From Anaerolineae bacterium (GTDB lineage: Bacteria > Chloroflexota > Anaerolineae > Anaerolineales > RBG-16-64-43), in contig PLND01000063.1 of the NCBI GenBank assembly GCA_003141675.1, positions 30,036 through 94,035 on the forward strand: a stretch of 64,000 bases of DNA. The letters are read 5' to 3'. Of this stretch, positions 1 to 64,000 are shown in pieces. Below the pieces are notes generated by a model, which was not told the origin of the DNA, made no database searches, and saw only the letters and a list, made by a program, of their open reading frames with translations. The translations under genes and the position numbers were made by a program. The stretch's first letter is position 1, and each line of letters begins with the position of its first letter.

Positions 1-231
1 AGTAAACGTAACGGTGGTGTTGGGAGTGACCGTCCGCGATGGTGTGGGGGACGATAGAAACGAGAGCGGCAAAGCCTTGTTGCCCCAGATCCCTACTACC
101 AGGAGCAGCACCCCGATCATCACTGCCACGCCGGTCAACATCCCGATGAAAAAGTTACCCAACCCTTCTTTGCGGCGCGGGTAGAATCCTGAGACATCTC
201 CAAAATCCTCTTTGTTCGACAGATCGGACAT
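1..231 (-). CDS. partial CDS (N-terminal 77 codons, runs off window start): membrane-anchored hypothetical protein
   Basis: Not in the ORF track because there is no stop in the window. ATG at 231-229 is preceded by AAGGAG (RC of cattttctcctt). Translation MSDLSNKEDFGDVSGFYPRRKEGLGNFFIGMLTGVAVMIGVLLLVVGIW... has one clear TM helix. The frame stays open to base 1. Confidence 0.5.
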   Translation of the reverse strand, partial: MSDLSNKEDFGDVSGFYPRRKEGLGNFFIGMLTGVAVMIGVLLLVVGIWGNKALPLSFLSSPTPSRTVTPNTTVTFT

Positions 232-383
232 TTTCTCCTTCCCCCCGGTTGCCCTCCAAAGGCCGATTCAATCTTTCTCTTCATTTGTATGCCATCAGAG
301 GACCGGATGAATTCATTCTACCGAATTGATCGTGAATGCGCCACAAGCATAAAAAAAGAAACCTAATCCGATCTATAATACCA

Positions 384-1466
384 TTATTGTCCGTGAATTT
401 CTCTTATTGCCCAACCGGCAAAATCCCTTAAAACAGGGTTCTGATTTGATTGAAACGGGAGCAAAAAAGGGATAGCTTCCTCGCGGCGGGTATTGCCCAG
501 GACAATGATCAGATTACGCAGATACCCTTCACGTCCTATCCGGCGGAGCGGGCTTTTATAAAAACGAGCTTGCCATTCCTCCTCGGAAAGGGCAGTTTCC
601 CGTGCCACATTATGGATGGGAAAATGAAGCCTTGAGCGAAAAGGAGATTCCGCTTCCAAATGGTCCTTCCGGTTCCAGGGACAAACAATCTGGCAAATGT
701 CGCAACCGAAAACCCACCGGCCGATCCGGATGCGGACGTCGTCCGGGATGGACCCGCGATGTTCGATCGTCCAATAGGAAATGCACCTGCCGGAGTCGAT
801 CGTCCGGTCGGGAAGGATGCAGCCGGTCGGGCAGGCTTTCAGGCAACTATCGCAGGTCCCGCAGCGGTCGAAGGCGAAGGGCGGATCCGGAGGCAGTTCC
901 AATTCGGTGAGGATAACCGCCAGGAAAAAGAAAGAACCTATCGCGGGATGGATGAGCATGGAATTTCTGCCGATCCATCCCAATCCGGCACGGGAGGCGA
1001 TCTCCCGTTCGAGGATCGGGCCGGTATCAACGTACGCCCGATGCCGCGGCCGGCCTCCGGCAAGCGAATCGAGATCCCGACAAAGCAATCGCAGCCGGCC
1101 CGGGATGATCTCGTGGTAATCCACACCCTGGGCGTAGGCGGCGACGCGCCCCTCTAGCGGCAGGTTTTTAAAATCCGGAGGCGGCGGATACGGTATCGCC
1201 AGCGAGATAATCGACCGGGCCGGGGGAAACAACCGGGCCGGGATGGCCCGCATCGACAGGCTGCGTTCCGACGCCAGATAGCCCATCCCAGCCTGACGGC
1301 CGGCGGCGATCCAATTCGCAAACGCGGGGTAATGGTCCGGCGGTTCGGCCGTGGTAAACCCGCAATGGACGAAGCCCAGTTCGCGGGCGCGCTTTCGCAG
1401 GGAATCCTTTAAAAGTTCCATCGGACGCGGGTTTCTACCAGCCGCTTGCGGAAAAAACCGTGGCAA
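384..1466 (-). CDS. queG: epoxyqueuosine reductase (QueG)
   Basis: Two 4Fe-4S ferredoxin-type Cys clusters (CGTCDSCLKACPTGCI, GCDICQIVCPWNR). CISYWTIEHRGSIP segment and HEAT-like C-terminus typical of QueG. Internal Met (MELLKD, start 1421) would remove the 32-nt overlap with the upstream gene. Confidence 0.9.
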   Translation of the reverse strand: MPRFFPQAAGRNPRPMELLKDSLRKRARELGFVHCGFTTAEPPDHYPAFANWIAAGRQAGMGYLASERSLSMRAIPARLFPPARSIISLAIPYPPPPDFKNLPLEGRVAAYAQGVDYHEIIPGRLRLLCRDLDSLAGGRPRHRAYVDTGPILEREIASRAGLGWIGRNSMLIHPAIGSFFFLAVILTELELPPDPPFAFDRCGTCDSCLKACPTGCILPDRTIDSGRCISYWTIEHRGSIPDDVRIRIGRWVFGCDICQIVCPWNRKDHLEAESPFRSRLHFPIHNVARETALSEEEWQARFYKSPLRRIGREGYLRNLIIVLGNTRREEAIPFLLPFQSNQNPVLRDFAGWAIREIHGQ

Positions 1467-3135
1467 GGAAATTGGCGCGTTCCTTGGTGGTCATAAACCG
1501 CGGACGGGCGTAATCGACGAAGGTGATCGTGATCAAATCGGTCCCGAGATATCGGCCGTTATAAAAAACGTGCCGGTCGATGAATGCATCCCGATTTTCC
1601 TCCTGATCATACTGGTCGAAGAACAGGTTTCCCAGGCCGTAGTGGATGAACGACCGACCGGTGAAATCGAAGGTTTGCGGATGATGGGCCTGGCTTCCGG
1701 AAACGACGACGGCTCCGGCGTCGGCCATCGCATGGAAATCCAAGACCTGTTCGTCGGTCGGTTCAAATTGGGAATACTCGATATATTGGAAGGTCATAAC
1801 GGGCAGATACCCGTCGGCGGTTAATTGCTTCAGCTCGGTTTTTAGGTAATCGAAATCGCAGGGCGCCGCTCCTGGCAAATTGTCGGTCGCCCATTCACCG
1901 TTGTTGCCGGGTTTATTGCAGCCGATGAAGGCCAGGCGGTTGCCGTTGCTTTCCATCAGGACGGGTTTCCGGGCCGCCTCCAGATTCTTCCCGCTGGCAT
2001 AGAAGGGCCAGCCGCGCTGCGTATACAGTTCCATCGTATAGAGCAGCGCGTCCGATCCCCAATCCCGCACGTGATTTCCGGTCATCTCGACGATATCCAC
2101 GCCGATATATTCCAGCAGATCGATATACCGCGGATCGGAACAAAACGGATAGAGGCCTGGCGCGGGGTTCGGCGGAGGGCAATCCTGTGCGAATGGGACT
2201 TCATTGCTCACGTGGGTCAGGTCGGCCGATCGAAGCAGTTCACCGATATCCTCGGCCGGGTAAAGCACGCCTTGTTTTTCCATGGCGTATGCGGTGGCGC
2301 GTACCAGCGCGGTCACGCCAGTAAGAATCAGGGTGGTTAACTTTGACGGGTCGCGGTTGGTTGCCGAGAGGCTGGATTTCGCGGCAACCTGATCGAACAA
2401 TGTCAAATCCCCGGAGATGGAAATCGGCACCGCCAGCGGATAGCCGGTCGAATCGAACGCGTTCCGCATCGGCGATTGCCCGTCCACTTCCAATACTTTC
2501 CAGCGCGGCGAAAGCGTTTCCCATGGGACAATCGCCCAGGCGGGAGGATTAGCCCAGGCGTGATCCGCCAGTTGATCGGCGGGAACAATCTGCACCGCAC
2601 CCGGGGCGGGCACTCCCCACAAGGCGGAAAAGACATCCAGCGTATTCTGATCCATGAGTAGCGGCCGGCCGGCGAATGGATTGCTCCCTTCCCCCGACCA
2701 CGCTTGCCGCAAGTCCAGTGTGCTCACTCCGTCGGTGACGGTTGGAAACGGAGCTACCAGGGCATAGATCCATGTTGAGACCCGCCGCTCGTCGCCGATA
2801 TAAAGCTGGACGGCCGAGTCCTCCAGATTGGTTGCGATCCGCCAACCCGGCGGGGGGGAGAAGACAGAGAGAAAGGAATCCGGCAACGCCGGTGAGATCC
2901 ATAGGGCGGGAGGGATGGGGGTTTGTGACGCGTCGGATGGAAAAACGTCCGTGGGCGAAAACTCCGTCGGTAGGAACGGCGTGCTGGTTTCCGCCAAGGA
3001 TGGATCCGGGAGGTAATTACTTTCAAGCGAAGCCTTCGGGCTGCCGGAATTCATACCGGGCAGGGTTCCGGTACATGCGGAAAAAAGCATCCCCAAGAGC
3101 AAGGAAGTACAAATTCTGCGTGAAATTTTCCGCAT
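1435..3135 (-). CDS. CapA/PGA-type metallophosphoesterase-family lipoprotein
   Basis: Lipoprotein signal MRKISRRICTSLLLGMLFSAC. C-terminal half has CapA-like blocks (LTHVSNEVPF, VEMTGNHVRDWG, AFIGCN, VVVSGSQAHHPQ, IHYGLGNLFFDQ). Confidence 0.8.
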   Translation of the reverse strand: MRKISRRICTSLLLGMLFSACTGTLPGMNSGSPKASLESNYLPDPSLAETSTPFLPTEFSPTDVFPSDASQTPIPPALWISPALPDSFLSVFSPPPGWRIATNLEDSAVQLYIGDERRVSTWIYALVAPFPTVTDGVSTLDLRQAWSGEGSNPFAGRPLLMDQNTLDVFSALWGVPAPGAVQIVPADQLADHAWANPPAWAIVPWETLSPRWKVLEVDGQSPMRNAFDSTGYPLAVPISISGDLTLFDQVAAKSSLSATNRDPSKLTTLILTGVTALVRATAYAMEKQGVLYPAEDIGELLRSADLTHVSNEVPFAQDCPPPNPAPGLYPFCSDPRYIDLLEYIGVDIVEMTGNHVRDWGSDALLYTMELYTQRGWPFYASGKNLEAARKPVLMESNGNRLAFIGCNKPGNNGEWATDNLPGAAPCDFDYLKTELKQLTADGYLPVMTFQYIEYSQFEPTDEQVLDFHAMADAGAVVVSGSQAHHPQTFDFTGRSFIHYGLGNLFFDQYDQEENRDAFIDRHVFYNGRYLGTDLITITFVDYARPRFMTTKERANFLATVFSASGW

Positions 3136-3166
3136 CGTAGGAATGGGGCGGGAAAGCGCCGGGGAA

Positions 3167-5926
3167 TTATTCCTTAACCGCCTGCATCTCCTCCCAATTT
3201 TTCCCCTGCATGGCGTCCGCCGTTAACGGAATGCCGAGGGAGAGAACGTTTTCCATCACCTGGCGCACGAGCCGCGCGGCGGGAATGATTTCCGCGTCCG
3301 GGCATTCGAACACCAGTTCATCGTGCACCTGCAGGATCATGCGCGTGCGCATGCCTGCCCGGGCCAGTTCGCCCGGCAAACGGATCATCGCGATTTTCAT
3401 GATATCGGCGGCCGATCCCTGGATGGGCGCGTTGATCGCCTCCCGTTCCGCGCGGTTGCGGGCGTTCTGATCCAGGCGTGAGCCGGGTGCAAGTTCCGGG
3501 AAATACCTTCGCCTTCCAAGCATGGTTTCGACGTATCCGCGCTCCGCGGCCATGCGCTTGAGAGTCTCGACGTAATCCCGGATTTTTGTAAAGCGTTCGA
3601 AATAGGTTTCGATGAACTTTGTAGCTTCCGAAAGAGTCAGATCGGTCGAACGCGTCAGTCCAAACGCCGTCTGGCCGTAGAGCAGGCCGAAGTTTATTGC
3701 TTTCGCATGGCGGCGCATGGCGGGCGTCACCTCGGGGAGCGACACACTGTAGATGGCCGCGGCCGTGACGGCGTGGATATCCTCTCCGTGGCGGAAGGCC
3801 TCAATCATCCCCGGATCGCTCGCCATGTGCGCCGCAAGCCGCAGTTCGATCTGGGAATAATCGATCGAGAGCAGGCGGTGGCCGGGCGAACCCACGAACG
3901 CGCGGCGGATCCGCCGGCCTTCCTCGGTGCGGGTGGGGATATTCTGAAGATTCGGATCGGAAGAGGATAAGCGGCCGGTGACCGTCCCGGTTTGATTGTA
4001 GGACGTGTGCACTCTACCAGTTTCCGGATTGACCTCGTCACGCAGCGCCTCCACATAGGTGGAGAGCAGCTTGGAGAGTTCGCGATGGCGCAAGATCTGC
4101 TCAACCACCGGATGCGCTCCGGCCAGGCTCTCGAGCACGTCGGCGGCGGTGGAATATTTTCCGGACGCCGTCTTGCGGGATTTATCCGGCGGCTGCAGCC
4201 CGAGCTGCCCGAACAGCACGTCCGCCAGTTGCTGTGTGGAATGCAGATTGAACGGACGGCCGACCATCTCATGCACCCGGACCTCGATCCCGTGCAATTC
4301 CGCTTGCCAATCCTCTCCTAGACCGTCCAAATAGGGAAGGTCCAGCCGGACCCCCTCGCGTTCCATGGCGGCCAGAACCGGGATCAGCGGCATTTCCATT
4401 TCGGCAAACAGTTTCGTTTGACTACGCTCTACCAAATCCTGGCGCAGGGGAGCCACCAACCGCAGGGAAATATCCGCGTCGGCGGCGGCATAGGGGGCCG
4501 CCTGAGAGGCCGGCACGCGGTCCATGGTGATTTGCTTTGCGCCCTTGCCGATCAGCGCTTCAATCGGCGTCATCTCCACCCCAAGCCGGAGGAACCCGAG
4601 ATCCTTCAAGCCGAGGTTGTGCGACGCGGGGTTGCACAGCCATTCGGCAACCATGGTATCGAAGGCGGGCGCGGAAATAGGCAGCCCGGCGCGCTCCAAT
4701 ATGGTCAGGTCATATTTAATATTGTGGCCGGTTTTCGGAACCTGGCTGTCGGAGAGCAGGCCGCCCAGCCGCTGCCTGACCGCGCCCAGGTCCATATTCG
4801 GCCCGAGCGCATGACGGATGGGAATGTAGTACCCCTCGCCCTCGGTCACCGACAGCGACAATCCGACCAGTTCGGCCCGCATCGGATCGGTCGAGGTGGT
4901 TTCGGTGTCGAGCGCGAGGATCGGCGCGCGGGAAATGCTTTCGACCAGAGCGGCCAACTCCGCGTCGCTTTGCACCATATGCCAGCGGGTGACCTCGGCT
5001 CCGGCTTTCGGTTCGGCAAACATTCCCATCTGCACCGTGGAGGCGGCTCCTCCGGGCAACCGGGAGAGCAGAGTGCGAAATTCCAATACCTGGAACAACG
5101 CGGCCACCTCTTCGCGCGAATATTGCCCCACCCGGCACTGGGCGAGATCCGCGCGCAACGGGACGTCGGTGCGGATGGTGGCCAGTGTGCGCGATAGGAT
5201 TGCGCTTTCGCGCCCGGCTTCCAGTTTGGTTCGATATCGCGGCGCCACATCCCCCAGTCGGTTGTAGATTTCGTCAAGCGTCCCGTACGTCCGTAGAAGT
5301 TCGGTGGCGGTCTTCTCGCCGATGCCGTTCACGCCGGGGATGTTGTCGGACTTATCGCCCACCAGCGCTTTGTAATCGATCAGTTTCTCCGGTGAAAATC
5401 CCCATTGCTCCTCGAACTTAGCCGGATCGTAATCGGTGGATTCGGAAAGGGAGCGCCCCGGCAGGCGGACGGTGATCCGTTTGCTGACCAGCTGCAGCAG
5501 ATCACGGTCGCCGCTGAGGATGAGCGTGTCGGTTCCGGATTCCGACATTTGGCGGGCGAGCGTGCCGAGCACGTCGTCTGCTTCGAATCCTTCGGCCTCG
5601 AAAATGGGGATGCGGAACACGCGCACAACATCCCGGATTCGGTCGATTTGCGGCCGCAAGTCTTCGGGCATCTTGGCGCGAGTGGCTTTGTATGCGGGAT
5701 AGAGATCGTCGCGGAAGGTTTTCCCGGTATCGAAGGTGACCGCCAGATATTCGGGTTTTTCTTTTTCCAGAAGCGAGAGCAGGATGGAGGTGAAGCCGAA
5801 CGTGCCGGCGGTGGGTTCGCCGCGCGAGGTGGTCCAGCGGTTGGTTTGAGTTCCCGCGGACGTCAGCGCGAAATAGGCGCGGTATGCCAGCGCGTGTCCG
5901 TCCAGCAGGATGATTTTAGGAGCCAT
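3167..5926 (-). CDS. polA: DNA polymerase I
   Basis: 5' nuclease N-terminus (ILLDGHALAYRAYFAL) and 3'-5' exo motif (LALDTETTS). Pol motifs A (LLSIDYSQIELRLAAH), B (RRHAKAINFGLLYG) and C (QVHDELVFE). Start taken at MAPKIILLDG (ATG 5926); the ORF track extends to 5998. Confidence 0.97.
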   Translation of the reverse strand: MAPKIILLDGHALAYRAYFALTSAGTQTNRWTTSRGEPTAGTFGFTSILLSLLEKEKPEYLAVTFDTGKTFRDDLYPAYKATRAKMPEDLRPQIDRIRDVVRVFRIPIFEAEGFEADDVLGTLARQMSESGTDTLILSGDRDLLQLVSKRITVRLPGRSLSESTDYDPAKFEEQWGFSPEKLIDYKALVGDKSDNIPGVNGIGEKTATELLRTYGTLDEIYNRLGDVAPRYRTKLEAGRESAILSRTLATIRTDVPLRADLAQCRVGQYSREEVAALFQVLEFRTLLSRLPGGAASTVQMGMFAEPKAGAEVTRWHMVQSDAELAALVESISRAPILALDTETTSTDPMRAELVGLSLSVTEGEGYYIPIRHALGPNMDLGAVRQRLGGLLSDSQVPKTGHNIKYDLTILERAGLPISAPAFDTMVAEWLCNPASHNLGLKDLGFLRLGVEMTPIEALIGKGAKQITMDRVPASQAAPYAAADADISLRLVAPLRQDLVERSQTKLFAEMEMPLIPVLAAMEREGVRLDLPYLDGLGEDWQAELHGIEVRVHEMVGRPFNLHSTQQLADVLFGQLGLQPPDKSRKTASGKYSTAADVLESLAGAHPVVEQILRHRELSKLLSTYVEALRDEVNPETGRVHTSYNQTGTVTGRLSSSDPNLQNIPTRTEEGRRIRRAFVGSPGHRLLSIDYSQIELRLAAHMASDPGMIEAFRHGEDIHAVTAAAIYSVSLPEVTPAMRRHAKAINFGLLYGQTAFGLTRSTDLTLSEATKFIETYFERFTKIRDYVETLKRMAAERGYVETMLGRRRYFPELAPGSRLDQNARNRAEREAINAPIQGSAADIMKIAMIRLPGELARAGMRTRMILQVHDELVFECPDAEIIPAARLVRQVMENVLSLGIPLTADAMQGKNWEEMQAVKE

Positions 5927-6878
5927 GACGGTCGGACGGTCCGCTGGATGAGTCCGTCGGTTTGAATGGGGGAAGATCGCCGGTGCGGCGTTTTCCACTA
6001 AGAATTTCGCCCGTCTTGTGCCTGATCGCGGCGAGTTCGCCGGTGATCCGGCGAACCGTGCCGCCGACCGGCGGCACGTCGAGTGCTTTTTCGAACACCT
6101 TGGCCCTGCGCCGTGCGACGGAAAGCGAGGTCTTCCGGTCGAACAGCAGGGTCAGGTCGTAATTCAACGCGAGGGAAATTGAATACAGGAACATCTCCTC
6201 GTTCTCGGGTGGAAGCCGGACGTATTGAGCGATGGCGCCGCCGGGGGTTTCGGCCCACATCTGGGAAACGCGCCGCGCGAGGAGGGAAAGTTTTTCGCGG
6301 GACAGCGATCCGGCGCCGGCATGCAGTTCCGCGCCGTGGGTGATCAGGCAGGCCAGGGCGGAATTCTCGGCCGACAACCGTTCCAGCCAGGCGCTGGCCT
6401 TGCCGGCGTTTTCCAACCAAGGGACGGATCGGGTGGATTTTTTGGGTGGTGGCGGTTTAATCACCGTCTCCTCGAGAGTCTCCGGCTCTTCGGGGAAGAC
6501 TTCCGCCAGAGATGGGACCTCCGCTCCCAGCAGGGCGGCGATTTGCGGGACGAGGTCCGGCAGGTAAAACGGCTTGGTGATTGCTCCCTGCATCCCCAGC
6601 ATCGGGATGACCGGATTATCGGGGTCGTTGTCCGGCGGGATGCCAAGCAGCAGGATTCCCGGATGGACCCCCTGCAATGCGCGGACGAGTTCCTCCGCAG
6701 GCCCGTCGGGCAGATGGAAGTCGACGATCGCCAGATCGACCAGCCCGCCGGATGCGAGCTGAAACGCTTCGCGTCCGGTGTGGGCCAGGATGCATTGGAA
6801 TCCTACCGACGAAAGCGCCTGCTGCAGCATCCCGGCAAAGCCCGGGTTGGCATCCACGATTAGGATCGAACGGCTCAT
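5916..6878 (-). CDS. response-regulator receiver protein with uncharacterised C-terminal domain
   Basis: N-terminal CheY-like receiver (ILIVDANPGF...DLAIVDFHLPDGPAEELV...ITKPF). About 170 aa C-terminal region has no DNA-binding motif I recognise. Its stop overlaps the polA start by 11 nt. Confidence 0.8.
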   Translation of the reverse strand: MSRSILIVDANPGFAGMLQQALSSVGFQCILAHTGREAFQLASGGLVDLAIVDFHLPDGPAEELVRALQGVHPGILLLGIPPDNDPDNPVIPMLGMQGAITKPFYLPDLVPQIAALLGAEVPSLAEVFPEEPETLEETVIKPPPPKKSTRSVPWLENAGKASAWLERLSAENSALACLITHGAELHAGAGSLSREKLSLLARRVSQMWAETPGGAIAQYVRLPPENEEMFLYSISLALNYDLTLLFDRKTSLSVARRRAKVFEKALDVPPVGGTVRRITGELAAIRHKTGEILSGKRRTGDLPPFKPTDSSSGPSDRHGS

Positions 6879-7416
6879 ACGGTAAGTTTACCCCGCTTTC
6901 GCCATTCAAGCTTGACCGGAATAATCCTTGAGAAAAAATAATATTTTGCCGCGGGAGAAAGATGCAGGACATAATGAATGCCGACTTTTCGCGGAGGGTA
7001 CTCCGATTTATTAATGGATGGGCGAAAGCGGGGTTAGCGTAGAGAGGAAAACAAGACCCGGGAACCTGGTACTCCCCGAAATAAGTCCCGCAGTACCATT
7101 TGGTACTGCGGGAGAAACGACGGCTTGTTCACGGACTGCGTCTACGCGGAACCGCCGACGTCAGCTGAAAGGTCGGCGTCCGGAAGGCTGATCGGTGGAA
7201 ACGGGAATCGACGCTGTTCCCCGGGTGAGCCTATTGGTTTTTCGATACCCTGCTGCTTTAAAATCTTCGCGGAATTATTTACGGAGACTTAATCCCAAAT
7301 AGCCCGCATCCCGCGGTTCCATTATAGAAAATATGCAAACCGGATGATATAATTTTTCCATGTATTCTGAAGACAATTCCGCGTGGAATTCCGTAGGCTC
7401 GAGGCGAATCCTCGGT

Positions 7417-8262
7417 ATGAAAACCTGGCAAATCGCCTTGTTGGGGGGGATGGGGCTATTGGATTGCCTTGTGCTGGCCGTCGGGGTTGTAATTGTCTTC
7501 AGTTCCGCATCACCGCGTTCCACCGGCCAGGTCGCGGAAGCAATCCCCACCGCGGAACCCACGCTGCCCGCGTCGGCGGTTCCCGTTCCGACCGTCGACG
7601 CGTCCCTGTTCACCCCGGAGCCCTCCGCCACGCTGAATTATCTGTTCCCAACTTACACTCCGGCCGGAACCGTTACCGCCGACAGCCCGACTCCCACAGC
7701 CTCGGCCACCTCCTCGATGGAGGGCTGGGTGAAGTATTCGGTCCGGGAAGTGGAACTCTGGATGCCGGGAAGCTTCGTGGCTGGAAATCCGCACACCGAC
7801 GCCAAAGCCATCGTCGCCTCCTTGAAGGAGAAGGGCGCCAATTATAATTTTGACAGCATCGAAGAGGAATTGAAGGCTTCCACGAAGAATTACGTATTTT
7901 GGGGCATCGATTCCATTCAAGGCAACCCGGCCATTGTGACCTATATGGCCATCCTGTACGATTACCTGCACCCAGGGGAGACGATGTCGGATTACGCCAC
8001 CCGGTTCATCTCCACGATGTCGGGCGATTATATGTTGATCCAACAAAGCAGCGTACCCAGCCCGCTCTATGAAATCGATCAGGTTCTCATGGAGACAAAA
8101 AGTACATCGGGGACTCCCATGCGGATCGTCCTTTACGCCGTCCGGGATCAAAATATCGTTTGGGACGTTCTGTGCATCACCGCCGCGGACGAGATGGACG
8201 ACCGTTTGCCCGCCTTCGATTTGATGGTCGACACTCTACGGGTGCTGGCCGCTCCCCAATAA
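7417..8262 (+). CDS. hypothetical membrane-anchored/secreted protein
   Basis: Start chosen at MKTWQIALLGGMGLLDCLVLAVGVVIVF (signal anchor); the ORF opens at 7360. PT-rich linker followed by a globular domain with no recognised motif. Confidence 0.6.
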   Translation: MKTWQIALLGGMGLLDCLVLAVGVVIVFSSASPRSTGQVAEAIPTAEPTLPASAVPVPTVDASLFTPEPSATLNYLFPTYTPAGTVTADSPTPTASATSSMEGWVKYSVREVELWMPGSFVAGNPHTDAKAIVASLKEKGANYNFDSIEEELKASTKNYVFWGIDSIQGNPAIVTYMAILYDYLHPGETMSDYATRFISTMSGDYMLIQQSSVPSPLYEIDQVLMETKSTSGTPMRIVLYAVRDQNIVWDVLCITAADEMDDRLPAFDLMVDTLRVLAAPQ

Positions 8263-8515
8263 AACCCACGCGGATCGGAACACTTCGGTGGAAATTGCAT
8301 TCCGGACCGATTGGCACCGACAACCCCCATCGGAGATTACCCGCCGGCCAGGGTCGGAGTGGATCGCATACGGGGCCGCCGTCGCCTTGCGCCTGCCTTG
8401 AGTGCTGATTCCGGAGGAAGGGGATATCGTCCTCCACCCGGCCCGCTCGGATTTCTCCAAGGTGCGCATCTCCAAGCCCCGGGCGTTTCGATTCTGACTG
8501 GCAGGAACCACCCCA

Positions 8516-8543
8516 TTGACAAATAGACAGTTGTCTATATAAT
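8516..8543 (+). promoter_or_regulatory. sigma70-like promoter with embedded palindromic operator upstream of arsR
   Basis: TTGACA (8516-8521), 16 nt spacer, TATAAT (8538-8543). The spacer holds the inverted repeat ATAGACA-gt-TGTCTAT (8523-8538). Confidence 0.65.
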
Positions 8544-8563
8544 ACCGGTCTTCGGGAAGGTCT

Positions 8564-8878
8564 ATGGCCAATTCCAAGCAGTTGGGGCAATCCGTCGAAT
8601 TTGCGAAAGCGATCGCCGATTCCACCCGGCAGAAGATTATGCGCTACTGCTGCTGCGAGTGGCGGTCGGTCAGCGAGGTGGCGGACCACATGGGCGTAAC
8701 CCAGCCCACCGTTTCGCATCATTTGGCCGTCCTGCGGGACGCCGGCCTGGTGGAGATCCACCATCGGGGAAAACAGACTTTTTACCGACTGGATCAGGAA
8801 AAAATGGAAATGTGCTGCGGCGAACTGACGCGGAGCTTTGCTCCCAAAGGAGGGTCAACGGCTGCATTCAAAGACTGA
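8564..8878 (+). CDS. arsR: ArsR/SmtB-family metalloregulator
   Basis: Winged-HTH block SVSEVADHMGVTQPTVSHHLAVLRDAGLV. Cys triplet YCCCEW at the alpha3 position and a C-terminal CC pair (EMCCGEL). Confidence 0.9.
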   Translation: MANSKQLGQSVEFAKAIADSTRQKIMRYCCCEWRSVSEVADHMGVTQPTVSHHLAVLRDAGLVEIHHRGKQTFYRLDQEKMEMCCGELTRSFAPKGGSTAAFKD

Positions 8879-8903
8879 CGCCAACCTTTTTTTAGATTAT
8901 TAC

Positions 8904-8919
8904 ATAGACGCACGTCTAT
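8904..8919 (+). promoter_or_regulatory. second copy of the palindromic operator, upstream of arsM
   Basis: ATAGACG-ca-CGTCTAT followed by TATAAA and RBS GGGAGA before ATG 8936. Shares the ATAGAC-N4-GTCTAT core with the arsR site. Confidence 0.6.
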
Positions 8920-8935
8920 ATAAAGGGAGAGCAAA

Positions 8936-9697
8936 ATGACGAATCAAGATACCGAAACGATCCACGCCGCCGTGCAGGATCATTACCGCCGGGAAGCGGA
9001 GAATTTTTCCTCCGATTGTTGCGGGTCCAAAACGCCTTGCGATTGCGCCTCGACGAAAAATTATGCGGCGGATGACTTGCGGGTTCTCCCGGCGGGCCTG
9101 GCGGAGGTCTCGCTGGGGTGCGGTAATCCGGTTTCGGCGATCGACATGCGGGAAGGCGACACGGTGATGGACTTGGGCTCCGGCGGGGGATTGGATTGCT
9201 TCCTGTCCGCCAAGAAGGTTGGCTCCCGCGGGAGGGTGATCGGGGTGGATATGACTCCGGAAATGATCGCCAAAGCGGAAGCCAACGCGCTGAAGGTCGG
9301 CGCAACCAATGTTGAATTCCGGCGGGGACAGATCGAATCCATTCCCGTCGCCGACGGGGAAGTGGATGTCGTCATTTCGAATTGCGTGATCAACCTCTCG
9401 CCCGACAAGCCGGCGGTGTTCCGGGAAATGTTCCGGGCATTGAAAAGCGGCGGGCGCGTGGCCGTCTCCGACATCGTCACCAACGGCCCCATGTCGCCCG
9501 TGGTGGCCAAGTCGTTGGATAGCTGGGCGGGATGCGTCACCGGGGCGCTGGATATAGAAGAGTACCGGCAGGGTTTGATCGCCGCCGGGTTCCAAAACGT
9601 TGCGGTGACTCCCACCGACGGCACTCCGCTGGCTGCCTTTGCGCAACGTCTTCCCGGCCTCCCATTCTCAGCGCTAATCACGGCGCGGAAACCATAA
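8936..9697 (+). CDS. arsM: arsenite S-adenosylmethionine methyltransferase
   Basis: SAM motif I VMDLGSGGGLD. ArsM-typical VDVVISNCVINLSPDK and WAGCVTGAL cysteines, plus an N-terminal Cys-rich segment (DCCGSKTPCDC). Confidence 0.9.
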   Translation: MTNQDTETIHAAVQDHYRREAENFSSDCCGSKTPCDCASTKNYAADDLRVLPAGLAEVSLGCGNPVSAIDMREGDTVMDLGSGGGLDCFLSAKKVGSRGRVIGVDMTPEMIAKAEANALKVGATNVEFRRGQIESIPVADGEVDVVISNCVINLSPDKPAVFREMFRALKSGGRVAVSDIVTNGPMSPVVAKSLDSWAGCVTGALDIEEYRQGLIAAGFQNVAVTPTDGTPLAAFAQRLPGLPFSALITARKP

Positions 9698-9708
9698 TTA
9701 TTTCCGAA

Positions 9709-9739
9709 CCCCCGGCACGAGAAGCCGGAGGATTTTTTT
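9709..9739 (+). terminator. putative intrinsic terminator after arsM
   Basis: Short GC stem (CCGGC...GCCGG, extendable) followed by T7 run 9733-9739. Confidence 0.5.
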
Positions 9740-9868
9740 ATCGATTAAAGGGATTTGGGTATGATTCCTGTATCTATTGGTAATGGGACTCCCCTGTTCG
9801 CGGTGGAATAGAATCCGGGGAACGCCTGTGCTAGAATTCAAGTGACCATCTATCCGGAGGAGAATCTC

Positions 9869-10336
9869 ATGGAAAACAGCCGACCCCGCGGAAAGTATTT
9901 CGAAGAGCTTGCCCTTAGCCAGATGATTTATACGGCTTCCCGCACGGTGACCGAGGCCGACGTGGTTGGTTTCGCCGGGCTATCGGGCGATTTCAACCAG
10001 ATTCATATCGACGCCCGGTACGCCGCCCAGGGGCCGTTCGGCCAGCGTGTGGCGCACGGGCTGCTCGTGCTTTCCATCATTTCGGGCCTGGCGGTACAGA
10101 CCGGCGTGATGGATCGCACGGTGATTGCCTTCCGTGAAATCGCCGATTGGAAATTCAGCAAGCCCGTGTTCTTCGGCGATACGGTGCGGGGCGAGATGGA
10201 AGTGGTGGGTCTCAAACCGTTCCCGCGTCTGGGCGGGGGCGCGGTGGACATCGCCATCACGGTTAAAAATCAAAAAGATGAATCCGTGATGAGCGGCAAG
10301 TGGGTCATTCTCCTCCAGAGCAAACCCGCCGCCTGA
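9869..10336 (+). CDS. MaoC-family (R)-specific enoyl-CoA hydratase/dehydratase
   Basis: Hot-dog fold signature GLSGDFNQIHIDARYAAQGPFGQRVAHGLL. Start at ATG 9869 behind GGAGGA; the ORF opens at GTG 9842. Confidence 0.85.
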   Translation: MENSRPRGKYFEELALSQMIYTASRTVTEADVVGFAGLSGDFNQIHIDARYAAQGPFGQRVAHGLLVLSIISGLAVQTGVMDRTVIAFREIADWKFSKPVFFGDTVRGEMEVVGLKPFPRLGGGAVDIAITVKNQKDESVMSGKWVILLQSKPAA

Positions 10337-10337
10337 T

Positions 10338-13300
10338 ATGGACGAATCGTCCGCGGACCGCTTCCGCCGGTTGAGGCGCAGCCTGGAAGAAACCGGGGAT
10401 ATGGATGAATCGGAAGAGGAACCCTCCGCTTCCGAGCCGGCTTCTCCTGCGGATCAGGAAACTCCGCCCGAAGAGGAAAAACCGTTGTCCGAGGCGGAAG
10501 GTCTGGATCGCCCGATCCCGGACGAAAAAACAACCAAAGAGACGAGTCAAGGGGAAACGATGGATCCCGCCGCAGAGGGATCTTCTTCCGCGTTGGAAGC
10601 GGAACCGTCTGTTCCGCCCCTTGCGGCGGAGGAGCAGGAAGCCCGGTCCGTTATATCGGAATCGGCCGCGCCGAAGAGTTTCCCGATAAAACTATCCGCC
10701 CCGCAATGGCGTGCGCGCCGCCGGTTTTCCCATACCGGCCCGCTTCCCCCGGCGCCGGAATCAGCGCAACCTCCCGCCGTATCCGATACATCACGGATCC
10801 GGCGCGGACGAAAACGACCCTTTCGCACATGTCTCGTTCGGATCGCATTGACTGCAGTCTTCGCCTTCACCGCGATGTTTTTCGTGGCGGCGGGATTCAT
10901 CCTGTACGAATATTTCGAGATCGCCTCCACCCTGCCCTCGGTGGAGGACCTGAAATCGCGCGCGTCGCAATTTGAAACCACGCGGATCTACGACCGCAAC
11001 GGCGATCTGCTCTATGAGATTCTCGATCCGAACGAAGGCCGGCGGACATACACGACGCTGGCCAACATTTCCCCGTACATGTCGGCGGCCACCATCGCCA
11101 TCGAGGACCATTCGTATTACAGCCATCCCGGATTCGACCCGTGGGGAATTCTGCGCGCCTTCACTCAGAATATTTCCTCTGGCGAGACGATTTCCGGCGC
11201 CTCCACCATTACGCAGCAACTGGCGCGCACGCTGCTCATGACCCCCGAGGAGCGGACGGAACAATCCTACCTGCGCAAGGTCCGCGAGGCCTTGCTGGCT
11301 GTCGAAATCACTCGCAGATATTCCAAGGATGAAATTCTCGAGCTGTACCTGAACGAAATCTCCTATGGCAACCTCGCCTACGGTGTGGAAGCGGCCGCGG
11401 AAACGTATTTTCAAACGACGGCCGACAAGCTCACCCTCGATCAGGCTTCGCTGCTGGCGGGCATTCCCCAGGCGCCCTCGGTATACGACGTCTATTCAAA
11501 CCGCGAGGCCACGCTCGAGCGCCAGCGCCAGGTGCTGGTGGCGATGATCGAGACCAGCACGGCGCAAAACTGCATATTCGTCGGATTGACCCGGTCCGCC
11601 GTGTGTGTGACGGCCGAGGATGCCGGCGCCGCGTGGACCATCGCCCAAAGCCAGACGTTCCAGCCGCCGGATGTGAGCATGCGCTACCCGCACTGGGTGA
11701 ATTACATCCGCCAGCTTCTGGAAGCCAAGTACGATCCGCAGACGATCTACCGCTCCGGCTTCCAGGTTTACACGACGCTCGACCCCGCACTGCAGGATCT
11801 GGCCGATGGGATCGTGCAGCAACAGGTGGCGGCGCTTGCCGATAAGCACGTCACCGGCGGCGCGCTGGTCGCCATCCGCCCTGCGACCGGGGAGATCCTG
11901 GCCATGGTCGGATCGCCCGATTTTTCCGCGCAGCCTTCCGGCCAAATTAACATGGCCATCCGGCCGCGGCAGTCGGGCTCCGCGATCAAACCACTGACCT
12001 ATACGGCGGCATTCGAAAAAGGCTGGACTCCCGCCACGCTGCTCTGGGACGTTCCCACCGAGTTTCCCCCCTCCAACGATCCCTTCGATACCAATCCGCC
12101 TTACAAACCGGTGAACTACGACGGAAAATTCCACGGGCCGGTGACCATTCGCACCGCGCTGGCCAATTCCTACAACATCCCGGCGGTCAAGACGCTTCAA
12201 TATGTGGGCATCTACGACGACCCGTCCACTCCGCAGCCCGACGGGCTGATCGCAATGGCCAAACGCCTCGGGATCACCACGTTGACCCAGACCGATTACA
12301 GCTATTCGCTCGCCCTGGGCGCTGGAGCGGTGAGCCCGCTGGAGCTGACCGCGGCCTACGCGGTGTTCGCCAACGGTGGAATTCGCGTTCCGCCGGTGGC
12401 GATCACGAAGATCGCAACCTACGACGGGAAAACGGTTTTTGAATACAAACCCTCGGAGGGGGAACAGGTGATCCGTCCGGAGCATGCATTCCTAATCTCC
12501 TCGATCCTTTCGGACAACGACGCGCGCACGCCGATGTTCGGACCCAACTCGGTGCTCAACCTGCCGTTCCCCGCCGCGGTAAAAACCGGGACCACCAACG
12601 ACTTTCGCGACAATTGGACGCTGGGATACACGCCTGACCTGGTGGCCGGTGTGTGGGTCGGCAATCCCGATAATACACAAATGATCGAGAGCACCGGGGT
12701 GAGCGGGGCGGCGCCGATCTGGTCCCAGTTCATGATCCAGGCTGTGCAACAGGTAACCGGCGGCAAACCCACGCCGTTCGTTGCGCCTCCCGGAATCACG
12801 CAGAAGCTGATCTGCTCCGTCTCCGGCGCGGAACCGAGCAAATATTGCCCCGCCACGCGCACGGAATTCTTTGCCGCCGACCAGCCGCCGTTGCCGGCGG
12901 ATCAGGACTTGTGGCGCGACGCGTACATCGACCTGTTCACCGGTTTGCGCGCCTCCGCGGGTTGTCCGACCTATTACGATCAGGAGTTGACCGTCGCCGT
13001 CACCGACCCGGCGGCCCGGCAATGGCTGGTCTCCGATCCGGATGGACGGACGTGGGCCCAGCGGAACGGATTCCCGGATCCGATCCTTTTTTATCCGGAG
13101 GGCGAATGCACCGCGGACAGCCCGCATCCGATCCTCCAGATCTCCAATCCCAGAGACGGCCAGACTGTCACCGATCCGCGGATGGAGATCCATGGAGAGG
13201 CGGGCGCCACGCGCGAGTTTGATCATTTCACGCTCGAGTATGCGTCGGACCGCGAGCCGGACCATTGGATTGCGATCATTCCATCATCGACCACGCCGAT

Positions 13301-13634
13301 TGTTACGCCGGGCAAGCTGGCGGAGTGGGACCTTTCCAATATCGATGACGGATGGATGACCATCCGGCTGACCGTATATTCCCGTCAGGGGGGAAAAGTG
13401 GATCTGAAAGTGCATTTCGAACTGCGCAAACCTTCCCCCACCGAAGTGCCGACGCGCACCCCCAATCCCACGCCCACCATCACGCAGACGGCGACGATCA
13501 CTTCCACGCAAATCCCGACCCAAACTCCGACAGAAGTTCCGACCGAAACACCCTCCGACACGCCGTCCCTCACGCCCACGGATGAGCCCACCGCGACCGA
13601 GACGCCTATCCCGTCCGCCACCCCGACCCTGTAG
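10338..13634 (+). CDS. class A penicillin-binding protein (PBP1A-type transglycosylase/transpeptidase)
   Basis: GT51 motifs (EDHSYYSHPGFD, GASTITQQLAR, RKVREAL). Transpeptidase motifs SGSAIKP, SYN and KTGTTND. About 170-aa acidic N-terminal extension before the TM helix and a PT-rich C-terminal tail. Confidence 0.95.
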   Translation: MDESSADRFRRLRRSLEETGDMDESEEEPSASEPASPADQETPPEEEKPLSEAEGLDRPIPDEKTTKETSQGETMDPAAEGSSSALEAEPSVPPLAAEEQEARSVISESAAPKSFPIKLSAPQWRARRRFSHTGPLPPAPESAQPPAVSDTSRIRRGRKRPFRTCLVRIALTAVFAFTAMFFVAAGFILYEYFEIASTLPSVEDLKSRASQFETTRIYDRNGDLLYEILDPNEGRRTYTTLANISPYMSAATIAIEDHSYYSHPGFDPWGILRAFTQNISSGETISGASTITQQLARTLLMTPEERTEQSYLRKVREALLAVEITRRYSKDEILELYLNEISYGNLAYGVEAAAETYFQTTADKLTLDQASLLAGIPQAPSVYDVYSNREATLERQRQVLVAMIETSTAQNCIFVGLTRSAVCVTAEDAGAAWTIAQSQTFQPPDVSMRYPHWVNYIRQLLEAKYDPQTIYRSGFQVYTTLDPALQDLADGIVQQQVAALADKHVTGGALVAIRPATGEILAMVGSPDFSAQPSGQINMAIRPRQSGSAIKPLTYTAAFEKGWTPATLLWDVPTEFPPSNDPFDTNPPYKPVNYDGKFHGPVTIRTALANSYNIPAVKTLQYVGIYDDPSTPQPDGLIAMAKRLGITTLTQTDYSYSLALGAGAVSPLELTAAYAVFANGGIRVPPVAITKIATYDGKTVFEYKPSEGEQVIRPEHAFLISSILSDNDARTPMFGPNSVLNLPFPAAVKTGTTNDFRDNWTLGYTPDLVAGVWVGNPDNTQMIESTGVSGAAPIWSQFMIQAVQQVTGGKPTPFVAPPGITQKLICSVSGAEPSKYCPATRTEFFAADQPPLPADQDLWRDAYIDLFTGLRASAGCPTYYDQELTVAVTDPAARQWLVSDPDGRTWAQRNGFPDPILFYPEGECTADSPHPILQISNPRDGQTVTDPRMEIHGEAGATREFDHFTLEYASDREPDHWIAIIPSSTTPIVTPGKLAEWDLSNIDDGWMTIRLTVYSRQGGKVDLKVHFELRKPSPTEVPTRTPNPTPTITQTATITSTQIPTQTPTEVPTETPSDTPSLTPTDEPTATETPIPSATPTL

Positions 13635-13765
13635 GCTGGATTTCCCCAGCGCGATATAATTTCCCGGGCTATTCTCCCGGCATTCCAGCAAGAAGCCCTT
13701 CCTGTCTGTTTTCCTCCCATGCGAAAGCGATATGCAGGATCCGGGAATCTTTGGATGGTCTTCCC

Positions 13766-15217
13766 ATGGATTCCAGTTCGATCTCGCGAAATGACGCCGA
13801 CCGGGAAAAACGTTTGGTGGCGCTGTCTTCGGTCGTAGCGGCGATTTTCCTAACCTCCATGAAGCTCGTCGTCGGGCTACTGACGGGGTCGCTGGGCATC
13901 CTCTCCGAAGCGGCGCATTCGGCGCTGGATCTGGTCGCCGCCGCCGTGACGCTGCTTGCGGTACGCCTTTCCGGGCGGCCGGCCAGCAACAGCTATACCT
14001 ACGGCCACGGGAAGATTGAAAACCTCTCCGCCCTGTTCGAAACCCTGCTGCTACTGGTCACCTGCCTGTGGATCATCTATGAAGCGATCCAGCGGTTGTT
14101 TTTTCACCCGGTCGTGGTCGAAACTACCGTTGCGGCGTTTGCCGTTATGGCGATTTCCATTGTGATCGATTTTTCGCGTTCGCGGGTCTTGGCTCGCGCG
14201 GCGCGCAAATATCAGAGTCAGGCGCTCGAGGCGGACGCGCTGCATTTCTCTACCGACATCTGGTCCTCGACGGTGGTCATCGGCGGGCTGTTGCTGGTTT
14301 TCCTCTCCCGGCAGCTGTCGATCCCCTGGCTGGGACAAGCCGACGCCGTGGCGGCGCTGGGAGTGGCCTGCATCGTCGTATACATATCGGTGCAGCTAGG
14401 CCGACGGACGATCATTGGTTTGCTGGATGGCATCCCGGGTGGATTGCGCGAGGAAATCCTGCACGCGGCGAAGGTGCCCGGCGTGATGGAAGTGAAACGC
14501 GTGCGCGTTCGGCGCAGCGGAGCGGAGTCCTTCGTGGACGTGGTTCTGCTGGTGCCGCCGAACACCCCGTTGGAACGGGCGCATCAAATCGTCCAGGAAG
14601 CGCGGGACAGGGTGCGCTCCATTCTTCCCCAGGCGGACGTGGTGGTGGAGGTCGATCCGGATTCGGTCCGCGCCGAGGGCGTGCTGGACGTCGTCCGGCA
14701 AATGGCGGCTCGCCAGGGGGTGGGCGTGCACAGCGTCCACCTATACGAGGTGCCCGGATCGCGGCTGCTGGAGCTTCACCTGGAAGTGAGCGACGACCTG
14801 CGGTTGGACGAAGCCCACGCGCTGGCCGGCGTTTTTGAAGAATCGCTCCATGCGGCGCTGCCGGACCTGGGGGAAATCGTCACCCACATCGAGCCCGCCG
14901 GAGATTCCACGCTGCGGCGCCCGGCCTCTCCGGCGGATGAGGCGCGGCTGATGCGCTCCATCCAAGCTGTGGCGGATTCACTCGCGGTTAAATGCGAGCC
15001 GCACCAGGTGAACGTACGCCGGGTCGAAGAGGATCTGGTGGTCAGCTTTCATTGCCTGATCAGCCCCGATATCGCGATCCGCGACGCGCACGCGTTCACC
15101 GAACAGTTCGAGCGGGCCTTGCGAGCCCGCGAACCGGAACTCGGGCGGGTGGTGATCCACGTCGAGCCGGATTCTGATCCAACCGCGGAAAAGGGCAAAA
15201 CGGGGGAAGAGGAATAA
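13766..15217 (+). CDS. cation diffusion facilitator (CDF) transporter with three tandem cytoplasmic C-terminal domains
   Basis: TM2 HSALD and TM5 HFSTD metal-site motifs. Three successive CTD-like units end VVVEVDP, IVTHIEP and VVIHVEP. First ATG is 13766; the ORF opens at TTG 13751. Confidence 0.9.
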   Translation: MDSSSISRNDADREKRLVALSSVVAAIFLTSMKLVVGLLTGSLGILSEAAHSALDLVAAAVTLLAVRLSGRPASNSYTYGHGKIENLSALFETLLLLVTCLWIIYEAIQRLFFHPVVVETTVAAFAVMAISIVIDFSRSRVLARAARKYQSQALEADALHFSTDIWSSTVVIGGLLLVFLSRQLSIPWLGQADAVAALGVACIVVYISVQLGRRTIIGLLDGIPGGLREEILHAAKVPGVMEVKRVRVRRSGAESFVDVVLLVPPNTPLERAHQIVQEARDRVRSILPQADVVVEVDPDSVRAEGVLDVVRQMAARQGVGVHSVHLYEVPGSRLLELHLEVSDDLRLDEAHALAGVFEESLHAALPDLGEIVTHIEPAGDSTLRRPASPADEARLMRSIQAVADSLAVKCEPHQVNVRRVEEDLVVSFHCLISPDIAIRDAHAFTEQFERALRAREPELGRVVIHVEPDSDPTAEKGKTGEEE

Positions 15218-15228
15218 TGTCGAACTTT

Positions 15229-15268
15229 TAACGCAAAGCCCGCCCCGGGTGGGGTGGGCTTTGCGTTA
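15229..15268 (+). terminator. terminator-like hairpin after CDF gene
   Basis: 13-bp stem TAACGCAAAGCCC / GGGCTTTGCGTTA. The downstream T-run is weak. Confidence 0.45.
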
Positions 15269-15397
15269 AGATTTAAAGTTCTTACAATTGAGCCGAAAAC
15301 ACTCCTAGTTTAAAAATAATTATATATAGACAAAATCATGTTCTGACAACACCGAACAGATAGGGCTTTACCTATCCCAAGTTGTATAATCCCACCC

Positions 15398-16342
15398 ATG
15401 TTTGTCCGTAGAGCAAGGTTGGGAATCTGGATTCTTTTCCTGGCGGGTTGCCGCGCCGTCGCGACGCCCACACCCGCTTTTCCCACGCCGGTTCAATGGC
15501 TGTCGCCCACCACATCTCCCACTCTGGTTTTCCCCACGCCGGTGGTGACACTGACCCCATCGCCCATACCTACCGCTACGCCGAAGACCTACACGGTTAA
15601 AAAGGGCGACACGTTGGGAGGAATCGCAACCCGCTTCGGCGTTAAGGTGGAGGACATCCAGAAGGCTAATCCCGGTGTGGATCCGAACGCGCTCTCGATT
15701 GGGATAGTCCTGATCATCCCAGGTGTCTCCGGATCGGATGGAACGATTCAACCCTCGCCGACTCCGGTGGATCTGCAGGTGCAATTTCCACGTTGTTTCT
15801 ACCAGACCGGCGGCGGAAAATGGTGCCTCGCGCTGATCAGCAATCCGGGACCGGACCCGGTTTCGGGAATCTCCATCCGGTTTTCGTTGTACCCCTCCGC
15901 AATGGACTATCCTTCCGCCGTGCGCGAGATTGCGTTGCCCTTGATGGTGCTTCCCGCCGGTGCCCGCACGGCCGCCGCCGCGTTCTTTCCGCCGGAGGAA
16001 TCGCACGACGACATCCTGCGGGTGGAAATCCTCAGCGCGGTCCGGTCCGCAGAAGATGCGGCGACGCTTCCGCTGACCATTTTGAAAGAGACCTCACGGA
16101 TGCTGACGGATGGAATGGAAGTGACGGTCGATTATCAAGTGGATCCGCAGGCGCCTTCGCCGGCCGCCCGGTTGGACGCGGTGCTGACGCTCCTGGACGC
16201 CGCAGGGCAACCGATCGGATTCCGGATCTCCCGCATCGAGGGGCCGGTGGCGCAGGGTGCACCGCAGCACCTCGTGCTGAGCGCATTTGCATTATCCGGC
16301 CAACCGGTAAAATATGAGTTCATCCTCCAAGCCCGGTCCTGA
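15398..16342 (+). CDS. LysM domain-containing secreted protein
   Basis: Signal peptide, then LysM YTVKKGDTLGGIATRFGVKVEDIQKANPGV...LIIPG. TATAAT sits only about 8 nt before the ATG, so the mRNA may be leaderless. Confidence 0.8.
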   Translation: MFVRRARLGIWILFLAGCRAVATPTPAFPTPVQWLSPTTSPTLVFPTPVVTLTPSPIPTATPKTYTVKKGDTLGGIATRFGVKVEDIQKANPGVDPNALSIGIVLIIPGVSGSDGTIQPSPTPVDLQVQFPRCFYQTGGGKWCLALISNPGPDPVSGISIRFSLYPSAMDYPSAVREIALPLMVLPAGARTAAAAFFPPEESHDDILRVEILSAVRSAEDAATLPLTILKETSRMLTDGMEVTVDYQVDPQAPSPAARLDAVLTLLDAAGQPIGFRISRIEGPVAQGAPQHLVLSAFALSGQPVKYEFILQARS

Positions 16343-16353
16343 GGAATAGCGAC

Positions 16354-17016
16354 ATGTATTTTTTCGTTCGAAGCGTCTTTAGTTTTTTCCTCCATCTGGT
16401 GTCGAAGGTGACCGTCGAAGGCGCAGAAAACATCCCCGCCGACGGCGGCTTCCTGCTCACAACCAACCACCTCAGCTATGTCGATCCCCCGCTGCTGCTC
16501 ATCGCTGTTCCGCGCCGGATCCGCGTCTTCGCGGCGGAGAAATACCGCCGCAACCCGTTCCTGCGCCTCCTATTCGGAGGGATGGGCTGCGTCTGGGTGC
16601 GGCAATTTGAGGCGGACCACGAAGCGCTGCGGGAAGCCATCCGCCATTTGCAGTCCGGCGGCATTCTCGGAATGTCCCCGGAGGGCACCCGCAGCCGGGA
16701 GACCCACGCGCTGATCCGCGCTCGGGGCGGCGCGGCGTTGCTGGCCAGCCGTTCGGGCGTTCCGGTTTTACCAATGGCGGTGCGAGGCACGGAATCGTTT
16801 ATCCGCGATTTGCTCCACCTGCGCCGCCCGCGGATCGCCGTTCGGATCGGAAAACCGTACCGACTGGATATTTCTCCGCGGGCCAAAGGCGCCGAGCTGG
16901 AAAAGGGGACCATCGAGATCATGAGCGCCATCGCCGCGCTGCTTCCGCCAACCTATCGCGGGGAATACGCCGATCCGCACCAGCTTTCTTCGCACTGCCC
17001 CGAGGCGGGCGCGTGA
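16354..17016 (+). CDS. lysophospholipid (1-acyl-sn-glycerol-3-phosphate) acyltransferase family
   Basis: HX4D motif NHLSYVD, PEGTRS block and VPVLP block. Confidence 0.85.
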   Translation: MYFFVRSVFSFFLHLVSKVTVEGAENIPADGGFLLTTNHLSYVDPPLLLIAVPRRIRVFAAEKYRRNPFLRLLFGGMGCVWVRQFEADHEALREAIRHLQSGGILGMSPEGTRSRETHALIRARGGAALLASRSGVPVLPMAVRGTESFIRDLLHLRRPRIAVRIGKPYRLDISPRAKGAELEKGTIEIMSAIAALLPPTYRGEYADPHQLSSHCPEAGA

Positions 17017-17765
17017 GCGTCGAACCGCTGCTGCCCGGCGAGAGGGAATCGCTCCGAACGCTGTTGGAGATCCATCGTCCGGGCGACGCGATGGTTTCTT
17101 ATTACGCGCTGGAACACCCCGCATCCAAAACCAAAATCTGGGTCTATCGTTCTCCGGAGGGGCGGAAGGACGGTTTCCTTATCCGAGCCCAAACCGGACA
17201 GGATCTTTTCCGACCGCTGGTCACGTTGCGTATCCCGGAACCCGCCTCTGCGGCCGGGTTGCTTCAAGCCGCTTTTCCCTCTCCCGCTCCGGCAATCTTT
17301 TCCATACCGGAATCCCTCGGACTATGGGTGCTCCCGCTCCTTACCGCCGAACCTCCCACGCGCGTTTTGTTGTACCGGCTGAACCCCGCCCGGCTCGAAC
17401 CCGTGGTCAACATTCTCGTCAGCCGCGCCTCCTCACCGGATGGTCTCCCGCGCTACGAAATTCGCAACGAAGAGCGGCTGCTCGCGGCGGCCGGGGTGAA
17501 CTGGCAATCCTCTGTCTGGGCCGAAATTTTCGTCCAGACCGATCCAGCCGTGCGCGAAAGGGGATACGGAAAGTCGGTATGCGCAGCGCTTTGCCGGGAC
17601 CTGCTGAAACGGAAAAAAGATATCCTCTATTCCCTGGAAGAGGACAATCTCTCCTCCCTCCGGTTGGCCCAGGGGCTAGGGTTCGAAGACACGGGGGAAC
17701 GGGAAATCAATTTCACCGGATCGGTATTGGTACCTCCGCCGGTGGAAAGCGGAGGCGCAGCGTAG
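17013..17765 (+). CDS. GNAT-family N-acetyltransferase (C-terminal domain)
   Basis: GTG start overlaps the plsC-like stop by 4 nt. C-terminus has the acetyl-CoA loop-like segment RERGYGKSVCAALCRDLL...LGFEDTG. Confidence 0.65.
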   Translation: MSVEPLLPGERESLRTLLEIHRPGDAMVSYYALEHPASKTKIWVYRSPEGRKDGFLIRAQTGQDLFRPLVTLRIPEPASAAGLLQAAFPSPAPAIFSIPESLGLWVLPLLTAEPPTRVLLYRLNPARLEPVVNILVSRASSPDGLPRYEIRNEERLLAAAGVNWQSSVWAEIFVQTDPAVRERGYGKSVCAALCRDLLKRKKDILYSLEEDNLSSLRLAQGLGFEDTGEREINFTGSVLVPPPVESGGAA

Positions 17766-17852
17766 GGAGAGCCCCGCGCGGCTCGCGACAGCTCAGCGAA
17801 ATATCCTGAAACACAAGGACGACATGAAGAAACGCATGGACCATATGCTATA

Positions 17853-17935
17853 GGTTTGTGAAAAGGTCAGGGTTTGTCATTGCGAACCCCGCCCCGGCCC
17901 ACTCCGACCGGGGCGGGCGAAGCAATCTGGGTTTT
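17853..17935 (+). repeat. partial copy of the composite palindromic repeat family seen at 53097-54339
   Basis: TTTGTGAAAAGGTCA...CCCGCCCCGG-cccactccga-CCGGGGCGGG-CGAAG matches TTTGTGGAAAGAGTCA...CCGGCCCACCCCACCGGGGCGGGCGAAG of the lysE-flanking units. Perfect 10-bp stem. Confidence 0.7.
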
Positions 17936-17974
17936 CCGACCCTTGCCAGAAGAGAATTCACCAGGAAGGATTCG

Positions 17975-19300
17975 ATGATCGAAGCTGCGTTTCATTTTCC
18001 GGAAGGTTTCCTGTGGGGGACGGCCACCGCCGCCCATCAGGTGGAGGGGGATAACCGCCTCAACGATTGGTGGGCCTGGGAGCAGCAACCCGGCCGAATC
18101 CTGCGCGGGTACCGTTCCGGCCTGGCCTGTGATTGGTGGGGCGGACGCTGGAAGGAGGACCTGGACCGGGCGGCGGCCGCCGGGCAAAACGCCCACCGCC
18201 TTTCGGTGGAATGGAGCCGGATCGAACCGTCTCCAGGCCGCTGGGACGATCACGCGCTGGCGTTCTATCGCGACGTGCTTTCCGGAATGCGCACCCGGGG
18301 CATCGAGCCGCTGGTGACGCTGCACCATTTCACCAACCCGCTGTGGCTCTCGGAAATGGGCGGATGGGAAAACGAGGCGGTCATCCCGCACTTTGAAGCC
18401 TTCACCCGCAAGACCGTCGCGGCCCTTCAGGACCTCGCGGATTTCTGGTGCACGATCAACGAGCCGAACCTCTATGCTTATTCGGCGATCGCCTCGGACG
18501 ATTTTCCGCCCGGTCGGAACAGCATCGGAGCCGCCTTCCGCGTCATGCGCCATCAGGTGCTTGCCCATGCGGCCGCGTATCACGCAATCCACGAACTCCA
18601 ACCCGGAGCCAGAGTGGGGATCGCCAGCCATTACCGGGGCCTTACACCGCATACCGGCAGCCCGCTGGACTCCTTGGGTGTGCGGATGCAATCGCGGCTT
18701 TTTAACCAGCTGATTCCGATGGCGCTGCAGGACGGGCGTCTCCGTTTTCCGATTGGCCGGGAGCGGCTGGCCAATGTTGCCCGAACGCAGGATTACATCG
18801 GGGTGAATTACTATTCGACGGACCACGTTTCCTTCGACCTACGCCGGCCCGGTGAGCTCTTCGCGCGGCGTTTTTATCCGCAAGGATCCGACCTTAGCGA
18901 GGTCGGGATGAACGCCAACGTCCCTGAGGGAATGAGGATGGCGATCCGCTGGGCGGATTCCTTCGGCCTGCCGATTTACATCACGGAAAACGGTATCGAG
19001 GACGAGTCGGACTCCATCCGGCCGCGGTACCTGGCGCTCCACCTGCACCAGGTGTGGAAGGCGATCAACACCGGATCCCCGGTCCGCGGATACTACCACT
19101 GGACTCTGGTGGATAACTTCGAGTGGGAACGGGGTTGGACGCAACGCTTCGGGCTTTGGGCTCTCAATCCCGAGACGCAGGAGCGGATCGAGCGGCCTTC
19201 GGGAAAATTCTACGCGGAAATCTGCCATGAGAACGGGCTGAGGAGCGACATGGTCCGGCGTTATGCACCGGAGATTGCCGCTAAGCTGTTCCCGGGATGA
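17975..19300 (+). CDS. GH1 beta-glucosidase
   Basis: FPEGFLWGTATAAHQVEG N-terminus. Acid/base TINEPN and nucleophile YITENG. ATG 17975 lies behind AGGAAGGA. The upstream 39 codons of the ORF are encoded by the repeat and are not credible. Confidence 0.95.
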   Translation: MIEAAFHFPEGFLWGTATAAHQVEGDNRLNDWWAWEQQPGRILRGYRSGLACDWWGGRWKEDLDRAAAAGQNAHRLSVEWSRIEPSPGRWDDHALAFYRDVLSGMRTRGIEPLVTLHHFTNPLWLSEMGGWENEAVIPHFEAFTRKTVAALQDLADFWCTINEPNLYAYSAIASDDFPPGRNSIGAAFRVMRHQVLAHAAAYHAIHELQPGARVGIASHYRGLTPHTGSPLDSLGVRMQSRLFNQLIPMALQDGRLRFPIGRERLANVARTQDYIGVNYYSTDHVSFDLRRPGELFARRFYPQGSDLSEVGMNANVPEGMRMAIRWADSFGLPIYITENGIEDESDSIRPRYLALHLHQVWKAINTGSPVRGYYHWTLVDNFEWERGWTQRFGLWALNPETQERIERPSGKFYAEICHENGLRSDMVRRYAPEIAAKLFPG

Positions 19301-19407
19301 TTCGGGGGGCTCGCTATGCCATACCTTGATTATTCCCGCAGCCTGTGCAGTGCAAATTTATAAGAAACGAGAAGAAGGATCACTTTTCTTCTTCCGGAGC
19401 TAAAACG

Positions 19408-20589
19408 ATGAAAATCGCAGTTCGGCGTTCGAGCGGATATTTTCTTTTATTCATCTGCCTGGGATTGGATATGGCGGTGGTCGGACCGACGTTGCCGGCC
19501 CTCGCCGCTCAAACCGGGAGTACACTGGGCGCGATCGGGTTGATCTTCTTCCTCAGCGCGGGCGGCGGCGCGCTGGGCACGCTGCTGGGCGGTGGGTTGT
19601 TCGACCGGGTTCCCGGCCGGTTCGTGTTGGGCGCGGCGCAATTATTTTCGGCGGCCATTTTTTTCCTGGTTCCGCACGTGCCATGGTACGGGCTGTTGCT
19701 GATTTTGTTCGTCGTCAAGGGAATCACCGGGGGATTGGTCAACACCGGCGCCAATACGCTCCTGCTATGGACGCATGGCGAAAAAGCCGGACCCTTCATG
19801 AATGCGCTGCACTTTTTCTTCGGACTAGGCTCTTTTCTCAGCCCGTTCCTCCTCGGGTTACTGATCTCCACCGGAGGCAATTATTCGAACGTTTACCTTT
19901 TGCTCGCAGTGATCGACGCGACCGTCGGCGTGGTCGTTCTGGCTTCGTTGAACGCACCGATTTCGTCGCCGGGGCGACCTTCCGGCGGCAACGCGGATGG
20001 GGCGGGGCTCTCCGTGGCGCCGATCGTCATCTCGGCTGCGCTGTTTCTGTTCTTTTACGTCGGCGCGGAATTGACCTTCGGAGGATGGATTTATACCTAC
20101 GCGATCACCCTGCATTTGGCCGACGCCGTCCGGGCGGCGTACCTGACGTCGATTTTCTGGCTGGCCTTTACCGTGGGGCGGCTGATCTCCATTCCCGCCG
20201 CCCTCCGATTTTCTCCCCGGCAGATCATTCCGGTCGCGCTCGCGGGCGGCGCCGCCTTCCTGTGCCTGCTCATCCTGGCGCCGGCATCTCCCTCTGTTCT
20301 ATGGATCGCGGCGGCGGGCGCCGGCTTCTGCATGGCACCGATCTGGCCGACCGGCTACACCCTAGCCGGGCAATCCCTCCCCTTGACGGCCCGCATCAGC
20401 AGCTTGATCCTTCTGGGAGACAGCATCGGCGGGATGGTGCTCCCGGGGTTGATGGGTGTGTTGATGGAACGCGCCGGAGCGGCGGCGATGACGCCGGTGG
20501 TTCTGGGCAGCCTGATGGCGACTTTTCTGGCATTCCTCGGAATTCTCCTGTTTGGAAATAAACGGAGAGAATCCGTCGGGCCTTCCTAG
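19408..20589 (+). CDS. MFS transporter
   Basis: About 12 hydrophobic helices and a G-rich MFS-like loop (GGGLFDRVPGRF). Start at MKIAVRR behind GGAG. Confidence 0.8.
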   Translation: MKIAVRRSSGYFLLFICLGLDMAVVGPTLPALAAQTGSTLGAIGLIFFLSAGGGALGTLLGGGLFDRVPGRFVLGAAQLFSAAIFFLVPHVPWYGLLLILFVVKGITGGLVNTGANTLLLWTHGEKAGPFMNALHFFFGLGSFLSPFLLGLLISTGGNYSNVYLLLAVIDATVGVVVLASLNAPISSPGRPSGGNADGAGLSVAPIVISAALFLFFYVGAELTFGGWIYTYAITLHLADAVRAAYLTSIFWLAFTVGRLISIPAALRFSPRQIIPVALAGGAAFLCLLILAPASPSVLWIAAAGAGFCMAPIWPTGYTLAGQSLPLTARISSLILLGDSIGGMVLPGLMGVLMERAGAAAMTPVVLGSLMATFLAFLGILLFGNKRRESVGPS

Positions 20590-20749
20590 ACCTTCGCTTG
20601 TTCCGGTCCGCAGGCTTTTTCTTTTTTGCCTCGGATGACCTCGCCTCCTTCCCGTCAGCGCTTCTCTACTATCGATATTATTTTTCTTTACCTTTCCTTG
20701 GTTTATTCTATTCCCATCAAAACCCGAAAGGGAAAAACGGAGGTGCGTT

Positions 20750-21214
20750 ATGTCAACCCCGATTCGCTGGGATCCCATCCGTGAACTGGACGGCATGCAC
20801 GAGGTAATGGACCGGCTTGTCGAAGAGAGTCTCTCCCGCTCTTTGGCCCGGACGCTTTGGGACATCACATCCGAGCCGGGCATGGATTTGTACCAGACCG
20901 ACGACGCTATGGTGGTCAAGATGGAGCTTCCGGGCGTCAAGCCGGAGGATATACAAGTATCGGTGGCCAACGGAGTGCTGAATATCCGCGGCGAACTGAA
21001 GGAGGAAAAGGAAGAGAAGGAGAGAATGTATCACCTTCGCGAACGCCGGTTCGGATCCTTCAGCCGGTCGGTGACCCTGCCCAGCAATGTAAGCGCGGAA
21101 AAAGCGGACGCGCAATTCGAAAAAGGTATTTTTAACTTTAACGTTGCCCAAGGCCGAAGAGGCCAAGGCGAAGATGATTGCGGTTCGGGCAAAAAAATAA
21201 AAGCGGGGTTGTAA
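20750..21214 (+). CDS. Hsp20/alpha-crystallin small heat-shock protein (C-terminus apparently frameshifted)
   Basis: ACD blocks MDLYQTDDAMVVKMELPGVKPEDIQVSV and ERRFGSFSRSVTLP. After the T5 run at 21129-21133 the +1 frame encodes the canonical end GILTLTLPKAEEAKAKMIAVRAKK* (stop 21198-21200). Confidence 0.85.
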   Translation: MSTPIRWDPIRELDGMHEVMDRLVEESLSRSLARTLWDITSEPGMDLYQTDDAMVVKMELPGVKPEDIQVSVANGVLNIRGELKEEKEEKERMYHLRERRFGSFSRSVTLPSNVSAEKADAQFEKGIFNFNVAQGRRGQGEDDCGSGKKIKAGL

Positions 21215-21253
21215 TAAGAAGCGGGCCGGCGTTCAGCCGGCCCGCTTCTTATT
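21213..21253. terminator. strong hairpin after hsp20
   Basis: Perfect 18-bp stem AATAAGAAGCGGGCCGGC / GCCGGCCCGCTTCTTATT with loop GTTCA. Confidence 0.6.
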
Positions 21254-21396
21254 GGATTATAGAAATCTTCCGCGGTGATCAGCTTTCGTGCAATAACCCC
21301 TATTTATCGCAAGTACACATGTTCGAACGCTCATTTTTCTCTCTCAAATCCTATCAAAACTCTGGTGGGAACCCCGCTTTTTTCCCCTGATAGGCA

Positions 21397-22707
21397 ATGC
21401 AAGACGCAAGCAACTATCCTGTTCGAACCATGTTGCAAAATTCGCGCATTCCCGGATTTTTTAAAAAATCCGTAAACGAACGACAAAACCTCCTTCGAGA
21501 ATCCGCCGCCCTGGATGAGGCGTCCGTCGAGCGTTTAAATCACGGCGGCATCGACCTTGCCACCGCTGACCGGATGATTGAAAACGTCGTCGGCGTATAT
21601 TCGCTGCCGCTGGGGATTGCGACCAACTTCCTGATTAACCAGCGCGAAATACTTGTTCCCATGGTCATCGAGGAACCGTCGGTCGTGGCGGGAGCATCCT
21701 TTGCGGCCCTTCTGGCGCGCGAAGGCGGCGGATTTACCGCCGAGGCGGACGCGCCGGAAATGATCGGCCAGATTCAAATCCTGGATGTTCCGGATGTGGA
21801 AGCGGCGGAACGCGCTTTACGGGAAAACCGCGCGGAGATCCTGGCCGAGGCGGGGCAGGCGGACCCGGTGCTTCGGAAAGCGGGAGGCGGCCCGCGAGAT
21901 ATTGCCATCCGCCGCATCGAATCCTCTCTCGTTGGACCGTTCCTCGTTTTGCATTTGATTCTCGACGTGCGCGATGCGATGGGCGCCAACGCCGTCAACA
22001 CCGCCTGCGAACGGATCGCCCCACGGATTGAGAAGCTCACCGGAGGACGCGTCAACCTGCGCATCCTTTCGAACCTGGCGGACCGCCGCCTGGCGCGCGC
22101 CCGCTGCACCGTCCCGGTACAGTCGCTGGCGTTTGAAGAATGGAGCGGCGAACGCGTGCGGGACGGAATACTTGAAGCGTATGCCTTTGCCGCGGCCGAC
22201 CCTTACCGGGCGGCCACGCATAACAAGGGGATTATGAACGGCGTGGACGCGGTGGTGATCGCCACCGGGAACGATTGGCGCGCGATGGAAGCCGGCGCGC
22301 ACGCCTACGCGGCGCGCAGCGGAACCTACACTTCGCTTTCGCGCTGGGAGCGCGCCCCCGACGGAAGCCTTGCGGGATTCCTGGAAATGCCGATGGCGGC
22401 CGGGATCGTGGGCGGAACCACCCGCGTGCATCCGCTCGCACAAACGGCGCTGAAAATTTTGGGTGTGCGAAACGCGCAAGAACTGGCGCAGGTAATCGTC
22501 TCGGTCGGGCTGGCGCAAAACCTGGCGGCGCTGCGGGCGCTGGGCACAGAGGGAATCCAACGCGGGCATATGCGCCTTCACGCGCGGCAGGTGGCAATTG
22601 CCGCCGGCGCGAAAGGCGAGGCGGTGGAAAAGGTGGCACAGCGGTTGGTGGAAGAGAACGCGATCCGCATCGATCGCGCGGAAGCATTGGTTCAGGAGCT
22701 GCGCTAA
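21397..22707 (+). CDS. class II HMG-CoA reductase
   Basis: ENVVGVYSLPLGIATNF, EEPSVVAGAS, DAMGANAVN and GTEGIQRGHM blocks. Length of about 430 aa fits class II. Confidence 0.9.
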   Translation: MQDASNYPVRTMLQNSRIPGFFKKSVNERQNLLRESAALDEASVERLNHGGIDLATADRMIENVVGVYSLPLGIATNFLINQREILVPMVIEEPSVVAGASFAALLAREGGGFTAEADAPEMIGQIQILDVPDVEAAERALRENRAEILAEAGQADPVLRKAGGGPRDIAIRRIESSLVGPFLVLHLILDVRDAMGANAVNTACERIAPRIEKLTGGRVNLRILSNLADRRLARARCTVPVQSLAFEEWSGERVRDGILEAYAFAAADPYRAATHNKGIMNGVDAVVIATGNDWRAMEAGAHAYAARSGTYTSLSRWERAPDGSLAGFLEMPMAAGIVGGTTRVHPLAQTALKILGVRNAQELAQVIVSVGLAQNLAALRALGTEGIQRGHMRLHARQVAIAAGAKGEAVEKVAQRLVEENAIRIDRAEALVQELR

Positions 22708-22713
22708 ACACCG

Positions 22714-23808
22714 ATGAATGGCAGCGCGGAAATCCAAGCCGAACGGAAATCCAACGCACCGATCATGCGGCCGGCGCGCAAAACGGGCATCACCGGCTAC
22801 GGGGCCTACGTGCCGCGCTACCGGCTGCCGGGCAAAGAGATTTCACGCGTGTGGACCGAGGGCAATACGCCGCCGATCGTCCCGGAAAAATCGGTTCCGG
22901 GACTGGACGAGGACGTGGTCACCATGTCCATCGAGGCGGCGCGCAACGCGCTGGCACGGGCCGGCATCGCACCACAGAAGATCGGCGCCGTATGGGTCGG
23001 TTCGGAATCGCATCCATACGCGGTCAAGCCCACCGCGTCAATCGTGGGAGAGGCAATCGGCGCCACGCCGAATCTCCTGGCGGCGGATTGGGAGTTCGCC
23101 TGCAAAGCCGGAAGCGAAGCGATGCAGGCCGCCATGGGCATGGTCGGCTCGGGCATGATCGATTATGCGCTGATCCTCGGCATGGATGCGGCCCAGGGGC
23201 GGCCGGGCGACGCGCTCGAATACACCGCCGGCGCGGGCGGCGCGGCGTTCCTGATCGGTCCGGCGGAGGAGGCCCTCGCGGTCATCGAGGCTTCCTATTC
23301 CTACGCCACCGACACGCCGGATTTCTGGAGGCGCGTAGGCGCGAATTATCCCTCGCACGGGCAGCGCTTCACCGGCGAACCGGCGTACTTCCGCCATACG
23401 CTCGCCGCGGGGCGCGCGCTGCTGGAAGCCACCGGCACCCAGCCCGGCGACTACCGCTATGCCGTGTTCCACCAGCCGAACCCGAAATTCCCGCAACGCG
23501 CCGCGGAGGCACTGGGTTTCAGCATGGAACAAATCAAAACGGGATTGCTCGCGCCGCAGATCGGCAACACCTACGCCGGTTCCGCGCTGATCGGGTTGAC
23601 GGCGGTGCTGGACGAGGCCGCTCCGGGGGACCGGATCCTGCTGGTTTCGTTCGGATCGGGCGCCGGATCCGACGCGTTTCAACTTACCGCCACCGGGCGG
23701 CTGCCGGAGCGCAGGACGCTGGCTCCGGGCACGGGCCATTACATCGCCCGCCGGAAAGAAATCGATTACGGAGTGTACGTGCGCTACCGGGGAAAATTGA
23801 AAATGTGA
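22714..23808 (+). CDS. HMG-CoA synthase, archaeal-type (short form)
   Basis: [13 protein letters not shown] start, active-site [17 protein letters not shown] and [12 protein letters not shown]. About 350 aa. Confidence 0.9.
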
Positions 23809-23883
23809 CCCCAACTCCTTCCCATTTCTCCATGCGGGGAAATAGGGAGGGGCAGGGGAATCGGTTGCAAAAGGAGCATCGAT

Positions 23884-24285
23884 ATGGATATCGCAAGAAA
23901 TTGGAGATTGCGCAAACAGCGCTATGCCCTCGAGGGCGAACAATGCGATCACTGCAAGCAATATATTTTCCCGCCGCGGGATATCTGTCCGCATTGCGGC
24001 GAGGATGCGCGCGGCGTCCATGCCATGAGCGGGAAGGGCGAGGTGTATTCCTATACCGTGGTGCATGAGCCGCCCACTGGATACGAGACCCAGGCGCCGT
24101 ATGCCATCGCGCTGGTCAAACTGGAAGAGGGGCCGCTGGTCACGGCGCAATTGACCGACATCGACGCCGCCGAAATTAAAATCGGCATGCCGGTGGAAAT
24201 GGTTACGCGCCGGCTGCGCACAGACGGTGAGGAAGGCGTGATCCAGTACGGCTACAAATTCCGCCCGATCCTCTCCGCAGCCTGA
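23884..24285 (+). CDS. DUF35 Zn-ribbon/OB-fold protein (thiolase/HMGCS scaffold-type)
   Basis: CDHCKQYIFPPRDICPHCG zinc ribbon followed by an OB-fold-like segment (GEVYSYTVVH...ALVKLEEGPLVTAQL). Confidence 0.85.
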   Translation: MDIARNWRLRKQRYALEGEQCDHCKQYIFPPRDICPHCGEDARGVHAMSGKGEVYSYTVVHEPPTGYETQAPYAIALVKLEEGPLVTAQLTDIDAAEIKIGMPVEMVTRRLRTDGEEGVIQYGYKFRPILSAA

Positions 24286-24290
24286 TCTCC

Positions 24291-25445
24291 ATGCGCGAAG
24301 TGGCGGTACAGGGGATCGGACAAACTCCGGTCGAAGAACACTGGGATCGCTCGTTGCGCGATCTCGCCACCGAGGCGGGATTGGCGGCGATGCGCGATGC
24401 CGGCATGGACCGGATCGACGCGGTGTTCGTCGGCAACATGCTTTCCGGGCAGGTGGCCCGCCAGGAGAATGTGGGCGCGCTGGTTGCGGATTGGATGGGC
24501 CAGCGCGGAGCGGAAGGGTTCAAAGTGGAAGCGGCTTGCGCCTCCGGGGCGGCGGCTTTCCGCGCGGCCTACCTCGCCGTGGCTTCCGGTGCGCTCGATG
24601 CGGTGCTCGCGGTGGGGGTGGAGAAGATGACCGAGACCTCCGGCGCGGAGACGACCGCCGCGCTCGCCACCGCCGCGGATGCGGATTACGAGGGCATGCA
24701 GGGGGTTACCTTCGTGGGCTTGAACGCGCTGATCATGCAGCGCTATTTATTTGAGTTTGGATGGAAACATACCGACTTCGGAGCCTTCTCGATCAACGCC
24801 CACGCCAACGGCGCGCGCAATCCCAATGCCCGGCTGCGTGAACCGATCACCGAACGGGATTACGCCCGGGCCCGGATGATCTGCGAGCCGATCAATTTGC
24901 TGGATGCGTCGCCGATCGGCGACGGCGCGGCTGCCGTCCTGCTGCTGCCGGCCGACAAGGTGAAGAGTGGCCCGCGTCCGAAAATCCTCGTCGCCGGGTC
25001 GGCCGCCGCCAGCGACTCCGTCGCCATACACGACCGCAAGGATCCGATGTTCCTTTCGGCGGCATTTTCTTCGGCGCATAAAGCCTACGACCAGGCCGGG
25101 GTTACGCCCTCTCAGATCGACTTCTTCGAATTGCACGATGCCTTCAGCATTCTCAGCGCGCTCTCCCTCGAAGCCTGCGGGTTTGCTGAGCGCGGGCAGG
25201 GGCCGCGGTTGGCGCTCGACGGCGCGATCCGCCTGGACGGCAAGTTGCCCATTTGCACCCAAGGCGGATTGAAAGCGCGCGGCCATCCGGTCGGCGCCAC
25301 GGGGATATATCAAATCGTCGAGGTCGCGCAGCAATTGCGCGGCGAGGCGGGCGACAACCAGCTGTCCAAGGCGCGGATCGGGATGGCGCAAAACATCGGC
25401 GGTTCGGGCGCGTCGATTTTTACACATATCCTTAAGGCGAATTGA
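24291..25445 (+). CDS. thiolase (acetyl-CoA C-acetyltransferase, archaeal/SCP-x-like type)
   Basis: Active-site EAACASGAAAF. C-terminal GHPVGATG and NIGGSGAS blocks. Confidence 0.9.
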   Translation: MREVAVQGIGQTPVEEHWDRSLRDLATEAGLAAMRDAGMDRIDAVFVGNMLSGQVARQENVGALVADWMGQRGAEGFKVEAACASGAAAFRAAYLAVASGALDAVLAVGVEKMTETSGAETTAALATAADADYEGMQGVTFVGLNALIMQRYLFEFGWKHTDFGAFSINAHANGARNPNARLREPITERDYARARMICEPINLLDASPIGDGAAAVLLLPADKVKSGPRPKILVAGSAAASDSVAIHDRKDPMFLSAAFSSAHKAYDQAGVTPSQIDFFELHDAFSILSALSLEACGFAERGQGPRLALDGAIRLDGKLPICTQGGLKARGHPVGATGIYQIVEVAQQLRGEAGDNQLSKARIGMAQNIGGSGASIFTHILKAN

Positions 25446-25594
25446 TCGGATCGAACCCATTTACCAAGACCGACGCGGTCTTCAGCCCGCGTTAGTCTCT
25501 CTTCTCCCTGGCACGATATATGCACCAATATGTTGCGGAACACTATCCTTTGTGCTAGGATACAGTGGAAATTTGCGGGATTTTGGGAGGGAAG

Positions 25595-26287
25595 ATGATT
25601 AAAGCAAAAAACGCTTGGTTTCTATTTGTGGTTGCCGGTCTGATGTCAGCCTGCACGGTTTCTTATAGCTCGCCGTCAGGTTCGACCGGAGCCGCTTCTC
25701 CATCCGGTCTCTCTTCAACTTCACCGGCACTCGCGACCATGAATGCGCTGCGGACCGCGTTTATCCAGCAGACCGCCCAGGCGCGGGGCCTCACTCCCGG
25801 CGGGGAGGGGACCAACACGCCGTCCTCCTTCTCCACCGTAGCTGTATCGCCGACCGGAACGCAATCCACGCCGGCAATCAGCACTCCGACCGTCGCAGCC
25901 GCGAGCGCCACCGTTCCCATCGTGCCCACTTCAACTCCGGGGCATCCGGCAACCTATAAAATCAACGAAGGCGAGACCGTCTATTGCTTGGGCCGTCGGT
26001 TCAATATCAACCCGAGCGATATTCTGGCCCTGAATGGATTAGGAATCAACGATGATGTGTTTCCCGGAAACGTTTTAAAAATCCCGGCCAACGGAGATGC
26101 GTTCCCCGGCGACCGCGCCCTTCACTCACACACGGCCAATATGGTCTTTACGGTATCGGCGGCCTACGACACCATCTACAAAATCGGCTGCTACTTCGGC
26201 GATGTGGACCCGAACCGGATCATCGTGGCCAATAATCTGAAGGACCCCTATACGCTGACCTCGGGGCAGAAGCTCATCATCCCCTAA
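25595..26287 (+). CDS. LysM lipoprotein (two LysM domains)
   Basis: Lipobox LMSAC after MIKAKNAWFLFVVAG, with RBS GGGAGGG. LysM 1 is YKINEGETVYCLGRRFNINPSDILALNGL...VLKIP; LysM 2 ends QKLIIP. Confidence 0.8.
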   Translation: MIKAKNAWFLFVVAGLMSACTVSYSSPSGSTGAASPSGLSSTSPALATMNALRTAFIQQTAQARGLTPGGEGTNTPSSFSTVAVSPTGTQSTPAISTPTVAAASATVPIVPTSTPGHPATYKINEGETVYCLGRRFNINPSDILALNGLGINDDVFPGNVLKIPANGDAFPGDRALHSHTANMVFTVSAAYDTIYKIGCYFGDVDPNRIIVANNLKDPYTLTSGQKLIIP

Positions 26288-26312
26288 AATCCCGATCCGA
26301 GATAATCAACGT

Positions 26313-26344
26313 AAAAGAAGCGGCAAAACGCCGCTTCTTTTTTT
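26313..26344 (+). terminator. intrinsic terminator
   Basis: Stem GAAGCGGC / GCCGCTTC, loop AAAAC, followed by a T7 run. Confidence 0.75.
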
Positions 26345-26404
26345 ACATTCTATTCATTTCAACCTGTCAATTTGGCAATAGCGGAAAAAAAAAACAGAGC
26401 GTGA

Positions 26405-27067
26405 TTATCTCCCCGCGACGGCCTTCTTCCATTTGGCGTAGCGGGAAAAGAAGTGCACCCACCAGGGGGACAAGCGGCCGAAAGCCATGGCCTGCGGCAG
26501 AGCCGCACGTAATGTCGCAGCATCCTGAAACGGCGGAACCTCCAGCCCGGCGGCCCCGAGTTCGAACGCGGTATGCGCGTCGCTGCCGGTGGTTACCGGG
26601 ATTTTGTTTTCGCGCGCGAACAAATCCGCCCGCCGGTTGTCCTCGGCGAACAGGCACCGGGCGTTGAATCCCTCGATCGCATCGACCAGGGGAAGGATTC
26701 TCCGCAGGGCATCCACTTTCCATGCGCCGTGCCGCAGCCGGTCGAAAGGATGCGAGACGCTGATCGCCGCCCCCTGATCCCGCAATCGCGCGATGGCGGC
26801 TTCCGGAGCCAGCCCCTTGGGGATTTCCTTTTGGAGATAGTATCCCAACAGTTCCCCTTCGGTGGTCATGATCTCTTCGCCGGGGATGATCAGATCCGGC
26901 GCGAGCGCCGCCGCCTCCAACGCGCCGCGCACCGTATTATGGTCCGTCACGGCCACCCTCTCCAAACCGGCCCGCCTTGCGGCGGCGATGAATATAGGGA
27001 TGTCGGTCGAACCGTCGGACGAATAAACGGTGTGCGCATGGAAATCCGCTCGTATAAAATTTTTCAT
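26405..27067 (-). CDS. PHP-domain phosphoesterase
   Basis: MKNFIRADFHAHTVYSSDGS, VAVTDHN and TTGSDAHT motifs. Its ATG overlaps the upstream stop (ATGA). The 533-aa ORF in the track is an out-of-frame read-through of the upstream gene. Confidence 0.85.
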   Translation of the reverse strand: MKNFIRADFHAHTVYSSDGSTDIPIFIAAARRAGLERVAVTDHNTVRGALEAAALAPDLIIPGEEIMTTEGELLGYYLQKEIPKGLAPEAAIARLRDQGAAISVSHPFDRLRHGAWKVDALRRILPLVDAIEGFNARCLFAEDNRRADLFARENKIPVTTGSDAHTAFELGAAGLEVPPFQDAATLRAALPQAMAFGRLSPWWVHFFSRYAKWKKAVAGR

Positions 27068-28176
27068 AATCCGATAACCTTTCCTTCGGTCGGGATATTT
27101 TGCGTGGGAACGGGGGTGTCCGGCTCGGCCCGCTTCCACAACCGCGGGGTGGCCGCCCAGGCGATTAATCCGAGCGTGACACCGAACCACAATGTAGCCA
27201 GTCGGATCAGCAGTGTGGCTGCAGCCGCCACGGCGTGATCGGAAGTCACCGTCAGCAGCAACAAAGCGGTGATGCTGGCTTCGGCCGCGCCCAACCCCCC
27301 GGGAAGCGTCGAGGCCGATCCGACCAGGGTGGAGACCGCCAGCACGAAAATCGCGTCGGCCAGCACCGAGGCGGACGGAGGAATTCCCAACCCGAGGAGG
27401 ATCAAATAAAAACCGACCCCTTCTCCCAGCCAGGAGACGGTCCCCAGGCATACCGCAAAGAGCAAGGGACGCGGGCCCAGGAGGAGGTAGCCGGCTTCGT
27501 AAAATTCGCGCAGCGCGTGGATCTGCCCTCCAATCAGCGGCGCACGCTGAAGCAGATTCAATATCGCCAGGGCCAGCGGGCGAATTTGTGACAGCACGAC
27601 GATCGAGAGCGAGAGAAGCAAAGCGACCAGAAACGCGGGCCACAGCGCGGGAACGGCGAACACGCCGAGGGCCGAAAGGGCGAGAACTGCCAACCCATCG
27701 CTGAAGCGCTCGGCCAGGACGACCGGCAGAGCGCGCGAAAAGGCAACCTCGTTGCTCCATTCCGAGAGCCATAAGGCCTTCAAAGCTTCGCCCACTTTTC
27801 CGGGCGTTACTGCCAGGGGGAAGCCGGCCACGAAGAGGCGGGCGCTCTCGGCGGGGGATAAATCGCGAACGCCGATCCGGCGGACGTAGTAATGCCACTT
27901 GCCGAACCGCAGCACGTAGTTGAATAGCGTACACGCAAGCGCGAGGGGGAAGAATTCCCAACGAAAGCGGGAAAGAATATTCTCCAGCGAGGAAAGGTCG
28001 GACCAAAAAGCCAGGACCAGCATCACCCCGACGCCCAGGCCCAATCCGATCAGCAGACGGTTTCGCAATGTATACAAGGAGATCCTTCGACCAACCGATC
28101 CGATTTTACCGCATTCATTTTTGGAAACATTGAAAAAACTGCTCACGCTTTCCGAATTGCGGAATACCATATACAA
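27064..28176 (-). CDS. UPF0104 / lysylphosphatidylglycerol-synthase-TM-like (flippase-like) membrane protein
   Basis: About 8 TM helices. Blocks GFPLAVTPGKVGEALKA and LPGGLGAAEA are typical of the family. Confidence 0.75.
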   Translation of the reverse strand: MYMVFRNSESVSSFFNVSKNECGKIGSVGRRISLYTLRNRLLIGLGLGVGVMLVLAFWSDLSSLENILSRFRWEFFPLALACTLFNYVLRFGKWHYYVRRIGVRDLSPAESARLFVAGFPLAVTPGKVGEALKALWLSEWSNEVAFSRALPVVLAERFSDGLAVLALSALGVFAVPALWPAFLVALLLSLSIVVLSQIRPLALAILNLLQRAPLIGGQIHALREFYEAGYLLLGPRPLLFAVCLGTVSWLGEGVGFYLILLGLGIPPSASVLADAIFVLAVSTLVGSASTLPGGLGAAEASITALLLLTVTSDHAVAAAATLLIRLATLWFGVTLGLIAWAATPRLWKRAEPDTPVPTQNIPTEGKVIGL

Positions 28177-28381
28177 AAGGGCGGAATGGCTTGCCCCCTT
28201 GGGTTTTAAGAAAAACGATTAAATCCCTTTATTTGCCCGTTCCGGTCAAACCCGGTGAATATCCTCAAGGACTTGAAATAACCATAAATCCCTTTCCCGG
28301 GACGAAGGTGGATGGCGGCGGATTTCGCGGGTATAATTTCACGAACCCTTCATTATCTTTGGGATTTCCGGAGGCAAACCA

Positions 28382-28591
28382 ATGAGTCGCTTTTTCTCGT
28401 TTGTTGCAGGATCAGTAATGGGTGCCGCCGTTGGGGCGGCCATTGCGCTGCTGGTTACTCCCTACTCGGGGGAGGAGTTGCGCGAACTCGCCCGCGAAGC
28501 GGCCTATGCCCGGCGCGAGCAACTCGAGGCGCGGATGCGCGAATTGCAAAGTTCCCGGAAGCGCTCGGCGGCTCCCGAGGAAGAAGTGTAG
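28382..28591 (+). CDS. YtxH-like small membrane protein
   Basis: FVAGSVMGAAVGAAIALLVTP helix followed by a charged helical tail. TATAAT at about 28332 lies upstream. Confidence 0.6.
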   Translation: MSRFFSFVAGSVMGAAVGAAIALLVTPYSGEELRELAREAAYARREQLEARMRELQSSRKRSAAPEEEV

Positions 28592-28599
28592 GAAACACA

Positions 28600-28633
28600 A
28601 GAGACTGCGCATTGCGCAGCCTCTGATTTTTTT
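28600..28633 (+). terminator. intrinsic terminator (hairpin shared with convergent protease gene)
   Basis: 11-bp stem AGAGACTGCGC / GCGCAGCCTCT with one mismatch, followed by a T7 run 28627-28633. Confidence 0.7.
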
Positions 28634-28648
28634 ACCTATGAATCCTCG

Positions 28649-30727
28649 TTAAGAAAGAACGACGAATTGGTAAGGAGCCTTCTGGTTGGTAAACCGGGCG
28701 GTTCCGATGACAATCAGATACACCTCCTCGCCCTCCTTCGCCGTTAGGGATAGGCTGCCGGACATGCGGTCGTCGAGCGGTATCTCCTCCACCGAAGTTT
28801 GCAATCCGCGGCGCACCACCAGAACCCGGTAACTCTGCGGAAGAACGTTCTGCAGCCGGACGAACCCCTTACCGTCCCAGCCGTCCAACCCGTCTTCGAA
28901 ATCCGCCGCGTAGGATATTTCCGGTATACGGATGTTGTCGACCATCAGCCCCGCGCCGTTGACGGCGGCGTCGGTGATGTATTCAAACCGGACTAAAACA
29001 TGTTTTCCGGCATAGGCGGAGAGATCCACCTGCTCATGGATCCAAGCGGGATCGCTTCCGCCGCCGCTCTCCCCGGTCCAACCCCATCCGGAATTATTAC
29101 CCTCGGGATTGGTGCCGGTGCCGGAAGGCGTGTGCAACATCGTCCAGGTTTGCCCTCCGTCCACCGAGGCTTCCAGGTAAACGTAATCCCAATCCTTCTC
29201 GACGTCGTACCACAGGTCGTATTGCAGAGCGGCCGCGGACCCGGAGGGCAGATCGAACGCCCGGGTGAGGGTCATATCGGATTGGTCGCCGCGGTTCGAC
29301 CATGCGTAATACTTCCCATCCTGCGGATCGACCGGCAGCGCTTGTTCCTGCGTCTGCCCGGAAAAGTAGATCCTCAGCGGACCGGAACATTGTAAAAGGT
29401 AGTAATCGATGCCGTATTGGGTCACGTTGGTATTTCTTTTTTCCATGGGACAGGATCCGATTTCCTGGACGCTTTCGAGCGACGGCAGACCGGGGTAATT
29501 TTTAAACCCGTAGCGTCCGTTTTCGAAGGAAGTATCCTGCAAAAGCAGTGCGGCGGCGAAATCCGCAATGACGTCGTCGGCGGTAATCGTCCGGCCGGTG
29601 GATGGATCGGTTATGCCCAAGGTCTGCAATGTGTCGTCAATTCCAATCAAACCGTTTTTGGGGTTATGCACCAGTGCTTTGGTGGCTTCGCTGCCGAATC
29701 GGTTGAGAAAGTAATCCAGGAAAAGGAAGGACGCGCCATAGTGGGCGAAATCATTCGGGTCACTAGGATCTGTCCAAGTGTCCAACTGGAGATCGGTGTT
29801 TTGTAGGTACTCCGAGTCGGCGCCGCCGACATCGAAGCCGTTGAGCAGCACCGCCAATTCGGAAAACCCCTCGTTGACCCAGCCGTCCTCATTGGGATCC
29901 CCGTACCAATGGATCATATGCTGGAATTCGTGGGCCATCACGCTAAGCGTGTAACTATCGGTGAGATCCTGGGAGGCGTTGATATAGAACATTTCGTGTT
30001 GGTTGGAAAAGAGGTTGGCGAGCCGGGAGAACTCGTCCACTGAACTGTAATACCCGGCCACGGAATTGCCCAACCCGTTTGCGTAGAGGATATATAGGTG
30101 CACATCCCCGTCTACGCCGGGGGTCCATTCCGTTCCAAAAAATTCCCGGTCGGTGGGGTAAATGGATTTTTCAAACTTATCCACCAGGGTGCGGATGTCC
30201 CCATCGTTGGCGCTTGCGCTTTGGTCGACCCAGAAATAAACATGCGGCGTGGCGTAGCGCATGACGGCGGTGATCGAGGAATTCTTATTCGTATCCTGGT
30301 TGGAGATGAAAAAGGAAGCGACTGTTCCGACCGTCACGGGAGCTGCGTGGTCGGCCACAACGCGCGGGATGTTGGCAACCCCCTTCAGCCGTTCCGCCTG
30401 TTCCACCAGATCCCCGGCCGGCGGATCGCCTGCGAGCAAGCTTTGCAGGGTTTCCAGTGCGGAGGCTGAAACGGGATCGGAGAGATCCAACGGGAAGACC
30501 TCGGGAGTCTGGTTTTCCGCTGTCGGCGTATCGGCCGCCGTGGGATTGCCGACGGTCTCGGAGGTTGGAGCTTTCGCCGGAGGAAATGTGCTGGTATTTT
30601 GGACAGTCGGTTGCTTTTGCAGGAGAGCAAATCCGCCGATCGCGCTGCCGCCGGCGACTACCAGACAACACAAACACACAACCAGCGCCAGACAGCCCGA
30701 AAGCAGGATTTTTTGTTGATGATCCAT
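28649..30727 (-). CDS. secreted zinc metalloprotease (gluzincin; immune-inhibitor-A/M6-like C-terminal region)
   Basis: HEFQHMIHW...GWVNEGFSE (HExxH plus a downstream NEG Glu). Signal anchor after MDHQQK (ATG 30727). C-terminal block YVYLEASVDGGQTWTML. Confidence 0.85.
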   Translation of the reverse strand: MDHQQKILLSGCLALVVCLCCLVVAGGSAIGGFALLQKQPTVQNTSTFPPAKAPTSETVGNPTAADTPTAENQTPEVFPLDLSDPVSASALETLQSLLAGDPPAGDLVEQAERLKGVANIPRVVADHAAPVTVGTVASFFISNQDTNKNSSITAVMRYATPHVYFWVDQSASANDGDIRTLVDKFEKSIYPTDREFFGTEWTPGVDGDVHLYILYANGLGNSVAGYYSSVDEFSRLANLFSNQHEMFYINASQDLTDSYTLSVMAHEFQHMIHWYGDPNEDGWVNEGFSELAVLLNGFDVGGADSEYLQNTDLQLDTWTDPSDPNDFAHYGASFLFLDYFLNRFGSEATKALVHNPKNGLIGIDDTLQTLGITDPSTGRTITADDVIADFAAALLLQDTSFENGRYGFKNYPGLPSLESVQEIGSCPMEKRNTNVTQYGIDYYLLQCSGPLRIYFSGQTQEQALPVDPQDGKYYAWSNRGDQSDMTLTRAFDLPSGSAAALQYDLWYDVEKDWDYVYLEASVDGGQTWTMLHTPSGTGTNPEGNNSGWGWTGESGGGSDPAWIHEQVDLSAYAGKHVLVRFEYITDAAVNGAGLMVDNIRIPEISYAADFEDGLDGWDGKGFVRLQNVLPQSYRVLVVRRGLQTSVEEIPLDDRMSGSLSLTAKEGEEVYLIVIGTARFTNQKAPYQFVVLS

Positions 30728-30803
30728 GAAGGTATTCCTTTCGACCCCGCGGTTCGGATATTCCCTGCCAGGGGTTCGGCGGGAAGCTGCGTCCGGTTTG
30801 TAA

Positions 30804-31223
30804 TTATTGCTTTCGGCGGGAGACAGATACATCGCTCGACCGCAACCGGGCGACGCACTCGATTTCCACGGCCCCACCTTTCAACAGCGCGGCGACCTGA
30901 ACCGTCGACCGGGCAGGTGGATCCTGGTTGAAAAATTCCGCGTAAACGGAGTTCATCTGCCCAAAATCATCGAGCGACAGGAGGAACACGGTCGTCTTGA
31001 CCACATCCGCCATCGTAGCCCCGCCGGCTTCGATGAGAAGCGCGCAATTCTCAAGCGCCCTCCGGGTCTGAACCGCCGTCCCGCCCGGCGCCAGTTCTCC
31101 CGTCTGCGGATCCAACCCCAACTGTCCGGAGGTGAAGATCCAATCCCCGGATCGGATCGCGGGGGAATACGGGCCGATCGCTTTGGGGGCGCGTTCGGAA
31201 TGAACGGGTTTTTTGGGATTCAT
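30804..31223 (-). CDS. RidA/YjgF-family enamine/imine deaminase
   Basis: APKAIGPYSPAI...FTSGQLGLDP...VKTTVFL...ARSTVQVAALLKGGAVEIE. Start is MNPKK behind GGAGGA. Confidence 0.9.
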   Translation of the reverse strand: MNPKKPVHSERAPKAIGPYSPAIRSGDWIFTSGQLGLDPQTGELAPGGTAVQTRRALENCALLIEAGGATMADVVKTTVFLLSLDDFGQMNSVYAEFFNQDPPARSTVQVAALLKGGAVEIECVARLRSSDVSVSRRKQ

Positions 31224-31400
31224 CTTTCCTCCAATGGATGGACGCGGGATGTCTGCCGATAGGTTTTGGGATGGAAGGATTTTCTTGGAAACGGCGACAT
31301 CCCCCTCCATCGTGCGGGCATTATATATACCGCATCTACCGGCGTCAATCGCGTAGGGCGGACGGATATCCGCGTGCTATAATCCGAGTAGGGATTCAAC

Positions 31401-31853
31401 ATGCGAAGGGATTTCTGGCGGGACCTGTATCCGATCTCGGAAACTCGAAGGCGGTTTGCGCGCGCCTCGGCGATGTGGATTTACCTGCCGATCGGCGCCG
31501 GCGCGCTGATCGTGCTCGCCGCAGGCGCCGCGTTGATCGTGGGGAGTGCCGGGAGCGGTTTGAGCAGCTGGGCACAAATCGCCACAATCCTTTTTACCGT
31601 CCTTATGCTCGTCGCGGGATTTGCGATTTGCCTTCTTCTTCTGGCGGCAATCGGCGGACTCGAATTGTTGCTGGAAACCCTGCCTTTTTTTTCCAGCCGC
31701 GTACGATTACGGGTTGTAACCGGCGCCCGGGCAATAAGAAGAGGCCTGAACGGAATCCGGGGATCGGTTGCCTTCATGGATGGAATGTTCTTCTCCGGGG
31801 GGAAGGTCGCGAGCGATGTTTGGCGGAAATTGGGAGGAAGAAACCATGGCTAA
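31401..31853 (+). CDS. hypothetical membrane protein
   Basis: Three hydrophobic helices. TATAAT at 31378-31383 lies 17 nt upstream of the ATG. No recognised domain. Confidence 0.5.
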   Translation: MRRDFWRDLYPISETRRRFARASAMWIYLPIGAGALIVLAAGAALIVGSAGSGLSSWAQIATILFTVLMLVAGFAICLLLLAAIGGLELLLETLPFFSSRVRLRVVTGARAIRRGLNGIRGSVAFMDGMFFSGGKVASDVWRKLGGRNHG

Positions 31854-32097
31854 ATCAAAGGCTTTGGTAACACGCGGGAATAAAAATCCCCGCTTTGCGG
31901 GGGTGCTTCTGGTCGGCGGGCTGGTCGGTGCGTTGACCGGCGTCGGTGCCGCCTTTCTGTTATGGCAAGCCAGGGGGAAAAAGTCCCGAACAGCGGAAGC
32001 CGATGAGCCAATAATTTCAACGGGCGAGGCGGTGAATCTCGGGATGATCCTGTTCGGGTTGTTGCGTCAAATCAATGATATTGCCCGGGGGAAATAG
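31846..32097 (+). CDS. hypothetical small membrane protein
   Basis: ATG 31846 behind GGGAGGA. MAKSKALVTRGNKNPRFAGVLLVGGLVGALTGVGAAFLLW. Overlaps the previous stop by 8 nt. Confidence 0.5.
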   Translation: MAKSKALVTRGNKNPRFAGVLLVGGLVGALTGVGAAFLLWQARGKKSRTAEADEPIISTGEAVNLGMILFGLLRQINDIARGK

Positions 32098-32119
32098 CAG
32101 CGGTACACCGCCGTGCCCA

Positions 32120-32608
32120 TCATCCCCAGAGAACCCACAACACCCAGACTCCCATCATGACCAGGCCGATAAAAAATTTAAACCCGTAGGAAATCCCGCA
32201 GCCCGCCACGGCCGTTCCAGTGGACACGATGGCCTTCTTCCATGTTCGACGACGGCGGTACTCCAGCAGGGTCAACCCCAAGAGCGCGAGCAGGATCCCG
32301 ACCAGCGGGGTAAACAGAATCGAACCGGCCACTAAAAGCGCAAACCCCGCCAGCGTGGAGAGGAACGAAGTGCCGGTGGCCCGCAGACCGAGGCCGGTGA
32401 TCCAAATGTCGGAAGAAATGCCCAGGAGCAACAGAGCGGTAATGGCCAGAAATGCGGCCGCTCCGCCCCAGGAAAAACCGTGGAAGATGCCGTACCCCAG
32501 CGCGGCGAGCCAAACCAGCTCGATCCCGGGCAGGATGGGAAGAAACACTCCCACCAACCCGATCAGCATGACCAGAATAACGACGTACAACAGAATCAGT
32601 TCGCTCAT
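32120..32608 (-). CDS. DUF456-family membrane protein
   Basis: MSELILLYVVILVMLIGLVGVFLPILPG... has the DUF456-like layout. The longer ORF start (32728) adds a non-hydrophobic leader and is less likely. Confidence 0.7.
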   Translation of the reverse strand: MSELILLYVVILVMLIGLVGVFLPILPGIELVWLAALGYGIFHGFSWGGAAAFLAITALLLLGISSDIWITGLGLRATGTSFLSTLAGFALLVAGSILFTPLVGILLALLGLTLLEYRRRRTWKKAIVSTGTAVAGCGISYGFKFFIGLVMMGVWVLWVLWG

Positions 32609-32727
32609 GGGAGAGGCGGCGCCCCAGCGGGGAAGGGAGGAAAGCCCTTTCCCCTCGAAAGTCCGTCGGTGGAAAAAATTATAACGTACGTCGACGGGTT
32701 CGGGAGTCGCCGAGTCGGGAGGTTGCA

Positions 32728-33522
32728 ATGAAAGTCGTCGTGATCACCGGAAGCACGCGGGGCATCGGGTTCGGTCTGGCGCGCGAGCTCCTGCGGCGCG
32801 ATTGCGGGATCGTTATTTCCGGACGAAAAGCCGATCGCGTGGGATGGGCCGTGGCCGAACTGGCGGCCGAATTCGGGAGCAACTGCATTTTCGGCCAACC
32901 GTGCGACGTGACCGACTTCGCCTCCGTGCAGGCGCTGTGGGATGCGGCCGCCAAGCGTTTTGGGCGGATCGACATCTGGATCAACAACGCGGGCATCAGC
33001 CACCGCCAGATCGATCTGGCCGCGATCCCGTCGGAGGACCTGCAGGCCGTAGTAAACACCAACATTCTGGGAACCCTCTATGGCGCGTCGGTGGCGATGC
33101 GCGGGATGCGCGCCCAGGGCGGCGGAGCAATCTACAACCTGGAGGGTCTCGGCAGCGATGGGCGCCACATGCGCGGGCTCAACCTATATGGGATGACCAA
33201 ATACGCCGTGACCTATCTCACCGATGGCCTCGCGCAGGAGGCGAAGGGCAGCGGCGTAATCGTTGGTGCCATCCGTCCGGGTATGGTCCTGACCGAACTC
33301 ATCACCGCGCAATACACCGGACGGGACGAGGATTGGCGCCGGATGCGGCGCGTATTCAGCATCATTGCCTCGGATGTGAAGGACGTCGCCCCATGGGTAG
33401 CCGAGCGAGTGACTGCCAACCATCGCAACGGGGCAAGAATCCAGTACGGAGGGATGCTGCGAATACTGGGAAGGATGATTACCTCCCGCTTCGGCGGGAG
33501 AAAATCGGATCAGACTCCCTGA
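32728..33522 (+). CDS. short-chain dehydrogenase/reductase (SDR)
   Basis: TGSTRGIG cofactor motif, NNAG and a YGMTK catalytic Y-x3-K. Confidence 0.9.
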   Translation: MKVVVITGSTRGIGFGLARELLRRDCGIVISGRKADRVGWAVAELAAEFGSNCIFGQPCDVTDFASVQALWDAAAKRFGRIDIWINNAGISHRQIDLAAIPSEDLQAVVNTNILGTLYGASVAMRGMRAQGGGAIYNLEGLGSDGRHMRGLNLYGMTKYAVTYLTDGLAQEAKGSGVIVGAIRPGMVLTELITAQYTGRDEDWRRMRRVFSIIASDVKDVAPWVAERVTANHRNGARIQYGGMLRILGRMITSRFGGRKSDQTP

Positions 33523-33592
33523 CCATAATCTTCTTTTAATTGTTCCATGGGCTGGTATAAAGGAATAAGGGGGTTGAATACAGGTAAGTCCT

Positions 33593-36163
33593 ATGCCTAT
33601 CGATTCGATCGTCCGCACGCTCCGCTCCGATCCGCGCTTTGCGCCCAACATCACTGCCTGGGAGCGAATCCCCCCGCGCGAACCCCTCCTCGTCCCGCCG
33701 CCGGATGGTTTGCGCTCTGATTTGCGCGAGGGACTGCGCGCCCGCGGGATCGACCGGTTGTATGCGCACCAGGCCGAGGCGGTGGAAGCCGCGCTGCGCG
33801 GCGAAAACGTGGTCCTCGCCACCGGCACCGCATCCGGAAAAACGCTCGCTTATAATCTTCCGATTCTTCAAGCGTGGCTCGAGGATCCCTCCGCAACGGC
33901 TATTTATCTATTTCCAACGAAGGCGCTCGCCCAGGATCAGGCGGCGGAACTCGCGCGCTGGGAGAATGTTCTGGATGCAGGCGAGCTTGGTGTCCGGCTC
34001 TACGACGGCGATACGCCGCAATCCCGCCGCGCCGATACCCGCCGCAGCGCGCGGCTGCTCGTCACCAACCCCGACATGCTCCACCTCGGAATTCTTCCCC
34101 ACCATACCCGCTGGGCGGAATTCCTCTCGCATTTGCAATATGTTGTGCTCGACGAGCTGCACGTCTACCGCGGCGTGTTCGGATCGCACATGGCCAACGT
34201 CCTCCGGCGGCTGCGCCGCGTGTGCGCTTTCTACGCCGCCTCCGGAGGACAAACCGGACCGCAGTTCCTGGCCTCCTCGGCCACCATCGCCAATCCGCGC
34301 GAACTGGCCGAGCGGTTGACCGGCGCGCCGGTGACCGCGATCGAGCGCGACTCCTCGCCGCGCGCCGCCAAACATCTGATCCTGTACAACCCGCCGCTGG
34401 CGGATCCATCGCTCGGAATTCGGAAATCCTACATTCGCGAGTCGCAGGAACTGGCGATGCGGCTCATCCGCGCCGGCGTGCAGACGGCGGTTTTCGCCCG
34501 CACCCGGCGGACGGTGGAACTGCTGCTGGGTTTTCTGCGCGAGCAGTGCGCGGCGGAGGGCCTCGACCCGCAATCGGTGCGCGGCTATCGCGCCGGATAC
34601 CTGCCGGAGGAGCGCCGCGCGATCGAGGCCGGGTTGCGCGGCGGGATTGTGCGCTGCGTGGTAGCCACCAGCGCCTTGGAACTCGGCGTCGATATCGGTA
34701 CGTTGGGAGCGGCGGTGATCGCCGGGTATCCCGGGACTGTGGCTTCCTTCTGGCAACAGGCCGGCCGCGCCGGACGCCGCGAGGAAGAATCGCTCGCGAT
34801 CCTGGTGGCCTCACCCGACCCGCTCGATCAATTTCTGATGGCGCATCCGGAGTTTCTGCTCGGCCGGTCGCCCGAGCACGCGCGGATCAACCCCGACAAC
34901 CTGGCCATCCTGGCCGGACATCTGCGCTGCTCGGCGTTCGAAATGCCGTTTTCCCGCGGCGAACTTTTCGGCTCGGAGAACGTGGACGAACTGCTCGCGG
35001 CGCTGGCGGAGGAAGGCGAATTGCACCGTTCGGAAAGCGGGGAAGTTTCCTGGGTGGGCGAAGACTATCCGGCCGCCGCGATCAGCCTGCGCACGGCGGG
35101 AACCGACCGCGTGGTGGTGCAGGTGGTCGAAGACGGCCGGCCGCGGATGATCGGCGAGGTGGACCGCAGCGCGGCGCCGTCGTGGGTGCATGCGGATGCG
35201 ATCTACCTTCATGAGGGGCGCACCTATTTCGTCGACTCGCTGGATTGGGAGGCGGGGATCGCCCTCGCCCGGCCGATCGAGACGGATTATTACACGCAGG
35301 CCTCACTATCGGTGGACCTCGACGTGCTGGCCGCGCGCGATTCCAGCGAGGGCGGCGTGTTGCGGCGCGCCTGGGGCGACTTGCGTGTCCGCTCGCAGGC
35401 GGTTGCCTTCCGCCAGCTGCGCCGGTCGACGGGCGAAACGATCGGCAACGGCGAGATCGATCTGCCGGCGAACGAATTTACGACGGTCGGCTGCTGGTTA
35501 TGGATCGCGCCGGAGAGCGTACGGGATTTCGAAGGAGAAGCGCGCGAGATCCTCGCGCTGACCCTGCCGAACGATTACGGGGCCTCGTGGCCGGAAGCGC
35601 GCAGCGCCGCCCGGGAGCGCGACGGCTTCCGCTGCACGCATTGCGGCGCTCCCGAGCCGGAGGGACGCGAACACGACGTGCACCACCGCATCCCTTTCCG
35701 CTCGTTTGGATATCTCCCGGGTCGGAACGAGGAGCATCTGCGGGCCAACGCGCTCGAGAATCTGACCACGCTGTGCGCCGCGTGCCACCAGCGGGTCGAA
35801 GCGCAGCAGGGGACGCACACCGCGCTGGGAGGACTGGCGAACGCGCTGCACAACCTGGCGCCGCTGCTTCTGATGTGCGATGCGCGCGACCTGGGAGTAT
35901 CGGTGGACTTGCGCGGGAAAGAGACCGGCGGACCCACGGTGATGTTTTACGACAACCTGCCGGAAGGATTGGGCCTCTCAGAGGAACTCTATGCATCCCT
36001 GCCGGATCTCTTGGCATCCGCAGCGGCACTGATCCGCGATTGCCCTTGCCAATTCGGCTGTCCGGCGTGCGTCGGTCCGGTCGCCCCGGGCGCCGGCCCG
36101 GTCAAGCGCGCTGCGAGAAGGTTGGCGGAGATACTGGGAGAAAGGAAAAAGAAATCAGATTAA
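33593..36163 (+). CDS. COG1205/MrfA-like DEXH-box helicase with DUF1998 zinc domain carrying an embedded HNH nuclease motif
   Basis: Motif I ATGTASGKT, motif II VLDELH and motif VI QQAGRAGRR. C-terminal Cys cluster DCPCQFGCPAC. HNH signature CTHCG...HDVHHRIPF...NLTTLCAACHQRVE at nt 35627-35800. Confidence 0.9.
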   Translation: MPIDSIVRTLRSDPRFAPNITAWERIPPREPLLVPPPDGLRSDLREGLRARGIDRLYAHQAEAVEAALRGENVVLATGTASGKTLAYNLPILQAWLEDPSATAIYLFPTKALAQDQAAELARWENVLDAGELGVRLYDGDTPQSRRADTRRSARLLVTNPDMLHLGILPHHTRWAEFLSHLQYVVLDELHVYRGVFGSHMANVLRRLRRVCAFYAASGGQTGPQFLASSATIANPRELAERLTGAPVTAIERDSSPRAAKHLILYNPPLADPSLGIRKSYIRESQELAMRLIRAGVQTAVFARTRRTVELLLGFLREQCAAEGLDPQSVRGYRAGYLPEERRAIEAGLRGGIVRCVVATSALELGVDIGTLGAAVIAGYPGTVASFWQQAGRAGRREEESLAILVASPDPLDQFLMAHPEFLLGRSPEHARINPDNLAILAGHLRCSAFEMPFSRGELFGSENVDELLAALAEEGELHRSESGEVSWVGEDYPAAAISLRTAGTDRVVVQVVEDGRPRMIGEVDRSAAPSWVHADAIYLHEGRTYFVDSLDWEAGIALARPIETDYYTQASLSVDLDVLAARDSSEGGVLRRAWGDLRVRSQAVAFRQLRRSTGETIGNGEIDLPANEFTTVGCWLWIAPESVRDFEGEAREILALTLPNDYGASWPEARSAARERDGFRCTHCGAPEPEGREHDVHHRIPFRSFGYLPGRNEEHLRANALENLTTLCAACHQRVEAQQGTHTALGGLANALHNLAPLLLMCDARDLGVSVDLRGKETGGPTVMFYDNLPEGLGLSEELYASLPDLLASAAALIRDCPCQFGCPACVGPVAPGAGPVKRAARRLAEILGERKKKSD

Positions 36164-36640
36164 TATTTTCTTTTCGTGATACAAAAATGACAACCGATCG
36201 GGAATATCTTCTTTGGATTTGGACAACTTTTTACAGGCTTGTCGAATGCTTGAGACGACGTTCTCTTCGTCATGCAATATTTCCTCATTCGAGATATGGA
36301 TCACGCGAAGTCCCAAGGATTCCAAGAATCGATCTCGTTCCAAATCCATATCTTTTTGGTTTAAGTGAATATCTCCGTCCGCTTCGATAACCAGACGTGC
36401 TGTATAGCAGATGAAATCTACAATATAGGGGCCAAGGACAACTTGCCTTCGAAAATGCAATCCATCCAGCCGGTGAGCCCGCAACCTATTCCATAATCGT
36501 TTTTCCGCTTTCGTTGGATTTTTTCGAAATTCCTTCGATAAACGGATTTTGTCATGGTTTGTCTGATGAGTAAAGATAATTGGCATAATACTGTTTGGTG
36601 TCCCCCTTTTTGAAATATTCCGATCTTCAAACAATATCAC
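36155..36640 (-). CDS. DUF559 (Vsr-like PD-(D/E)xK) endonuclease-domain protein
   Basis: NPTKAEKRLWNRLR...LHFRRQVVLGPYIVDFICYTARLVIEADGDIH. GC is about 30-45% by spot count, against over 60% in neighbours. Alternative ATG at 36586 (MPIIFTHQ). The 3' end overlaps the helicase stop by 9 nt. Confidence 0.85.
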   Translation of the reverse strand: MILFEDRNISKRGTPNSIMPIIFTHQTNHDKIRLSKEFRKNPTKAEKRLWNRLRAHRLDGLHFRRQVVLGPYIVDFICYTARLVIEADGDIHLNQKDMDLERDRFLESLGLRVIHISNEEILHDEENVVSSIRQACKKLSKSKEDIPDRLSFLYHEKKILI

Positions 36641-37010
36641 AAGCTCCTGTTATTGGCCGCGGTGCTTACCCTTCCACTCACCCCTCCCCAGAATGGGGAG
36701 GGGCCGGAGGAGAGGTAAGTAGTGACGAATTGGCTTAGGCGCAATGATTTCCCCCTCTCGATATTTTCCGATCGTCAAACCATATCACAAAGTCCTATTA
36801 TTGGCTGTGGCACTCACCCCTCTCCAGATTGGGGAGGGGCCGGAGGAGAAGTAAGTAGTGACGAATTGGATTTGGTGCAATGATTTGCTCCCTCCCGATA
36901 TTTTCCGATCGTCAAACCATATCACAGAGTCCTATTATTAGCTGTGGCGGTGACCCCTGCCCTCACCCCTCCCCAGATTGGGGAGGGGCCGGGGGAGAGG
37001 TAAGTCTGGT
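36600..37010. repeat. three tandem about 136-149-bp repeat units upstream of the DUF559 gene
   Basis: CCGATC(T/G)TCAAAC landmarks at 36620, 36769 and 36905. Each unit carries the hairpin CCCCTCCCC-AGA(A/T)T-GGGGAGGGG (36681-36703, 36817-36839, 36966-36988) and GTAAGTAGTGACGAATTGG. Unit 1 overlaps the annotated 5' end of the gene. Confidence 0.85.
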
Positions 37011-37056
37011 GACTTTTGTCATTCCTGCCAAAATGAATTAGGGGCCGGGGGAGGGG

Positions 37057-37992
37057 TTACGGCATTGGATGCGCCGCGAAGAAATCCCACATCGCATCCG
37101 TTGCGTCGATATCCTGGGTGGTGATCGCCGCCGGCATGTCCGAGCCCGGCCAGCTGTGTCCTTTCCCCGCGATCGTGTACAGCACGACGTCCGCCCCCTG
37201 GTTGCACCCGCTCCAGGTTTCGCCGGTCACGTCGCCTTTTTGATACGCGACGGCGGGAGTGGAGCCGCAGCCGTTCCGCGAAGCCCACTCGATCGCCCAG
37301 TCCCGCACCGGCAGAAAAAGGGGCGGGATGCCTTGATACGGGAGCAGCTTATCGTCCGTCCCGTGGAAGGCGACCGCCGGAACGGGGCGGCTGGGATTGC
37401 AATCGCCGTACTTCTGATATGCGCCGGAGACGGGTGCGAATGCGGCGAAGAGATCGGCCGCATCGCACGCCAGCCGGTAGCTCATCTCGGCGCCGTTGGA
37501 AATTCCCGTGACGTAAATCCTCCGCCCATCGATGGAGCCTTCCCCTTTCAGCGTAGCCACCAGGTCGCGGATGAACTGTACATCGGCTTTCCCTTCCCCA
37601 AGACTCCCGAAATGCCATGCCTGCGGACTTCCCAAACCTTCCGGATAGGCGGTGATGAACGCGGCCGAATCCGCCTTGGCCGACATCCGGCTGACGGACT
37701 CCGCCTGCTGCGCGTTGGAATTGAAACCGTGCAGATTGACAATCAGCGGCATCGGCCGCCCGGAGGCATAGCCCGGCGGCACATGCAGCCGGAATACGCG
37801 AGTCTGACCATCGACGGAAATCTGGCGGACGGAATCCCCGGACGCAAGCGGCTCCCCGGAAGATGGAAGGGCGGATTGCGCCGGCGGCTGCCGGGATCCG
37901 CCGCGCAGGCTGGACAGCGTGCAACCGGCCGCCAGAAAAACGGCGGCGAATAGAAAGCCGATGATCTTGCGGGGAAAATATTTTTTGGTCAT
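37057..37992 (-). CDS. PHB-depolymerase-family / CE1 esterase lipoprotein
   Basis: Lipobox FLAAGC. PLIVNLHGFNSN, nucleophile elbow GISNGAEM and VAFHGTDD. Confidence 0.85.
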   Translation of the reverse strand: MTKKYFPRKIIGFLFAAVFLAAGCTLSSLRGGSRQPPAQSALPSSGEPLASGDSVRQISVDGQTRVFRLHVPPGYASGRPMPLIVNLHGFNSNAQQAESVSRMSAKADSAAFITAYPEGLGSPQAWHFGSLGEGKADVQFIRDLVATLKGEGSIDGRRIYVTGISNGAEMSYRLACDAADLFAAFAPVSGAYQKYGDCNPSRPVPAVAFHGTDDKLLPYQGIPPLFLPVRDWAIEWASRNGCGSTPAVAYQKGDVTGETWSGCNQGADVVLYTIAGKGHSWPGSDMPAAITTQDIDATDAMWDFFAAHPMP

Positions 37993-38099
37993 AAAGATCC
38001 ATCGGAGTAGGCTATGAATTCCTCAACCTTGGCGCAACAACCCGCTAAGTATTATTTTCCGAATATTGGATGAATTCTTTACTGGAGAGAGGGTCGATT

Positions 38100-38588
38100 T
38101 TATTCGGTGGCGACGCGGACCGGCTTGCCGCCGGTAAGTTGGATCAATTGCGCCGGGGTAAGACGGAACACCGCCCGATCGCTGCCGGCGGAGGCCCATA
38201 TTTCCTCGTAGGCAAGCAGCGTTTCATCAATGAACGTTTCGACGGGATTCAAGTGCCCGACCGGCGCCACGCCCCCCACCGGAAAACCGGTTTGCGCAAG
38301 CACATAATCCGGCGCGGCCATCTCTACATCTTCTCCAGCCGCTTGCGCCAAGGCTGCGACGTCGGCCCGGTGTGCTCCGCCGACTTCCACCAGGTAAGTC
38401 TTACCGGTTTCCCGCCCACGAAACACAAGCGACTTCACAATGCAATTCAAGCCGCAACCCAGCGCGCGCGCCGCATCCCGGGCCGTTCGCGCGCGGTGCG
38501 GGACGCTAACCACCTGCAGTCCGAAACCGGACCGCTCCAGCGCGGCTTGCACTCTGCGGACGGGTTCGTCCGCCGGAGGATCTACCAA
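38100..38588 (-). CDS. YbaK/EbsC-family aminoacyl-tRNA deacylase
   Basis: IVKSLVFR...TGFPVGGVAPVGH blocks. Confidence 0.85.
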   Translation of the reverse strand: MVDPPADEPVRRVQAALERSGFGLQVVSVPHRARTARDAARALGCGLNCIVKSLVFRGRETGKTYLVEVGGAHRADVAALAQAAGEDVEMAAPDYVLAQTGFPVGGVAPVGHLNPVETFIDETLLAYEEIWASAGSDRAVFRLTPAQLIQLTGGKPVRVATE

Positions 38589-39400
38589 CGGTCAAGCTTC
38601 TGCGGACGGGTAACCGAATAAATGATGAACCCCGCGACGCCCAGGAATCCCAGACCGAGCAATCCCAACCACAGCGAGCCTCCCCCTCCGCTCCCGGTAC
38701 CGCTACCGCTGCTGGAAGCGCCGGGCTTGCTGCTTTGGACCGGGAAACTGATATACACTTTATCGCCGGGGGAGAGCGTCAGGTGCTGGTTCATATCGGC
38801 CGTCGGGTTGTAGCCCTTGGGCGCGGCTGCGGCGATGTTGTACTGCCCGGCGGGAATATCCGCAAAGCAATGGGGTTCATTGACCCCATCGGTTGTCCAC
38901 GAGCCCACCTCGGTGCCGTCGGTCAACGCCACACTGATTTGCCCGCCGGCGACCATCCCCTCCGTATCCAACTGCCAGGTCGTGTCGCCATTGGTGTCTT
39001 CGAAAAACGCGACGCAGATTTCCCCCTTGCCCGTCACCGGCAGCGGCGAAGGCGTGGCTGAGGGTAAAAAGGCCAGCGTCGGTTGGTTCACGGTTGGCGT
39101 GACGATGCCCAGGATCAGGTTGATCCCCGCCTGCAACGGATCCTCGCGATGGATGTTATTCAGTCGCTCCAGTTCGTCGAGCGAGACTCCGGTGATGGCG
39201 GAGATTTTCCAGAGCGTATCGCCCGACTGCACCGCGTAGAGAATCCTCCCGTCCGGGAGAGGGGTGGCGGTGAGATAAGCCGTAGGTGCGGCGTTGCCGG
39301 AGGGCATCGAACCGGCGAGAGCCGGAATGGCGGCCAGGGTGATGAAAAGACCGGCGAGAACGGTGGATGAAATAACGGAACGGATCGGGAATCTTCGCAT
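38582..39400 (-). CDS. LysM protein with C-terminal membrane anchor
   Basis: Signal peptide, then LysM YAVQSGDTLWKISAITGVSLDELERLNNI. G/S-rich tail and a terminal TM helix. Overlaps the ybaK-like start by 7 nt. Confidence 0.75.
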   Translation of the reverse strand: MRRFPIRSVISSTVLAGLFITLAAIPALAGSMPSGNAAPTAYLTATPLPDGRILYAVQSGDTLWKISAITGVSLDELERLNNIHREDPLQAGINLILGIVTPTVNQPTLAFLPSATPSPLPVTGKGEICVAFFEDTNGDTTWQLDTEGMVAGGQISVALTDGTEVGSWTTDGVNEPHCFADIPAGQYNIAAAAPKGYNPTADMNQHLTLSPGDKVYISFPVQSSKPGASSSGSGTGSGGGGSLWLGLLGLGFLGVAGFIIYSVTRPQKLDRW

Positions 39401-39743
39401 GGGAAAATCGCTCCAACTCGACGGGATTATAGCGCCTTCGCGGGAAGGTCACTAGGATGGGGAAAAATGCTTGATTACAATGGAAAATGAATCTATGGGA
39501 TCCTTCCTCGCAGCAATTATTCCACCGATAGGTTAATGGGTGCTCTTTTCAGGTAAATAAAATTGGTTGATGAATAAAGATAAACCATTGAAAGAAAAAA
39601 GCGGGAAGCCGACCCAACCCTCTATCCCTTTCCCATAAAGGAAGGAGGAAAAGGAGTTAGGCCATCCGGCCAAGGGAAGAAGGGCAGGGGAGAAGGGTCA
39701 TTATCCGTGCAATCCGTGGCTTTGAACAGTCCGCGCAAAACGA

Positions 39744-39941
39744 TCAACAGCCGACCACGGCCAGCGGGATTCCGATGATCGCGCCGACGATCGTCAGGGA
39801 GACTAGGCCACCCAGTATCATGAGAACGGCGCCAATCACAACCGCCACGAGCCGTCCGGTAAAACCTACGATCACCGCGATCAAACGCCAGAATGCTTTG
39901 AAGGGCCACACAATCCATGGATCGTGATGAGGTTGTGTCAT
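39744..39941 (-). CDS. hypothetical small membrane protein (65 aa)
   Basis: ATG 39941 behind GAGGAG. Two hydrophobic helices (LIAVIVGFTGRLVAVVIGAVLMILGGLVSLTIVGAIIGIPLAVV). Confidence 0.5.
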   Translation of the reverse strand: MTQPHHDPWIVWPFKAFWRLIAVIVGFTGRLVAVVIGAVLMILGGLVSLTIVGAIIGIPLAVVGC

Positions 39942-40180
39942 GGAAACTCCTCGCATCGATGGTTTGCCATACAATCAAGATTACGAAACGGAGGGAAGAT
40001 GGTTGCGAGTGTTATTTGTCCGCCGTCATTGGATTGATGCCCCGGCGAATATTGCGCATCCGGAGGATGATGACAGGGTAAAAAGGCTGGTGAGGGGATT
40101 TTGCAGATCGGCCGCCTCCCAAAGACCCATCCCTGGATGACGAGCGATCGCGCGGAGGTAAGCTCTGGAACAGAGGAGTT

Positions 40181-40615
40181 TTATATCGAAGCCGGAATCC
40201 CCGCCGGTACAGTGGACTCCTTCACCAATTGGTTGAAGGTGATCTCGCGCAGACGCGTGACCAATTCCTCCTGCAACCGGCACCACACCGGGCCCACCAG
40301 ACATTCCTTCCCGAACTGGCAGATGGAGAGGTCAAGGGCGCACTCGTTGATGGACATCGGTCCGTCGATGGCTTCGATGACCTCCAGGAGCGTAACCTCG
40401 CTGGAAGGCCGGGCCAGAGTGACTCCCCCGCGCGCTCCGCGGGAGGTATTCACCAGCCCGGCGACGGAAAGCTGCGAGATGATTTTGGCCAGGAACGAAG
40501 GGGGAATGTGCTTGGCTTCGGCAATCTTATTTGTAGGAGCCCGGCCCTTCTTCTCGTTCTCAGCCAGAAAAAGGATAGCTCGGATGGCGTAATCAGCCTG
40601 GCGTGTGATTTCCAT
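40181..40615 (-). CDS. Rrf2-family transcriptional regulator
   Basis: ADYAIRAILFLA...FLAKIISQLSVAGLVNTSRGARGGVTLAR. Three C-terminal Cys residues may be Fe-S ligands. Confidence 0.9.
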   Translation of the reverse strand: MEITRQADYAIRAILFLAENEKKGRAPTNKIAEAKHIPPSFLAKIISQLSVAGLVNTSRGARGGVTLARPSSEVTLLEVIEAIDGPMSINECALDLSICQFGKECLVGPVWCRLQEELVTRLREITFNQLVKESTVPAGIPASI

Positions 40616-40816
40616 AAGCGCCTTCTTGGGTTATCCGGATGGGAAATATCATATTCCAGGTTTCGGTTTGGAGCAAGTGACAACCTTCCCGTTATACTCA
40701 TCAGAAAGCCGCAATCATCCCATATTCCTGGAAAGGAAGGCTTTTTATTATCCCGGGAAATGGAATACAATCCATAGTCTACCCGCAATCCCGGGGATAT
40801 TGGCTTCGGAGGCTAA

Positions 40817-42169
40817 ATGAAGGAAATATGCGTTATCGGGGTGGGCTACGTTGGACTGGTTACCGCGGCCGGTTTTTCCGACCTGGGGAACCGGGTGATG
40901 GCCCTCGATATCAACCAGGAACGAGTGGAAAACCTGCGCAAGGGAATTCTTCCCATCTACGAACCCGGTCTGGAGGAGGTCGTCTCCCGAAATGTTAAAG
41001 CCGGAAGGCTTTCGTTTACCACGTCCTATGCCGAGGGTTTGAAAAACGCGGAGTTTGCCTTTATCGCGGTCGGAACGCCGGAAGGCGGGGACGGGGAAGC
41101 GGACCTGCGCTATGTGCGAGAGGCGGCCGAGTCCATCGCCGGGGCGATGCAGCAGCCGTTGGTGGTGATCAACAAATCCACCGTCCCGGTCGGCACGGGG
41201 GACTGGGTGGCGGAGATCATCCGCTCCCGCCTTTCCAAACCGCTCCCGTTCTCGGTCGTCTCGTGTCCGGAATTTCTCCGCGAAGGGTCGGCGCTTGCGG
41301 ATTTTCTCAATCCGTCCCGGACGGTGCTTGGATCGATGGACCGGGAGGCGGCCGACAAGGTGGCTCAGTTGCATCTGCCGCTACGCGCACCGATCGTGAT
41401 CACCGATTTGCGCACGGCGGAGATGATCAAATACGCCTCGAACGCCTTCCTGGCGACGAAGATCTCCTTCATCAATGAAATCGCCAACATCTGCGAGGCG
41501 CTGGGCGCCGATGTGAAGGAAGTGGCCAGCGGCATGGGATACGATCCGCGCATCGGCCGCCAATTCCTTGAGGCCGGGATCGGTTACGGCGGTTCGTGCT
41601 TCCCCAAGGACGTGAAGGCGCTGGCCTATATGGCGTCGGTCCAGGGGCGGAACCCGCAACTGCTGCAGGCTGTGATGGATATCAACGAGGACCGCCGCCG
41701 GATGGTGATCGAGCACGTGGAGTCGCTCGCGGGGAAACTGGAGCAATCGGAAATCGGGCTGCTCGGGCTGGCGTTCAAATCCAACACCGACGACATCCGC
41801 GAGGCACCCGCGCTGTGGATCGCGGCGATGCTGAGGGAACGCGGCGCAAAGGTGCGCGCCTATGATCCGGTGGCCATGGAAAACGCCGCCCGGATCATGC
41901 CCGAAATCCGCATGTGCAAGGATCCCTACGAACTTGCCGACGGGATCGATGCATTAGTGGTAGTCACCGACTGGAACGAATTTAAACAGCTGGATCTTTC
42001 GAGGATCCAAAAGCTCATGCGCAAGCCAAACCTGATCGACGGGCGGAACATTTACGAACCGGCGGAGATGAAGCGGCTTGGATTCCATTACCGCGGAATC
42101 GGCCGCGGATATAACGGGGGCAACGCAGGCGCGCCGGCGCTCGCCGGAAAAAAGGACCGCACGCGATGA
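40817..42169 (+). CDS. ugd: UDP-glucose 6-dehydrogenase
   Basis: [14 protein letters not shown] Rossmann motif, catalytic GGSCFPKD and a C-terminal UDP-binding domain. Confidence 0.95.
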
Positions 42170-43476
42170 CCGCGGGCCGCGTCCACCGCGCCCGGTTGCG
42201 CAACGGGCTGCTGGTGTTGCTCAAAGAAATTCATGCCGCACCGCTGATCAGCTTGTGGGTGTGGTACCGCGTCGGCTCGCGCAATGAGCGCGCTGGTCTG
42301 ACCGGCATTTCGCACTGGGTGGAGCATATGCAGTTCAAGGGCACGCCTACCTTCCCGGCCGGCAGCCTCGACCGCGCGGTTTCGCGTGAAGGCGGCTTGT
42401 GGAACGCCATGACCTGGCTGGATTGGACCGCGTATTACGAGACCCTGCCCGCCGACCGGATTGATCTCGGCTTGCGCCTGGAAGCCGACCGCATGACCGA
42501 GAGCAACTTCGCTCCCAAAGAAGTCACTTCCGAACGGACGGTGATCGTCTCCGAACGCCAGGGATACGAGAACGAACCTACCTTCCGGCTCTCCGAGGAA
42601 GTGCAGGCCGCCGCCTTCCGGGTGCATTCGTACCATCACGAAGTGATCGGCGACGTGGCGGACCTCTCCTCGATGACGCGTGACGACCTCTACCGCCATT
42701 ACCATTCCTATTACGCTCCCAACAACGCCCTGGTGGCGGTGGCCGGCGATTTCCAAACCCGGGCCATGCTGGGGCGGATCCGCGAGCTGTTCGGCGCGGT
42801 CTCCGCCGGTACCCCTCCGCCGCAGTCCGCCCGCGCGGAGCCGGCCCAAAAGGGCGAGCGCCGGGTGACGGTAGAAGGACCGGGCGAAACCGCCTACGTC
42901 GAAGTGGCCTTTCACGGGCCGGCGGCGAACGATCCGGATTTTTTTCCGATGATCGTGCTCGACAGCGTACTTGCCGGACCGAGTAATTTTAATATGTTCA
43001 GCGGGGGAATTTCCAACAAGACCTCGCGCTTGTACCGAACCCTTGTGGAAACCGAACTGGCCGCGGGCGTGAGCGGCGGGCTGGCAGCGACGCTGGACCC
43101 GTACCTCTATTCGATCACCGCCACGGTCCGCAACGGGAAAACCCCGGACCAAGTGCTGGCCGCAATGGACGGGGAATTGCGGAAGATCGTGGAGAATCCG
43201 CTGCGCCGCGAGGAGATGGAACGCGCCGTCAAGCAGGCGCGGGCTATTTTCGCCTACGGCAGCGAAACGGTCACCAACCAGGCTTTCTGGATGGGCTACG
43301 CCGAAATGTTCGCCTCGATCGACTGGTTCGATAATTATCTTGCCTCGCTCGCGGCGGTGACGGCCGACGACGTGCAGCGGGTGGCGCATAAGATCCTTTC
43401 GAAGCGCAACCGGACGGTCGGTTTCTATTTGCCGACCGGGGTGGAAAGTAAATCCGACCCGTCGTCCGGCCATTGA
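42166..43476 (+). CDS. M16 (pitrilysin/insulinase) zinc peptidase, active-type subunit
   Basis: Inverted zinc motif [10 protein letters not shown]. Its start overlaps the ugd stop by 4 nt. Confidence 0.9.
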
Positions 43477-43477
43477 A

Positions 43478-44911
43478 GTGCGGAGAATCGGAATGGCTGC
43501 AGTTGCGAAACGTAGAAAAATTGCATCCCGCGGAAAGTCCATCTCGGCGCGCCGGAAGGTGAGGCGGGTTGCCGAACGCCGGCCGCGGATCGAACCGCTG
43601 GATCTGCGCGCGGTTCCGGGCCCCGAGACCGTCGTACGGCGGGTCTTGCCGAACGGTATCATCACGCTGGTGCGCGAGAACTTCCTCAGCCCGTCGGTTG
43701 TCGTCCTCGGATCTCTGTGGGTGGGGGGGTTGGATGAAAGCGACGAGAAGGCCGGCCTCTCGGCGCTCACCTCCACCTGCCTGATGCGCGGAACCGCAAA
43801 GAGAACGTTCCACCAGATCTACGATCTGCTGGAATCCGCCGGCGCGACGCTTTCGTTCGGCGCGGGAATGCACACCACCTCGTTTTACGCGCGCTGCCTG
43901 GCGGAGGATCTGCCCCTGGTGCTGGAGCTAGCGGCGGAAGGGCTACGGATTCCCATTTTTCCACAGGATCAGTTCGAGCGGCTGCGCGGGGAATACCTCA
44001 CCCACCTGACCATCCGCGAACAAGATACCGGGGAGCGCGCGCACATGGCCTTCGCGGAACTGGCCTATGCCGGACATCCGTATGCGCACGACGAGGAAGG
44101 CAACTCGAAAACGGTGCAGGGCATTTCACGTAAAGACTTGCAGGAATTCCACGCCAAACAGTACGGCCCTCGCGGAATGATCCTGACTGTGGCGGGTGCG
44201 GTGCACAGCGCGAAAGCGACCCACCTGGTGGAAAATTTTTTCGGCGATTGGAAAAATCTCGCCCAGACGGAACGCGCGCCGCTTCCGCCCGCGCCGCGGG
44301 CGGCGGAAAAAATGGAAAAATACATATCGCTGCCGGGGAAGAGCCAGGCAGATTTGATCCTGGGAACGCCCGGACCGGCGCGCGCGTCGCCCGAATACCT
44401 TTCCGCGATGATCGGCAATAATATCCTCGGCGTGTTCGGAATGTACGGCCGCATCGGTGACGCGGTGCGTGAGGCGGAGGGCCTGGCGTATTATTCGATG
44501 AGCACGCTCAGCGGGGGCTTGGGCCCGGGTCCGTGGATGGTGGTGGCGGGAGTGAACCCGCACAATGTCCCCCGGGCAGTGGAACTTATCGAGCGCGAGA
44601 TCGCGCGCTTTACTTCGGCCAAGGTGAGCCGGAGCGAACTGGCCGACAGCCAGGCGAGCATCATCGGCCGCATGCCGTTGCAATTGGAATCCAATGAAGG
44701 CGTGGCCGGCTCACTGATGAACATCGAGATTTTCAACCTTGGGCTGGACTATTACCAGCGCTTCCCGGACTTGATCCGCGCAGTCACCGCGGAACAGATT
44801 CTGGAAACTGGGCGGCATTACCTGCAACCCGGGAAGATGGCGCTGGCGGTGGCCGGCCCGCCGAAGGAAGAAAGGACAACCAATGCTGCGGGTGGGAACC
44901 GACCTGATTGA
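43478..44911 (+). CDS. M16-family peptidase, non-catalytic-type subunit
   Basis: M16 fold blocks are present but there is no HxxEH motif. Starts 1 nt after the previous stop. Confidence 0.85.
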   Translation: MRRIGMAAVAKRRKIASRGKSISARRKVRRVAERRPRIEPLDLRAVPGPETVVRRVLPNGIITLVRENFLSPSVVVLGSLWVGGLDESDEKAGLSALTSTCLMRGTAKRTFHQIYDLLESAGATLSFGAGMHTTSFYARCLAEDLPLVLELAAEGLRIPIFPQDQFERLRGEYLTHLTIREQDTGERAHMAFAELAYAGHPYAHDEEGNSKTVQGISRKDLQEFHAKQYGPRGMILTVAGAVHSAKATHLVENFFGDWKNLAQTERAPLPPAPRAAEKMEKYISLPGKSQADLILGTPGPARASPEYLSAMIGNNILGVFGMYGRIGDAVREAEGLAYYSMSTLSGGLGPGPWMVVAGVNPHNVPRAVELIEREIARFTSAKVSRSELADSQASIIGRMPLQLESNEGVAGSLMNIEIFNLGLDYYQRFPDLIRAVTAEQILETGRHYLQPGKMALAVAGPPKEERTTNAAGGNRPD

Positions 44912-45248
44912 GATCGACCGCATCGAGGAAGCCGTCAGTCGCTGGGGGGAGCGGTTTCTGGAGCGGATCTTCACGCCATCGGAACGCGCCGCCTACGGCG
45001 AGCGTATCTCCTCCCTGGCCGCGCGGTTTGCCGCAAAAGAGGCCGCCTCCAAGGCGCTCGGCACCGGAATGATGACCGAGATCCCCTGGACCGACATCGA
45101 AGTACTTACCGGGCCGGCCGGCGAGCCGGGGTTGCATTTGCACGGGCACGCCCGCGATCGGGCTCAGCGGCTTGGATTGACCGAATGGGCGCTGAGCCTT
45201 TCCCATTCCGGCGGGCATGCGCTGGCCGTTGTGGTGGCGATGGGGTAA
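44883..45248 (+). CDS. acpS: holo-[acyl-carrier-protein] synthase
   Basis: VGTDLIEIDRI...FAAKEAASKALGTG...SLSHSGGHALAVVV. Overlaps the upstream gene by 29 nt. Confidence 0.9.
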   Translation: MLRVGTDLIEIDRIEEAVSRWGERFLERIFTPSERAAYGERISSLAARFAAKEAASKALGTGMMTEIPWTDIEVLTGPAGEPGLHLHGHARDRAQRLGLTEWALSLSHSGGHALAVVVAMG

Positions 45249-45375
45249 GCGGGTCGCATAGCTCTGCGCGCGCCGGTGCGTGATCGGAATCCGCCTTGGT
45301 CGGCGGCCCGGCGGCTGTTGTCGGGATCTCCCCTGCGTTCTATTATCATTGCCTTAAAGCTCGGAGGATTTAGCG

Positions 45376-46818
45376 ATGTTGGAACGAGTTGCTTTCGTCT
45401 CCATTTTTAAACAAGGTTACGGAGGCGGGGAAGGGCGGGCCGCGCACGAACTCGCGCGCCGGTTCGCCGACGACTACGATACCGCCTTGATCGTTCCGGG
45501 CGACAAGGCCGGATTGGTATTCGACGGCACCCGGTTAAAAGTGCTGCAGTTGCGGAAGGTCGGGAAAGGCAACGCCTGTGTACCCCAGCTTTCTCAGGAG
45601 AATATCCGACTCCTCTTCGGTTTTCTTGACGAATACGAACCCGACATCGTCCATGCCCACGACCCGGCCCTGACCGGGCTCCTGGCGCAAATCTGGGCGA
45701 AGATGCGCGCCAAGCCCTTTGTCCATACTTCGCACATTCTGCCCGGGAGAATAATGGATTTCGGCGTCAAGGAAGTGGCGAATATTCCGGAAGGTTTTCT
45801 GGCCGACGCCTTCACTCACGATTACATGAATTCGTTTTACCGCAACTGTGACGCCATCATCGCGCTCAACCAACCCATGGTCGACCGCTTCCGCCAGTAC
45901 GGGTACACGGGACGGATGTTCGTCATTCCCAACGGGCGGAACCTCGAACAGTACAGTCCATGTCGCAACGCCGACCTGGGGACGAAGGACATCCTTCTGA
46001 CGTACATCGGTTTCATCAGCCGGCGCAAGAACCAATCTTTCCTGATCGAGGCGCTTGGCCATCTTCCGCCCCGCTACCGGCTGCAGATCGTCGGGGTCCC
46101 GCTTAATCCCGCGTTTTTGGATCAACTGAAACGGACCGTGCACCAGGCCGGATTGGACGACCGGGTCGACTTCCCGGGGGAAATCAGCCACAAGGAAATT
46201 CCCGCGCTTCTCGAGCGAACCCATGTTTTGGTGTCGGCGTCGAAGATGGAAGTGCAAAGCCTGGTGGTGATCGAAGCGCTCGCCTCGGGCACGCCGGTGG
46301 TGGGGCTCGCCAACGAAACTATGGACGAACTGGTGGACGATTCCGTCGGATGCCGGCTTTCCAAGGAAACCACGCCCGAAGCGTTTGCCCGAAGCATCGA
46401 GCGGGTGTGCGCGCTCTCGCAGGCGGAGTACGACCGGTTGTGCGAAAACGCGCGCCGGCGGGTGGAAACTATGGATTGGAGCGTGGTGGTCGGCCGCACT
46501 TCGGAAGCTTACGGAAAGATTCTGGAGGATGCGGCGTCCTTCCAACCCGACCAAAACCGGCTTTCCAAGATCATCGACCTCGTGCCGTCGCATCCGGTGA
46601 GGAATTTCCTCCATCGGTGGGCGGCCGATACGGGGGAGGGCGGAAAAGGCGTGCGTAGCGTGCCCATCCGCACCTGGGTCTTTACCAGCCTGTCGGTGGC
46701 GCTTTCGATGGCGGTGCAATTGGACCGGAGCCGCCGCGCGGTGCTGCTGCGGCGCAAGCACAAGGGGTCGACGGGAAAACTGACCGCACCGGACGGGGGA
46801 TTAAAAGGGGAAAGTTAA
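45376..46818 (+). CDS. GT4-family glycosyltransferase with C-terminal extension
   Basis: E-x7-E region SKMEVQSLVVIEALASGTPVVG. About 100-aa tail with one hydrophobic helix. Confidence 0.85.
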   Translation: MLERVAFVSIFKQGYGGGEGRAAHELARRFADDYDTALIVPGDKAGLVFDGTRLKVLQLRKVGKGNACVPQLSQENIRLLFGFLDEYEPDIVHAHDPALTGLLAQIWAKMRAKPFVHTSHILPGRIMDFGVKEVANIPEGFLADAFTHDYMNSFYRNCDAIIALNQPMVDRFRQYGYTGRMFVIPNGRNLEQYSPCRNADLGTKDILLTYIGFISRRKNQSFLIEALGHLPPRYRLQIVGVPLNPAFLDQLKRTVHQAGLDDRVDFPGEISHKEIPALLERTHVLVSASKMEVQSLVVIEALASGTPVVGLANETMDELVDDSVGCRLSKETTPEAFARSIERVCALSQAEYDRLCENARRRVETMDWSVVVGRTSEAYGKILEDAASFQPDQNRLSKIIDLVPSHPVRNFLHRWAADTGEGGKGVRSVPIRTWVFTSLSVALSMAVQLDRSRRAVLLRRKHKGSTGKLTAPDGGLKGES

Positions 46819-46971
46819 CAATACGCATCAGGAATTTGTACGTGGATTGCGTGGATTAGAAAAATTTCGCAGAAATTAGAATTTCGGCAACAAAAAGTAT
46901 TTGGTCCTTCCGCTTAATCCGGTTTTATCGGTGAAATCCGTGTACAAGATCTCCAAGTGATATTACATTCT

Positions 46972-48270
46972 CTACCGTCGCCGGTCTCCACCCGGCCTTC
47001 GGGGCGCAGGTTTTCTTCCCCAGCCGGAATGCGCCGGCTTTGCGGCGGATGCTTTCGGTTTGCGGGTGGGTGCAGATTGGTGCGGCTTGCGCGCGGAGCC
47101 GGAAGTATGCGGCCTGCGTGAGTCGTTCGCCGGCTTGGGTGGCGGCGCTGCCTTATAGTCAAAATCATCCATCATGCGCCGCGGGAGCGGCTTCCCCATG
47201 ATTTTCTCCAGGGTCCGGACGAGTTCGCCGTCCTCGGTTGTGACCAGCGTGAACGCATCGCCGGTCCGCTCCATCCGGCCGGTCCGGCCGATACGGTGGA
47301 TGTACGCGTCGGCGGTGTCGGGCATGTCGAAGTTGATCACATGCGAGATATTCTCCACGTCCAGCCCGCGGGCGGCGATATCCGTGGCGACCATGATCTG
47401 GTACCGGCCGTCTTTGAACCCGCTGAGCGCGGTCTGGCGCTGCCCTTGCGTGCGGTTGCTGTGCAGGCTCGTCGCGCGGAAGCCCGCCAGGCCGATCTGC
47501 CGCGCCAGCTTCTCCGCGCGGTGCTTGGTGCGAGTAAAAATCAGAACCGATTCCGTGTCGGTGCGCCGCAGCAGGGTAAGCAGCAGTGCGGTTTTCAAAT
47601 GCTGCGGAACCGGAAACAAAGCGTGGGTGACCGTCTGAACCGGAGCGTGAAGGCCGATCGATATCCGCTGCGGATGATTCAGTGTTTTCGCCGCCAGCTG
47701 TTCGATCTCGGGCGGGAAGGTCGCCGAAAACAGCATCGTCTGCCGGCGCGCGGGAAGAAGCGCCAGGATGCGCTTTACGTCGGGCAGGAAACCCATATCA
47801 AGCATCCGGTCAGCTTCGTCCAGGACCAGCACTTCCACCTTGTCGAAGCGGGCGTGGCGCTGCTGGACCAGATCCAGCAGGCGGCCGGGGCAGGCAACGA
47901 GGATTTCCACCCCGTCGTGGAGCGCCTTGATTTGCGGCGCCGGGCCGACGCCGCCGTAGATCGTGGCACTGCGCAATCCCGTTTCCGCCCCCAGACCGCG
48001 GATGACCTCGTGGATCTGCTCGGCCAGTTCCCGCGTGGGGGTGACGATCAAAGCCCGCGTGCATTTGCGCGGGCCGGGCAGTAGCCGCTGCAGGATGGGC
48101 AGGACGAACGCGGCCGTTTTGCCGGTTCCGGTCTGCGCCGTTCCGATCAAATCGTGTCCGGCGATGGCCGCCGGGATGGCGCTATTTTGAATGGCGGTCG
48201 GCTCGTGATAGCCGGCGCGATGGATCCTCGTCATCAGGCGCGGATCGAGGTTGAATTGCTGAAAACTCAC
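46972..48270 (-). CDS. DEAD-box ATP-dependent RNA helicase (RhlE-like)
   Basis: Q motif (F...PTAIQ), AQTGTGKT, DEAD, SAT and HRIGRTGR. Basic C-terminal tail. Confidence 0.95.
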   Translation of the reverse strand: MSFQQFNLDPRLMTRIHRAGYHEPTAIQNSAIPAAIAGHDLIGTAQTGTGKTAAFVLPILQRLLPGPRKCTRALIVTPTRELAEQIHEVIRGLGAETGLRSATIYGGVGPAPQIKALHDGVEILVACPGRLLDLVQQRHARFDKVEVLVLDEADRMLDMGFLPDVKRILALLPARRQTMLFSATFPPEIEQLAAKTLNHPQRISIGLHAPVQTVTHALFPVPQHLKTALLLTLLRRTDTESVLIFTRTKHRAEKLARQIGLAGFRATSLHSNRTQGQRQTALSGFKDGRYQIMVATDIAARGLDVENISHVINFDMPDTADAYIHRIGRTGRMERTGDAFTLVTTEDGELVRTLEKIMGKPLPRRMMDDFDYKAAPPPKPANDSRRPHTSGSARKPHQSAPTRKPKASAAKPAHSGWGRKPAPRRPGGDRRR

Positions 48271-48508
48271 TGTTGATCCTTTTCTTCAGAAGTCAAGCGG
48301 ATGTCAGGGGTTCGAGCGAGGCTCTAGCAAATGACAGAAGCAGCGACTGCTGAAATAGTTGGTTGATAATAGAAGCATACTACCGGATTGATGGGGAAAA
48401 GTCAATTGCGCGGGAATCCCAACGCAATTTCCCTCCTTTGACTCCACTATTTACCTGCCCTCCTAGTAGTCCCCCCATTTTCGTTCAGATAATAGGGGGA
48501 GAGTGTTC

Positions 48509-49207
48509 TTAAGGGGAAGAGGCTGCCCGCATCTCGCGTCGTATAAACTCAGCCGCTTGGTGCAAGTCGCGGAGCACTTCCCAGGCCGCGGCAGCCGCTT
48601 GCGGCGATGGGTGCTTTTGGTCCGGGATAGCCACCACGCGCATCCCGGCGGCGCACGCGGCCAGCACTCCCGGATCGGAATCTTCGAAGACCAGGCACTC
48701 CTCCGGCGGCACACCCAGCCGCTCGGCGGCGAGCAGGAAGATATCCGGGGCGGGCTTGCCGTGCGCAACCTCGTCGCCGCCCGCGAAGGTTTCAAACTCG
48801 GTCTCAACGCCTGCGACTTTCAATTTGTACATCGCCCGCTCGCGGGCGGTCGATGTGGCCACCGCCTTGCGCAAGCCGAGCGAGTCCACGGCCGCGAGGA
48901 ACAGGCGCAGGCCCGGTTTTTGGGGGATACCCTCTGTGGCGATGATCTCATCCACCAGCGCGAGTTTACGCATGTAAATCGAATCATATGGAATGTCGGC
49001 TCCATACCAGGACCGCATTTTCACGCCGACATCGGAAACTGTAAGTCCGATGAGCTCGAGATATTTTTCATCCGAGATGGTCAAACCCCATTCGGCCAGC
49101 GTCCGTCGCCAGGCGGTGCGCGACATCCCCTCGGTGTCGAGCATCAACCCGTCCATATCCAGGATCACGGCGCGGATCGGCGGCTCGGATTTCTTCTCGA
49201 TATCCAT
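48509..49207 (-). CDS. HAD-superfamily hydrolase (beta-phosphoglucomutase-like subfamily)
   Basis: Motif I ILDMDGLMLDTE, motif II TSTAR and motif IV FEDSDPGV. Confidence 0.85.
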   Translation of the reverse strand: MDIEKKSEPPIRAVILDMDGLMLDTEGMSRTAWRRTLAEWGLTISDEKYLELIGLTVSDVGVKMRSWYGADIPYDSIYMRKLALVDEIIATEGIPQKPGLRLFLAAVDSLGLRKAVATSTARERAMYKLKVAGVETEFETFAGGDEVAHGKPAPDIFLLAAERLGVPPEECLVFEDSDPGVLAACAAGMRVVAIPDQKHPSPQAAAAAWEVLRDLHQAAEFIRREMRAASSP

Positions 49208-49299
49208 GCGGGATATTTTACCCTTCTCTCCCGATTGGAAAGGATCGCATCCCCTGTGATAAAATTATCCTCAATCCAACGGCGGGCTTCAGGCCCGCC

Positions 49300-49425
49300 G
49301 GCTCATCCAGAGAGGCGGAGGGACCGGCCCGATGAAGCCTCGGCAACCGCCCCGCGCCAGCGGGAAAGGTGCCAACTCCGGCAGAAACCCGGCATAAGCG
49401 CCGGGCATTCTGGAAGATGAGGAGC
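49300..49425 (+). promoter_or_regulatory. SAM-I (S-box) riboswitch aptamer
   Basis: CUCAUCCAGAGAGGCGGAGGGACCGGCCCGAUGAAGCCUCGGCAACC...AAGGUGCCAACUCCGGCAGA...GGAAGAUGAG matches the S-box consensus nearly base for base. P1 pairs CTCATC (49302-49307) with GATGAG (49416-49421). Confidence 0.95.
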
Positions 49426-49437
49426 GAAGGTAGTATT

Positions 49438-49463
49438 AACCTCTCTTCCAGAGAGGTTTTTTT
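49438..49463 (+). terminator. riboswitch expression-platform terminator
   Basis: Stem AACCTCTC / GAGAGGTT, loop TTCCA, then a T7 run. GGAAGATGAGG (49412-49422) can alternatively pair with CCTCTCTTCC (49440-49449) as an antiterminator. Confidence 0.85.
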
Positions 49464-49471
49464 ATCCCTGA

Positions 49472-49559
49472 CCTAGCCTCCTCACCCGGCCTTCGGCCAC
49501 CCTCTCCCCCTTCCCTTAAGGGAAGGGGGAGAGGGTCGGGGAGGGGAGTGGGGGTTAGG
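49472..49559 (+). repeat. about 88-nt GC-rich extended palindrome between riboswitch terminator and metH start
   Basis: Perfect 16-bp core CCCTCTCCCCCTTCCC-TTAA-GGGAAGGGGGAGAGGG (49500-49535) with imperfect outer arms. Shares the GGCCTTCGGCC submodule with the lysE-flanking repeats. Confidence 0.8.
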
Positions 49560-49575
49560 TCGGCAGGAGCGCACC

Positions 49576-52500
49576 ATGATCTTCGAACGCAGATACCTCG
49601 ACGCCCTGGCTCAGCGCGTACTGGTGCATGGCGGAGTGATGGGCTCCAATATCCAAAAGCTCAACCTGACGGCCGAGGATTACGGCGGTCGGGTCACGGA
49701 GGGTTTGAGCGACTACCTCACGCTGGTCAAACCCTCGGTGATTACGGACGTGCACCGCTCTTTCCTCGAGGTCGGCGTGGACGTGATCATCACCTGTTCC
49801 TTCCGCGCCAACCGGATCACGCTCAAAGATTACGGCCTGGAGGATAAAGTCCATGAGATCACCCGTGCGGCCGCGACGCTGGCCCGCCGGGCGGCGGATG
49901 AATTTTCCACCTCCGCCCAACCGCGCTTCGTGGTCGGCACGATCGGCCCGACGGGCAAGCTGCCCTCCTCGGAGGATCCGGAGCTGTCGAACGTCTCCTT
50001 CGACGAGCTGGTCGACATCGCCCGCGAGCAGGCGGTGGGGCTGATCGAAGGCGGGTCGGACGCGATCGTGCTTGAGACGTCGCAGGACCTGCTCGAACTG
50101 AAAGCCTCGATCTTCGGCGCGCACAAGGCGTTTGCCGAAACCGGCAAGCGCGTGCCGATCCAAGCCCAGGTGACGCTGGATACCACCGGCCGCATGCTGC
50201 TGGGCACCGACATCACCGCCGTGGCCGCGGTTCTCGAACGCCTGCCGGTCGAGGTGATCGGCCTCAACTGTTCCACCGGCCCGGAGCACATGCGCGAGCC
50301 GGTGCGTTACCTGTGCGAACATTCGGCCAAATTCATTTCCGCCATCCCCAACGCCGGCATGCCGCTAAACATCGACGGCCGGGCGGTGTATCCGCTCGAG
50401 CCGGAACCGTTTGCGCGCGCGCTGGCCGAGTTTGCGGAAAAATTCGGCGCTAACGTAGTCGGCGGCTGCTGCGGCACAACGCCCGAGCACCTCAGGCGGC
50501 TGGTGGAACTCGTCGGCGGGCGTCCGCGGCTCCAGCGCGCCGTCACGGCGGAGCCCGAACTTTCCTCGGCGATGCGGGCGGTGGCGATGCGGCAATCCCC
50601 GCCACCGCTGCTGATCGGCGAGCGGCTCAACACGCAGGGCAGCCGCAAGGTGAAAGAACTGCTGCTAGCGGAGAATTTCGAGGCGCTCGCGCAGATCGGC
50701 CGGGAGCAGACGGAGGGCGGGGCGCACGCGCTGGACGTATGCACCGCGCTCACCGAGCGCGCCGACGAGGCGGATTTGATGAGGCGGTTGGTTCACAAAC
50801 TGGCGCTTAGCGTCGACGCCCCGTTGGTCGTTGACTCGACCGAGGCGGCCGTGATCGAGGCCGCGCTGAAGGCCGCGCCCGGCCGCTGCATCGTCAACTC
50901 GATCCACTTGGAGGGCGGCCGCGGGCGGATCGATTCGTACGTTCCGCTGGCCAAAGCGCACGGCGCGGCATTGATCGCGCTGACCATCGACGAGCAGGGG
51001 ATGGCCAAGACCGCCCAGCGCAAGCTCGAGGCGGCCCATCGCATATTCGAAATCGCCACCGGCGAGTTCGGTCTGGCGCCGGAGGATCTGATCTTCGATC
51101 TTCTCACCTTCACCCTGGCCACCGGCGAGGAGGAATTCGCCCGCTCGGCGATCGAGACCATCGAAGGCGTCCGGCGTTTGAAGCAGGAGCTGCCCGGCGT
51201 GTTCACCTCGCTGGGCGTGAGCAACGTATCCTTCGGGCTCTCTCCCGCCGCGCGCGCCGTGCTCAACTCGGTCTTTCTCTATCACTGCGTAAAGGCGGGA
51301 CTGGATATGGCGATCGTCAACCCCCGGCAGATCACACCGTACGCGGATATCCCCGCGCGCGCGCGAGAGCTGGCCGAGGATCTGATCTTCAACCGCCGGA
51401 ACGACGCGCTCTCAAGGTTGATCGCCGCATTTGAGGGCGTGGCGGCCACAGCCGAGGCACCGGACGAGGCCGCGGGGCTGCCGCTTGAGGAACGCATCCC
51501 CTGGCGGATAGTCCATCGCAAGCGGGAGCATATAGAAGAAGAGATCGATGCGCTCTTGGCGCAGCGGTTGCGGGCATCTGGGAAGAATGCGGACGGGCCG
51601 ATCCCCAATCCGGAATCCAGCCGCGCCGCAGTGGTTCTCCTCAACACGCTTTTACTACCGGCGATGAAAGAAGTGGGCGATCTATTTGGGAGAGGCGAAC
51701 TCATCCTGCCCTTCGTGCTGCAATCGGCCGAGGTGATGAAGCGCGCCGTGACGCACCTGGAGCGCTACCTGGTGCGCGCCGAGGGCGTGACCAAAGGCAA
51801 GCTGGTGCTGGCGACGGTCTATGGTGACGTGCACGACATCGGCAAGAACCTGGTCAAGACGATCCTGGTCAACAACGGCTTCACGGTGATCGACCTGGGG
51901 AAACAGGTGCCGGTGGAGACGATCGTGGCGCGGGCGGAGGAGGAGAAAGCGGATGCCATCGGGCTTTCGGCGCTGCTGGTTTCCACCAGCCGCCAGATGC
52001 CGCTGGTGGTGCAGGAACTGAACCGCCGCGGGGCGCGCACGCCGGTGCTCATCGGCGGGGCCGCGATCAACCGCACGTTTGGCCGAAGAATTCTCTTCGG
52101 GCAGGAACATCAGCCGTATCAAGGCGGGGTGTTCTATTGCAAGGACGCCTTTGAAGGGCTTGCGACGATGGAGAAATTGCGCGACCCGGCCGCCCGCGAG
52201 GAAGCGATCCGCGCCAATCGCGCCGAGGCGGAGGAGGAGAAGATTTCTCCGCCGGTTGCACCCGCGCCGGGCGCGCCGCTCCGTTCGGAGGCGGCCGCCC
52301 ACCGCGTTCCGATCCCCGTTCCGCCATTCTACGGCGCGCGCATCGTGCGTGATATGGAACTTTCCGAAGTGTTCGATTGCCTCGACCGCGACGAGCTCTA
52401 CCGCCTCTCGTGGGGGGCCAAGAATACGCACGGTGCGGATTGGGATCGCCTGCGCAAGGAATTCGACGCCCGGTTCGAGCAAATGACATGCGAGGCCCTG

Positions 52501-53091
52501 CGCGCGCCGTGGCTTTACCCGCAGGGAGTGTATGGATACTTCCCCGCCCAATCCGCGGGCGACACGTTGATCGTCTACGATCCGGCGTCGGTGCCCACCA
52601 GCGCGCCGCGCGAGCTGGCGCGCTTTACCTTCCCGCGCCAGCCGGAGCAGGAAAGATTGTGCCTGGCCGATTATTTTGCCCCGGTGGATTCCGGCCTACT
52701 GGATCTGGCGATCTTCCAGGTGGTGACGGTCGGCCGTGAGGCGACCGCCCGTCTCGAGAAACTGCAATCGGCCGACGAATATTCGCAGGGCTATTATCTG
52801 CATGGGCTCGCGGTACAGACCGCGGAAGCGGCGGCCGAGTATTTGCACCGCAGGATCCGGAGCGAACTCGCGCTGCCGGCGGACCGCGGCAAGCGTTATT
52901 CGTGGGGCTATCCCGCCGTTCCCGCGCTTGAGGATCATCGTAAAGTGTTCGACCTGCTTCCCGCGGAGAAGGAACTCGGTATGGCGCTCACGCCTGCGTT
53001 CCAACTCGTGCCGGAACAATCCACAGCCGCGATCGTGGTGCACCATCCGGAGGCGAAATACTTCATGGTGCCGCAGGCGAGGCAGGGATGA
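49576..53091 (+). CDS. metH: cobalamin-dependent methionine synthase
   Basis: Hcy-binding domain (GGCCGTTPEH), pterin-binding domain, B12 motif GDVHDIGKN and a C-terminal AdoMet-activation domain. Confidence 0.97.
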   Translation: MIFERRYLDALAQRVLVHGGVMGSNIQKLNLTAEDYGGRVTEGLSDYLTLVKPSVITDVHRSFLEVGVDVIITCSFRANRITLKDYGLEDKVHEITRAAATLARRAADEFSTSAQPRFVVGTIGPTGKLPSSEDPELSNVSFDELVDIAREQAVGLIEGGSDAIVLETSQDLLELKASIFGAHKAFAETGKRVPIQAQVTLDTTGRMLLGTDITAVAAVLERLPVEVIGLNCSTGPEHMREPVRYLCEHSAKFISAIPNAGMPLNIDGRAVYPLEPEPFARALAEFAEKFGANVVGGCCGTTPEHLRRLVELVGGRPRLQRAVTAEPELSSAMRAVAMRQSPPPLLIGERLNTQGSRKVKELLLAENFEALAQIGREQTEGGAHALDVCTALTERADEADLMRRLVHKLALSVDAPLVVDSTEAAVIEAALKAAPGRCIVNSIHLEGGRGRIDSYVPLAKAHGAALIALTIDEQGMAKTAQRKLEAAHRIFEIATGEFGLAPEDLIFDLLTFTLATGEEEFARSAIETIEGVRRLKQELPGVFTSLGVSNVSFGLSPAARAVLNSVFLYHCVKAGLDMAIVNPRQITPYADIPARARELAEDLIFNRRNDALSRLIAAFEGVAATAEAPDEAAGLPLEERIPWRIVHRKREHIEEEIDALLAQRLRASGKNADGPIPNPESSRAAVVLLNTLLLPAMKEVGDLFGRGELILPFVLQSAEVMKRAVTHLERYLVRAEGVTKGKLVLATVYGDVHDIGKNLVKTILVNNGFTVIDLGKQVPVETIVARAEEEKADAIGLSALLVSTSRQMPLVVQELNRRGARTPVLIGGAAINRTFGRRILFGQEHQPYQGGVFYCKDAFEGLATMEKLRDPAAREEAIRANRAEAEEEKISPPVAPAPGAPLRSEAAAHRVPIPVPPFYGARIVRDMELSEVFDCLDRDELYRLSWGAKNTHGADWDRLRKEFDARFEQMTCEALRAPWLYPQGVYGYFPAQSAGDTLIVYDPASVPTSAPRELARFTFPRQPEQERLCLADYFAPVDSGLLDLAIFQVVTVGREATARLEKLQSADEYSQGYYLHGLAVQTAEAAAEYLHRRIRSELALPADRGKRYSWGYPAVPALEDHRKVFDLLPAEKELGMALTPAFQLVPEQSTAAIVVHHPEAKYFMVPQARQG

Positions 53092-53096
53092 GATTG

Positions 53097-53317
53097 TTGT
53101 GTGGAAAGAGTCACTGATCCCTCGCCCAAAAACCGGGCTCGGGATGACATCCCATGGGACCGTAGCGCACACTCAGTATGTCATTCCGACCCCGAGCGTA
53201 GCGAGGGGGAGGAATCGGTAACGCATGGTTGGAGAGATGCATGTTTTGTGGATTGCGTCCGCGATTCCTCGGCTTTCGGCCTCGGAGTGACATTCAATAG
53301 GAGTGACATTGAATAGG
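53097..53317 (+). repeat. composite palindromic repeat, copy A (one half-unit plus one degenerate full unit)
   Basis: TTGTGTGGAAAGAGTCAC...GATGACATCC, then TATGTCATTCCGA...GGAATCGGTAACGCATGG...TTTTGTGGAT...GAGTGACATTCAATAGG. Starts 6 nt after the metH stop. Confidence 0.8.
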
Positions 53318-53337
53318 AATGGCCTTTCATAATTGAC

Positions 53338-53958
53338 ATGATCCCCTATATTCTTCAAGGCATCGTCTTCGGTTTCGCAGCCGCGGTACAGCCCGGCCCG
53401 TTGCAGGCGTACATCATCCTGCAGACCTTGAAGCATGGCTGGCGGCGGACGATTGTGCTCGCGATCGTCCCGCTGTTGAGCGACATGCCAATCATCGCGG
53501 TGGTCGTATTCGTTTTGGCGGCCATCCCAAATCTGTGGGTGATTGCACTGCGAGTCATCGGCGGCGCCTTCCTGCTCCACCTCGCGGCGAGTGCGGTTCG
53601 TTCGGTTCGGAACGCGCCGGAAGAGACGGATGCGACGGAAGGAGCCCAACCCAGGGGATTGCCGCAGGCTGTGTTGATCAATCTGCTTAATCCCAATCCG
53701 TACCTTTTCTGGGGTTTGGTCACCGGCCCGATTTTAATCGTCGGATGGAAACAAAATCCCGCCTTCGGAATCGGATTGATCGCGGCGTTTTATCTTGTAT
53801 TGATTTTTTTCAATGCGGTGATCATCCTGGTGGTTTCCTCCGCGCGGCGGCTGAACCTTCGCTTCCGCCGGCTTCTCGTGATCCTCTCGGCGGGCGGACT
53901 CGCCGTCTTCGGCGTGTACCAATTGTGGATGGGGATCGCGGGCCTGTTCCACGGCTGA
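53338..53958 (+). CDS. LysE/RhtB-family amino-acid exporter
   Basis: About 6 TM helices. N-terminal GFAAAVQPGPLQ and LNPNPYLFW blocks are typical of LysE/RhtB. Confidence 0.85.
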   Translation: MIPYILQGIVFGFAAAVQPGPLQAYIILQTLKHGWRRTIVLAIVPLLSDMPIIAVVVFVLAAIPNLWVIALRVIGGAFLLHLAASAVRSVRNAPEETDATEGAQPRGLPQAVLINLLNPNPYLFWGLVTGPILIVGWKQNPAFGIGLIAAFYLVLIFFNAVIILVVSSARRLNLRFRRLLVILSAGGLAVFGVYQLWMGIAGLFHG

Positions 53959-53985
53959 CAATGGGAAAGACGGCACGCACTTCGT

Positions 53986-54339
53986 ATATCATTCCGAACC
54001 CGACATCGAGCGGAGCGAGATGGAGGGGGAGGAGTCGGTGATGCGTGGATGAAGAGAAGCGGGTTTTGTGGAAAGAGTCACTGACTCCTCGGCCTTCGGC
54101 CATCCCGGCCCACCCCACCGGGGCGGGCGAAGTGACATTCAATAGGGATGACACCAAATGGGATCGCTTCACACATGCAGGATGTCATTCCGAGGAGCCC
54201 TGAAAGGGCGACGAGGAATCGGTAGCGCATGAATGAAGAGAAGCAGGCTTTGTGGAAAGAGTCACCGACTCCTCGGCCTTTGGCCTCCCCGGCCCACCCC
54301 ACCGGGGCGGGCGGAGTGACATTCAATAGGGATGACATC
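53986..54339 (+). repeat. composite palindromic repeat, copies B (53986-54155) and C (54182-54339) in tandem
   Basis: Both copies read ATGTCATTCCGA-[hairpin]-GGAATCGGT(A/G)(A/G)CGCATG-AAGAGAAGC(A/G)GG-TTTGTGGAAAGAGTCAC(T/C)GACTCCTCGGCCTT(C/T)GGCC-CCCGGCCCACCCCACCGGGGCGGGCG(A/G)AGTGACATTCAATAGGGATGACA. B and C are closely similar over the shared 3' two-thirds (near-identical by eye). Confidence 0.9.
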
Positions 54340-54367
54340 GATTAGGCGTGATATTTCCTGGGAGAGT

Positions 54368-56224
54368 ATGACCAACCAATTTCTGCAACGGCTCACTTTG
54401 AACGGCGGCAAACCGCTCCTGGCCGACGGCGCGATGGGGACGCTGCTCTTGGCGCGCGGCGCGCTGCCGGAAGAAAATCTCGACGAGCTCAACCTTAAGC
54501 GCCCCGAGCTGGTTGCGCAGGTCCACCGGGACTACCTGCGCTCGGGCGCGCAGATCATCGAGACCAATACCTACGGCGCCAACCGCTACAAACTTACAGT
54601 GATGGGGCTGGAAAGCAAACTGGAAGAAATCATCCGCGCCGGCGTAAAAATCGCCCGGCGCGAGGCGGAACGTAATGCGGGAGGGGCCCTGGTGGCGGGC
54701 AGCATGGGGCCGCTCGGCGTGCGCCTCTCCCCCTACGGGCGTGTCAAACCGGAGGCAGCCGAGGCCGCGTTCGGCGAACAGGCGTCGCTTCTATTAAAAG
54801 AAGGCGTGGATCTGATCTTGATCGAATCGCTTAATGACGTCCAGGAAGCGCTCGCGGCATTGCGCGCAACCCGAGCTGCGGGAGCGCGGTTCATCGGGGT
54901 GAGTCTGACCTTCACCCGCGACGGATTAACGCTCCTGGGCGATTCTCCAGTCGAGGCGGCGCGCATGCTGGCCGAGGCGGGCGCGGATCTGATCGGCGTC
55001 AACTGTTCGAGCGGTCCGGCGCAGGCGATCCGAATCTTAACAGCGATGCGCTCGGCGGCACCGCAGGCTCGCTTCTCCGCGATGCCGAACGCCGGCTGGC
55101 CCGAAACCGTCGGCGGACGGATACTCTACCCGGCCGGGCCGGGATACTTCGGCCGGTACGCGCAAGCGTTTGCCGAAGCGGGCGCAAGCGTGATCGGGGG
55201 CTGCTGCGGTACCACCCCGGAACACATCGCGGCGATGGGCCGCGCGCTGGAATCCTTCAAGCCCATAAAGGCTGGCGCGACGATCGCGGTGGAAGCGGTG
55301 GGCGAGGAACGCTCAGCTGAGCCGCCGGAGCCGACCCAATTTGCCGTCAAGCTTGCGTCCGGAAAATTCACCATCGGAGTCGAGGTCGATCCGCCGAAGG
55401 GATTCTCAACCCACAAACTGATGGCTGGAGCGAGTATGCTTGCCGAGGCGGGCGCGGACGTGATCAACGTAGCCGACAGCCCGATGGCGCGCATGCGCAT
55501 GAGCCCCTGGGCGGTGTGTCGCCTGATCCAGGAGCGCTTCGGGATCGAAACGATATTGCACTTCCCGACCCGCGGGCGCAACCTGCTGCGCGTGCAGGGC
55601 GACCTGCTGGCGGCGCACGCCCTGGGCATCCGGAATCTCTTCGTGGTCATGGGCGACCCGACCGCCGTGGGGGATTTTCCGCACTCGGCCGACAATTACG
55701 ACATCGTCCCTTCCGGCCTGATCCGCCTGATCAAGGGATCCTTCAACCTCGGCCGCGATAACGCCGGGCGCGATATCGGTGCGCCGACCGCATTCTTCGT
55801 CGGCTGCGCGCTTAATTTGTGCGCGCCCGATCCCATTAAAGAGATAAAAACCTTGCGCAGGAAGATCGACGCCGGCGCGGATTTCATCCTCACCCAGCCG
55901 GTGTTCGAGCCGGAATGCGCCGCTTCCTTTTTGGATGCATACCGCCACGAGTGCGGCGAGCTGAAAGCGCCCGTGCTGGCCGGGATCATGCCGCTCTACG
56001 GCGTGAAGCACGCCGCTTTCCTGCACAACGAGGTGCCGGGAATGGCGATCCCGGAGAAAATCCGCGCGCGCATCGAGCGGGCGGGCGAGCGCGCGCCGGA
56101 GGAAGGCGTGCGCATCGCGATCGAACTCCTGCGCGCGCTGCGTGGCTTGGTCCAAGGCGCGTACGTCATGCCGGCCTTCGGGCGCTACGACCTGGCGGCG
56201 GAGATCATCGAGGGGATGAAATAA
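54368..56224 (+). CDS. bifunctional homocysteine S-methyltransferase / 5,10-methylenetetrahydrofolate reductase (YitJ-like)
   Basis: N-terminal Hcy-binding domain (LLADGAMGT, NCSSGP, GGCCGTTPEH) and C-terminal MTHFR domain (PTRGRN, TQPVFE). Start MTNQFLQRL. The 12 upstream codons of the ORF lie inside repeat copy C. Confidence 0.92.
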   Translation: MTNQFLQRLTLNGGKPLLADGAMGTLLLARGALPEENLDELNLKRPELVAQVHRDYLRSGAQIIETNTYGANRYKLTVMGLESKLEEIIRAGVKIARREAERNAGGALVAGSMGPLGVRLSPYGRVKPEAAEAAFGEQASLLLKEGVDLILIESLNDVQEALAALRATRAAGARFIGVSLTFTRDGLTLLGDSPVEAARMLAEAGADLIGVNCSSGPAQAIRILTAMRSAAPQARFSAMPNAGWPETVGGRILYPAGPGYFGRYAQAFAEAGASVIGGCCGTTPEHIAAMGRALESFKPIKAGATIAVEAVGEERSAEPPEPTQFAVKLASGKFTIGVEVDPPKGFSTHKLMAGASMLAEAGADVINVADSPMARMRMSPWAVCRLIQERFGIETILHFPTRGRNLLRVQGDLLAAHALGIRNLFVVMGDPTAVGDFPHSADNYDIVPSGLIRLIKGSFNLGRDNAGRDIGAPTAFFVGCALNLCAPDPIKEIKTLRRKIDAGADFILTQPVFEPECAASFLDAYRHECGELKAPVLAGIMPLYGVKHAAFLHNEVPGMAIPEKIRARIERAGERAPEEGVRIAIELLRALRGLVQGAYVMPAFGRYDLAAEIIEGMK

Positions 56225-56230
56225 ACTTCG

Positions 56231-57976
56231 TTAAGAACCAATCCTGCGAAGCAGGATTTTATAGACATTCGCAGTGGCAGCCTGGCTCGAATGCAACGCA
56301 ACGGTGATGATCGTTTCAAAGTCCGTCGAATATCGAAAATGATCCGCGCTCCAGCCATGGGCCAACGTTTGATTATTAGAGTCGAGGATCTCGATGTTTG
56401 CGCCGCTATTGGATATCACCTCCACTTCCCAATTTCCCGCCGGAAGGGTTATGGGTTGTGAAAGAACGGATGCATCCGCCGCAGCTTGCACGTAGAATTC
56501 GCCGGTTTCATCGTGATCAATGAGGGTGGAAGGATTCCCATTGATCAAATAGGCCGGTATTTCGATGAGGTTTTCCCTTTCCAGAATTCCGATTTTTGGG
56601 CTTTGCTTCCGAATCCAAATGCCCACCGGCACGTTTTCCATATAATCGAATTGCGAAAACGTATACGCTTCGAAGAATTCCGGCATCTGCTGCATTTGGA
56701 TGCCGCTTTGGAAGCACGCATTCCGCCAACCCCAGGGCGAGCAGAACATGATCAGATCGGGCTTTCGGTCGAAAACATACTGCCCGTTCCCCAATTCATG
56801 CCCGATGGGCCCGGCGCCCATAAGGGCGGGTGGATGCCGGGCAATGTAATAATCATTCAAACCGAGCATATCCAGGGAAGGCAGCTCCGACCAATACGGA
56901 AGGCTTCCGGCGGTATCGACGGCTAACAGCGGTTGGTATTTTCCGAACCCCTTTTTCAGCATCTCGCCGATGCGCTCTCCATCCCAGACCCACATTCCCT
57001 GATAGGTGCTTCTATTTTGATCGTTCATCGATTGATTTTTAAAGTACATTGCGAAAATCACCGCAAGGATTGCGGTCAGCGCCAACAGTTCCGCGAAAAA
57101 TGGCAAAGTAGTCCGATGGCTCTTTCTGCGGTCCTGGAGCAGCCAATCCGTACCCGTCATTAAAAGAAAGGCAATGGCCGGAATCACGGGAATCAGTTGG
57201 CGCCACCCAGGGAAAATATCTCCGCCGATGAGGATGAGGTAAACCGTCCAAGAGCAAATGAGGGCGGCCAACAGAATGATTCTTTTCACTTGGTGCCGAT
57301 GGAAAATTCCGAGGATGCCGGCGAGGATTCCTAATTCAAGGAAGGGCGAAAACGATGCCAGGCCCTCGAACACATAACGCAATCCCAACACAAGATGTTT
57401 AAAAGAGGGAACAATTTTTGCGTACGCCGTATTCGGCACCCAATCGCCATAGTACGCCAACCGAAAGAAGAGTTGACCGAAGAACAGGATCGCCGGAAGG
57501 ACCAACAAGGCGGCTGTGAGTTTGAGCGCTTGTTTATTCCTTCCCCGGACCAGGAAAATTACGCCCGCGAAGGTCACCAGGAAGATCAGACTATCCGGAC
57601 GAGTAAGCAGCAATAACCCCAAACATAAACCCAGGAGAAAAATGGAATAAAGGCGCGGTTGCTCCTCGTCCATTACCTTAAAACCGAAAATTATCGCCCA
57701 GGTTAATAATAAAAGGATTAACGGCTGTTCGAGCCCCCCGATCGTCCAAATCGCCACGGGAGCAGACAGTACGAGAAAGCCTCCTCCCATCAGAACCGGA
57801 AGCGCGCCTCTCCAGCCGCGGGGCGGAAAGGCGGCAAATAAACCGACAATGGCGCCACCCATGCAGATATATCCCAAAATGCGGGACGCGGACACCAAAT
57901 CGATGCCCCAAAAACCCAGGAATGCATTTAAAAGGACCCACAGAAAATTCGAAAACCCCTCCACAGGCCGGCCCAT
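56231..57976 (-). CDS. polytopic GT-C-like membrane (glycosyl)transferase, main body
   Basis: At least 10 TM helices and a soluble C-terminal domain. Begins (M)GRPVEGFSNFLWVLL, which continues the upstream fragment after a frameshift. GC is about 50% by spot count. Confidence 0.8.
   Translation of the reverse strand: MGRPVEGFSNFLWVLLNAFLGFWGIDLVSASRILGYICMGGAIVGLFAAFPPRGWRGALPVLMGGGFLVLSAPVAIWTIGGLEQPLILLLLTWAIIFGFKVMDEEQPRLYSIFLLGLCLGLLLLTRPDSLIFLVTFAGVIFLVRGRNKQALKLTAALLVLPAILFFGQLFFRLAYYGDWVPNTAYAKIVPSFKHLVLGLRYVFEGLASFSPFLELGILAGILGIFHRHQVKRIILLAALICSWTVYLILIGGDIFPGWRQLIPVIPAIAFLLMTGTDWLLQDRRKSHRTTLPFFAELLALTAILAVIFAMYFKNQSMNDQNRSTYQGMWVWDGERIGEMLKKGFGKYQPLLAVDTAGSLPYWSELPSLDMLGLNDYYIARHPPALMGAGPIGHELGNGQYVFDRKPDLIMFCSPWGWRNACFQSGIQMQQMPEFFEAYTFSQFDYMENVPVGIWIRKQSPKIGILERENLIEIPAYLINGNPSTLIDHDETGEFYVQAAADASVLSQPITLPAGNWEVEVISNSGANIEILDSNNQTLAHGWSADHFRYSTDFETIITVALHSSQAATANVYKILLRRIGS
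56240..56262 (+). terminator. putative terminator hairpin after yitJ-like gene
   Basis: Stem AATCCTGC / GCAGGATT, loop GAA, then TTTAT. Lies inside the 3' end of the convergent gene. Confidence 0.45.
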
Positions 57977-58193
57977 CCGTCCATGTCAGCCCGTGACCTT
58001 GGACAAGTCTCTGCGCGTACCGGAGGGATATCAGCGCGTCGTCGGAGAGGAATGGCATATACCGGCGGGCATGGAATAGCAACACCCCAAACAAAAAAAG
58101 AAAGATTGCGAGACCGAGACCTATCACCAGGATGCTCGAAACGAAATTCTTTTTTCCATCCGGGGTTTTGCGGTCCAAAGGTAACGAGACCAT
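57972..58193 (-). pseudogene. N-terminal fragment of the same GT-C-like gene, separated by an apparent 1-nt insertion
   Basis: MVSLPLDRKTPDGKKNFVSSILVIGLGLAIFLFLFGVLLFHARRYMPFLSDDALISLRYAQRLVQGHGLTWTDG. Removing one G of the GGG run (CCC 57972-57974 on the + strand) joins it in frame to RPVEGFSNFLW. Confidence 0.7.
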
Positions 58194-58560
58194 CTCACAT
58201 CCTTTATAGGAAAAAATTATCCGGATTATTATCTCACAAAGTAGCTGTCATATCTGCGCCGGTGATCATGGTTGAGATCAGGAATTTCCCAGTGTCATGG
58301 AAAGCCCGGGGGTTCATCCCGGTGGATGAGGTGTTTCGGTTATCAAACTTTGTTTGGAATATTCAATGCTTTTATCTCGGGTGGCGAGGTTCGAGAGGGA
58401 CTCTGAGGCCATTTGGTCGGTGAATACGTTCATCCTTGGCGGGTTGGGTGGCGCCTCCGATTGATGAAATGCCTTGCTTGGCGTATAACTCTTCCGAGAA
58501 TGGCTTGTTTTAAAGAAATCGAGGAATCACAGAAGAAAAAGTTTACTCATTTTATTTGTA

Positions 58561-59808
58561 TTGGTTTTACTCCTCTCCGCCTGCATCTTCCGCGCGCGGC
58601 CAGCGATTTTTTCTACAAACCCAATAGCATCTACGATTGGACCGCCGATCGTAACCGCGACAGCGGGTTTCGCAGCGAGTGCAACCATCGAACCGACACG
58701 AACGGTGATCTCCGTCGTCCGCCGCGCGACCGTCGGCACGCGTAAAATCTGCCAGTTCACCGGCAACACTGACCGTGAACTGAACCAACCCACGCATAAC
58801 CAGACCGGAACCAAGTATGGCGTGCTCGGCACCGATCTGGGATTTTCATTCCCGTTCGACAACCGGCTCTACTTCCTCTTTGGAGATACGGTCGGATTAC
58901 ACGGCGGCGACAGCATCGCATACAGCCAGGACACCGACCCCGAAGATTGTCTGCAGTTACAGTTCGTCACCGGACCCGACGGGCGTTACATGCCGCCCAA
59001 AGTGCCGAGCGTCAGTCTGGATGCGTTCGAGGTTCCCATAGGCGGATTGGGAGTTGGGCAGAAGATTTATGTCTTCTTCACGACCGCTCACACGGAGCAG
59101 AAGGTGATGGGACGCTCGGTCCTGGCGCGCTCCGACGACGGGGCGAAGAGCTTCACTTTTCTTTACAACGTCTCGACCGATAAATTCATCAACGTCGATC
59201 CGGTGGTTGTCGAAGCTGCCGCCATTCCCGGGATCCCTGAAAACACGAGGCAGGGCGTGCTGCTGTGGGGAACCGGAGACTACCGCAAGAGTAATCCCTA
59301 CCTGGCCTACATCCCGCTTGCTTCGGTGGAGGATCGCGCCGCGTGGCGTTTCTATGCCGGCGTCGATCCGGCCACCGGCCTGTCGCGCTGGAGCGAACAG
59401 GAAACCGACGCCGCGGCGCTCTTCGATCATCCGTGCCTGGGGGAAATCTCGGTGGCCTGGTACCCAACCTTGGGCAAGTGGCTGATGCTCTACAATTGCG
59501 CGCTGCCGCGCGGGATCACAATGCGTTTGGCGGACCGGCCCTGGGAGCCGTGGTCGGACGGCGAGGTGATCTTCCAACCCTGGAACGACGGCGGGTACTG
59601 CCACTTCATGCACGTCGCATACAGTTCGCAAAATTGCGATACGGTTTCGGACCCCGGGCACGAAAACGAGTGGGCCGGCGAATATGGGCCGTACATGATC
59701 CCATCGCTGGCGCAAAATAAAGCCGGAACGACGACTATCTATTATGTTATGTCAGTTTGGAATCCGTACGAGGTGATGCTGATGAAGACGGAATTAATAC
59801 TTGGATAG
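58561..59808 (+). CDS. DUF4185-domain protein (beta-propeller glycoside-hydrolase-like)
   Basis: GTDLGFSFPFDNRLYFLFGDT and later DUF4185-type blocks. The only in-frame start is TTG 58561, giving MVLLLSAC. A better signal peptide appears if an A5 run upstream is shortened (see findings). Confidence 0.8.
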   Translation: MVLLLSACIFRARPAIFSTNPIASTIGPPIVTATAGFAASATIEPTRTVISVVRRATVGTRKICQFTGNTDRELNQPTHNQTGTKYGVLGTDLGFSFPFDNRLYFLFGDTVGLHGGDSIAYSQDTDPEDCLQLQFVTGPDGRYMPPKVPSVSLDAFEVPIGGLGVGQKIYVFFTTAHTEQKVMGRSVLARSDDGAKSFTFLYNVSTDKFINVDPVVVEAAAIPGIPENTRQGVLLWGTGDYRKSNPYLAYIPLASVEDRAAWRFYAGVDPATGLSRWSEQETDAAALFDHPCLGEISVAWYPTLGKWLMLYNCALPRGITMRLADRPWEPWSDGEVIFQPWNDGGYCHFMHVAYSSQNCDTVSDPGHENEWAGEYGPYMIPSLAQNKAGTTTIYYVMSVWNPYEVMLMKTELILG

Positions 59809-59879
59809 ATTGGAAAGAGAACACAGATTACTCGGATAAACATGGATGACGCGGATAAATCTTCTATTATTTAAAGACA

Positions 59880-59907
59880 AATCGGGCCCGCGGAAGCGGG
59901 CCCGATT
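59880..59907. terminator. bidirectional terminator hairpin between convergent genes
   Basis: Perfect 12-bp stem AATCGGGCCCGC / GCGGGCCCGATT with a GGAA loop. The U-rich tract is on the minus-strand side. Confidence 0.65.
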
Positions 59908-59946
59908 ATCAATACCTATTGTTTTATCCGTGTAATCCGTGGTATC

Positions 59947-61527
59947 TCATTTCCCGCTCGGGGCGATGACCGCGCAGAATGCCAGCGTGACGTTGGCAAA
60001 TACATCGCTGTGTAAAAGAGGCGTCCCACCCTTATCGTTGGCGACGAACTGATATTGCAACCAGGCCTCCTTGATTTTCAGGGTGGTATGGCCCGGAAGA
60101 TCGTCCAAGATCAAGGTGAATAAATATTTCCCTCCGCCCATCGGGCTCATCGCATCCCCTTGGCTCCAGCCGGATAAATCGCCGCTGCTTTTGTCCTTCA
60201 GCTGGAAGAAGATGCCGATGCTTTGCACAAGGTCGGGTTGGGATACACCGATTTGGAATTGCACTTGGACCGGTCCGCAACTGGCGCCGGGGTAGTAAAA
60301 GTGGTCGGTGGAGATCCAGGGATCGATGAACTTGAGGCCCGAGGCGGTTTGCGTCGGGGTATTCGTTAACGCCGGTGTGGAAGTCGCCGTTGGAGTCGCG
60401 CCGAGCGCCTCCAGCCAGCGGAAGGTGGCGGCGATCTGGTCGAAGACTACGCTCTCAGCCGCCTGATTAAAAAGCGGCGGGGGAGTGGAGTAGTTGCCGG
60501 GATTACCCGAATGCAGGACGCCCGTCAGGCTGGCGCATACGTCGCCGCGCTGAGTCGAGTAGCCGGTCCACTGATAGATGCTCCCGGCCGCGCCCTCGCT
60601 CGCCTTCTGCACCAGAAAATCCAATCCGGCGATGGCGCGGTGCGAGGTTGTGATCACCGCTGGGTCGTATCCCGCCGCCTGCGGGGATTGGCACACGGGT
60701 GGAGCGTTGCTGCCGTCCACGTCCATCCACTTTTCGAGTAGGTTGGTATCCGCGGCGATGGTGAGGTGGATCCGCACGTGAGCCGGGGTTTCATCGGAGA
60801 GGGTCGCATCCGACGGATAGCAAACCTCGAACGCGTAGGTTGCGTTTGTATAGCATAGCCATCCTGCGGGAATCCCCGCGGTCACGGCCGGCGTGGGAGT
60901 TGCCGTTTGAGTCGCACCGGGCGCCTCCAGCCAGCGGAAGGTGGCGGTGATCTGGTCGAAGACGACGCTCTCGGCGGCCGGGTCGATGGTCGGCGGCGGG
61001 GTGGGGTAGTTTAGCGCATCGGTTGTGTGCACCACGCCCGAGAGGCTCGCGCAAACGGCGGCCCGCTGCGTCGAATACCCCATCCAATTGTAGAAGTTGC
61101 CCGCTGCGCCCTGGCTCCCGCTCTGCACCAAGAAATCCAACCCGGCGATCGTCCGGTGGGTATCGTTGGTTGTGCCGGGCGCGTATCCCGCCGCCTGGGG
61201 GCTCACGCACGTTGACAAGCCGCTTGCCGCGTCAACGTCCATCCACTTTTCCGCCAGGTTCGTCCCCGCCGTTACCGGAAAGGAAATCCGCGCGTGCTCC
61301 GGCGTACTGGAACTGAAGGTCGCGTCGGGCGGATAGCAGACCTCGAAGCCGTATGTGGCGTTTGTGTAGCAAACCCAACCGGCCGGAATGGTCGCCGGGG
61401 CGGGGGTCGGCGTGGGCGTCGGGAATTGAGGCAGGTTGCACGCTATCGACGCGATGATCGCCGCCGAGAGAAAGATTGTCGCGCGCAGGAATGCTCTCCG
61501 ATGAATGTCGCGAGTGAATGTTTTCAT
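59947..61527 (-). CDS. Tat-signal lipoprotein with tandemly duplicated about 170-aa domain
   Basis: ATG 61527 behind AGGAGG. HRRAFLRATIFLSAAIIASIAC combines a twin-arginine motif with a lipobox. Two units start IPAGW(V/L)CYTNATY(G/A)FEVCYP and end VVFDQI(T/A)ATFRWLEA. Confidence 0.8.
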   Translation of the reverse strand: MKTFTRDIHRRAFLRATIFLSAAIIASIACNLPQFPTPTPTPAPATIPAGWVCYTNATYGFEVCYPPDATFSSSTPEHARISFPVTAGTNLAEKWMDVDAASGLSTCVSPQAAGYAPGTTNDTHRTIAGLDFLVQSGSQGAAGNFYNWMGYSTQRAAVCASLSGVVHTTDALNYPTPPPTIDPAAESVVFDQITATFRWLEAPGATQTATPTPAVTAGIPAGWLCYTNATYAFEVCYPSDATLSDETPAHVRIHLTIAADTNLLEKWMDVDGSNAPPVCQSPQAAGYDPAVITTSHRAIAGLDFLVQKASEGAAGSIYQWTGYSTQRGDVCASLTGVLHSGNPGNYSTPPPLFNQAAESVVFDQIAATFRWLEALGATPTATSTPALTNTPTQTASGLKFIDPWISTDHFYYPGASCGPVQVQFQIGVSQPDLVQSIGIFFQLKDKSSGDLSGWSQGDAMSPMGGGKYLFTLILDDLPGHTTLKIKEAWLQYQFVANDKGGTPLLHSDVFANVTLAFCAVIAPSGK

Positions 61528-61692
61528 CTCTCCTCCTGTTGCCGAAATTCCGTGTCTTATTTCCACCCACACCGCCAACAATTTATACTATCACTATGTA
61601 GTTGATTTTATAGCGTTCCAAGCTTTTGACAAACCGATAAACATTTATAAAACCTCCAAAAAACCTCCAAAGGGGATGATTTGGTTAAAAAG

Positions 61693-61791
61693 GTACACGG
61701 AATTCACCGAGAAAGTCACGGAAGGCACGGAAGACAACATGAGTATTTCACCTGATTTACTGCCTGAGATTTTTCTTTGTATTCCGTGTAC
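61693..61791. repeat. about 100-bp element bounded by perfect 11-bp inverted repeats
   Basis: GTACACGGAAT (61693-61703) and ATTCCGTGTAC (61781-61791). The interior has CACGGAA three times. Confidence 0.6.
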
Positions 61792-61821
61792 AAATTTATC
61801 CATTGATGCCGGGCAGGTGGA

Positions 61822-62298
61822 TTACATTACCTGCACTACGGCAGTCAGGAGAATGATGATCACTCCGCCGGCAGCCGATAGGCCGTTCATCCGCCAGAAT
61901 TGGGCAAGGAGGCCCGGCCGGTCGGAAGCCCGCGCTCCCGCAAGCCGGCGGGTGACACCCATGTCCAGATACACGCCCAGAGCGATCCATCCAAGGACGA
62001 GAATGTGCTTGGCATATATGAGGACCGACCAGGGGTTTCCAATTTCCATGAATCCCTGGTAGTGGGAATCGGTTACCAGCATCAAGGTGCCGGTGACGAT
62101 GAATGTCGCGATTGAGCTGAGCACCCACGGCCGGCTTCGTGCGACGAGCGCGGGGAGCAACCGGGATTGCTCCTCCTCCGGGACGAGCCGCCGCAGGACG
62201 GGGACGACGACCAGCGCGGAGAGCACATAATTCCCCACGAGCAGGACGGTAGAAAGGGTGTGCAGTGCAATGCAAATTGAAAGGAAGACGGGATTCAT
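61822..62298 (-). CDS. hypothetical integral membrane protein (4 TM helices)
   Basis: Hydrophobicity pattern only. No motif recognised with confidence. Confidence 0.6.
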   Translation of the reverse strand: MNPVFLSICIALHTLSTVLLVGNYVLSALVVVPVLRRLVPEEEQSRLLPALVARSRPWVLSSIATFIVTGTLMLVTDSHYQGFMEIGNPWSVLIYAKHILVLGWIALGVYLDMGVTRRLAGARASDRPGLLAQFWRMNGLSAAGGVIIILLTAVVQVM

Positions 62299-62467
62299 GG
62301 ATATCCTCCTCGGGAAATTTTGCCAAGTATATCCGCAACGGGTAAAACCCGCATCGAAAAGTGGGAAAGGAATTCAACGTTTTCGACCTGAAGCCGATCA
62401 GATAAAATAGTCGGGAGAGGGATGACGATCTCTCAACCGGCGTTCCAGTTCCCTTTGGGGATTTCCC

Positions 62468-62986
62468 ATGCATCCGCTTCTTAAAAAACTTCAGGGAGGC
62501 GACCGCCGCTCAATCGGGAAAAGCCGCGATGTCGTAAACGAGATCCTTTCCCATCCGAGATTATTTGGGGTTATCTTCGATGGGATGTCGAATGAGGATC
62601 CTTTGGTCCGCATGCGTTGCGCCGATGCCGCGGAGAAAATCACTGCTCTGCGTCCCGGTCTCCTGCAACCGTATAAAAGGAAACTCCTGTGGAAGGTTGC
62701 CCCGATCGACCAGCAGGAGGTCCGCTGGCACGTTGCTCAGATGATCTCCCGGTTGACCCTCGGCCGGAGGGAGCGCCGCGAAGCCGCGGAAATCCTTGCG
62801 GGCTATCTCGAGGATGACAGCCGGATCGTCAAGACGTTTGCGATGCAGGCGCTGGCCGATCTGGCCCAACAGGATGCCGAGCTGCGGCCGGGGGTCATCC
62901 GAACATTAAAGAAGCTGACTCGGACCGGGAGTCCGGCGATGCGCAGCCGGGGACAAAAGTTGTTGCTCAGTCTTGGATCGCGGTAG
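62468..62986 (+). CDS. hypothetical HEAT/ARM-like repeat protein
   Basis: Helical-repeat pattern (DPLVRMRCADAAEKI, VRWHVAQMISRL, IVKTFAMQALADLA). No catalytic motif. Confidence 0.5.
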   Translation: MHPLLKKLQGGDRRSIGKSRDVVNEILSHPRLFGVIFDGMSNEDPLVRMRCADAAEKITALRPGLLQPYKRKLLWKVAPIDQQEVRWHVAQMISRLTLGRRERREAAEILAGYLEDDSRIVKTFAMQALADLAQQDAELRPGVIRTLKKLTRTGSPAMRSRGQKLLLSLGSR

Positions 62987-63209
62987 GGAGTCTATCGTCC
63001 GGACGAAGTTAAACCGGACCACTTTCTGCCGACGAGTTATTATTTTCGGGTTGAACGAAAAGCTGGAATTTATTCCGTCCGCCGTTGGGAGATATCATTG
63101 CGCATCCAGTTTGGAAGTCCGCCGATACATCCGCCCGCCGCGATGGTCGACTCGGCTGCGTTTTTTTGATTGATCGCGGCGATAAGATTACTTGCCAAAC
63201 ACGGAATGC

Positions 63210-63974
63210 TCAGCCGGCGCGCCCGCCGATTACAATTAATTCGGGCGAATTTTCCGCAAACGGTGAGCGGTCGTAATCCCCCCACAAATGCATCAGCCGC
63301 AATCCAGCCCGCTCCAGCAGCACCGGGATTTCGTTGGGGAAGAAGTATCGCAGAGTCATCGGAACCGTCGTGCGGGTCACCTTTCCCGCGGGATCGACCT
63401 CGTCATAGATCCAGGTAATGTGTCCGAGTTGCGCGACGCGGTCAAGTCGCAGGCTGGAGAATTGTTGTACGGTTACACCCTGTTCCCCGTCGCGGAAGGT
63501 GCGTTCCAAGACCAGCCCTTCCGGCATGGCGGAATAGATCGGGATGGGGTTGGGCAGGGCGAGCGCGAAAACGCCGCCGGGCGCGAGGTGCGCGGCGATC
63601 GACTTGAGAGCCGCGTCCGTTTCCGCCGTTTCGGTCAGATGCGAAAAAGTGTTGAAGGGAAGAATAACCAGCGGGAAGGTCTGCTTGAGTTCCAGACGCC
63701 GGAAATCCTCTTCCACCAGCCGGATCCGGCCCGCGATTGCGTTCTGCCTGGCCAGCCTGTTCCGGGCGAGTGCGATCATCTCGGGGGAAGAATCCACCCC
63801 CGTTGCCTCGAATCCCTCACGCGCCAGCTGCAGGAGAACCCGGCCGCTGCCGCATCCCAGCTCGAGTGCCGGCGCACCAAATTCGCGCGCCAGATCGCAC
63901 CAAAAAGGAAGATCCTCGGTGAATTCCGCGTTCTCCCAGTCATAAAATCGTGCGATTTGTGCGTAAGAGTTCAT
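63210..63974 (-). CDS. class I SAM-dependent methyltransferase
   Basis: Motif I ALELGCGSGRVLLQLA, motif II VDSSPEMI and post-I/III blocks. Confidence 0.85.
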   Translation of the reverse strand: MNSYAQIARFYDWENAEFTEDLPFWCDLAREFGAPALELGCGSGRVLLQLAREGFEATGVDSSPEMIALARNRLARQNAIAGRIRLVEEDFRRLELKQTFPLVILPFNTFSHLTETAETDAALKSIAAHLAPGGVFALALPNPIPIYSAMPEGLVLERTFRDGEQGVTVQQFSSLRLDRVAQLGHITWIYDEVDPAGKVTRTTVPMTLRYFFPNEIPVLLERAGLRLMHLWGDYDRSPFAENSPELIVIGGRAG

Positions 63975-64000
63975 GATTTGCTTGACGGTGTGGAGTGCGG

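Follow-up and report, generated by a model that had tools for sequence, protein, structure and literature searches.

The methionine operon of an uncultured bacterium of the Anaerolineales (Chloroflexota) contains a conspicuous 1.2-kb block of palindromic repeats between metH and yitJ, on both sides of the gene lysE. The question raised by this locus is what kind of element these repeats represent and what they may do to the operon. Our analysis indicates that they are probably a cluster of REP-type palindromic hairpins located between the genes of a methionine operon that is itself conserved; on this reading, no novel type of system is needed to account for the block. All positions refer to the window, which is the whole stretch of 64,000 nucleotides that was analysed.

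Repeat units in the intergenic regions around lysE

The features of the operon are compiled in Table 1. Precomputed Pfam matches of the identical metH gene in L001 comprise the domains S-methyl_trans, Pterin_bind, B12-binding_2, B12-binding and Met_synt_B12. In the region 53092-54368 neither a promoter nor an intrinsic terminator was predicted, and the repeats contain no T tract.

A previous sequence-only reading of this DNA had described three and a half copies of the repeat on the same strand, which start 6 nt after the stop codon of metH and fill both gaps flanking lysE. A repeat search and a MAFFT alignment recovered the 3.5 copies where they had been placed, but with shorter cores of the full units B, C and D, as the wider limits given before take in the linkers. 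Diagnostic 17-18-mers occurred three times at up to 3 mismatches, compared with 0.00-0.07 occurrences expected from shuffles. With the metH reading frame ending at 53091 and the first repeat beginning at 53097/53098, the distance of 6 nt is correct. Both the metH-lysE and the lysE-yitJ gap are filled by composite repeats. The ATG at 54332, suspected to be a false start, is in frame with yitJ, yet homologues of 618 aa place the true start at 54368 behind the sequence GGGAGAG. The resulting product shows 100% identity and coverage to a 618-aa cluster representative, and the gene caller of one assembly used the false start, which leads to a protein of 630 aa.

Two short contigs (L005 and L008) both terminate inside the C/D tandem and might point to a repeat that was collapsed or duplicated during assembly. 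Against this, the whole 1.34 kb from 53060 to 54400 was reproduced gap-free at 99.9-100% identity in eight independent assemblies from three pipelines (ENA, Logan and JGI). An assembly duplication, which the earlier reading had named as a possible objection to itself, is therefore ruled out, and an artefact of either type has practically no probability left. A coding role was rejected as well, because the sole frame open across C and D has exclusively non-synonymous differences (7 of 7 counted) and B contains indels.

Table 1. Position of the operon genes, repeat units and linkers within the window.
Feature	Position	Strand	Evidence or subdivision
Promoter-like site near the SAM-I riboswitch	49236-49265		prediction
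SAM-I riboswitch aptamer, operon head	49300..49423	+	Rfam RF00162, 81.4 bits, E=1.2e-17
Terminator-like hairpin with T run, SAM-I riboswitch region	49438-49458		prediction
metH, cobalamin-dependent methionine synthase, 1171 aa	49576..53091	+	ORF
Half unit A, single inverted REP-type hairpin preceded by a spacer remnant	53097..53152	+	spacer remnant 53097-53115
Linker between half unit A and unit B, CCATGGGACCGTAGCGCACACTCAGTAT type	53153..53179	+	aligns with the linkers preceding C and D
Unit B, head-to-head dimer	53180..53291	+	X 53180-53216, spacer 53217-53262, Y 53263-53291
Tail from unit B to the lysE ATG, with 16-nt tandem duplication (GTGACATTSAATAGGA)	53292..53337	+	repeat search, spacing 16
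lysE, LysE/RhtB-type exporter, 206 aa	53338..53958	+	PF01810
Junction-type linker immediately 3' of the lysE stop	53959..53987	+	alignable with the other inter-unit junctions
Unit C, head-to-head dimer	53988..54136	+	X 53988-54036, spacer 54037-54082, Y 54083-54136
C-to-D junction linker	54137..54183	+	78% to 53141-53189
Unit D, head-to-head dimer, tandem duplicate of C	54184..54320	+	X 54184-54220, spacer 54221-54266, Y 54267-54320
Tail with false in-frame ATG (54332) and Shine-Dalgarno-like GGGAGAG before yitJ	54321..54367	+	
yitJ-type bifunctional homocysteine S-methyltransferase/MTHFR, 618 aa	54368..56224	+	PF02574 + PF02219
Solitary TGTC-tagged hairpin, GTCATTGCGAA-CCCCGCCCCGG..CCGGGGCGGG-CGAAGCAATC	17876..17927	+	

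Structure of the hairpins

The basic module is a hairpin of 33-55 nt with an unpaired (T/C)GTC tag and a short tail. Its 5-bp base stem is led by an A-T and a T-A pair (ATTCC/GGAAT, ATCCC/GGGAT, ACTCC/GGAGT or ATTGC/GCAAT). Above the base there are an internal GA/GA loop and an upper stem that varies and often ends in a GNA triloop. The upper stems and their tops range from 6 to 40 nt, and the inner length was 6-36 nt where it was measured. Two of these REP-type hairpins in inverted orientation, with the tags pointing outward, form a unit of 110-150 nt, a head-to-head dimer. The first hairpin (X) reads (T/C)GTC-ATTCC-GA..top..GA-GGAAT-C; the second (Y) is its variant with ATCCC or ACTCC and lies on the opposite strand. 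The minus strand of Y shows the same hairpin type as X. This modifies the earlier description of the modules: the closing of a variable hairpin by GTCATTCC...GGAATC is correct, but the second module pairs as ACTCC/GGAGT or ATCCC/GGGAT and is the same hairpin inverted. The interval between X and Y is 45-46 nt in the units of the window, with partly complementary ends. In all 17 full units, which are without exception head-to-head, the core spacer between defined anchor segments measures 27-28 nt. A second conserved linker joins successive units.

The identity between units C and D amounts to 89.6% over 125 nt, that between B and either of them to about 73%. The tag is TGTC in B, D and the solitary hairpin as well as, on the minus strand, in the Y modules, and TATC in the X module of C, which has the stem ATTCC/GGAGT. 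The Y module of C carries two tops, GGCCTTCGGCC and CCCGG..CCGGGGCGGG; the Y modules of C and D have a top in common with the solitary hairpin at 17876. As single-stranded DNA this solitary hairpin folds with -17.2 kcal/mol (z=-4.3). Half unit A is a lone inverted hairpin, whose minus strand from 53148 to 53116 reads GTCATCCCGAGCCCGGTTTTTGGGCGAGGGATC; folded as single-stranded DNA it shows the 5-bp base, a 2x2 GA loop and the upper stem (z=-2.9). At the orthologous position L027 and L029 have a complete dimer. The RNA folds (z -2.1 and -4.6) agree with the proposal that the repeats are non-coding, modular nested palindromes with strong structures between the cistrons.

An alignment of 17 units from 9 genomes was used for a covariation analysis. 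The two local hairpins were paired to 96.3% and 4 of their pairs contained a total of 14 compensatory cells; none of 500 shuffles equalled this result. The columns 4:20, 5:19, 41:57 and 42:56 are A-U/U-A in 11-17 of the 17 units, with C-G compensations at 42:56. In a long-range model the outer arms were paired to 97.4% and the inner arms to 81%, without covariation beyond the local hairpins. The multi-branch junction of the MFE fold was discarded as a conserved fold: it showed no excess covariation and has A-C mismatches at one inner pair in 10 of the 17 units. The covariation supports two local hairpins rather than a larger junction fold.

Comparison of the related operons

The composite with the window-type spacer was found only in the gaps of the methionine operon of about ten related Anaerolineales genomes, on the sense strand. 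The number of copies and their arrangement are subject to rapid change: each gap contains 0.5-2 units and each related genome is arranged differently, even at about 89% or more identity of yitJ, including one relative within the same cluster of at least 90%. In the window, metH is followed by a lone hairpin and one dimer, and yitJ is preceded by two dimers in tandem. L025 and L028 have no element before yitJ. The top of the X module of unit C is also found in the unit that precedes yitJ in L009, which identifies these two units as orthologous.

The direct repeats around lysE had been read as the borders of a cassette that could be gained or lost by homologous recombination. The same-orientation repeats on both sides of lysE in the window, and a gene content beside the repeats that varies, would suit a mobile cassette between direct repeats or an integron-like cassette with attC-type sites. 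However, all the relatives that were examined, down to a yitJ identity of 72-77%, have lysE between metH and yitJ, also L028 with its compact, repeat-free metH-lysE-yitJ arrangement, and the divergence of lysE parallels that of the neighbouring genes. Only the most distant locus (L030, 62% yitJ identity) is without lysE. On one side, L021 and L112 have just a lone hairpin. The precomputed Pfam matches of called genes within 10 kb at the related loci include no integrase, and reading of the locus sequence revealed no GTTRRRY core sites. A cassette of either type is thus highly improbable; lysE is a conserved gene of the operon, and the variable gene is the neighbouring methyltransferase.

The gene for this methyltransferase of 242 aa is located between lysE and yitJ in L009, L010, L021, L024 and L025. 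The window and L022 do not have it, L112 has a truncated copy, and L027 and L029 contain a different ORF in its place. At the position equivalent to 53959..53987, where the window has only the linker, the relatives have a 58-nt gap and the 729-nt methyltransferase gene. In one relative the junction of the methyltransferase deletion lies at a 7-nt match to a hairpin arm. The proposed connection of the repeats to changes in gene content by recombination is supported, for another gene than lysE.

Distribution of the composite and of the hairpin type

A scan of 185,579 species genomes with a spacer+Y pattern, which is too spacer-specific to detect other family members, returned two orthologous operons (L009 and L010) and one chance match in a coding sequence. 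In the JGI metagenome set a scan gave 9 matches, each of them by chance in unrelated coding sequence. A blastn search against deposited phages and plasmids gave no match to the repeats. With Rfam at gathering thresholds only the SAM-I riboswitch was detected in the whole window, and at E<=10 the region 52900-54500 yielded just two chance-level matches, both outside the units. Literature searches with the hairpin sequence strings led to PCR primers only. Within the window and a 9.5-kb extension (73.5 kb together) no member other than the solitary hairpin lies outside the operon. When the window was searched for degenerate members under relaxed conditions, 4 perfect matches were obtained versus about 1 expected and nothing new was revealed, and about 170 kb of the flanks of relatives contained no family member. 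The copy number in the source genome appears to be low.

The hairpin type was found in viral contigs. In IMG/VR, hairpins with matched stems were present on at least 81 contigs (ATTCC/GGAAT) and at least 69 contigs (ATCCC/GGGAT), compared with 3 and 3 contigs for mismatched-stem controls, and the stems thus covary across the family. Of 173 viral copies, 169 have a T or C directly 5' of GTC. Dimers of a forward ATTCC and an inverted ATCCC hairpin occur in 12 unrelated viral contigs with spacers of 21-41 nt, several of them with complementary spacer ends of 3-5 bp. Between co-directional genes the viral hairpins are located in both orientations (31 opposite, 14 same; the ORFs counted had passed a GC-frame filter validated on the met operon). 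The shortest viral copies, with an inner length of 6 such as GTCATTCCGAGCGAAGCCGAGGAATC, approach a 9-bp stem with a 3-nt loop. The tail is CGG in the window and TCN or TGC in the viral copies.

These results bear on the case which the sequence-only reading had set against itself, namely that no further copies exist elsewhere and the region is unchanged in relatives. The composite is indeed locus-specific and confined to orthologous operons, but the region is not unchanged and the modules are widespread.

Comparison with known repeat families

The elements are a further case of a type of intergenic repeat that has been described before, similar to the BIMEs of E. coli or dRS3 of Neisseria. With BIMEs they share two hairpin subtypes of alternating orientation, two conserved classes of linkers and the position inside an operon; the sequences are dissimilar, and the cluster of the window is confined, as far as visible, to one operon. 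Classical REP families are usually denser than the copies found here, which speaks against the REP interpretation. BIMEs shield upstream mRNA from 3' exonucleases and attenuate transcription, and they affect translation when located at most about 15 nt from a stop codon. By analogy, effects of this kind would be the most plausible mode of action of the repeats in the window. The string GTCATTCC is also the start of the dRS3-type repeat of Neisseria. In the neisserial NIMEs, blocks of 50-150 bp flanked by inverted repeats of the GTCATTCC type pile up in intergenic regions; they are linked to recombination and changes in gene content, flank genes for surface proteins and serve in the integration of phages or IS elements. 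Intergenic blocks with such inverted repeats and a change in gene content are also found at our locus, but neither surface-protein genes nor integration of phages or IS elements were seen there.

REPINs carry the tag GTAG, are tied to a RAYT (IS200/IS605-like) gene and are dispersed in hundreds of copies (Bertels & Rainey 2011, PMC3116915). Tandem clusters "plus an additional REP" have been described for them (PMC3116915). Among the repeats of Pseudomonas, such a tandem REPIN cluster would be the counterpart of the block in the window. The units in the window resemble REPINs as inverted REP pairs with a spacer that can be folded into one long hairpin, as ordered tandem arrays of near-identical doublets including their flanks and in the singlets, which are remnants of doublets, but their tag is YGTC instead of GTAG.

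The hairpins also correspond closely to the CGTC superfamily, which includes dRS3 of Neisseria and RPE-4/RPE-6 of Rickettsia (Di Nocera, De Gregorio & Rocco 2013, PMC3733652). It is defined by the tag CGTC, often TGTC (CCTC is allowed), a stem that starts with AT and a short tail, and is organized mainly in head-to-head dimers, whose conserved spacers of 20-100 bp either are complementary at their ends or contain a small stem-loop (PMC3733652). The repeats are mostly extragenic, without a dedicated transposase and in some taxa clustered, with clustered CGTC-1 elements interleaved with other repeats (PMC3733652). The unpaired YGTC tag, the A-T/T-A start of the stem, the short unpaired tail and the extragenic head-to-head units with a conserved spacer correspond to this definition. 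The four described CGTC families, most of them from alpha-proteobacteria, have continuous stems of 8-9 bp with loops of 4-5 nt and end in a CCA tail (PMC3733652). The hairpins analysed here differ by the 5-bp base stem, the 2x2 (or 2x3) GA loop, the variable upper stem and the tail CGG or TCN, and by their occurrence in Chloroflexota (Anaerolineales) and many uncultured viral contigs. For Chloroflexota GTAG repeats are listed in the same study, CGTC-type repeats are not (PMC3733652). Repeats of the superfamily occur in tens to thousands of extragenic copies per genome, with 20-100 units or fewer in some families (PMC3733652). The earlier statement that the element belongs to no named family is therefore correct in so far as neither Rfam nor the deposited phages and plasmids contain it, but its modules fit the superfamily of CGTC/TGTC-tagged REPs (PMC3733652).

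Possible functions of the repeats

The restriction of the composite to the met operon gaps of about ten genomes, always on the sense strand, is what one would expect of a dedicated cis-regulatory RNA (a riboswitch, leader or attenuator) in front of lysE and yitJ that was duplicated within the operon. The conservation of the stems, with a mean column identity of 88% in the anchor segments of the hairpins, also far exceeds that of synonymous sites (four-fold-site identity of the flanking genes 0.48-0.64 against L022-L029), the four arms allow alternative pairings, and the folds are stronger than those of shuffled sequences. The architecture argues against such an RNA: half units occur, a gap contains 0.5-2 copies, the arrangement changes at about 89% yitJ identity or more, the element before yitJ is missing in two relatives (L028 and L025), the spacer sequence varies freely among distant relatives, and a terminator T run is absent. 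Furthermore, the units have no Rfam match even at E<=10, covariation is limited to simple local hairpins without an excess for a multi-helix junction, and such hairpins and dimers are also found in unrelated viral contigs, where they point in either direction with respect to the genes. We consider a dedicated regulatory RNA unlikely. The same low probability applies to the idea that the palindromes (e.g. GGRATGWCATYCC at the unit ends) are DNA operators, bound by a dimeric transcription factor or a nucleoid protein which controls internal promoters of lysE and yitJ. The stem sequence itself is conserved beyond pairing, the viral hairpins occur in both strand orientations, and G-T and A-C mismatches show no strand bias, all of which would be compatible with binding to duplex DNA. 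However, no sigma-70-like promoter was found within or adjoining the units, and the variable tops of 6-40 nt with their compensatory changes suggest extrusion of hairpins rather than recognition of the duplex. GNA triloops and tandem G-A in YGAR contexts are moreover typical of folded single strands, as known from the GCGNAGC mini-hairpins (PMC13037366).

If the repeats are REP-type hairpins, head-to-head dimers would have entered the gaps of a metH-lysE-(methyltransferase)-yitJ operon under control of the SAM riboswitch in an ancestor of this Anaerolineales clade, and since then they would have been duplicated, truncated and recombined locally. As they are located inside the transcription unit, they should be transcribed as stable stem-loops, which is in line with the biology of REPs and BIMEs. 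Stable stem-loops without a T tract or a promoter may impede 3'-5' decay or serve as sites of processing or ribosome stalling, and could in this way uncouple the levels of metH, lysE and yitJ below one riboswitch. By analogy to BIMEs, the intercistronic stem-loops likely modulate mRNA stability or translation. At the DNA level the repeats would offer homology for local rearrangements. The long syntenic retention together with the conserved stem sequence could indicate a locus-specific function rather than selfish persistence.

Taken together, the analysis removes two pitfalls of annotation, namely the false start that gives yitJ 630 aa and the view of lysE as a mobile cassette, and records REP-type dimers for Chloroflexota as well as for numerous uncultured viral contigs. 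It also presents the repeats as drivers of gene loss within an operon: one lineage has lost the methyltransferase by deletion at the 7-nt match, and other lineages have probably lost it independently. A more far-reaching interpretation, which we regard as possible but rather doubtful, is that the repeats are either control elements exapted between the cistrons of this operon or members of an undescribed and very widespread REP family. Such a family would have its hosts in Chloroflexota and soil or peat phage contigs, and its hallmark would be the 5-bp A-T-led stem with a tandem G-A loop and a GNA-capped variable top. In the case of exaptation, the TGTC-tagged dimers would have been under purifying selection since before the split of the species (yitJ 72-100% identical), and processing or stability sites would set separate levels of metH, lysE and yitJ under a single SAM riboswitch. 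If the elements tune the expression of this riboswitch-controlled operon, they would be a useful case of repeat exaptation.

Composite repeats within the methionine operon

Repeat finding and MAFFT alignment recovered the three and a half copies, all on one strand, of the composite repeat that the sequence-only reading had described at 53097-54339, the first of them located, as stated there, 6 nt past the metH stop codon at 53091. Diagnostic 17-18-mers of the repeats occurred 3 times, compared to 0.00-0.07 expected occurrences. Of the full units, C and D share 89.6% identity over 125 nt, and B shares about 73% with each of them. The region 53060-54400 was 99.9-100% identical and free of gaps in 8 independent assemblies; therefore the repeats are not an assembly duplication, an explanation that the earlier reading had raised against itself.

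The genes metH, lysE and yitJ (bifunctional homocysteine S-methyltransferase/MTHFR) form one transcription unit, which extends from the promoter-like site through yitJ. The suspicion that the ATG at 54332 is a false start of yitJ was borne out, although this codon is in frame: the homologues and a 100%-identical cluster representative of 618 aa point to the start at 54368, which is preceded by GGGAGAG, and the 630-aa version was picked by the gene caller of one assembly. The metH leader additionally contains a near-perfect palindrome with 28-nt arms (CCTTCGGCCACCCTCTCCCCCTTCCCTT / AAGGGAAGGGGGAGAGGGTCGGGGAGGG), placed after the terminator of the SAM riboswitch and before the start codon. The named genomes closest to the window are Anaerolineales/Chloroflexota MAGs.

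Features of the operon and other repeats in the window
Feature	Position	Remark
Strong hairpin (AACGCAAAGCCC...GGGCTTTGCGTT)	15223-15274	just downstream of an ORF ending at 15217
Solitary family hairpin	17876-17927
Second tandem composite repeat	36600-37050	intergenic
Promoter-like site	49236	predicted
SAM-I riboswitch	49300-49423	Rfam, 81 bits
Terminator hairpin with T run	49438-49458
Leader palindrome	49490-49545
metH	49576-53091
Half unit A	53097-53152
Unit B, core	53180-53291
16-nt tandem duplication	53283-53328	GTGACATTCAATAGGA / GTGACATTGAATAGGA
lysE	53338-53958
Unit C, core	53988-54136
Unit D, core	54184-54320
yitJ	54368-56224
Direct repeat of 125 nt, 83% identical	60371-60495 and 60887-61011	516 nt apart; overlaps ORF 59947-61581 (-)

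The second tandem repeat in the window consists of three units of about 137-149 bp each, with a hairpin CACCCCTCCCCAGA(A/T)TGGGGAGGGG followed by CCGGAGGAGAGGTAAGT, and the end of the array adjoins ..TTTTGTCATTCCTGCC. The loop GCCCCGGGTGG of the hairpin at 15223-15274 is similar to the CCCGG..CCGGGGCGGG top found in C and D (blastn 95%, 22 nt, E=0.003), possibly by chance. The 125-nt direct repeat is probably an internal protein repeat.

Structure of the units

In a full unit the forward hairpin X has the sequence TGTC-ATTCC-GA-(variable top)-GA-GGAAT-CGG. It is followed by a spacer with a 27-28-nt core between the anchor segments defined by us (about 45 nt from hairpin to hairpin), which is purine-rich in its centre and has the 3' end ..TTTGTGGAAAGAGTCACC. 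On the minus strand the second hairpin Y reads GTCATCCCGAG..CGAGGGATC or GTCACTCCG.., and GTCATTCCGAGG..CCGAGGAATC in the related operon L009, and is the same kind of element as X. A unit is therefore a pair of palindromic modules, inverted relative to each other and with the GTC tags outward; the half unit downstream of metH consists of Y alone plus a spacer stub. A single module is predicted to fold into a 5-bp base followed by a 2x2 loop and then an upper stem. In the arms there is CGAG/CGAG, corresponding to the YGAR context of tandem G-A pairs, and the tops are often C-GNA-G triloops on the tag-carrying strand (GCGTAGC, GCGGAGC, CCGAAGG); GCGNAGC mini-hairpins in DNA are unusually stable (PMC13037366). 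At the 3' end of unit B, directly before the lysE start, the 16-nt tandem duplication shows small-scale slippage at unit tails.

The conserved pairing was analyzed using the four arms of 17 units from 9 genomes. The two local hairpins were paired to 96.3%, with 14 compensatory cells in 4 pairs (ATCCC/GGGAT, ACTCC/GGAGT, ATTCC/GGAAT); none of 500 shuffles matched this score, and slid controls dropped to 26-56%. A multi-branch MFE fold was paired to 87.5%, but this value was equalled by 169 of 500 shuffles and is no excess, and one of its inner pairs is A-C in 10 of the 17 units. Its complementarity arises simply because two similar palindromes face each other. A coding role was rejected as well: a single frame is open through C and D, in which all 7 differences, counted by reading, are non-synonymous, and unit B contains indels. 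Rfam returned no family match for the units, even at E<=10, and no terminator-like or promoter-like site was predicted inside them.

Units in related operons

A scan of 185,579 species genomes with a spacer-specific pattern of spacer plus Y, which fits all four copies in the window, revealed only two true loci, L009 from an Anaerolineales MAG and L010 from an uncultured Chloroflexia MAG, and both are the orthologous operon. A looser pattern yielded only chance matches in the JGI metagenome set. Using yitJ homologues as anchors to collect the operons of relatives, we found units in L009, L010, L021, L022, L024, L025, L027, L029 and L112, whose yitJ is 72 to more than 90% identical (codon alignment). 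They occupy the metH-lysE gap, the gap preceding yitJ, or both gaps; no units were present in L028 (74% yitJ identity), with a compact metH-lysE-yitJ arrangement, or in L030 (62%). The arrangement differs from genome to genome.

Order of elements between metH and yitJ
Locus	metH-lysE gap	After lysE
Window	Y + one dimer	two dimers
L022	Y + one dimer	two dimers
L009	truncated Y + one dimer	methyltransferase, one dimer
L021	lone Y	methyltransferase, one dimer
L112	lone Y	methyltransferase stub fused to one dimer
L027, L029	two dimers	different repeat

In L009 the single unit has an X top matching that of unit C and a tail matching that of unit D, which suggests that C-D arose by tandem duplication of one ancestral dimer. 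In L027 (9090-10000) and L029 (9120-10000) the lysE-yitJ gaps are filled with a different 13-bp palindrome, CACCTGACAGGTG / CACCTGTCAGGTG, with about 5-8 copies per genome across two gaps around a 195-aa ORF.

The idea of lysE as a cassette bounded by the repeats had to be abandoned: lysE is a constant operon gene, found even in L028, which has no repeats. As had been supposed, the repeats accompany recombination and gene loss, but the gene lost is not lysE. The variable slot is the lysE-yitJ interval. This interval is occupied by a 242-aa class-I methyltransferase in L009, L010, L021, L024 and L025 and by an unrelated ORF without Pfam hit in L027 and L029; no gene is present there in the window, L022 and L028. 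In L112 (9790-9850), whose yitJ belongs to the same cluster of at least 90% identity as that of the window, the first 19 methyltransferase codons are kept and run straight into an X hairpin; this stub is annotated as a 36-aa ORF. Comparison of the junction with L009 (2188-2250 and 2925-2945) revealed a shared heptamer, ATCATTC: the intact gene reads ..GAATACCGGGATCATTCGAA.. at the junction point and the hairpin arm ATCATTCCGA. Since gene and arm share these 7 nt, the deletion in L112 appears to have joined the match. No stub was found in the window, where a junction-type linker directly follows the lysE stop, so the loss here would be an event separate from that in L112.

Compared over all units, the anchor segments show 88% identity; at four-fold-degenerate sites of metH, lysE and yitJ the window shares only 48-64% identity with L022-L029. 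Selection may maintain the stems, either for a local function or because some protein recognizes them; otherwise they would be replenished continually from a genome-wide pool. In 73.5 kb of the source genome the solitary hairpin, which shares its top with the Y modules of C and D, is the only other member, and none was found in about 170 kb of the relatives' flanks.

Modules in viral contigs

The modules are part of a widespread family. Scanning IMG/VR with GTCATTCCGAG-N6-36-CGAGGAATC gave at least 113 matches on at least 81 contigs, with up to five on one contig, all on the same strand among the matches listed. The ATCCC/GGGAT version was present on 69 contigs, compared to 3 for each of two controls with mismatched stem combinations and about 3 chance matches estimated for IMG/VR. 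Of 173 copies, 169 have T or C immediately before GTC. The same head-to-head dimer, with a forward ATTCC and an inverted ATCCC or ATTCC type, occurs in 12 distinct viral contigs; its spacers of 21-41 nt have complementary, covarying ends (gcggc/gccgc vs gtggc/gccac). When genes were called with a method validated on the operon, the viral copies proved mostly intergenic, often 0-15 nt from the preceding stop codon, and in either orientation (31 opposite and 14 same, between co-directional genes). Seven related contigs (L057, L092, L095, L097, L050, L052, L082) carry one conserved head-to-head dimer at the same position with these compensatory spacer-end changes, and L057 and L092 have extra ATCCC-type copies; this set would be good material to study the family in a phage context.

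Relation to known repeats and possible function

The CGTC-tagged REP superfamily defined by Di Nocera et al. has short-tailed members, mostly head-to-head dimers with the tags outside and conserved spacers of 20-100 bp, sometimes with complementary ends or a small stem-loop; it clusters in Neisseria (dRS3) and Wolbachia and is without a dedicated transposase (PMC3733652). The present elements share its tag, A-T start, dimer and spacer, but differ in stem and loop (5 bp, GA loop and variable tops versus 8-9 bp and 4-5 nt), in the tail and in the host phylum (PMC3733652). We therefore assign them to the REP/BIME kind, as a new family or a new member; their closest counterpart is the CGTC/TGTC superfamily. 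REPINs, inverted REP doublets with GTAG tags and cognate RAYT genes (Bertels & Rainey, PMC3116915), have the same layout, but the GTAG tag is absent here.

The units are non-coding palindromic hairpin dimers inside a transcription unit, without a terminator T tract or promoter. Comparison of the relatives documents the repeat DNA as a probable substrate for slippage, unequal exchange and microhomology deletion. Transcribed REP/BIME stem-loops can shield the mRNA upstream of them against 3' exonucleases, attenuate read-through or provide processing sites, and a hairpin no more than about 15 nt from a stop codon can disturb terminating ribosomes. By analogy, the transcribed units would form stable stem-loops that guard the upstream mRNA, attenuate read-through or make processing sites, and the hairpin close after the metH stop may interfere with terminating ribosomes. 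The expected outcome would be unequal expression of metH, lysE and yitJ below one SAM riboswitch.
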